Shown: piece after piece, positions 1-4,614 of the stretch
Layout of the letters: the number at the start of each line of letters is the position of its first letter
How positions within the stretch are numbered: position 1 is the stretch's first letter
Virus record (IMG/VR): IMGVR_UViG_2663762849_000009
Location: 1 to 4,614 of that record
Direction: 5' to 3' (one strand)
Length of the DNA: 4,614 nucleotides
Source: a virus
Lineage: Duplodnaviria; Heunggongvirae; Uroviricota; Caudoviricetes
The notes under the pieces: generated by a model
What the model saw: only the letters and a program-made list of their open reading frames with translations
Told to the model about the DNA's origin: nothing
Databases searched by the model: none
Program-made: the position numbers and the translations under genes

Positions 1-171
1 GGATGAACCACCGGAGCCAGAACCTGAACCACCTCTGCCGGATGAGCCGCCGGAACCCGAGCCGGAGCCACCGCTACCGGATGAACCACCGGAGCCAGAA
101 CCTGAACCACCACCGGAACTGCCGCCGCCTGGGTTACCACCACCGGAACTGCCACCACCTGAGCTACCGCC
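1..171 (-). repeat. Tandemly repetitive Gly/Ser-coding tract inside the J-like CDS
   Basis: The minus-strand translation is almost entirely Gly and Ser (...GGGSSGGGNPGGGSSGGGSGSGSGGSSGSGGSGSGSGGSSGRGGSGSGSGGSS...). Positions 1-33 and 79-111 are an exact 33-nt direct repeat (ggatgaaccaccggagccagaacctgaaccacc). The 15-mer accaccggaactgcc recurs at 108-122 and 144-158. The tract continues beyond the left edge. Confidence 0.75.
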
Positions 172-2403
172 ATCCTCCTTACCATCGGAGAATGCAGGAT
201 CTACAGCAACTGGTTTCCAGTCGGCAGTACAAACTGTATCATCATCGGGATTACAAATAAGAGGATTACCGGTTGCCTCATAAATACACCCCTGCACATT
301 AACATAACGGGTCCCGTCATCACCTTTATAAACATCAGAAAAAGTCATACCATCAAGAACCGGACGAGAAAGACAAATCTCGTCAGTTGGCGGCTTATTA
401 TATTCAGGTGTCAAATCCCCCTCACCACCCTGAAAAGCAAGGGTGCAGGCTGTCCACTTTTGCTTCACCACCCTCGGCGTGTCCCATTTCGCCAGCGCCA
501 GATACTGGCTGTCAGCTGCGCTCACCTCCACCGTCAGGTGCTGCACTGCCGGTGGGATGACGCTGTTCAGGGTGCCTGACTGCGGCTCAAAGCGGGCTCC
601 GTTATCCACAATGGCTTCTTTTTCCGGTACGTGCTGCACCGCCGTGATGGCAAAGGTGCCGTCCGTGTTTTCCCGGATGGCCACACAGCGGAACAGGCGA
701 CGGCGCAGTGACGGCAGGGAGAGTCCCCACACCCCGTATGTCTCCACACCATCAGGCAGGGTACTGACCTGTATCCGGTCCGGCGCGGGGTGTGCGGTGA
801 TGTCCACACTCACCGGCTTACCGCTGCCGTTAATCAGGTTCACCGTCGATGCACCTGTCCCCGGAAGTGTCACTTCACGGTCCAGCGTCAGGGTGCGGGT
901 GGCAGCATCAATGGACAGGACACGTCCGCCGGTCAGGGTTCCGGCATAGTCGTTATCACAGATTTCAATGATGTCGCCGGGTGTGTGACGCAGCCCCTGT
1001 GACCCGAGTGTGAAATCCACCGTCTGCGTTTCCAGCAGTTCTGTCTTTATCACCCACAGCCCGGCACGGTGGGCCTGACCGCGACTGGTGCAGCCGAACG
1101 CATCCATCTTCAGCAGGTTGCGTCCGTAGCGCAGTATGGCTTCCGGGTCTTCCACCAGTTCCGTGGAGGTCTGCCAGCCGTTCTGCGGGTCGGTGTAATT
1201 CACCTCCACCGCCGTGTGCCGGTCCTTCAGGGCACTGAAGCTGTAGCGGAACCCCACGCCGTTATCATCCACCACCACATCGCTGTTGGTGTACGGCCAC
1301 ACCACATCCGACGTGCGGTCCTGAACGAACGTCAGCGTCTGGCCGTTCCATACCGGCATACAGCGCATCGCCGAGCAGAAATCACTGAGAACGTCCCACG
1401 CCTTACGCTGTTGTGCCAGGTACGCATTAAAGGTCATCCGCGGCTCTGTGCCCCCGAAACCATCCGGGACCGTCTGGTCGCAGTACTGCCCGATGGCATA
1501 CAGCGCCCACTTGTCCACATCCGCCGCCCCCAGACGTTTTCCCATCCCGTAGCGCGGGTGAGTCAGCATGTCCCACAGGCACCAGGCCGGGTTGTTGCTG
1601 TATGCCGGTTTCAGACTGCCGTCCCAGATACCGCTGTAGGTGCGTTTTTCCGGGTCATAGTTTGACGGCACCTGGATGATGCGACCGCGGATATGGTAGT
1701 TCACCGTCATCTGCTGACCACCGAACTGCTCCGCATCCACCTGCAGCCCCACAATCGCCGTGTTCGGGTAGCACTGTTTCACATCGATGATTTCGGTGTA
1801 CGATGACCAGAGTGTTCTGTTCTGCAACTGGTCCGTGGTGCTGTCCGCCGTCTCCCGGACCATCCGGATGTTAAAAGGACGGGGAGGCAGATTATCCAGA
1901 ATCACCGACGCCAGAAACTGCGAGGTGGTCTTGCCGTTAATGGTGACATCCTTTTCTGTCACCCAGTTACCGTTACGCTGTAACTGAATCAGCAGGCGGA
2001 CGGATGTCGGGTTTCGGTCACCCTTTGACGTGGTCTGCACCAGTGACTGCACCCCGAAGGTAACCCGCAGGCGGTCAATGTTCGCGGACGTAATGGTGCG
2101 CGTCACCGGTTTTGCCTTCGTCACTTCCACGCCCAGTACAGTTTCAGCTCCGGAGGACTCAAAGCCTTCCGGTGGTGTCTGCTCCTGCTCCCCGGCGCGC
2201 CAGACCGCCGTCACACCGTGTATCACGGGATTACCGTCCGTGTCCGTCAGCGGGGTTTTGTTCACCAGGATACTCTGCAGTCCCTTCACCGGGCCTTCTA
2301 TCGGTCCCTCACCAACCGCATCAATCACGCTCATCATCTGCGTGGATTTGAGATTATCCTTCGCCTCACGAGGCGTGTGTGCCTTACCGCCACCTTTTCC
2401 CAT
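1..2403 (-). CDS. J: Host specificity protein J / central tail fibre (lambda gpJ family), partial: N-terminal 801 codons in window, C-terminus beyond the left edge
   Basis: Hand translation of the minus strand from ATG at 2401-2403 gives MGKGGGKAHTPREAKDNLKSTQMMSVIDAVGEGPIEGPVKG..., which matches my recollection of lambda gpJ (MGKGSSKGHTPREAKDNLKSTQLLSVIDAISEGPIEGPV...). I checked the frame codon by codon from 2403 to 1 and found no stop. A GGAAGG Shine-Dalgarno lies 4 nt upstream (2408-2413, minus strand). J-like similarity continues to about ...HLTVEVSAADSQYLALAKWDTPRVVK (around nt 455-540), then diverges. It is absent from the ORF track probably because its stop lies outside the window. 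Confidence 0.9.
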   Translation of the reverse strand, partial: MGKGGGKAHTPREAKDNLKSTQMMSVIDAVGEGPIEGPVKGLQSILVNKTPLTDTDGNPVIHGVTAVWRAGEQEQTPPEGFESSGAETVLGVEVTKAKPVTRTITSANIDRLRVTFGVQSLVQTTSKGDRNPTSVRLLIQLQRNGNWVTEKDVTINGKTTSQFLASVILDNLPPRPFNIRMVRETADSTTDQLQNRTLWSSYTEIIDVKQCYPNTAIVGLQVDAEQFGGQQMTVNYHIRGRIIQVPSNYDPEKRTYSGIWDGSLKPAYSNNPAWCLWDMLTHPRYGMGKRLGAADVDKWALYAIGQYCDQTVPDGFGGTEPRMTFNAYLAQQRKAWDVLSDFCSAMRCMPVWNGQTLTFVQDRTSDVVWPYTNSDVVVDDNGVGFRYSFSALKDRHTAVEVNYTDPQNGWQTSTELVEDPEAILRYGRNLLKMDAFGCTSRGQAHRAGLWVIKTELLETQTVDFTLGSQGLRHTPGDIIEICDNDYAGTLTGGRVLSIDAATRTLTLDREVTLPGTGASTVNLINGSGKPVSVDITAHPAPDRIQVSTLPDGVETYGVWGLSLPSLRRRLFRCVAIRENTDGTFAITAVQHVPEKEAIVDNGARFEPQSGTLNSVIPPAVQHLTVEVSAADSQYLALAKWDTPRVVKQKWTACTLAFQGGEGDLTPEYNKPPTDEICLSRPVLDGMTFSDVYKGDDGTRYVNVQGCIYEATGNPLICNPDDDTVCTADWKPVAVDPAFSDGKEDGGSSGGGSSGGGNPGGGSSGGGSGSGSGGSSGSGGSGSGSGGSSGRGGSGSGSGGSS

Positions 2404-2506
2404 ACAGCCTTCCCCTGAATAAATTAACCGCCACTTGCCATTCCGTACAGAAGTCGGATATCCTTCGCCCGAAAAGCATGAAACACATTTCTGCCATGCT
2501 AAAGAG

Positions 2507-2541
2507 AAACCCCGGTATCAGCAGATACCGGGGTTTTCTTT
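2507..2541 (+). terminator. Intrinsic (rho-independent) terminator hairpin, possibly bidirectional
   Basis: Perfect 12-bp inverted repeat aaaccccggtat (2507-2518) / ataccggggttt (2525-2536) with loop cagcag, followed by ttttcttt on the plus strand. On the minus strand the stem is followed by a weaker T-rich stretch (tttctcttt). Confidence 0.6.
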
Positions 2542-2608
2542 CATGTCCACCGATAATCCTGTTGGTAAAAACCGGTAATGGCATAAAAATTCTGAATATC
2601 TTCACATT

Positions 2609-2636
2609 TTCACAAACTGACTGTGGCGCGTATAAT
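2609..2636 (+). promoter_or_regulatory. Sigma70-like promoter: -35 TTCACA (2609-2614), 16-nt spacer, -10 TATAAT (2631-2636)
   Basis: Consensus -10 hexamer and a 5/6 match to the -35 hexamer with near-optimal spacing, in an AT-rich intergenic region. It points rightward, antisense to the tail operon. Confidence 0.4.
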
Positions 2637-2703
2637 TTCGCTGCGTTAGTGTTTTTTTGCCCGAGTAACAAAAACAACTCCTTAACTCTAATCTTTGTCT
2701 GTC

Positions 2704-2737
2704 CCCGCAGCTCCGCGATCACTGCGGGATTTTTTTA
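2704..2737 (+). terminator. Intrinsic terminator-like hairpin plus T-tract on the plus strand
   Basis: Stem cccgcag (2704-2710) / ctgcggg (2722-2728) with an 11-nt loop, followed by seven T (2730-2736). It lies just downstream of the I stop codon in the I-J spacer. Confidence 0.5.
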
Positions 2738-2743
2738 TTCTTT

Positions 2744-3424
2744 TTACCCCTGCCGCCCGATAACCACGACCTTTCCGCACCCGCCTTCATCACGGGTACT
2801 GATGTCCTGGGATATACGGCGGGAGCCAACCAGCATTTCCCCGTAAGGCACCGGCATCGGGTTACCCTGGGCAATCATGTTGTCCAGTGACGAAAAATAC
2901 GTGTTCTGTCTGCCGTTATCCGTTGCGCGGTAATCCGGTGTTTTTGCCTTCGGGGCCAGCATCTGGGCCACACCACCCAGAATCATGCTGGCCCCCAGTG
3001 AAAACAGCATCGTGGTGGCAGAAAAACCGCCGGCACTCAGGGCTGTACCCCATAACGCCATCGAGGCACCGGCAGTGAGGAAAGAGCCCACGATGGCTGC
3101 CGCCCCCAGCACAATCTGCAGTCCACCCTTTCCGGCCCCGGCCAGTCGCGGCACAATATGGATAACCGTTCCCTCACTCAGTGGTTCGTGAAGGCGGGCA
3201 TACACCGCCTCCGGTGCCGTATCCTCACCGGCAATGCGTATCTGGTACCAGCCTTCGTTCATCTGACGGCGAAAGCCCGGCACCTGCATCGACAGTGCGC
3301 GGATGGCTTCCGCTGCCGTGTTCACATACAGGCTGAGGCGGCGGCCAAATCGTTGTAAATCCCCGTGAAGGCAGATGCGTGCCAGTGGCGGTGACGCCAG
3401 ACAGAATGCGTTCGTCGTTGCCAT
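2744..3424 (-). CDS. I: Tail assembly protein I (lambda gpI family)
   Basis: The 226-aa ORF (MATTNAFCLASPPLARICLHGDLQRFGRRL...TDNGRQNTYFSSLDNMIAQGNPMPVPYGEMLVGSRRISQDISTRDEGGCGKVVVIGRQG) closely resembles my recollection of lambda gpI (223 aa), including the ARICLYGDLQRFGRR and TDNGKQNTYFSSLDNM blocks. Its start overlaps the 3' end of the K reading frame by 103 nt, as in lambda. TAA stop at 2744-2746. Confidence 0.9.
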   Translation of the reverse strand: MATTNAFCLASPPLARICLHGDLQRFGRRLSLYVNTAAEAIRALSMQVPGFRRQMNEGWYQIRIAGEDTAPEAVYARLHEPLSEGTVIHIVPRLAGAGKGGLQIVLGAAAIVGSFLTAGASMALWGTALSAGGFSATTMLFSLGASMILGGVAQMLAPKAKTPDYRATDNGRQNTYFSSLDNMIAQGNPMPVPYGEMLVGSRRISQDISTRDEGGCGKVVVIGRQG

Positions 3425-3798
3425 TTTTCGGAATACCTCTCCCGTTTACTCAGTTGTTCAGGCAGATGGTGAAGCAGCTCACCGTTGCCGCAGTAAATGG
3501 CGGCATGGTTCGGTACCGAAGCACCAAAGCAGCACAGCAGAATATCGCCCGCCTGTGCAGAGGACAGGGGCACCCGGTAAAAGCCCGTTTCCTCCATATT
3601 GTCCAGGTACAGGTTCTGGCCGTTGCGCCACCAGTCATCCTCGCGATGAAAATCCGGCATTTCAGTCCCCGCCAGATGATAAGCATCCCGGAACAGCGTG
3701 TAACAGTCCGTCACCCCGTGCGCAAAGCGCCGTCCGGTCAGGTGCGGCACACAGCGGAATTTGTGAATGTCACCCCGGCAGACCAGCCACCAGGGCAC
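3322..3798 (-). CDS. K: Tail tip assembly protein K (lambda gpK family), C-terminal NlpC/P60-like portion; frame separated from the N-terminal portion
   Basis: Translation (V)PWWLVCRGDIHKFRCVPHLTGRRFAHGVTDCYTLFRDAYHLAGTEMPDFHREDDWWRNGQNLYLDN...LLCCFGASVPNHAAIYCG... matches the gpK C-terminal region as I recall it, with the Cys/His residues expected of an NlpC/P60 peptidase. The track start is a GTG at 3796-3798, preceded two codons upstream by an in-frame TAA, so this is the continuation of K in a different frame rather than an independent gene. Confidence 0.75.
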   Translation of the reverse strand: MPWWLVCRGDIHKFRCVPHLTGRRFAHGVTDCYTLFRDAYHLAGTEMPDFHREDDWWRNGQNLYLDNMEETGFYRVPLSSAQAGDILLCCFGASVPNHAAIYCGNGELLHHLPEQLSKRERYSEKWQRRTHSVWRHRHWHASAFTGIYNDLAAASACM

Positions 3799-4054
3799 TC
3801 TTTATCTGCAGCCGCCGGTCCGCCTCGCTCAGCCAGGGCAGACCACCGGGATGACTGTGGACCAGCGCCACAATCTCCCCCTGCATCTCTGCCCGCAGCC
3901 AGTCTTCCGGCGCAATACGAAAATACGCCTCCGGCTCTGCGGAAATATTCACACAAGGGATATACCGCTCCCCCTCCGGCGTTCTCACCACGAAGCCGCA
4001 CGACTCCGCAGGCGCACACCGCCGGGCATGTGCCAATATATTGCTATAGAGCAT
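3770..4054 (-). CDS. K: Tail tip assembly protein K (lambda gpK family), N-terminal MPN/JAMM domain portion; ends prematurely at TGA 3770-3772
   Basis: Translation MLYSNILAHARRCAPAESCGFVVRTPEGERYIPCVNISAEPEAYFRIAPEDWLRAEMQGEIVALVHSHPGGLPWLSEADRRLQIKS... contains an exact JAMM motif (E...HSHPGGLPWLSEAD, i.e. HxHx7Sx2D). I place the start at ATG 4052-4054, which has an AGGAG Shine-Dalgarno (4061-4065, minus strand), rather than the track's ATG at 4091-4093, which sits inside the terminator hairpin. Confidence 0.75.
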   Translation of the reverse strand: MLYSNILAHARRCAPAESCGFVVRTPEGERYIPCVNISAEPEAYFRIAPEDWLRAEMQGEIVALVHSHPGGLPWLSEADRRLQIKSALVAGLPG

Positions 4055-4066
4055 GAGAACTCCTGA

Positions 4067-4090
4067 TAAAAAACCCAGCCGAGGCTGGGT
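4067..4090 (-). terminator. Intrinsic terminator downstream of the 4109..4531 ORF and immediately upstream of the K ribosome-binding site
   Basis: Inverted repeat acccagc (4073-4079) / gctgggt (4084-4090) with a 4-nt loop. On the minus strand the hairpin is followed by TTTTTTAT (complement of 4066-4073). Confidence 0.6.
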
Positions 4091-4108
4091 CATTTCGTTG
4101 GTAATCTG

Positions 4109-4531
4109 TTAGTAGTGATGCAGTGAAGGCGGCAACTCTTTGCTCTTAAGCCTTACCCATGCGGAAAGATTCGTTGGTCCATCTGGCTCATTAATATCAA
4201 CATCTCGTGTGTGATTGATTAAAACGTCTCTCGCCATTCCAATAACATACGAGAACTCATGGCCGTAGTTGTAGCACCTGTCAGAATAGTTCGATTGAAT
4301 TTGCTTTAGCGCCGGATACAGTTCGCGGAATAATGCCTGTGAGCGGTTGGCATAATCCCATAGCCATACAAGGCTGTTTGCTTCTTTTGCGGAAAGCTCG
4401 TTGGTTTTCTTCTCTTGTTTGCCAATGAACTCACCTTCAAGCACTACCCTGTGGATGTACTCTACGGCCAGCGGGATTTGTTCAATTGAAAGTTCATCAA
4501 TGCTGTCAATACCAAAACGCTGATGAACCAT
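4109..4531 (-). CDS. Hypothetical protein, function unknown (AT-rich moron-like ORF upstream of K)
   Basis: A 140-codon ORF on the same strand as the tail genes. My hand counts of 60-nt stretches give roughly 40-43% GC here against roughly 60% in the J gene. An intrinsic terminator follows it immediately (4067-4090). I recognise no family from the sequence. No obvious Shine-Dalgarno precedes the ATG at 4529-4531. Confidence 0.55.
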
Positions 4532-4555
4532 ATTGTATGCATCGTCATAGCGAAG

Positions 4556-4614
4556 TCATTTCTTTCCTACCAGCATGTTTACTGCATCGCGTAGAGGTGT
4601 GCGTTCAGCTACTG
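4556..4614 (-). CDS. Possible 3' end of an upstream ORF entering from the right edge (last 18 codons, ...VAERTPLRDAVNMLVGKK, then TGA)
   Basis: This is the only minus-strand frame open from the window edge to 4559, and it is the same frame as the 4109..4531 ORF, separated from it by TGA at 4556-4558. Eighteen stop-free codons is weak evidence on its own. Confidence 0.25.
   Translation of the reverse strand, partial: VAERTPLRDAVNMLVGKK

Follow-up and report, generated by a model that had tools for sequence, protein, structure and literature searches.

The stretch of DNA analysed here (the window) is 4,614 bp long and corresponds to one entire contig, CCBY01000498.1, from the draft assembly GCA_000936105.1 of E. 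coli. All of its recognisable genes lie on the minus strand and, read from right to left, they encode the antirepressor Ant, tail protein K, tail assembly protein I and, beyond a 340-bp spacer, a J-like reading frame. The gene for Ant (nt 4109 to 4614), identified as a P22AR_C protein from matches to Pfam P22_AR_C and PHROG Ant, is cut off by the right-hand end of the contig. K, a protein with JAB and NlpC/P60 domains, occupies nt 3322 to 4093, and I (nt 2744 to 3424) was recognized by the Pfam family Lambda_tail_I and is likewise annotated in relatives. This is the arrangement usually seen where E. coli lambdoid prophages encode their tail tip; the order in close relatives is L, an insert composed of clpP, arc, ylcI and ant, then K, I, sodC in some, J, lom, and stf. 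A search of the window with Rfam returned no RNA families.

Both K and Ant are damaged. A 5-bp deletion after nt 3797 splits K into two ORFs, one carrying Prok-JAB (nt 3770 to 4093) and the other NLPC_P60 (nt 3322 to 3798), as identified from the ORF list and Pfam; compared to the related sequences L002 and L007, a GGGCA direct repeat is one copy short, and the resulting frameshift separates the JAB and NlpC/P60 halves of the protein. In Ant, an in-frame TGA is present at nt 4556 to 4558 where the codon of L007 is GGA, and this is the sole mismatch in 215 nt of alignment (99.5% identity). With the truncation of J described below, three inactivating lesions are thus found within 4.6 kb.

The J-like frame, on the minus strand, starts at nt 2403 and remains open for 801 codons down to nt 1; it begins with MGKGGGKAHTPREAK and runs off the end of the contig. 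Its first part (nt 466 to 2403) encodes the N-terminal 646 to 647 residues, or hub part, of the tip attachment protein J, as established by alignment and Pfam. An earlier sequence-only reading had described the frame as lambda-like for about 640 residues, up to ...LALAKWDTPRVVK, and as continuing from there without a stop, and this description holds: residues 1 to 647 are 75.8% identical to residues 1 to 648 of lambda gpJ and 95 to 97% identical to J of E. coli prophages (97.2% with J of L002), with ...LALAKWDTPRVVK being the last residues of the J portion. The J hub families FNIII-A_GpJ and Phage-tail_3 were both detected (PF24801, E = 3.8e-41; PF13550, E = 2.3e-38), and the frame is located downstream of K and I on the same strand, as would be expected of J. 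The hub domains and the K-I-J order are those of lambda gpJ and of J from lambdoid prophages, whereas these proteins possess complete Ig-like domains, a fibre and a receptor-binding domain that the fusion does not.

The homology to J ends at nt 463 in every comparator, leaving nt 1 to 462 as the divergent part, which falls inside the interval of nt 1 to 480 where the switch had been placed. The break lies within the first Ig-like domain (residues 609 to 647, nt 463 to 579, minus strand): the Pfam family Ig_J (PF24421) is complete, from position 1 to 104, in the intact J proteins of L002, L007 and lambda, while only positions 1 to 40 of the 104 are found in the fusion. Missing after residue 647 are the other 64 of the 104 Ig_J positions, together with Ig_J_second, Phage_Tail_Tip, and the receptor-binding Ig_GpJ_C; relatives possess all four families. 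The sequence-only reading had taken the C-terminal part of gpJ to be its LamB region. The LamB-binding domain is indeed C-terminal, but in lambda it comprises only about residues 1001 to 1132 (Pfam Ig_GpJ_C), and the break is thus located approximately 350 residues upstream of the usual site of host-range variation in J.

What follows J is QKWTACTLAFQGG...SDGKED, a segment with five cysteines, and then a Gly/Ser-rich tract of approximately 57 residues, in agreement with the features first noted. The sequence beyond residue 647 is foreign to J, as had been proposed, and none of the J homologues found carries it, so the observation that would have refuted the proposal (the same module as ordinary architecture in J relatives) was not made. 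Its source was identified by nucleotide comparison: nt 1 to 465 are identical at 463 of 465 positions (99.6%) to part of a 1,356-bp gene of E. coli 100416 annotated as encoding a "hypothetical protein." The fusion is read in the donor gene's own frame, K647 of J and K106 of the 451-residue 100416 protein being the same residue. Since the downstream portion matches a real gene almost perfectly and is translated in the frame of that gene, the switch in J is not a chance effect.

Within the incoming sequence, nt 196 to 387 (minus strand; fusion residues about 673 to 736) encode a domain of the N1 type, or TolA-binding type, from the attachment protein (g3p) of an inovirus, an assignment on which Pfam, PHROG, tblastn, PDB, and Foldseek agreed. 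The domain matches PF05357 (Phage_Coat_A) with 34.7 bits against a cut-off of 20.8, hits the PHROG family "attachment protein," and is 40 to 44% identical by tblastn to gene III of IKe, If1, and I2-2. The TolA-binding domain of IKe g3p (PDB 4EO1) was matched with E = 1.2e-13 and N1 of fd/M13 (1G3P, 2G3P, and 1TOL) with E of approximately 1e-8, with the four disulfide cysteines aligned. An AF2 model was built on the homologous region of the intact 100416 protein, its N-terminal half, and was confident over the N1-type domain only (pLDDT 67 to 86, compared to 24 to 39 for the first domain). The structure search of the cysteine segment, which had been suggested as a check, was made with this model; the top seven Foldseek matches were N1 structures of If1, IKe, and fd g3p (1G3P for fd; rmsd 1.0 to 3.0 A), with target-normalised TM values of 0.80 to 0.86 and rmsd of 1.5 to 3.0 A for the If1 and IKe structures 2X9A, 2X9B, and 4EO1.

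Four of the five cysteines lie inside the N1-type domain. Ahead of it, nt 388 to 462 (minus strand) encode QKWTACTLAFQGGEGDLTPEYNKPP, a remnant of 25 residues that corresponds to residues 107 to 131 of the 100416 protein and represents the end of the first, variable domain of g3p. This remnant holds the fifth cysteine, Cys112, conserved without exception among full-length relatives but here deprived of the rest of its domain. The five-cysteine segment thus combines an N1-type g3p domain with a single cysteine left over from the domain before it. The Gly/Ser tract (fusion residues 745 to 801; nt 1 to 171, minus strand), recognized from its translation and from tandem repeats with periods of 39 and 30 nt, is the glycine-rich linker of g3p. 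It is colinear with the linker of the 451-residue 100416 protein, and the EGGGS linker of fd g3p aligns here. Because the tract is encoded by these 39- and 30-nt tandem repeats, the contig ends at the linker, inside the repeats themselves.

As in g3p of IKe, If1, I2-2, and fd/M13, the N1-type domain in the fusion is followed by a Gly-rich linker. In the donor family, the N1-type domain comes second, after a variable domain of approximately 110 residues, whereas in the fusion J replaces the signal peptide and most of the first domain. A g3p would be expected to begin with a signal peptide that directs it to the periplasm, and the hydrophobic N-terminus of the donor (MIHFIIPLLFLFFSSFSFA) has here been replaced by 647 residues of cytoplasmic J. 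The sequence-only reading had anticipated a distal domain beyond the linker; by analogy with 100416, what lies there would be no binding domain but the C-terminal virion or membrane anchor of g3p, which the nearly identical 100416 gene encodes.

In strain 100416, this gene is located between small coat-like ORFs and g6-like and Zot-domain genes, the position of gene III. It is part of a filamentous prophage that occurs twice in tandem next to hipBA, each 8,739-bp unit carrying replication, coat, gene-III-position, g6-like, Zot-domain, and secretin genes. YpfPhi of Yersinia pestis, at 8.7 kb, also occurs as tandem copies and integrates at dif (PMC4266046). The likeness of the 100416 prophage to YpfPhi and to CUS-1 of E. 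coli K1, both dif-integrated tandem prophages of 8.7 kb, is one of layout only (PMC4266046). Of the records for 5,426 complete E. coli genomes, only 10 contain this type of gene III. Two short contigs carrying gene III (P0121 and P0134) have ends near the position of the joint.

A three-way nucleotide comparison placed the joint at nt 463 to 465, where the two parents share a microhomology of 3 nt, CTT (AAG on the coding strand, encoding Lys), which is codon 647 of J and codon 106 of g3p. This triplet is all that the parents have in common at the joint, and the limits of the megablast alignments concur: the gene III match extends to nt 465/466 and the J match begins at nt 463. XerCD/dif-type integration at the joint was considered and excluded, as no dif-like 28-mer was found in the window even with three mismatches allowed.

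The positions of the cuts bear directly on how the fusion should be viewed. On the J side, the sequence is interrupted at profile position 40 of the 104 of Ig_J. On the g3p side, for which the boundary was set by family comparison (the first domain in the AF2 model being of low confidence), the cut at residue 106 is approximately 25 residues inside the first domain, ahead of the module boundary of the family. Natural swaps of the second domain of g3p begin after ...EYNKP, at about residue 131: three family members (P0136, P0148, and P0171) have residues 1 to 131 in common with the donor type and then a different second domain, and a fourth (P0008) combines a different first domain with the same N1-type domain. 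With both partners cut inside domains, the joint is not of the kind expected of a functional module swap, which would lie at a domain boundary and allow both partners to fold.

The sequence-only reading had proposed an exchange of the distal, receptor-binding module of the central tail fibre that conferred a different receptor specificity. That the incoming piece is related to adsorption proved correct, the donor being the attachment protein gene of an inovirus, but it is this g3p and not a tail-fibre module that was acquired, and the proposed exchange of receptor-binding modules lacks support in view of several features. With the cut inside Ig_J, the second Ig domain is lost along with the tip fibre and the receptor-binding domain; the first domain of g3p is itself cut, which leaves its invariant cysteine without the remainder of that domain; and the same contig contains the frameshifted K and the premature stop in Ant. 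TolA is a periplasmic protein that serves as a co-receptor in infection by fd and If1. As this is the known partner of the retained type of N1 domain, the fusion would not have gained a domain for a surface receptor. Host-range mosaicism of J and the side-tail fibres in lambdoid phages likewise involves the replacement of distal J by a foreign, adsorption-related segment; the fusion differs in having its joint off a domain boundary, in occurring in no relative, and in drawing its donor from another virus realm. The joint thus looks like a scar and not like a module exchange.

A functional and selected tail-tip protein may still be envisaged, in which a lambda-type hub would display the TolA-binding domain of an inovirus on a flexible linker and thereby alter adsorption or penetration. 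The frame is kept, as are the complete N1-type domain and the linker, and proteins of the g3p family are themselves modular. Such a protein would nonetheless have lost the J fibre and receptor-binding domain, it would be built on domains cut on both sides of the joint, and TolA, in the periplasm, would be out of reach as a first receptor. A functional swap would also be expected to recur and to be flanked by intact neighbours; K is frameshifted, and no second instance was encountered in the collections searched. Overall, this possibility is considered very improbable. The fusion product is instead inferred to be nonfunctional as a tail-tip protein, because it has no fibre or receptor-binding domain and only part of an Ig domain, and because K and Ant are broken. 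Against this view, the retention of the frame together with an intact N1-type domain and linker could also be taken as a sign of selection.

Further occurrences of the fusion were sought in several collections. With megablast, no record spanning the joint was found among the 5,426 complete E. coli genomes or in a phage collection. A 180-residue query spanning the junction retrieved only fragments of J or of g3p from a database of 5.8 billion protein clusters, with at most 68% query coverage, and neither species-representative genomes nor JGI metagenomes contained the exact 34-nt string across the junction. The reciprocal product, comprising residues 1 to 106 of g3p and J from residue 648 onward, was also not found in the 5.8-billion-cluster protein database; the match of best coverage to this query (P0113, 81%) is a plain J fragment. 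A search of the literature found no relevant paper on J-g3p chimeras and none that mentions the assembly accessions.

The uniqueness of the junction in every collection searched counts in favour of an artefact, the main rival to recombination. According to this explanation, a chimeric library fragment, or an error of scaffolding or gap closing, would have joined J and gene III that are separate in the strain. The contig is only 4.6 kb in length, belongs to a draft assembly that is fragmented, and stops within tandem repeats; both partners reside in repeat-rich prophage regions, where assemblies often break; indeed, sister assemblies give contigs of 1.36 kb here, and fragments of gene III are found on contigs of 327 to 478 bp. 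Against this, there are no Ns at the joint, and the 3-nt overlap falls far below the k-mer or merge overlaps of assemblers, which are far longer than 3 nt. The frameshift in K and the stop in Ant also suggest a prophage that is truly degraded, unless these are errors too. On balance, an artefact is regarded as possible but rather unlikely. It may be added that the junction is known from one short-read draft contig, which weighs against viewing it as a scar, and that the contig is unbroken through the joint, which fits but does not prove a single-copy junction.

The explanation that best accommodates the two halves, the 3-nt joint, and the in-frame read-through is that the ORF is probably a chimeric pseudogene, the scar of an illegitimate recombination event in a defective lambda-like prophage. 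Codons 1 to 647 of J would have been joined to gene III from codon 106 onward by microhomology-mediated illegitimate recombination, with gene III contributed by a filamentous (inovirus) prophage of the same E. coli lineage. The event would have been a chromosomal rearrangement, and its simplest form would be a deletion of a few tens of kilobases, from a lambdoid prophage at a Qin-like site to a filamentous prophage beside hipBA in the terminus region. The chromosome of strain 100416 provides an example of the geometry involved: a Qin-type remnant with the tail genes H'-M-L-K' is situated approximately 47 kb away from gene III. The two share a strand, the remnant is transcribed in the direction of gene III, and ydfJ, mar, lsr, and hipBA lie between them. 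Given this orientation, a single deletion could generate the observed order and orientation of genes. The geometry for such a deletion thus exists in this lineage, as 100416 shows, and a deletion of this kind may have taken place in the source strain. The same joint would result if an inovirus genome had inserted illegitimately into J, or from an inversion. That the frame stayed open would be a matter of chance, expected for one in three random joints.

The most novel possibility is an expressed natural chimera in which the tail-tip hub of a tailed double-stranded DNA phage is combined with three parts from a filamentous single-stranded DNA phage, namely its TolA-binding domain, linker, and anchor. 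It would serve either as a new device for adsorption or penetration or as a decoy that titrates TolA, in which case it would block superinfection by filamentous phages or the entry of colicins. A chimera of this kind is considered very improbable. The fusion would become important only if the protein were proven to be functional.

The probable recombination scar has implications of its own. If the joint is real, it would provide a clean example of microhomology-mediated recombination that brought together, within one bacterial chromosome, genes from two unrelated virus realms. It also carries a caution for the interpretation of tail proteins: an abrupt switch in J that is followed by a cysteine-rich domain and a linker suggests a change of host range, while the mapping of boundaries and the decay of the neighbourhood point to a scar. 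Provided that the joint is real, it also illustrates how prophages in decay can give rise to chimeric ORFs that stay in frame and look like designed exchanges of modules.

Tail gene K is represented on the minus strand of the window by two ORFs, one encoding a JAB domain (nt 3770-4093) and the other an NlpC/P60 domain (nt 3322-3798); the gene is split at nt 3770-3800 because a GGGCA direct repeat has lost one of its copies after nt 3797, as seen by comparison with two E. coli prophage loci carrying intact J (L002 and L007). This lesion reflects a frameshift of the slippage type or else an error in sequencing. Towards the right end of the window, the antirepressor gene ant (P22AR_C) contains an in-frame TGA at nt 4556-4558, a codon that reads GGA in the relative from strain cM8a, which is 99.5% identical, and the 140-aa ORF at nt 4109-4531 corresponds to only the C-terminal part of the Ant protein of approximately 309 aa.

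The spacer separating I and J (nt 2404-2743) contains a near-consensus sigma-70-type promoter (TTCACA-16-TATAAT; nt 2609-2636) that lies on the plus strand and thus faces antisense to the tail genes, with a terminator-like hairpin (nt 2712-2728) approximately 75 nt downstream; a second, separate and strong hairpin is found at nt 2506-2537. Complete E. coli genomes that carry at least 80% of nt 2404-2760 number at least 1,445, and in strain cM8a the spacer site is occupied by sodC. A search of Rfam gave no match for the spacer, which could encode a small transcript or constitute a moron shell.

The strain with a near-identical gene III, E. coli 100416 (NZ_CM128593.1), was examined over two regions (L001, 1-16300; L010, 10661-14927). 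Its filamentous prophage of 8,739 bp is present as two tandem copies adjoining hipBA, and a Qin-type prophage remnant, the tail genes of which end in a truncated K-like ORF, lies on the same strand at a distance of approximately 47 kb.

Gene III contigs of 327-478 bp (P0121, P0132, and P0134, of the P0001 cluster) occur in several further draft assemblies of E. coli, and the ends of these contigs lie only a few codons from the J::gene III joining point (P0134 starts at WTAC and P0132 at ACTL); these ends may mark a common branch point of assembly graphs.

The g3p family of E. coli filamentous prophages, whose members include relatives of window nt 1-462, was itself observed to be mosaic (P0001, P0008, P0136, P0148, and P0171). 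The first 131 residues are common to some members whose Cys-rich second domain is unrelated, while P0008 has the same N1-type domain with a different first domain. This mosaicism suggests true module exchange near residue ~131 within the family.

Follow-up and report, generated by a model that had tools for sequence, protein, structure and literature searches.

The 340-nt gap between the tail genes I and J of this prophage is very probably made up of two independent cassettes, inserted where lambda has a 60-nt intergenic hairpin: a gene for the small RNA PasB, and a module carrying a terminator-like hairpin that is a predicted insulator. The right-hand cassette (module B, 2583–2743) is, judging from its sequence, a complete pasB small-RNA gene on the plus strand, antisense to the tail operon. 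The principal element of the gap is a published sRNA gene; to this extent the finding is already known and leaves current understanding unchanged.

The window, by which we mean the whole 4,614-nt stretch that was analysed, covers the tail region of a lambdoid prophage, with the operon on the minus strand. The gap and the genes around it are arranged as follows:

4531–4109, minus strand: antirepressor-like ORF (P22AR C-terminal domain)
4093–3322, minus strand: K, with JAB and NlpC/P60 domains
2744–3325, minus strand: tail assembly gene I (Pfam Lambda_tail_I), 193 aa from a GTG at 3325, as in RefSeq relatives
2404–2743, no strand assigned: I–J intergenic region, composed of module A (2404–2582) and module B (2583–2743)
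466–2403, minus strand: tail tip gene J, GpJ (FNIII-A_GpJ, Phage-tail_3, Ig_J), first 646 codons only

A longer, lambda-style ORF for I extends to 3424, and an apparent fusion, either real or an assembly artefact, carries the J ORF past position 465 of the window into g3p-like sequence of foreign, inovirus type. In contrast to pasB and the hairpin, which are intact, three genes of the window are damaged: K, J and the antirepressor-like gene.

The I stop codon (TAA, minus strand) lies at 2744–2746 and the J start codon (ATG, minus strand) at 2403–2401, and the gap therefore spans 2404–2743, or 340 nt. As the initial annotation had noted, it is AT-rich relative to its flanks, with a GC content of 0.432 (0.469 in the left part and 0.391 in the right part), compared to 0.600 for J and 0.603 for I. 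The statement that the two genes are only a few tens of nucleotides apart in lambda was also accurate: the lambda gap is 60 nt, and the gap was 59–60 nt in all 74 parsed loci with a lambda-type I. By comparison, the gap was 234–343 nt and carried pasB in all 62 parsed loci with the window-type I allele. By these gap lengths, the spacer is an insertion relative to the lambda-type gaps, and pasB is additional DNA that goes with a single family of I alleles. The arrangement is moron-like, in that the gap DNA sits between conserved genes and is missing from lambda-type relatives, and pasB has a predicted promoter and terminator of its own. (Expression from a lysogen has been reported for E2348/69 only.) The earlier description of the gap as an inserted non-coding module was correct about the extra DNA, but the right half of that DNA is the pasB sRNA gene.

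PasB (pathogenicity-associated small RNA B) was found by RIL-seq in EPEC O127:H6 E2348/69 as an 83-nt RNA from prophage PP6 (NC_011601, 1466343..1466261, minus strand; Table S6), situated between E2348C_1436 and E2348C_1437, and was validated on northern blots probed with AATCCCGCAGTGATCGCGGAGCT (Pearl Mizrahi et al., Sci Adv 2021, PMC8550237). In RefSeq, the two flanking genes are a tail assembly protein (I) and gpJ, and PasB is antisense in the 240-nt gap between them; the window shows the same placement, with pasB antisense in a lambdoid I–J gap. The northern probe is the exact reverse complement of window positions 2709–2731 (23 nt). When the window was compared with the PP6 gap of E2348/69, near-identity extended from 2583 to the I stop codon, including both the promoter and the terminator. 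Within the RNA itself, 75 of 83 positions are identical, the remainder being accounted for by four substitutions and a 4-nt deletion (TTCA). An antisense pasB between I and J was also present in Sakai Sp12 and in the ASU11, PhiR12 and Stx2c phages. The allele of the window is carried by E. coli G1/2 and by O157:H7 Sakai Sp12, where the arrangement lies at NC_002695 2217392–2217732 and pasB at about 2217630–2217727, on the plus strand.

The expression of PasB, its dependence on Hfq and its partners are taken from the literature. In a delta-hfq strain, the log2 fold change of PasB was -6.8 in the activating and -2.4 in the non-activating condition, the latter being the one in which PasB was commoner; its 37 RIL-seq interactions involved core and virulence mRNAs as partners, in trans, in the lysogen (PMC8550237). 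A preprint has since reported 1,158 PasB hits; of the Pas sRNAs, PasB had the least diverse synteny and was put forward as the most ancient (Zhu, Shabalina & Storz, bioRxiv 2026, 10.64898/2026.05.13.724894). In agreement with the preprint, a 391-nt query around the gap matched 1,664 of 5,426 complete E. coli genomes, together with 53 phage records. An Rfam scan of the whole window with E up to 1 returned nothing, and a full-text literature search did not find the sequences of the hairpin or of the PasB terminator.

Neither the promoter nor the terminator of pasB had been picked up in the initial annotation. The gene is laid out as follows:

2583–2608, plus strand: AT-rich stretch before the pasB promoter, without variation among the aligned alleles
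2609–2636, plus strand: pasB promoter, near-consensus sigma-70, with -35 TTCACA, a 16-nt spacer and -10 TATAAT (11/12 consensus)
2643–2736, plus strand: predicted primary pasB transcript, 94 nt, its start placed from the position of the -10
2652–2658, plus strand: U-run
2658–2736, plus strand: PasB as annotated in E2348/69, transferred by alignment (79 nt here, compared to 83 nt)
2667–2678, plus strand: A-rich (A-R-N)x4 run AACAAAAACAAC, read as AAC AAA AAC AAC
2678–2683, plus strand: CUCCUU, anti-Shine-Dalgarno-like
2689–2695, plus strand: UAAUCUU
2704–2736, plus strand: pasB intrinsic terminator, with stem CCCGCAG/CTGCGGG (2704–2710/2722–2728), an 11-nt loop, and an A followed by seven T (2730–2736)

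The promoter was the best promoter-like site in the window in a consensus scan. The same site is found in E2348/69 and in the Stx2c phage, and it is kept in alleles that are only ~81% identical overall. Upstream of it, a CRP-like TCTGA-N6-TCACA (2591–2606) matches at 9/10 positions, a match that is not significant alone, with 35 of 200 shuffles giving at least one match in the window. At the other end of the gene, consensus prediction gave a terminator with a 7-bp stem and a U7 tail, which ends 7 nt short of the I stop codon.

Conservation within the gene was assessed in a set of 34 distinct pasB alleles, taken from IMG/VR and from individual loci. The sequence GCGTTA occupies positions +1 to +6 (from window position 2643) in 32 of them, and the other two have single substitutions (GCGCTA and GCATTA). 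The U-run, three to four A-R-N triplets, the CU-rich box, UAAUCUU and the terminator stem are common to all or nearly all alleles. The terminator stem is identical throughout, an invariance that is partly by construction, since part of the terminator motif was used to collect the alleles; the loop varies in both sequence and length. RNAalifold, run on 14 PasB alleles, supported only this invariant stem and detected no covariation anywhere in PasB, and the body of the RNA is best regarded as single-stranded. Upstream of the annotated 5' end, the conservation of GCGTTA and of the U-run suggests that the primary transcript starts at 2643. The annotated 5' end of PasB (equivalent to 2658) falls 15 nt downstream of this promoter-predicted start. 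Either the published, coverage-based end is imprecise, or the RNA is processed, or the start at 2643 is wrong. Hfq-dependent sRNAs combine an A-R-N tract, which binds the distal face, with a U-tail, which binds the proximal face, and an exposed seed. By analogy, the layout of PasB, with its putative seed, would fit that of an Hfq-bound, trans-acting base-pairing sRNA.

The window allele differs from E2348/69 PasB in several respects. At PasB position 27 it carries an A, which it shares with the common “PasB-2”, and it has three further substitutions. Its 4-nt deletion is located just upstream of the terminator, in the seed region proposed in the preprint (10.64898/2026.05.13.724894), and its targets may therefore differ from those of EPEC PasB. 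This TTCA-deletion allele (CTCTAATC) is a minority variant, present in roughly a tenth of loci. The window pasB is also joined to a 197-nt left cassette, compared to one of 95 nt in E2348/69.

When the gap variants were compared with each other, homology began abruptly at window position 2583. The slot to the left of this point was occupied by two classes of sequence, unrelated to each other, among 118 loci. The long class (71 loci) corresponds to module A of the window and covers the 197 nt that separate the J start from the promoter; in one of the 71, a 47-nt deletion removes the hairpin. The short class (the other 47) is a module of 94–104 nt with a different hairpin, CAGGCA(C/T)C...G(G/A)TGCCTG, followed by TTGTTTTT on the tail-operon (sense) strand. 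Its variants have one stem pair exchanged on both sides, from C-G to T-A. Left and right cassettes were found in all combinations among prophages, and the cassettes therefore recombine independently. A third occupant of the left slot was found in E. coli cM8a (NZ_CM176589), where a sodC moron, on the same strand as pasB, fills the interval from the J start to the pasB promoter and ends with a plus-strand terminator just upstream of that promoter. Unlike module A, the sodC cassette is protein-coding and ~740 nt long, and the two share no homology.

Module A itself was found in 1,446 of 5,426 complete E. coli genomes (~27%), as well as in 13 phage records and in E. albertii. Identity was 95% or more in each of the 1,451 records; module A is near-invariant at this level, and its conservation therefore says nothing about its function. 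We found no homology to module A outside the I–J gaps of Escherichia; three other genome matches were unrelated generic hairpins. A mobile or repeated element was considered and rejected, as module A is confined to Escherichia I–J gaps, including those of E. albertii. The initial annotation had also offered a moron remnant as the origin of the spacer. For the hairpin half this idea did not survive, since there is no homology either with the sodC moron of cM8a or with anything outside these gaps.

Two features of module A were considered as possible functional elements:

2435–2464, plus strand: weak promoter-like site TTGCCA-18-TATCCT (9/12, the lowest-scoring class)
2501–2542, no strand assigned: strong hairpin between an A-tract and a T-tract, a candidate intrinsic terminator for both directions

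The core of the hairpin consists of two 13-nt arms (2507–2519 and 2524–2536) that are 100% complementary, with eight G-C pairs, around the 4-nt loop AGCA. Flanking A/T pairs extend the stem to 2501–2542, and the whole forms the stable, GC-rich stem-loop expected of an intrinsic terminator. It had been described as a perfect 12-bp hairpin with a T-tract; the hairpin was borne out, with T-rich tracts on both sides, but the stem is 13 bp. The calculated folding energies are -26.0 kcal/mol for the plus strand and -27.1 for the minus strand, compared to an average of about -8 for shuffled sequences (z -8.4 and -7.6, respectively), and none of 200 shuffles folded as well. The fold that had been proposed as a check was thereby confirmed.

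On the plus strand, the stem ends in GGGG followed by UUUUCUUUC; the scanner called a terminator here, and in the consensus scan the hairpin was the top-ranked plus-strand terminator-like site in the window. On the minus strand, GGGG is followed by UUUCUCUUU, with 7 U in 9 and thus a similar U content, which falls narrowly below the scanner rule and gave no call. The earlier view that the hairpin is oriented to stop plus-strand and possibly also minus-strand transcription agrees with this result: it looks like a two-way terminator, with the scanner call on the plus strand only. The pasB -35 follows the hairpin after 67 nt on the plus strand, and the J start follows it after ~100 nt on the minus strand. 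A scan of the window found no minus-strand promoter, divergent from pasB, whose transcript the hairpin might terminate. A possible antiterminator pairing between 2526–2536 and 2567–2577 (82% over 11 nt) was discarded as too short to tell from chance. Most simply, the hairpin is an intrinsic terminator and a candidate for termination in both directions, although what it does in the phage, here and below, is something that we infer.

Lambda, short-type and long-type gaps all place a hairpin with a U-rich tail immediately before J on the operon strand, so that its position is constant while its sequence takes three unrelated forms. Positional analogues of unrelated sequence are present in the E2348/69, PhiR12 and Stx2c prophages, where the scanner flagged sense-strand terminators; in E2348/69 and the Stx2c phage, the flagged element is the short-class hairpin. 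The lambda I–J hairpin (J02459, 15445–15504) resembles that of the window in being GC-rich, in having a U-rich tract after it when read on the tail-operon strand, and in its place directly before the J ribosome-binding site. Among the 74 lambda-type loci it has the form AAACCGCC-NNNN-GGCGGTTT followed by TGTC(A/G)TTTAT, with variation almost entirely in the loop. It differs from the hairpin of the window in that its sequence is unrelated, its stem is of a shorter type (8–10 bp) and weaker, and no sRNA gene adjoins it. The simple scanner made no terminator call at the lambda hairpin, and a literature search for a lambda I–J terminator gave nothing relevant. We know of no experimental study of its function.

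The closest parallels to PasB in other lambdoid prophages are AgvB and AsxR, the anti-sRNAs of EHEC prophages (Tree et al., Mol Cell 2014, PMC4104026). Like PasB, these are short, Hfq-binding RNAs of lambdoid prophages that are convergent to late genes and occupy a moron site, and they have A-R-N motifs 5' of a conserved terminator. However, they are encoded downstream of PR' rather than in the tail operon, are 51–60 nt long compared to ~80–94 nt for PasB, and show no similarity to PasB either in sequence or to their Rfam models. AgvB, the GcvB sponge, was guessed at from the CA-rich run in the gap and was rejected: it lies downstream of PR', is 60 nt long, and its Rfam model gave no hit. The AgvB/AsxR family as a whole (RF02702/RF02703) was likewise rejected, with no Rfam hit at E up to 1 and a locus in the tail operon. 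To our knowledge, no sponge activity has been described for PasB.

Four other readings of the gap were weighed against the two-cassette arrangement. According to the simplest of them, the gap is purely a non-coding spacer or moron remnant in which the hairpin is the sole functional element, insulating J or attenuating read-through from I to J. The hairpin is indeed real and strong, and the gap is extra DNA relative to lambda, but half of it is a promoter–RNA–terminator unit with a layout identical to that of the validated PasB and a sequence ~90% identical to it, and module A lacks homology to any known moron, including the sodC cassette that occupies the same slot. We regard this reading as very improbable. 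Still harder to credit is a small protein, whether encoded by the plus-strand ORF at 2379–2846 (155 aa, with an internal ATG at 2478), by the minus-strand ORF at 2722–2384 (112 aa), or by the 66-aa “hypothetical protein” of ASU11. Long open frames do cross the gap on both strands, and one phage record (ASU11) annotates an ORF there. These frames, however, span a promoter, a validated sRNA and two terminator hairpins; Sakai Sp12 lacks 1 nt, corresponding to window 2506, and both frames are broken there; and 4-nt indels and variable T-runs among relatives do not preserve a reading frame. RefSeq annotates nothing between I and J in the ~1,450 genomes that carry module A. Coding ORFs across the gap were ruled out by the frame-breaking indels, and a spacer conserved as coding sequence in related phages, which had been named as the result that would speak against a non-coding module, was not what we found.

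The remaining two readings concern what the cassettes do. The hairpin might act on the late mRNA, by protecting or processing its 3' end and thereby setting the amounts of I and J message, with PasB acting as a cis-antisense RNA. The precedent would be lambda OOP, a short phage RNA that has its own promoter and terminator and is transcribed convergently with, and antisense to, a phage operon; it covers the 3' end of the cII coding sequence and exerts a cis effect through RNase III. In the lambda, short-type and long-type gaps alike, J is immediately preceded by a sense-strand hairpin, of unrelated sequence in each, which is in keeping with such a role, and ~94 nt of the late transcript must by construction be perfectly complementary to PasB. 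Unlike OOP, however, PasB overlaps no coding sequence, nor does it reach the J ribosome-binding site, and the documented partners through which it was discovered are the core and virulence mRNAs with which it interacts in trans in the lysogen. On balance, this combination appears unlikely.

Alternatively, module A may be a second plus-strand unit in tandem with pasB. Speculatively, the weak promoter (2435–2464) and the hairpin could define a plus-strand RNA of ~70 nt (~2471–2541), with a 5' stem-loop (AGCAUG...CAUGCU) and the hairpin at 2501–2542 as its terminator. The 9/12 promoter-like site and the plus-strand terminator call are compatible with such a unit, as are the fold of an 81-nt segment (2466–2546; -32.5 kcal/mol, z -7.2), the plus-strand sodC of cM8a with its terminator just upstream of the pasB promoter, and the repeats D3 and D5, through which module A is weakly and colinearly similar to the pasB unit. 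But the promoter belongs to the weakest class, which shuffled sequences also produce, the z-score of the fold is dominated by the terminator hairpin, and the repeats are short enough to arise by chance. Furthermore, in the alternative short cassette the only terminator is a minus-strand one, and the EcOnc list contains no Hfq-bound RNA in the Sakai Sp12 interval equivalent to the gap (Tree et al. 2014, PMC4104026). A second sRNA starting at ~2471 and ending at 2541, or else a Q-sensitive switch that silences J in lysogens while PasB is made, is to our minds quite unlikely.

We therefore return to the arrangement of a pasB gene next to a terminator-like insulator, for which identity with PasB, the promoter and terminator anatomy, and the structure and distribution of the cassettes come from the present analysis. 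In the proposed scheme, module B would be an sRNA moron, whose plus-strand promoter drives an RNA of ~80–94 nt that is antisense and convergent to the tail operon and that would be ended by a Rho-independent terminator of its own, shortly ahead of the I stop codon. The lysogen could express pasB because no late-gene transcription is needed, and PasB would then act through Hfq on host and accessory mRNAs, as described in the literature. On the minus strand, the hairpin may stop polymerase that is not modified by Q and that has left I and passed through pasB in the antisense direction, before it reaches J; such polymerase could have started at the upstream antirepressor-like moron or at spurious promoters. 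On the plus strand, the long-form hairpin may stop antisense transcription that emerges from J and would otherwise run over the pasB promoter. In lytic growth, polymerase antiterminated by Q would pass the hairpin. The passage of Q-modified polymerase through terminators is the basis of late antitermination in lambda, and the hairpin can be pictured as a bidirectional insulator that would be overridden by late-gene antitermination.

Since pasB is without an Rfam model and without annotation in the genome records examined, this interval will keep being flagged as an odd spacer. In the tail-gene family to which the window belongs, the I–J junction is a hot spot for cassettes, in which pasB is always present and the left slot holds the short hairpin, the long module or sodC. 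The intact pasB in an otherwise decayed prophage fits the view taken in the preprint (10.64898/2026.05.13.724894), that PasB is an old sRNA outliving its prophage.

In the close relative E. coli cM8a, the interval between the start of the tail tip gene J and the promoter of the small-RNA gene pasB is filled by a moron that encodes a Cu/Zn superoxide dismutase (sodC). Since this cassette occupies the slot between J and the tail assembly gene I, the I–J junction is a cassette hot spot. The features of the junction considered here are:

2442–3345 of the cM8a locus (L215): interval containing the sodC moron, which lies on the pasB strand and has its own terminator
2591–2606 of the window: CRP-like site, TCTGA-N6-TCACA, immediately upstream of the pasB −35 box

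The CRP-like site agrees with the CRP core consensus at 9 of 10 positions, a match that is not significant by itself, with at least one per window in 35 of 200 shuffles. It is unchanged in every allele, even those in which the pasB −35 box has diverged, and its centre lies at about −44.5, 3 bp away from the classical class II position. PasB is reportedly more abundant in LB than in DMEM with glucose (PMC8550237).

The large hairpin in the I–J gap (2501–2542), a candidate terminator, has a right arm of which positions 2526–2536 are 82% complementary to 2567–2577 (AAAAACCGGTA), 30 nt apart, a length too small to be distinguished from chance. On the operon (minus) strand, this pairing could form an alternative structure that competes with the terminator. 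A near-identical stem, GAAACCCCGGTATC-GATA-GATACCGGGGTTTTT, is found in a terminator-like context at 3978–4005 of a sequence from an Oscillospiraceae MAG (L218). This bacterium is unrelated, and stems like that of the large hairpin can evidently originate independently.

Outside the junction, the window contains the following features:

4109–4614, minus strand: antirepressor-like gene with a P22AR C-terminal domain, upstream of the tail gene K
4091–4072, minus strand: predicted terminator, after the antirepressor-like gene
4093–3322, minus strand: K, a tail protein gene with JAB and NlpC/P60 domains
1–465, minus strand: segment fused to J, encoding a Phage_Coat_A domain and then a Gly/Ser linker

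Whereas lambda has nothing upstream of K at this position, the window has the antirepressor-like gene, which, with its own minus-strand terminator, is another moron. Compared with strain cM8a, it carries a GGA-to-TGA nonsense change (stop at about 4556–4558). In relatives, K is an intact gene of 738–744 nt; in the window, 5 nt of it (CAGGG) are missing at about 3791, where there is a short direct repeat, and this deletion breaks K into two ORFs.

The J reading frame leaves J sequence at codon 647 and continues in frame into the foreign segment, with the junction at 463–465 and a microhomology of 3 nt. The segment matches a g3p-like gene from a filamentous (inovirus) prophage of strain 100416, starting at codon 106 of that gene, with 99.6–100% identity. 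Zot, a secretin and a replication endonuclease are also encoded by this prophage. The junction was absent from all complete RefSeq E. coli genomes. The fusion is either a natural chimera of a tail-tip and a filamentous-phage adsorption protein or an assembly artefact. Together, the lesions in the antirepressor-like gene, K and J suggest a prophage in decay that retains an intact pasB.

Follow-up and report, generated by a model that had tools for sequence, protein, structure and literature searches.

Hfq RIL-seq in EPEC O127:H6 E2348/69 has revealed five "pathogenicity-associated" prophage sRNAs (Pearl Mizrahi 2021, PMC8550237). One of them, PasB (E2348CN_0006), is encoded by prophage PP6 and is annotated as an 83-nt RNA on the minus strand of NC_011601, at 1466343–1466261 (table S6 of that study). 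PasB was validated by Northern blotting and reached higher levels in static overnight cultures in LB than in exponentially growing DMEM cultures, the opposite of Spot 42; upon hfq deletion its level changed by log2 fold changes of −6.8 and −2.4 in two growth conditions (PMC8550237). Hfq-bound PasB fragments amounted to about 76–78 thousand in LB, and about 40 RIL-seq pairs were significant (PMC8550237). In the rows of table S3 considered here (all of the nonactivating and part of the activating condition), PasB is always RNA2 of the chimera, as expected of an sRNA. The chimera counts in these rows include 71 for a PP9 gene, 70 for the napF 5′UTR, 67 for map, 57 for yhhX, 56 for the nlpD–rpoS region, 55 for hflX and 50 for fabR; further partners are bfpB, bfpI, ler, perB, espC, cesD2, raiA, tolC, caiF, gshA and rplX (PMC8550237). 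The authors' motif search returned no target motif common to the PasB partners, and the function of PasB was deferred to future work (PMC8550237). A later survey of how the Pas sRNAs are distributed proposed, on the sole basis of conservation, a seed immediately 5′ of the terminator (Zhu, Shabalina and Storz 2026, bioRxiv 10.64898/2026.05.13.724894). Neither study discusses the promoter, the transcription start or an antisense role of PasB, and the words promoter, CRP and antisense are absent from the preprint.

A set of RNAs has also been described in EHEC. EcOnc22, EcOnc23 and EcOnc24 are homologous Hfq-CRAC peaks in the Sakai prophages Sp15 (Stx1), Sp14 and Sp11, respectively (Tree 2014, PMC4104026, table S2). 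EcOnc22 runs at about 85 nt on a Northern blot and is destabilised without hfq (PMC4104026); the function of all three was given as unknown in a 2021 review (PMC7873438). EHEC homologues have been reported for PasA and PasD and none for PasB (PMC8550237). The EcOnc RNAs are unmentioned in the 2026 preprint, and a link between them and PasB is not stated in PMC8550237, PMC4104026 or PMC7873438.

AgvB and AsxR (RF02702 and RF02703) resemble the PasB family in being Hfq-binding sRNAs of prophage morons that combine A-R-N motifs and a conserved 3′ scaffold with a targeting part that varies. They differ in size (51–60 nt) and location, lying downstream of PR′ by stx or at a moron site, whereas the unit described below lies in the tail operon. 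They also act on sRNAs, while the PasB family appears to act on mRNA ribosome-binding sites. The unit analysed here has neither their length, nor their conserved 3′ region of about 42 nt, nor a position downstream of PR′. Identity with AgvB, a GcvB mimic, had been considered on account of a CA-rich run and was rejected, since AgvB lies downstream of PR′, its sequence is unrelated and no gcvB chimera occurs in the table S3 rows considered.

Here, we analysed a 4,614-nt stretch of a Caudoviricetes genome (IMG/VR record IMGVR_UViG_2663762849_000009, positions 1–4,614), which we refer to as the window. It contains a unit that belongs to an already known sRNA family, PasB, and represents a seed variant of it. 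Very likely, the interval is a self-contained PasB-family sRNA gene, carried as a moron between genes I and J of a lambdoid prophage and antisense to the tail operon.

Layout of the I–J spacer

The tail genes of the window are all encoded on the minus strand. The 5′ part of the tail tip gene J (1–2403; Pfam FNIII-A_GpJ, Phage-tail_3 and Ig_J) runs off the left end and is followed by the tail assembly gene I (2744–3424; PF06805 Lambda_tail_I, E = 2.8e-16), gene K (4093–3322; JAB and NlpC/P60 domains) and an antirepressor-like ORF (4531–4109). The I–J spacer (2404–2743) measures 340 bp, compared with 60 bp in phage lambda. This surplus of DNA, together with a promoter and a terminator of its own, characterises the unit as a moron. 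The preliminary description had placed the unit wholly within this spacer, and the Pfam-backed genes agree, with the J start at 2403 and the I stop codon at 2744–2746. A gap of 8 nt separates the end of the predicted sRNA from the I stop codon, and 240 nt lie between its start and that of J; the latter distance is only about 140 nt in E2348/69 and JLK-2012. A second hairpin was found between the sRNA promoter and J.

The same description saw no convincing ORF inside the unit and dismissed a 112-codon minus-strand ORF across it as spurious. Both judgements were borne out by a comparison of 26 sequence variants. None of the 26 has a plus-strand ORF of at least 12 codons, and the sequence of the 112-codon ORF is replaced or carries indels in related phages. 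Short minus-strand ORFs (at least 12 codons) are missing in 11 of the 26, the window copy included. No ORF is shared among the variants, and indels of 1, 2, 4 and more nt occur throughout the unit; the sRNA unit is therefore non-coding.

Identity with PasB

The reverse complement of the published PasB Northern probe (AATCCCGCAGTGATCGCGGAGCT; PMC8550237) matches the window at 2709–2731 in 23 of 23 positions; this match occurs once, with 0 expected. The E2348/69 PasB locus aligns with window positions 2583–2760 and is unrelated to the left of 2583. Over the annotated RNA (NC_011601, 1466261–1466343), 75 of 83 positions are identical to the window copy. The −35 hexamer, the terminator and the 5′ half of the RNA are the same in both, and the −10 region differs by one base directly upstream of the hexamer. 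The genomic arrangement is also shared, as PasB lies between a tail assembly gene (end at 1466255) and gpJ (start at 1466496), on the opposite strand. In contrast, the segment from the promoter to J is unrelated, comprising 179 bp with a 14-bp hairpin in the window; its E2348/69 counterpart has about 90 bp and another hairpin. No Rfam family matched anywhere in the window at E ≤ 1; as PasB has no Rfam model, this outcome has no bearing on function. The earlier proposal of an independently transcribed sRNA of roughly 90–95 nt, possibly moron-encoded, thus matches published experiments on the near-identical unit of E2348/69.

Promoter, terminator and transcript ends

The promoter was proposed from the sequence as TTCACA (2609–2614), a 16-nt spacer and TATAAT (2631–2636). 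On the plus strand at 2609–2636, this sigma-70 promoter scored 11/12 and was the best match in the window, which held 6 promoter-like sites against 2.7 ± 1.6 expected from shuffled sequences. Nearly all sequence types of the family (see below) have nATAAT or TATCAT as their −10 element, with GATAAA in L029, while the −35 hexamer has decayed to TTCTGT or TTCCGG in types C and E.

A −10 element ending at 2636 predicts a start near 2643–2645, in line with the preliminary description. With a start at about 2643 and an end at 2736, the predicted primary transcript is a plus-strand RNA of 94 nt (2643–2736), within the 90–95 nt anticipated. The counterpart of the annotated 83-nt PasB (table S6, PMC8550237) is 2658–2736 and measures 79 nt here. 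The annotated 5′ end of PasB, taken from RNA-seq coverage, corresponds to window position 2658, the last U of a U7 run and 15 nt downstream of the start predicted from the promoter. The window RNA would hence be 79 or 94 nt long, depending on whether the end at 2658 is a processing product or an imprecise coverage estimate. Inspection by eye revealed no plausible −10 and −35 hexamers suited to a start at 2658. Few parts of the family are conserved as well as the 15-nt leader (GCGUUAGUG…), in which G1, U5 and A6 are invariant and the initial GCGUUA is nearly so across types. The homologous Sakai RNA runs at about 85 nt on a Northern blot (PMC4104026), compared with 91 nt predicted from its promoter to its U-run. 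For these three reasons, we favour a primary transcript that starts at about 2643 and is perhaps trimmed in the U-run.

The terminator, likewise part of the original proposal, comprises a 7-bp stem, CCCGCAG (2704–2710) and CTGCGGG (2722–2728), an 11-nt loop, an A and a T7 run (2730–2736). The whole element (2704–2736, plus strand) is also the expected site for the Hfq proximal face; a terminator scan reported a shorter 6-pair version of it at 2712–2728. A T-run follows the hairpin on the plus strand only, so that the terminator acts on plus-strand transcripts only. The stem is identical in 25 of 26 variants and the loop varies from about 2 to 17 nt. An invariant stem combined with a freely changing loop is good evidence that the stem-loop itself matters. 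RNAalifold on the 26 variants supported the terminator helix alone; as its stem is invariant, this helix shows no covariation.

Between the leader and the terminator lie the U7 run (2652–2658), a GC-containing spacer (2659–2666) and an A-rich run, which together (2652–2677) are candidate Hfq contacts. Four consecutive A-R-N triplets, AAC AAA AAC AAC, occupy 2667–2678. A weak U:A hairpin is possible for the U7/A-rich segment, although the folds of individual variants disagree. Pairing of the U-run with the A-run was possible in 84–89% of cells, the range being 72–89% for the 5′ hairpin as drawn from the minimum-energy fold of the window; with one compensated pair, this is not above the shuffle control, and the 26 variants gave no covariation support for the hairpin. 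The following stretch, CUCCUUAACUCUAAUCUUUGUCUGUC (2678–2703), is a predicted single-stranded seed region and contains an anti-Shine-Dalgarno-like CUCCUU and the near-invariant AAUCUU (2690–2695).

A conserved block upstream of the promoter

An A/T-rich conserved block (2583–2608, plus strand) lies directly 5′ of the −35 hexamer and holds TCTGA-N6-TCACA at 2591–2606. This sequence, TCTGA-ATATCT-TCACA, agrees with the CRP core TGTGA-N6-TCACA in 9 of 10 positions, with a perfect right half-site that includes the TTT flank. The window contains this one match only, against 0.18 expected; as 35 of 200 shuffled sequences also contain one, a single match is not significant. Both half-sites, TCTGA and TCACA, are invariant across all sequence types, including those found without the block as a search key, and the N6 between them varies (ATATCT, ATTTCT, AATTCT or AACTCT). 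For a start at 2643, the box is centred at about −44.5, compared with the canonical −41.5 or −61.5, and is thus 3 bp off the class II position. Between −60 and −41, the usual location of an UP element, the block is A/T-rich.

Judged by these features, the block could be a CRP/FNR-type site or an UP element. Invariant half-sites, a variable N6, a decaying −35 hexamer and higher PasB in glucose-free stationary LB than in DMEM, the reverse of Spot 42, would fit activation by cAMP–CRP. The LB and DMEM growth conditions differ in many respects beyond glucose. On balance, we regard control of the sRNA promoter by CRP or an FNR-type factor as rather unlikely. Spot 42 is repressed by cAMP–CRP.

Distribution and sequence types of the family

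Of 5426 complete E. coli genomes, 1649 carry the 381-bp spacer of the window type. None of the complete E. coli genomes matches the window over its full length, the closest showing 95.9% identity across 86% of it. A sensitive search using just the 176-bp unit identified 147 phage records, mostly Stx1a, Stx2a and Stx2c converting phages; in 127 of the records, identity was as low as 60–80%. In IMG/VR, more than 160 loci were recovered with either the terminator or the promoter block as query. Promoter, body and terminator keep their register in the E. coli genomes, phage records and IMG/VR contigs, and this recurrence places the unit far beyond chance. A 20-mer scan of one genome per species gave a single match, a chance occurrence in an Idiomarina MAG without PasB context. 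The window allele, or a form shorter by one U, is present in several IMG/VR contigs and in E. coli G1/2, and is therefore no sequencing artefact.

After deduplication, 46 distinct RNA sequences remained, of which 26 representatives were aligned and sorted by eye into at least seven types. Type C (Stx2a/BP-4795-like) alone was detected in 758 genomes, a single genome having as many as 10 places that match. In their 5′ part, the types have in common the upstream block GAATAAAAnTTCTGAAnnTCTTCACATT, the −10 element nATAAT/TATCAT, the leader GCGUUA and a run of 5–9 U. Their common 3′ part consists of an 8–14-nt GC-containing spacer, an A-rich run, UCC, the near-invariant AAUCUU, the stem CCCGCAG/CUGCGGG and U6–8. 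By inspection, every type retains two to five consecutive A-R-N triplets despite sequence change. The mean majority fraction was highest for AAUCUU (0.97), followed by the U-run (0.90), the leader (0.88), CUCCUU (0.85) and the A-run (0.82), and fell to 0.60–0.75 in the hairpin loop and seed flanks. The variable segments are accordingly the hairpin loop, the bases flanking AAUCUU and the terminator loop.

Likely seed region and allele differences

To place the seed, 12 PasB target regions from RIL-seq, chosen for their narrow coordinates, were analysed with k-mer and thermodynamic statistics. Duplex prediction with the whole RNA body gave unrealistic end-to-end duplexes with huge loops, and was replaced by k-mers and seed-restricted duplexes. 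A start codon lies within or directly next to ten of the 12 sites, namely those of napF, caiF, gshA, tolC, ydbJ, raiA, rpoS, yijD (after fabR), yrdD (after smg) and the gene after E2348C_2648. The target regions contain 19 reverse complements of E2348/69 PasB 8-mers, compared with 5.0 ± 3.1 in dinucleotide shuffles, and 41 of its 7-mers (17.6 ± 5.3 in shuffles). All but one of the 19 8-mer matches fall within CUCCUUCACAUUGAUCUUCAUUUG, between the A-run and the terminator. Complementary target segments, identified by inspection, include UCAAUGUGAAG in napF, AAUGUGAAGGA in yijD, CAAAUGAAGA in tolC, where it spans the AUG, AAAUGAAGAU in rpoS and UGAAGAUCA in ydbJ. Seed-restricted duplexes of E2348/69 PasB had a mean energy of −20.6 kcal/mol, against −17.6 ± 0.9 for shuffled seeds, none of 200 reaching −20.6. 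These statistics support a likely PasB seed between the A-run and the terminator, and thereby back the preprint's guess. The location of the target sites suggests that PasB would repress translation at ribosome-binding sites.

Compared with E2348/69 PasB, the window copy has four substitutions and lacks 4 nt (UUCA), all at 2685–2695 (…CUCCUUAACUCUAAUC----UUUG…). Both CUUCA repeats of E2348/69 PasB are lost and AAUCUU alone is kept. Towards the same 12 targets, the window copy has one 8-mer match instead of 19, and the mean duplex energy of its seed is −14.5 kcal/mol, a value at least equalled by 139 of 200 of its own shuffles. By 8-mers and duplex energies, the window copy does not share the seed and target set of E2348/69 PasB, and is thus a seed variant and no equivalent of it. 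This variant is probably functional, with its range of targets shifted.

Probable relation to the EcOnc RNAs of EHEC

In NC_002695.2, the coordinates of EcOnc22 and EcOnc24 fall into the I–J spacers of Sp15 and Sp11, opposite the tail genes, and each spacer contains a complete type-E unit. At both loci, the published peaks lie 122–123 bp to the left of the predicted RNA start. AgvB1, an RNA of known sequence, sits in NC_002695.2 about 139–146 bp away from its published coordinates. Once a correction of about +140 bp, calibrated at this one locus, is applied, both EcOnc peaks come to lie within the predicted RNAs, beginning some 18 nt after the predicted start. EcOnc23 is included by virtue of its homology in the published table alone.

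The two EHEC units resemble the window in their I–J junction, upstream box, nATAAT −10 element, U-run, A-run, AAUCUU and CCCGCAG/CUGCGGG stem with U7. Their leader reads GCAUUA instead of the GCGUUA of most types, and they are about 70–74% identical to the window unit, from which they differ in the −35 hexamer, the hairpin loop and the seed flanks (…CUCCAUAACGUUAAUCUUCAUCGUUCUCU…). We conclude with moderate confidence that EcOnc22 and EcOnc24 probably belong to the PasB family.

Mechanism and alternative explanations

We propose that, in the lysogen, the RNA would be transcribed from a promoter of its own at a time when the late operon is silent. Hfq would bind via the U-tail of the terminator and via the U-rich and A-R-N-rich 5′ half. 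Hfq-dependent accumulation is experimentally established for E2348/69 PasB, probable for the Sakai homologues and predicted for the window copy. Pairing in trans would proceed through the single-stranded stretch from the A-run to the terminator, mostly at ribosome-binding sites or start codons, and would most likely repress translation. The window copy, with its scaffold and AAUCUU core kept and the flanking seed bases changed, would probably address another set of mRNAs that overlaps in part with that of E2348/69 PasB. The TCTGA-N6-TCACA box may make transcription responsive to cAMP–CRP or a related factor.

The position of the unit invites a different explanation, in which the RNA acts in cis during lytic growth and pairs with the I–J spacer of the tail transcript, altering its cleavage, its stability or the expression of J. 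The RNA and the operon transcript share about 94 nt of full complementarity between I and J, and all sequence types carry the cassette at this single junction, 8 nt away from the I stop codon, a fixed position that needs explaining. Convergent transcription could also collide with late transcription, and an effect in cis could coexist with a role in trans. However, the RNA overlaps only the non-coding I–J spacer and no coding sequence or ribosome-binding site, the J start being 240 nt away, and lambda functions with a 60-bp spacer that has no such unit. PasB is, moreover, abundant on Hfq and has many trans partners in uninduced cells (PMC8550237), with no tail-operon partner among its rows of table S3 (all nonactivating, part of the activating). 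We therefore consider a cis-antisense function unlikely. The CA-rich A-R-N stretch AACAAAAACAAC raises the prospect of an anti-sRNA or Hfq sponge like AgvB and AsxR, with titration of a core sRNA (GcvB, for instance) or occupation of the Hfq distal face as the mode of action. Four consecutive A-R-N triplets, two to five of which are retained in every type, the heavy occupancy of Hfq by PasB in stationary phase (PMC8550237) and the precedent of AgvB for distal-face binding speak for such a role. Yet the target complementarity lies downstream of the A-run and outside it, and the unit has no similarity to the AgvB or AsxR sequence and no RF02702 or RF02703 hit in the Rfam scan. The same table S3 rows contain no gcvB–pasB chimera, and the lone partner near an sRNA gene in them is the intergenic region beside pasA. 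A sponge is thus highly improbable.

Some annotators call a hypothetical protein in the I–J spacer, and a second hairpin lies between the promoter and J; both would suit a locus without an RNA gene, where the hairpins serve as insulators or terminators for the tail operon or one strand encodes a short protein. We find this barely credible, given that no ORF is conserved (11 of the 26 variants have none of at least 12 codons on either strand), that the T-run follows the hairpin on the plus strand only and that experiments on two homologues have detected a discrete RNA.

Implications

The basic picture of a known kind of prophage-encoded, Hfq-dependent sRNA is unchanged by our analysis. That a validated sRNA gene could be recognised from raw sequence supports the search for promoter-plus-terminator units within phage operons. 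PasB-type RNAs are among the most abundant Hfq ligands of stationary-phase EPEC, and PasB touches virulence mRNAs (bfp, map, ler and espC) as well as core mRNAs (the rpoS leader, tolC and napF). Beyond the published work on PasB, we add four hypotheses drawn from the sequence and from published tables: the location of the seed, the allelic seed differences, the probable identity of EcOnc22 and EcOnc24, and the conserved CRP-like box. Function becomes easier to test with the seed placed, with natural alleles that differ exactly in the seed, and with EPEC and EHEC RNAs that appear to form one family.

A fixed scaffold with an exchangeable seed may point to one conserved sRNA cassette at the I–J junction of lambdoid and Stx phages, a tentative reading against which we lean slightly. 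If it is true, the scaffold would consist of the CRP-like box, the GCGUUA leader, the U-run/A-R-N module, the AAUCUU core and the terminator stem, and PasB of EPEC, EcOnc22 and EcOnc24 of EHEC and the window variant would be alleles of one gene. Each allele would then direct Hfq-dependent repression at distinct host ribosome-binding sites, and the alleles would be switched on in glucose-poor stationary conditions. As up to 10 places per genome match a single type, a strain would hold a combinatorial set of seeds.

Probable PasB-family sRNAs in EHEC Sakai

Two Hfq-CRAC sRNAs of EHEC Sakai, EcOnc22 and EcOnc24 (Tree et al., 2014), appear to be members of the PasB family, situated at the I–J junctions of the Sp15 and Sp11 prophages, respectively. 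The unit assigned to EcOnc22 spans positions 937–1027 of the Sp15 locus (L191), equivalent to NC_002695.2 2902836–2902926, and the one assigned to EcOnc24 (Sp11 locus, L193) spans 2166817–2166907 of the same accession. For both RNAs, there is an offset of ~140 bp between the published coordinates and those of the RefSeq version now in use. A further RNA, EcOnc23, encoded in Sp14, has been given as a homologue of the two (PMC4104026). Among species-representative genomes, the PasB 20-mer GCCCGAGTAACAAAAACAAC occurred just once, in an Idiomarina MAG (L093:1731–1750). As the neighbouring sequence showed no PasB features, this hit was rejected as a chance match.

Hairpins between the PasB promoter and J

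In the window, the stretch separating the PasB promoter from J holds a GC-rich hairpin with a 14-bp stem (GAAACCCCGGTATC…GATACCGGGGTTTT; 2506–2537), accompanied by T-rich runs on both strands. It might terminate a second, putative short plus-strand RNA, which could be served by a weak predicted promoter at 2435–2464. The 47-bp segment carrying the hairpin (2493–2539) is precisely missing from two IMG/VR loci (e.g. L032) and, with a TTTCT repeat at its boundaries, appears to be a small indel in its own right.

The promoter-to-J spacer of most other phages contains a different hairpin, CAGGCAYCC-CGGA-GGRTGCCTG, located at 2425–2460 (minus strand) in L002, at about 350–395 in L168–L177 and at 843–866 in the Sp15 locus (coordinates local to each compared locus). 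A compensatory change from C:G to T:A between loci was observed in this hairpin, and in E2348/69 it is followed by a T-rich run on the tail-gene strand. The element may act as a terminator or insulator ahead of J.

Unusual features of the tail genes

Minus-strand positions 1–471 of the window encode J residues of about 645–801. Residues 667–712 match PF05357 (E = 1.5e-8), the family of coat protein A (g3p) from filamentous phages, and are followed by Gly/Ser-rich tandem repeats with repeat lengths of 39 nt and 30 nt (window 1–172). This segment is unusual, since the best whole-window matches among complete E. coli genomes begin only at position 463. The presence of a g3p-like domain and its glycine linker within a lambdoid J protein may merit a separate study.

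Tail gene K (3322–4093, minus strand) is broken into two overlapping frames, encoding a JAB domain (4093–3770) and an NlpC/P60 domain (3798–3322), whereas its homologue in E. coli G1/2 is a single 744-bp CDS. On this comparison, the window copy is frameshifted near 3770–3798; K may be a pseudogene here, or the shift may come from an error in sequencing.

Adjoining K is a 140-codon minus-strand ORF (4072–4531 including the hairpin) that encodes a C-terminal domain of the P22 antirepressor type (PF10548, E = 7.5e-29). It is followed by an 8-bp hairpin and T-run at 4091–4072. The matching part of related genomes is annotated as an Ant-like or P22AR C-terminal-domain protein, in one case also with sodC, which suggests a further moron site in the tail operon.

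Follow-up and report, generated by a model that had tools for sequence, protein, structure and literature searches.

The tail-assembly protein gpK is needed for assembly of the lambda tail (PMC12617516), and mass spectrometry of lambda virions did not detect it (PMC10721106). For its JAB domain, the predicted role is to process the ubiquitin-like part of protein I (PMC1779556). Degenerate forms of TAPK were described by Iyer, Burroughs and Aravind in 2006, who explained them by decay within integrated prophages (PMC1779556). The K locus analysed here resembles lambda gpK/TAPK in gene order (L-(moron)-K-I-J), in its combination of Prok-JAB and NlpC/P60 domains and in retaining all catalytic residues, and it is 85% identical to K of resequenced lambda (the PGAP name for the gpK type being 'C40 family peptidase'). 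Unlike lambda gpK, it carries a 5-nt deletion at codons 87-89 and encodes no full-length product.

The window (the whole stretch of DNA analysed, 4,614 nt) is the complete public E. coli contig CCBY01000498.1 from assembly GCA_000936105.1 and is identical to that record except for the N at 4558. All of its genes lie on the minus strand and constitute the tail-tip part of a lambdoid prophage. The order ant-K-I-J places K where a lambda-type tail module has it, between L and I-J, and L was found upstream of K in a sister contig (L006) and in relatives. The features are:

4109..4614 and beyond, minus strand: 3′ part of ant, an antirepressor-type moron with a P22_AR_C domain, lying between L and K
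4054-3322, minus strand: K locus, a lambda-type tail-assembly gene with JAB/MPN and NlpC/P60 domains
3770..4054, minus strand: K N-terminal ORF, 94 aa, native residues 1-88 followed by VAGLPG and TGA
3322..3798, minus strand: K C-terminal ORF, in the +1 frame, 158 codons from GTG 3798
3770..3798, minus strand: overlap of the two K ORFs, 29 nt, sequence read directly
3791..3797, minus strand: deletion site, with one TGCCC(TG) unit left versus TGCCCTGCCC(TG) in intact alleles, 5 nt missing
2744..3325, minus strand: gene I, 193 aa, Pfam Lambda_tail_I, exact protein WP_044696923.1, with the same annotation in relatives
2404-2743: I-J spacer, 340 nt
466..2403, minus strand: gene J, codons 1 to ~647, with FNIII-A, Phage-tail_3 and the start of an Ig-like domain

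Translation bore out the original prediction that K is read in two frames, the 0-frame ending at TGA 3772-3770 and the +1 frame running from 3798. The true K start is ATG 4054-4052, which is preceded by AGGAG at a distance of 6 nt and is the start annotated in relatives. An ATG at 4093, which lengthens the mechanically called K ORF, was rejected as a start because it falls within a terminator-like hairpin (4072-4091) and because relatives use the ATG equivalent to 4054. This hairpin (4072-4091, minus strand) has a T-run and directly separates the ant moron from the ribosome-binding site of K.

The K 0-frame reads ...HSHPGGLPWLSEADRRLQIKSALVAGLPG (in longer form ...RRLQIKSALVAGLPG). A tail of ALVAGLPG had been described as out of register; this holds for VAGLPG, but A87 and L88 are still native. 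The N-terminal fragment contains a complete JAMM motif (E17, H66-S-H68, S76, D79) and matches Pfam Prok-JAB (PF14464, E=3.3e-15) at residues 2-86, which correspond to profile positions 4-93 of 114 only. The +1 frame, (V/M)PWWLVCRGDIHKFRC..., extends from GTG 3798-3796 as far as the regular K stop (3324-3322) and encodes native residues 89-245: the last JAB β-hairpin, the linker and the whole NlpC/P60 domain (Pfam NLPC_P60, PF00877, E=5.8e-14) with catalytic residues Cys119, His185 and His197. No second lesion was seen in the translation of this C-terminal ORF (3322-3798), and residues E17, H66, H68, S76, D79, C119, H185 and H197 are invariant across the K alignments. Between them the two ORFs cover intact K completely (245/245 residues, none lost); an uninterrupted ORF of ~245 aa carrying both K domains is absent, the frame shifting after L88. 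Judged from its sequence, the locus is a K pseudogene rather than a K gene.

Alignment with intact K genes, the approach suggested originally for finding the exact indel, identified the loss of one 5-nt TGCCC unit. Three intact references were used: TOE17 and LZHX12 (98.7% identical) and EH2252 (96.3%). These read AAGAG-TGCCC-TGCCC-TGG versus AAGAG-TGCCC-TGG in the window (TGCCCTGCCCTGG in all three versus TGCCCTGG), and the remainder of K is colinear, leaving a single gap, where a tandem pentanucleotide of 2.4 copies is one unit short. Of the indels first considered (a 1-nt insertion or a 2- or 5-nt deletion), the three-relative alignment retains the 5-nt deletion and dismisses the other sizes. 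The frame break at ~3796-3799 is likewise real, but owing to the repeat structure the deletion can be placed only somewhere within 3791-3797.

The best whole-gene K matches measure 777 nt versus 772 nt in the window, at 98.7% identity, and relatives in complete E. coli genomes show the same gene order, with K annotated as a 245-aa 'C40 family peptidase'. TOE17 and LZHX12 have TGCCCTGCCCTG where the window has TGCCCTG, with no other change. Exactly one TGCCC unit has been lost, as expected from slipped-strand mispairing, of which this kind of loss is a classic outcome. On these alignments, which present one deterministic lesion in a K that is otherwise 98.7% identical, chance is not at issue.

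The break had been placed between the MPN/JAMM and NlpC/P60 domains, a position contradicted by the Pfam match, the structural match and a predicted model. On intact K, Pfam assigns residues 2-103 to Prok-JAB and 109-222 to NlpC/P60. The only PDB sequence match is the JAB protein 2kks, with an alignment that extends through ALPWWLVCRGE. An AlphaFold2 model was obtained for an intact 245-aa relative, P0191 (25-sequence alignment, mean pLDDT 84.8, pTM 0.77), in which the JAB elements are helix 2-13, strands 19-25 and 28-34, helix 49-58, strand 60-67, helix 77-86 and strands 90-94 and 97-101. These are followed by a linker at 102-118, and the NlpC/P60 domain starts at the helix beginning at 119 that bears Cys119. 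Foldseek matched the N-terminal domain of the model to JAMM1, Rpn11 and CSN5 and the C-terminal domain to MepS/Spr. In this model the break after L88 falls between helix 77-86 and strands 90-94/97-101, which puts it within the JAB/MPN fold, at its C-terminal edge, and outside the interdomain linker. The cut leaves the N-terminal fragment without the last JAB β-hairpin.

Natural proteins consisting of the JAB domain provide a point of comparison. A whole-library HMMER search with the K N-terminal fragment returned JAB proteins of 100-140 aa in large numbers, with identities of 40-55%. Four apparently complete standalone JAB proteins (e.g. P0135, P0146, P0102, P0179) sit at the K position in M-L-JAB-(I-like)-J modules. 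In three of the four modules a gene follows at the I position, with a weak Lambda_tail_I match in two of the three and none in the third; in the fourth (L022), J follows JAB directly and there is no I gene. NlpC/P60 was absent from the gene after the standalone JAB in the three modules tested. Seven standalone JAB proteins continue for 15-25 residues, whereas the window fragment ends before the PW of LPWxIV; it lacks the complete JAB fold with its terminal β-hairpin (strands 90-94 and 97-101 of the model). The JAB-only tail modules of L015-L022, from metagenomes and genomes, have no NlpC/P60 domain beside JAB, and some lineages thus appear able to do without the NlpC/P60 half of K.

The spread of the allele was then considered. 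The exact 94-aa frameshifted product (P0001) was called on 8 contigs from 7 assemblies, and the junction AAGAGTGCCCTGGTGG is present in all of them (8/8). All of them come from very fragmented draft assemblies in a single contiguous batch of accessions, in which contig numbers reach 2570. Their K DNA agrees fully in 7/8, the remaining contig showing four clustered mismatches, while the I gene differs at 9-30 positions and occurs in three different contexts; in 5/8 it is broken and followed by IS66 genes. Finding the same K allele in differing flanks indicates an inherited mutation rather than independent read errors. The window contig itself is imperfect, having the N at 4558, a unique J/inovirus junction and a 1,252-nt overlap with a second contig. 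In that overlap, CCBY01000498.1 3363-4614 and CCBY01000204.1 (L006) 1734-2985 of the same assembly differ only at the N, reflecting either two deletion-bearing copies of the prophage or a redundant draft assembly.

The two-unit progenitor allele is widespread with otherwise identical 75-nt surroundings: the best place in each of 1,614 records scores 90-95%, and among the matches listed in complete genomes 30/30 score 93.8% (75/80), consistent with a 5-nt gap. Across 5,426 complete E. coli genomes, 0 of 3,343 close matches had the single-unit allele. Exact searches with the deletion junction gave no match in GTDB representative genomes (run twice) or in metagenome contigs, and a single match in a viral contig collection, of 4455 nt like L005, which is probably the same contig as L005. 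An independent carrier of the junction was thus absent from the complete E. coli genomes, GTDB representatives, metagenome contigs and viral contigs.

Taken together, K is very probably an ordinary young pseudogene that arose by slippage loss of one TGCCC unit and was inherited in a few E. coli strains. In the ancestor of this small strain group, replication slippage over TGCCC-TGCCC would have deleted one unit, spanning codons 87-89 of a 245-aa lambda-type K. The 5-nt loss shifts the frame after L88 and brings in a stop 6 codons on, yielding a 94-aa fragment in which the JAMM catalytic residues are kept and the last two β-strands of the fold are gone. The remaining 157 residues, in the +1 frame, have no usable ribosome-binding site.

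It is unlikely that the strains hold an intact K and that the 5-nt gap was introduced by a short-read assembly and improvement pipeline. The lesion recurs in 8 contigs from 7 assemblies, but all 8/8 come from one batch of highly fragmented drafts, so a pipeline-specific artefact may formally account for it; the junction is absent from the other collections searched, and the window contig contains an N and may be chimeric at one end. There is also a precedent in the lambda reference K (199 aa), which is one base off resequenced lambdas and has its JAB domain split. However, short-read and homopolymer errors involve 1-2 nt, not the clean loss of a 5-nt repeat unit, and a de Bruijn assembler copes with a two-copy pentanucleotide. 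With the junction in 7 assemblies and three I-gene contexts, an identical error would moreover be needed independently each time. A sequencing error at the ccc run, the other explanation offered originally, is disfavoured on the same grounds, a whole 5-nt unit being missing rather than a homopolymer having slipped, in contigs with differing flanks. That K remains functional in split or recoded form, either by +1/-2 ribosomal frameshifting in the 29-nt overlap or by two fragments reassembling non-covalently, the C-terminal one being initiated at GTG 3798 through translational coupling, is very improbable. Such a K would be consistent with the absence of codon loss (245 residues encoded by two ORFs), with a C-terminal ORF free of secondary lesions, with the weak stop context at the end of the N-terminal fragment (GGG UGA C) and with the persistence of the allele in several strains. 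There is accordingly a very slight chance that the deletion made a tolerated two-piece K, in which a JAMM fragment and a C-terminal fragment from GTG 3798 support tail assembly by strand complementation; if true, this would account for the allele persisting in several strains without secondary lesions. Against recoding, direct reading of 3770-3798 revealed no slippery (X XXY YYZ) heptamer, no prfB-like Shine-Dalgarno plus CUU UGA, no Shine-Dalgarno motif or like stimulator 3-10 nt from a shifty stop and no rare-codon pause, and the arrangement is not conserved, in agreement with the initial view that programmed frameshifting is unlikely. A shift at the stop codon would also swap residues 89-96 for unrelated ones. 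Against a split, reading of the sequence before GTG 3798 found no Shine-Dalgarno-like motif at a usable distance, and in the model the cut falls within the JAB β-sheet and not at a domain boundary. The two-frame arrangement was found at 0/3,343 close places in complete genomes and in no diverged homologue among them, no other lineage keeps the split, and the identity of K DNA in 7/8 carrier contigs gives no sign of selection.

A natural two-gene K, in which separate JAB and NlpC/P60 genes are the normal state of a phage lineage, has next to no likelihood. Standalone JAB proteins of 108-115 aa, 37-41% identical, do occur at the K position in M-L-JAB-I-J modules, and NlpC/P60-only versions of K were described by Iyer et al. 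2006 (PMC1779556), who nevertheless call the NlpC-only forms probable degenerate prophage variants (PMC1779556). The JAB-only genes keep the LPWxIV strand and ~10 further residues that are absent from the window fragment, and the next gene at the I position, present in 3/4 modules, never matches NlpC/P60. The nearest relatives (98.7%) have a single 245-aa ORF and differ by exactly one repeat unit; alignment with these intact relatives effectively refutes a natural two-gene origin at the level of sequence. Homologues encoding K as two genes at the same boundary, which would have spoken against the original prediction, were not encountered, JAB-only equivalents ending ~15-25 residues further downstream. 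A natural split of K was accordingly rejected: of the four JAB-only contexts examined, 0/4 share the boundary or have NlpC/P60 as a gene of its own.

Slippage loss of a repeat unit thus remains the preferred origin of the allele. A fragment with an incomplete fold plus an untranslated C-terminal half is expected to give a K-null allele, and we infer that neither K fragment is functional. The prophage is probably unable to supply K and tail-defective, unless another resident lambdoid prophage complements it; complete E. coli genomes with any K-like copy have a median of 2 copies. The original suggestion of true pseudogenisation in a tail-defective prophage is therefore supported as probable, with an unprogrammed frameshift lesion in K. 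We propose to annotate the locus as a frameshifted K pseudogene with a 5-nt repeat-unit deletion and to treat the prophage as probably tail-defective.

The rest of the window was also inspected. Relatives of ant are annotated 'P22AR C-terminal domain-containing protein'. An in-frame TGA at 4556-4558 in ant was considered as a second inactivating mutation and rejected, since the public record has N at 4558 and L006 has G (GGA, Gly). The GTG start of I overlaps the K stop (GTGA), and I is intact in the window contig. In five sister contigs (L005, L007, L008, L009 and L010), similarity to the window ends inside I at ~codon 147 (contig ~1647-1700 onward), and the broken I is followed by IS66-family genes (HTH_Tnp_1, TnpB_IS66, DDE_Tnp_IS66). 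The IS66 break in I adds a second lesion to this prophage lineage.

The receptor-binding C-terminal part of J is missing from the window. From ATG 2403 to the window end the J frame is open for 801 codons, of which those from codon 648 are not J. Window positions 1-465 are 99.6% identical to a g3p-like gene of an inovirus prophage in E. coli 100416 (L012), which encodes Pfam Phage_Coat_A (the filamentous-phage coat protein A family) and a Gly/Ser linker and has Zot, secretin and replication endonuclease genes as neighbours in L012. J and the g3p-like gene are joined in frame at 463-465, with microhomology of 3 nt (CTT) only, and the junction was not found in complete genomes, viral contigs or metagenome contigs. 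The join is either a real illegitimate recombination or the mark of a chimeric contig. Read-level checks are needed for such features of the window contig, e.g. the N-derived ant stop and the unique J/inovirus junction. The prophage is thus decaying outside K as well, with IS66 in I in five sister contigs and, if the contig is correct, J cut at codon 647.

Conservation of the I-J spacer extends to 1,649 of the 5,426 complete E. coli genomes, and no annotation covers it in 11 of the 12 matches listed; in TOE17 and cM8a, sodC occupies its position. Its plus strand, which is antisense to the tail genes, contains a promoter-like site close to consensus (TTCACA-16-TATAAT, 2609-2636) together with two hairpins resembling terminators (2506-2537 and 2712-2728), and the fold z-score is only -1.6. 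The spacer could encode a ~90-nt transcript or be a moron remnant. The prophage anti-sRNAs AgvB/AsxR were considered for it and rejected, as they map to the PR' moron site and not to the I-J gap; no part of the window matched Rfam at E<=1.

Other broken K alleles are common in protein databases (P0032, P0033, P0037, P0038, P0041). Outside annotation, the significance of the present lesion is small. Its value is as a clean, datable case of incipient lambdoid prophage decay in E. coli, with one slippage event in a K that is otherwise undamaged.

Among known systems, prfB-type programmed +1 frameshifting is similar in that a +1 frame change is needed shortly before a UGA stop. In contrast to the prfB type, the window lacks a CUU-UGA shifty stop with Shine-Dalgarno and lacks conservation, and the mutational origin of its frame change is directly identifiable. 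Natural JAB-only equivalents of K share the JAMM motif and the K position with the window fragment, but differ from it in having complete folds of 108-115 aa and no NlpC/P60 adjoining the JAB gene.

The lambda reference K (J02459/NC_001416, 199 aa) is similar in showing an apparent frameshift within the JAB domain, but differs in that it involves a 1-nt change at ~codon 46 and not a repeat-unit deletion. In the NC_001416 record (14129-14419; L013 ~1130-1280), the first ~46 JAB codons (MTQTESAILAHARRCAPAESCGF...) lie in another frame, hence the 199-aa K. Most resequenced lambdas and close relatives are one base longer, with 292 nt versus 291 nt (PV340536.1, LC730321.1, KT232076.1, DE3, HK629/630), and their K is 247 aa, as in PV340536.1; two recent lambda records, OR474059.1 and OR974322.1, agree with the reference. 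The 1982 lambda sequence probably has a 1-nt error or a stock variant in K. The degenerate TAPK of Iyer, Burroughs and Aravind 2006 (PMC1779556) is likewise a prophage K in which the integrity of one peptidase domain has been lost. Compared with those forms (PMC1779556), the window keeps both halves of K and is altered by a frameshift only, consistent with an earlier stage of decay.

Follow-up and report, generated by a model that had tools for sequence, protein, structure and literature searches.

An AT-rich open reading frame upstream of tail gene K as a probable remnant of a P22-type antirepressor gene

A stretch of tailed-phage DNA of 4,614 nucleotides (record IMGVR_UViG_2663762849_000009, positions 1 to 4,614; hereafter the window) carries an AT-rich open reading frame (ORF) of 140 codons directly upstream of the tail gene K, and the question is what this ORF encodes and how it came to stand there. 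An earlier note on this DNA, made from the letters alone, took it for a complete gene of unknown function with its own terminator, either inserted in the manner of a moron or marking the edge of a replacement. Our analysis gives a more specific answer: the ORF is very probably the C-terminal remnant of an ant gene belonging to a cassette of the P22 immI type, left as a pseudogene in a decaying prophage.

Layout of the window and the interrupted reading frame

Every gene of the window is encoded on the minus strand, in the order of transcription ant ORF, hairpin with T-run, K, I, spacer and J (Table 1). Position, strand and translated protein of the 140-codon ORF were as previously described, and its contrast in base composition with the neighbouring genes was clear. 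The GC content of the ORF is 44.7 % (GC3 47.5 %), whereas K has 59.1 %, I 60.1 % and the part of J 59.9 %; the 40-43 % estimated by hand for the ORF was slightly low. The reading frame of K is indeed broken, as the earlier note had recognised, by a 5-bp deletion at 3797/3798 which leaves two ORFs, 3770-4054 and 3322-3798. In comparison with the prophages of E. coli TOE17 and O145 RM9872, the tandem repeat TGCCC TGCCC (TGCCCTGCCC) has lost one of its copies. Among complete E. coli genomes the best match to the whole window had 95.9 % identity over 86 %, and an Rfam scan of the window gave no family at E <= 1.

Table 1 Positions of the features discussed, in window coordinates
Feature	Position	Strand	Remarks
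140-codon ORF	4109..4531	minus	ant residues 170-309; begins at a conserved internal Met
ant pseudogene (probable), 3' 168 codons	4109..4614	minus	continues past the right window edge; intact relative has 309 codons
In-frame TGA	4556..4558	minus	tca on the plus strand; GGA (Gly161) in relatives; altered base 4558
P22_AR_C domain (Pfam PF10548)	4196..4414	minus	ORF residues 40-112
Intrinsic terminator of ant (t_ant)	4068..4091	minus	homologue of the annotated P22 and Emek ant terminators
K ribosome-binding site (AGGAG) and start (ATG)	4060-4064; 4052-4054	minus	
Tail gene K	3322-4054	minus	JAB and NlpC/P60 domains
Tail gene I	2744-3424	minus	
I-J spacer	2403-2743		341 nt, 43 % GC; lambda counterpart 60 nt
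J, first ~646 codons		minus	truncated, joined to other DNA

Two further regions of the window are described here for their own sake. The DNA to which J is joined (1-465, minus strand) matches, with 99.6 % identity, the interior of a g3p-like gene of an inovirus-like (filamentous) prophage in E. coli 100416, where this gene adjoins Zot and secretin genes. The g3p-like part shows a Pfam Phage_Coat_A match (1.7e-9) followed by Gly/Ser-rich linker repeats, and it is joined in frame to J at about codon 646, at 463-465, with a 3-nt microhomology (CTT). The junction was found in no complete E. coli genome; either a degraded prophage region has undergone a unique illegitimate recombination here, or the assembly is chimeric. 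At least 80 % of the I-J spacer is present in 1,445 complete E. coli genomes. The plus strand of the spacer, opposite to the tail genes, contains a promoter match close to the consensus (TTCACA-16-TATAAT, 11/12), followed about 75 nt downstream by a hairpin with a run of seven T (2712-2735), and a 14-bp bidirectional hairpin is located at 2506-2537. The arrangement, especially at 2609-2737, looks like a putative small-RNA unit of about 95 nt, with a fold z-score of only -1.45 and no Rfam match. That the unit is a Pas sRNA was ruled out, the Pas sRNA preprint placing those RNAs near Q and the lysis genes and not between I and J.

The frame of the 140-codon ORF is open upstream as far as the window edge (4612), except for one stop, a TGA (4556-4558) located eight codons ahead of the ATG at 4531. 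The residues encoded upstream of the ORF (VAERTPLRDAVNMLVGKK) have homologous counterparts in this protein of the relatives. The closest public sequence, the prophage of E. coli TOE17, is 99.7 % identical over 4000-4614 and differs there at two bases, one of which makes GGA of the TGA. The TOE17 gene is intact, with a CDS of 930 nt encoding 309 amino acids, and the last 140 residues of its product are identical to the window ORF. The exact 309-aa TOE17 protein was found on 249 contigs in a large protein collection, and its cluster has 164 members, of which most of those listed are also 309 aa long. As the frame is open upstream, the upstream residues are homologous and the TGA stands alone, the ORF corresponds to that part of a longer gene which lies between a nonsense mutation and the gene's natural stop. 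Judged from the sequence, the 140-codon ORF as called is thus an artefact of choosing the first ATG past the nonsense mutation, and the supposedly complete gene is the 3' remnant of one of 309 codons. The Met at the ATG at 4531 is internal and, according to the alignment, conserved in P22 Ant. No Shine-Dalgarno sequence was found in the 30 nt upstream of this ATG (AAATGACTTCGCTATGACGATGCATACAAT). A separate promoter for the ORF was considered and rejected: the only candidate before the ATG is weak (9/12) and lies within conserved coding sequence.

Together with the 5-bp deletion in K, the TGA in ant is most simply read as the mark of a decaying prophage, a suggestion of the earlier note that held up. 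The nonsense codon in ant, the frameshift in K and the truncation and fusion of J all fit prophage decay.

A single-base TGA could, however, be a sequencing error, and if ant is intact in the real genome the TGA (perhaps the K deletion too) would reflect sequencing or assembly and the locus would be an ordinary functional ant. The TGA allele was not recovered elsewhere: none of 5,426 complete E. coli genomes contained an exact match to a 61-nt probe across the stop (the best matches, at 98.4 %, had one mismatch), and the exact 40-nt pattern was absent from species-representative genomes. The only match to the exact 140-aa protein came from a 531-bp metagenome contig which starts 2 nt before the ATG and is thus uninformative on the stop codon. 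It also suits an error that the TGA needs only one base change, that K has lost one copy of a short tandem repeat, and that the junction at 463-465, seen nowhere else, could point to a poor or chimeric assembly. On the other hand, modern assemblies seldom contain substitution errors, prophage decay would account equally well for three independent lesions within 4.6 kb, and another prophage, described below, carries an independent nonsense mutation in ant. We regard an error as unlikely, and favour a genuine pseudogene in a decaying prophage.

Relationship to P22 Ant and the shared 3' end

The function of the ORF had been left unassigned, which its homology no longer allows. The ORF matched the full P22_AR_C profile of Pfam (1-73) with an E-value of 7.5e-29 and 100 bits (cut-off 22.4), as well as the PHROG families 245 and 377, both named 'anti-repressor Ant'. 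In the 309-aa TOE17 protein Pfam recognised KilA-N at residues 17-127 (1.6e-22) and P22_AR_C at residues 209-281 (3.8e-29). This protein is 85 % identical to Ant of the Salmonella phage P22 over the last 170 residues, and 86 % identical over its full length to Ant of the P22-like phage vB_SemP_Emek (AFM54341). The DNA of Emek is 93.4 % identical to the window from 4068 to the window edge, and the alignment begins exactly at the T-run of the terminator. None of the N-terminal regulator domains P22_AR_N, KilA-N, Bro-N or ORF6N stands on the same polypeptide as P22_AR_C in the window copy, which is cut by the TGA and whose N-terminal domain lies beyond the window. Since the polypeptide is cut before P22_AR_C, the window copy is a pseudogene of the Ant family and not a working member.

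Of the protein analyses that the earlier note had in mind, sequence searches identified Ant, but structure prediction added little: the AlphaFold2 model of the 140 aa, based on a 17-sequence alignment, was poor (mean pLDDT 51.5, pTM 0.26). Among solved structures, a sequence search that used the 309-aa homologue as query gave no match (best E = 0.5). Two other antirepressors were considered and set aside. The 'antirepressor' of a paper on the O157 prophage pool (PMC2669165) is Cro, and the Qin/Rem antirepressor (PMC10448788) belongs to a different antirepressor family.

In the window, ant is followed by its own intrinsic terminator, as in P22 immI. The hairpin noticed earlier between the ORF and K was confirmed, with a stem at 4072-4091 of 8 pairs (5 G-C), a loop of 4 nt and a six-T run at 4068-4073. 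The 63 nt around it fold at -19 kcal/mol, with z = -2.8 compared to shuffled sequences. Its homologue in P22 is the terminator annotated at 16012-16035, and an alignment of ant 3' ends from the window, P22, Emek, an O145 prophage and another P22-like prophage showed a single homologous hairpin and T-run in all five sequences. The similarity between lambdoid and P22-like sequences ends immediately past the T-run of t_ant.

The last ~100-110 residues of Ant hardly vary between proteins that begin with one of four unrelated domains (P22_AR_N, KilA-N, Bro-N or ORF6N), the near-invariant block being defined in the alignment as window 4109-4442 and its homologues. Compared to P22 DNA, the window is 95-97 % identical over 4313-4432 and only 62-67 % identical upstream of 4492. 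The invariance of the 3' block and the drop in identity upstream of it indicate that the 3' end of ant, together with the terminator, behaves as a shared recombination block. A second split allele was found in a P22-like prophage (L010; Logan SRR28340039, 3521-4423), where an independent nonsense codon, GAA to TAA (YP*AY), interrupts ant five codons downstream of the position of the TGA in the window. This stop was seen on three contigs, and the gene calls there are a 156-aa P22_AR_N ORF and the same 140-aa P22_AR_C ORF. The independent nonsense codon shows that inactivation of ant recurs; the closeness of the two stops is uninformative, as ORFs beginning with this Met were preferentially recovered by the search.

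It is conceivable that the 140-aa P22_AR_C protein is made alone, by reinitiation at the ATG at 4531 about 24 nt past the stop, and that the split ant has been selected as a source of a stand-alone or dominant-negative antirepressor. In favour of this, the C-terminal ORF carries no lesion and encodes the same protein sequence as its TOE17 homologue, the near-invariance of the P22_AR_C block behind four N-terminal domains suggests an autonomous module, and the L010 allele yields the identical ORF. Yet the ATG lacks a Shine-Dalgarno sequence, the TGA allele was found in none of the 5,426 complete genomes, and most short homologues are labelled partial or come from short contigs; owing to the bias of the search, the proximity of the L010 stop carries little weight. 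Such a protein is improbable in our view. A wider idea is that the split alleles of the window and L010 still deliver the P22_AR_C half, through reinitiation or read-through at UGA-C, and that this half tunes prophage cross-talk as an antirepressor of weak or dominant-negative action, with the last ~110 codons and t_ant forming an autonomous unit common to podoviruses and siphoviruses; this we would give a slim chance. An inactivated ant gene, of which the ORF is the 3' part, remains the reading that we follow below.

The cassette between L and K

Relatives with and without the cassette define where it was inserted. In lambda and in a prophage of E. coli G6/7, both of which lack it, the L stop codon and the ATG of K are 5-9 nt apart (MTQTESAILAHARRC); the I-J spacer of the G6/7 prophage is 100 % identical to that of the window. 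The comparison with insert-free relatives that had been proposed thus revealed an empty L-K junction, and it bears out the view of a foreign, AT-rich insert with its own terminator between tail genes. The other suggestion made earlier, that L, M and further genes had been deleted and replaced, finds no support in the relatives, as L, M and H lie just beyond the cassette in TOE17, O145 RM9872 and phage YYZ-2008.

In the TOE17 prophage about 2.1 kb with a GC content of 44.0 % separate the L stop from the K start. L is followed by a hairpin terminator. Next to it a ClpP-like gene and a divergent 82-aa gene of the Arc family (mnt-like) are located on the opposite strand, and upstream of arc there is a candidate promoter, TTGACT-16-TAGTAT (consensus match only), flanked by three CTACACyGTG repeats. 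The arc gene encodes a 46-aa Arc-domain protein (Pfam Arc, 5e-13), the sar antisense RNA is recognised by Rfam (RF00262, 67.6 bits compared to a gathering score of 43), and ant with its terminator comes last. The cassette of O145 RM9872 is 1.7 kb long with 42.9 % GC and contains a divergent Arc-family gene, arc, and an ant with a Bro-N N-terminal domain. In the annotated P22 record the order of immI is mnt, Pant/Pmnt with operators, arc, sar, ant and terminator, and the GC content of P22 immI, 44.1 %, equals the 43-44 % of the tail-region cassettes. The arc, sar, mnt-like and promoter parts are those of the relatives; of the cassette, the window covers no more than t_ant and the 3' half of ant.

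On the K side the T-run of t_ant is directly followed by ATC-AGGAG-TTCTC-ATG of K. The first ~7 codons of K in the window (MLYSNILAHARRC) are unlike those of lambda and G6/7, which places the right junction of the cassette inside the very start of K. The boundaries of exchange are the terminator and the L stop codon, and the locus illustrates clearly how a single regulatory module moves from podoviruses to siphoviruses or the reverse. As a side observation, the annotated K of lambda (RefSeq NC_001416, 4628-4777 of the compared locus) starts 148 nt after L, and in the alignment of lambda and G6/7 a conserved ATG is found 5 nt past the L stop, which gives MTQTESAILAHARRC. The annotated lambda K is probably short at its N-terminus.

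The arrangement is widespread. At least 80 % of the stretch with ant, terminator and K (4000-4614) is present in 441 of the 5,426 complete E. coli genomes, partial matches to it occur in about 2,000, and it is also found in many Stx-converting phages. In phage YYZ-2008, ant lies between an L-like gene and K. Ant genes have been reported for 126 of 279 Stx phage genomes (PMC8136144). An ant cassette between L and K is already known, being annotated in hundreds of genomes and phages.

The insert resembles a moron in that it stands between genes adjacent in related phages, differs in base composition from its neighbours (44.7 % compared to 59-60 % GC) and has its own terminator, present in the window. 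Despite this layout, a novel moron gene of unknown function, serving lysogenic conversion, exclusion or anti-phage defence as the earlier note had supposed, can practically be dismissed: nothing points to such functions, the sequence identifies ant (Pfam, PHROG, homology to P22 and Emek Ant), the ORF is only part of a gene, and in relatives ant is accompanied by immI regulators.

Other cargo was observed in the tail region of the TOE17 prophage (L001), namely sodC in the I-J spacer, which is absent from the window, the ClpP-like protease gene beside the mnt-like gene, and an ompC porin gene between L and M. In this order, the coordinates of the cargo genes in L001 are 6971-7498, 10599-11135 and 12089-13222.

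Proposed mode of action and comparison with known systems

According to PMC3121763, which cites Susskind and Botstein (1975), P22 Ant inactivates the C2 repressor of P22 and the repressors of L, lambda and 21. The same paper and the P22 record describe the control of P22 ant, exerted on its promoter by Mnt and Arc and on top of this by sar, an antisense RNA. Antirepressor activity is established for P22 Ant; in the KilA-N variant and the tail-region copies it is presumed.

Following the work on P22, intact Ant would bind immunity repressors of the CI/C2 type non-covalently and inactivate them, and it could derepress its own or co-resident prophages. Mnt and Arc, acting on the ant promoter, and sar, which pairs with the ant leader, would keep ant silent in a lysogen. 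By analogy, the cassette in lambdoid prophages may have the same role, i.e. trans-acting derepression among co-resident prophages. We anticipate that t_ant stops the cassette transcript just before K, and that, by analogy with lambda, late, Q-modified and terminator-resistant transcription would pass t_ant so that K, I and J are expressed. In the window copy, the change from GGA to TGA at codon 161 would halt translation after residue 160, past the KilA-N half. Most likely the P22_AR_C half is not made, or is made only in traces via UGA read-through or reinitiation, and Ant function has presumably been lost by the truncation.

The correct label of the ORF is an ant pseudogene fragment in a P22 immI-like cassette, and not a hypothetical moron protein. 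Intact copies of the cassette are of real interest, since trans-acting antirepressors can couple the induction of co-resident prophages, including Stx phages. Such coupling is established biology and the copy in the window is broken, so that it has little import beyond annotation.

Compared to P22 immI, the cassette has the same gene order in the relatives (arc, sar RNA and a divergent Arc-family repressor). In P22, however, the cassette is located upstream of the tailspike gene of a podovirus, whereas here it is between the siphovirus tail genes L and K; TOE17 has the extra ClpP-like gene beside the mnt-like gene, and ant of the window is cut by a stop codon. The likeness to P22 Ant itself lies in the P22_AR_C half and in the GC content (44.7 % for the window ORF and 43.6 % for P22 ant), while the N-terminal half is P22_AR_N in P22 and KilA-N in the TOE17 lineage. 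Ant of Emek has the same KilA-N and P22_AR_C architecture as that of TOE17, and arc, mnt and a terminator are annotated nearby. Emek differs in being a podovirus with the cassette before the tailspike gene, and its ant (296 aa) is intact.

With the morons of lambdoid phages, a concept said to go back to Hendrix and Juhala, the cassette shares its nature as extra DNA between adjacent genes, with differing composition, with its own terminator and with a putative promoter of its own. It differs from them in its cargo, which is a phage immunity-control module and not a gene of benefit to the host; we know of no host benefit of a P22-type ant cassette. In P22 lysogens mnt is expressed and ant is repressed, in agreement with the annotation of the P22 record, and the main gene of the cassette, ant, is kept off in the lysogen, unlike the expressed gene of a moron.

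Further parallels are found among the lambdoid prophages of EHEC and the Stx phages. In YYZ-2008, the Stx2 phage 1717, phage 2851 and the O145 RM9872 prophage the insertion site is the same as in the window. The start of K, the terminator and the last ~110 codons of ant are 90-95 % identical in DNA between these phages and the window, whereas the N-terminal domain of their Ant is Bro-N or ORF6N and their ant genes are intact.
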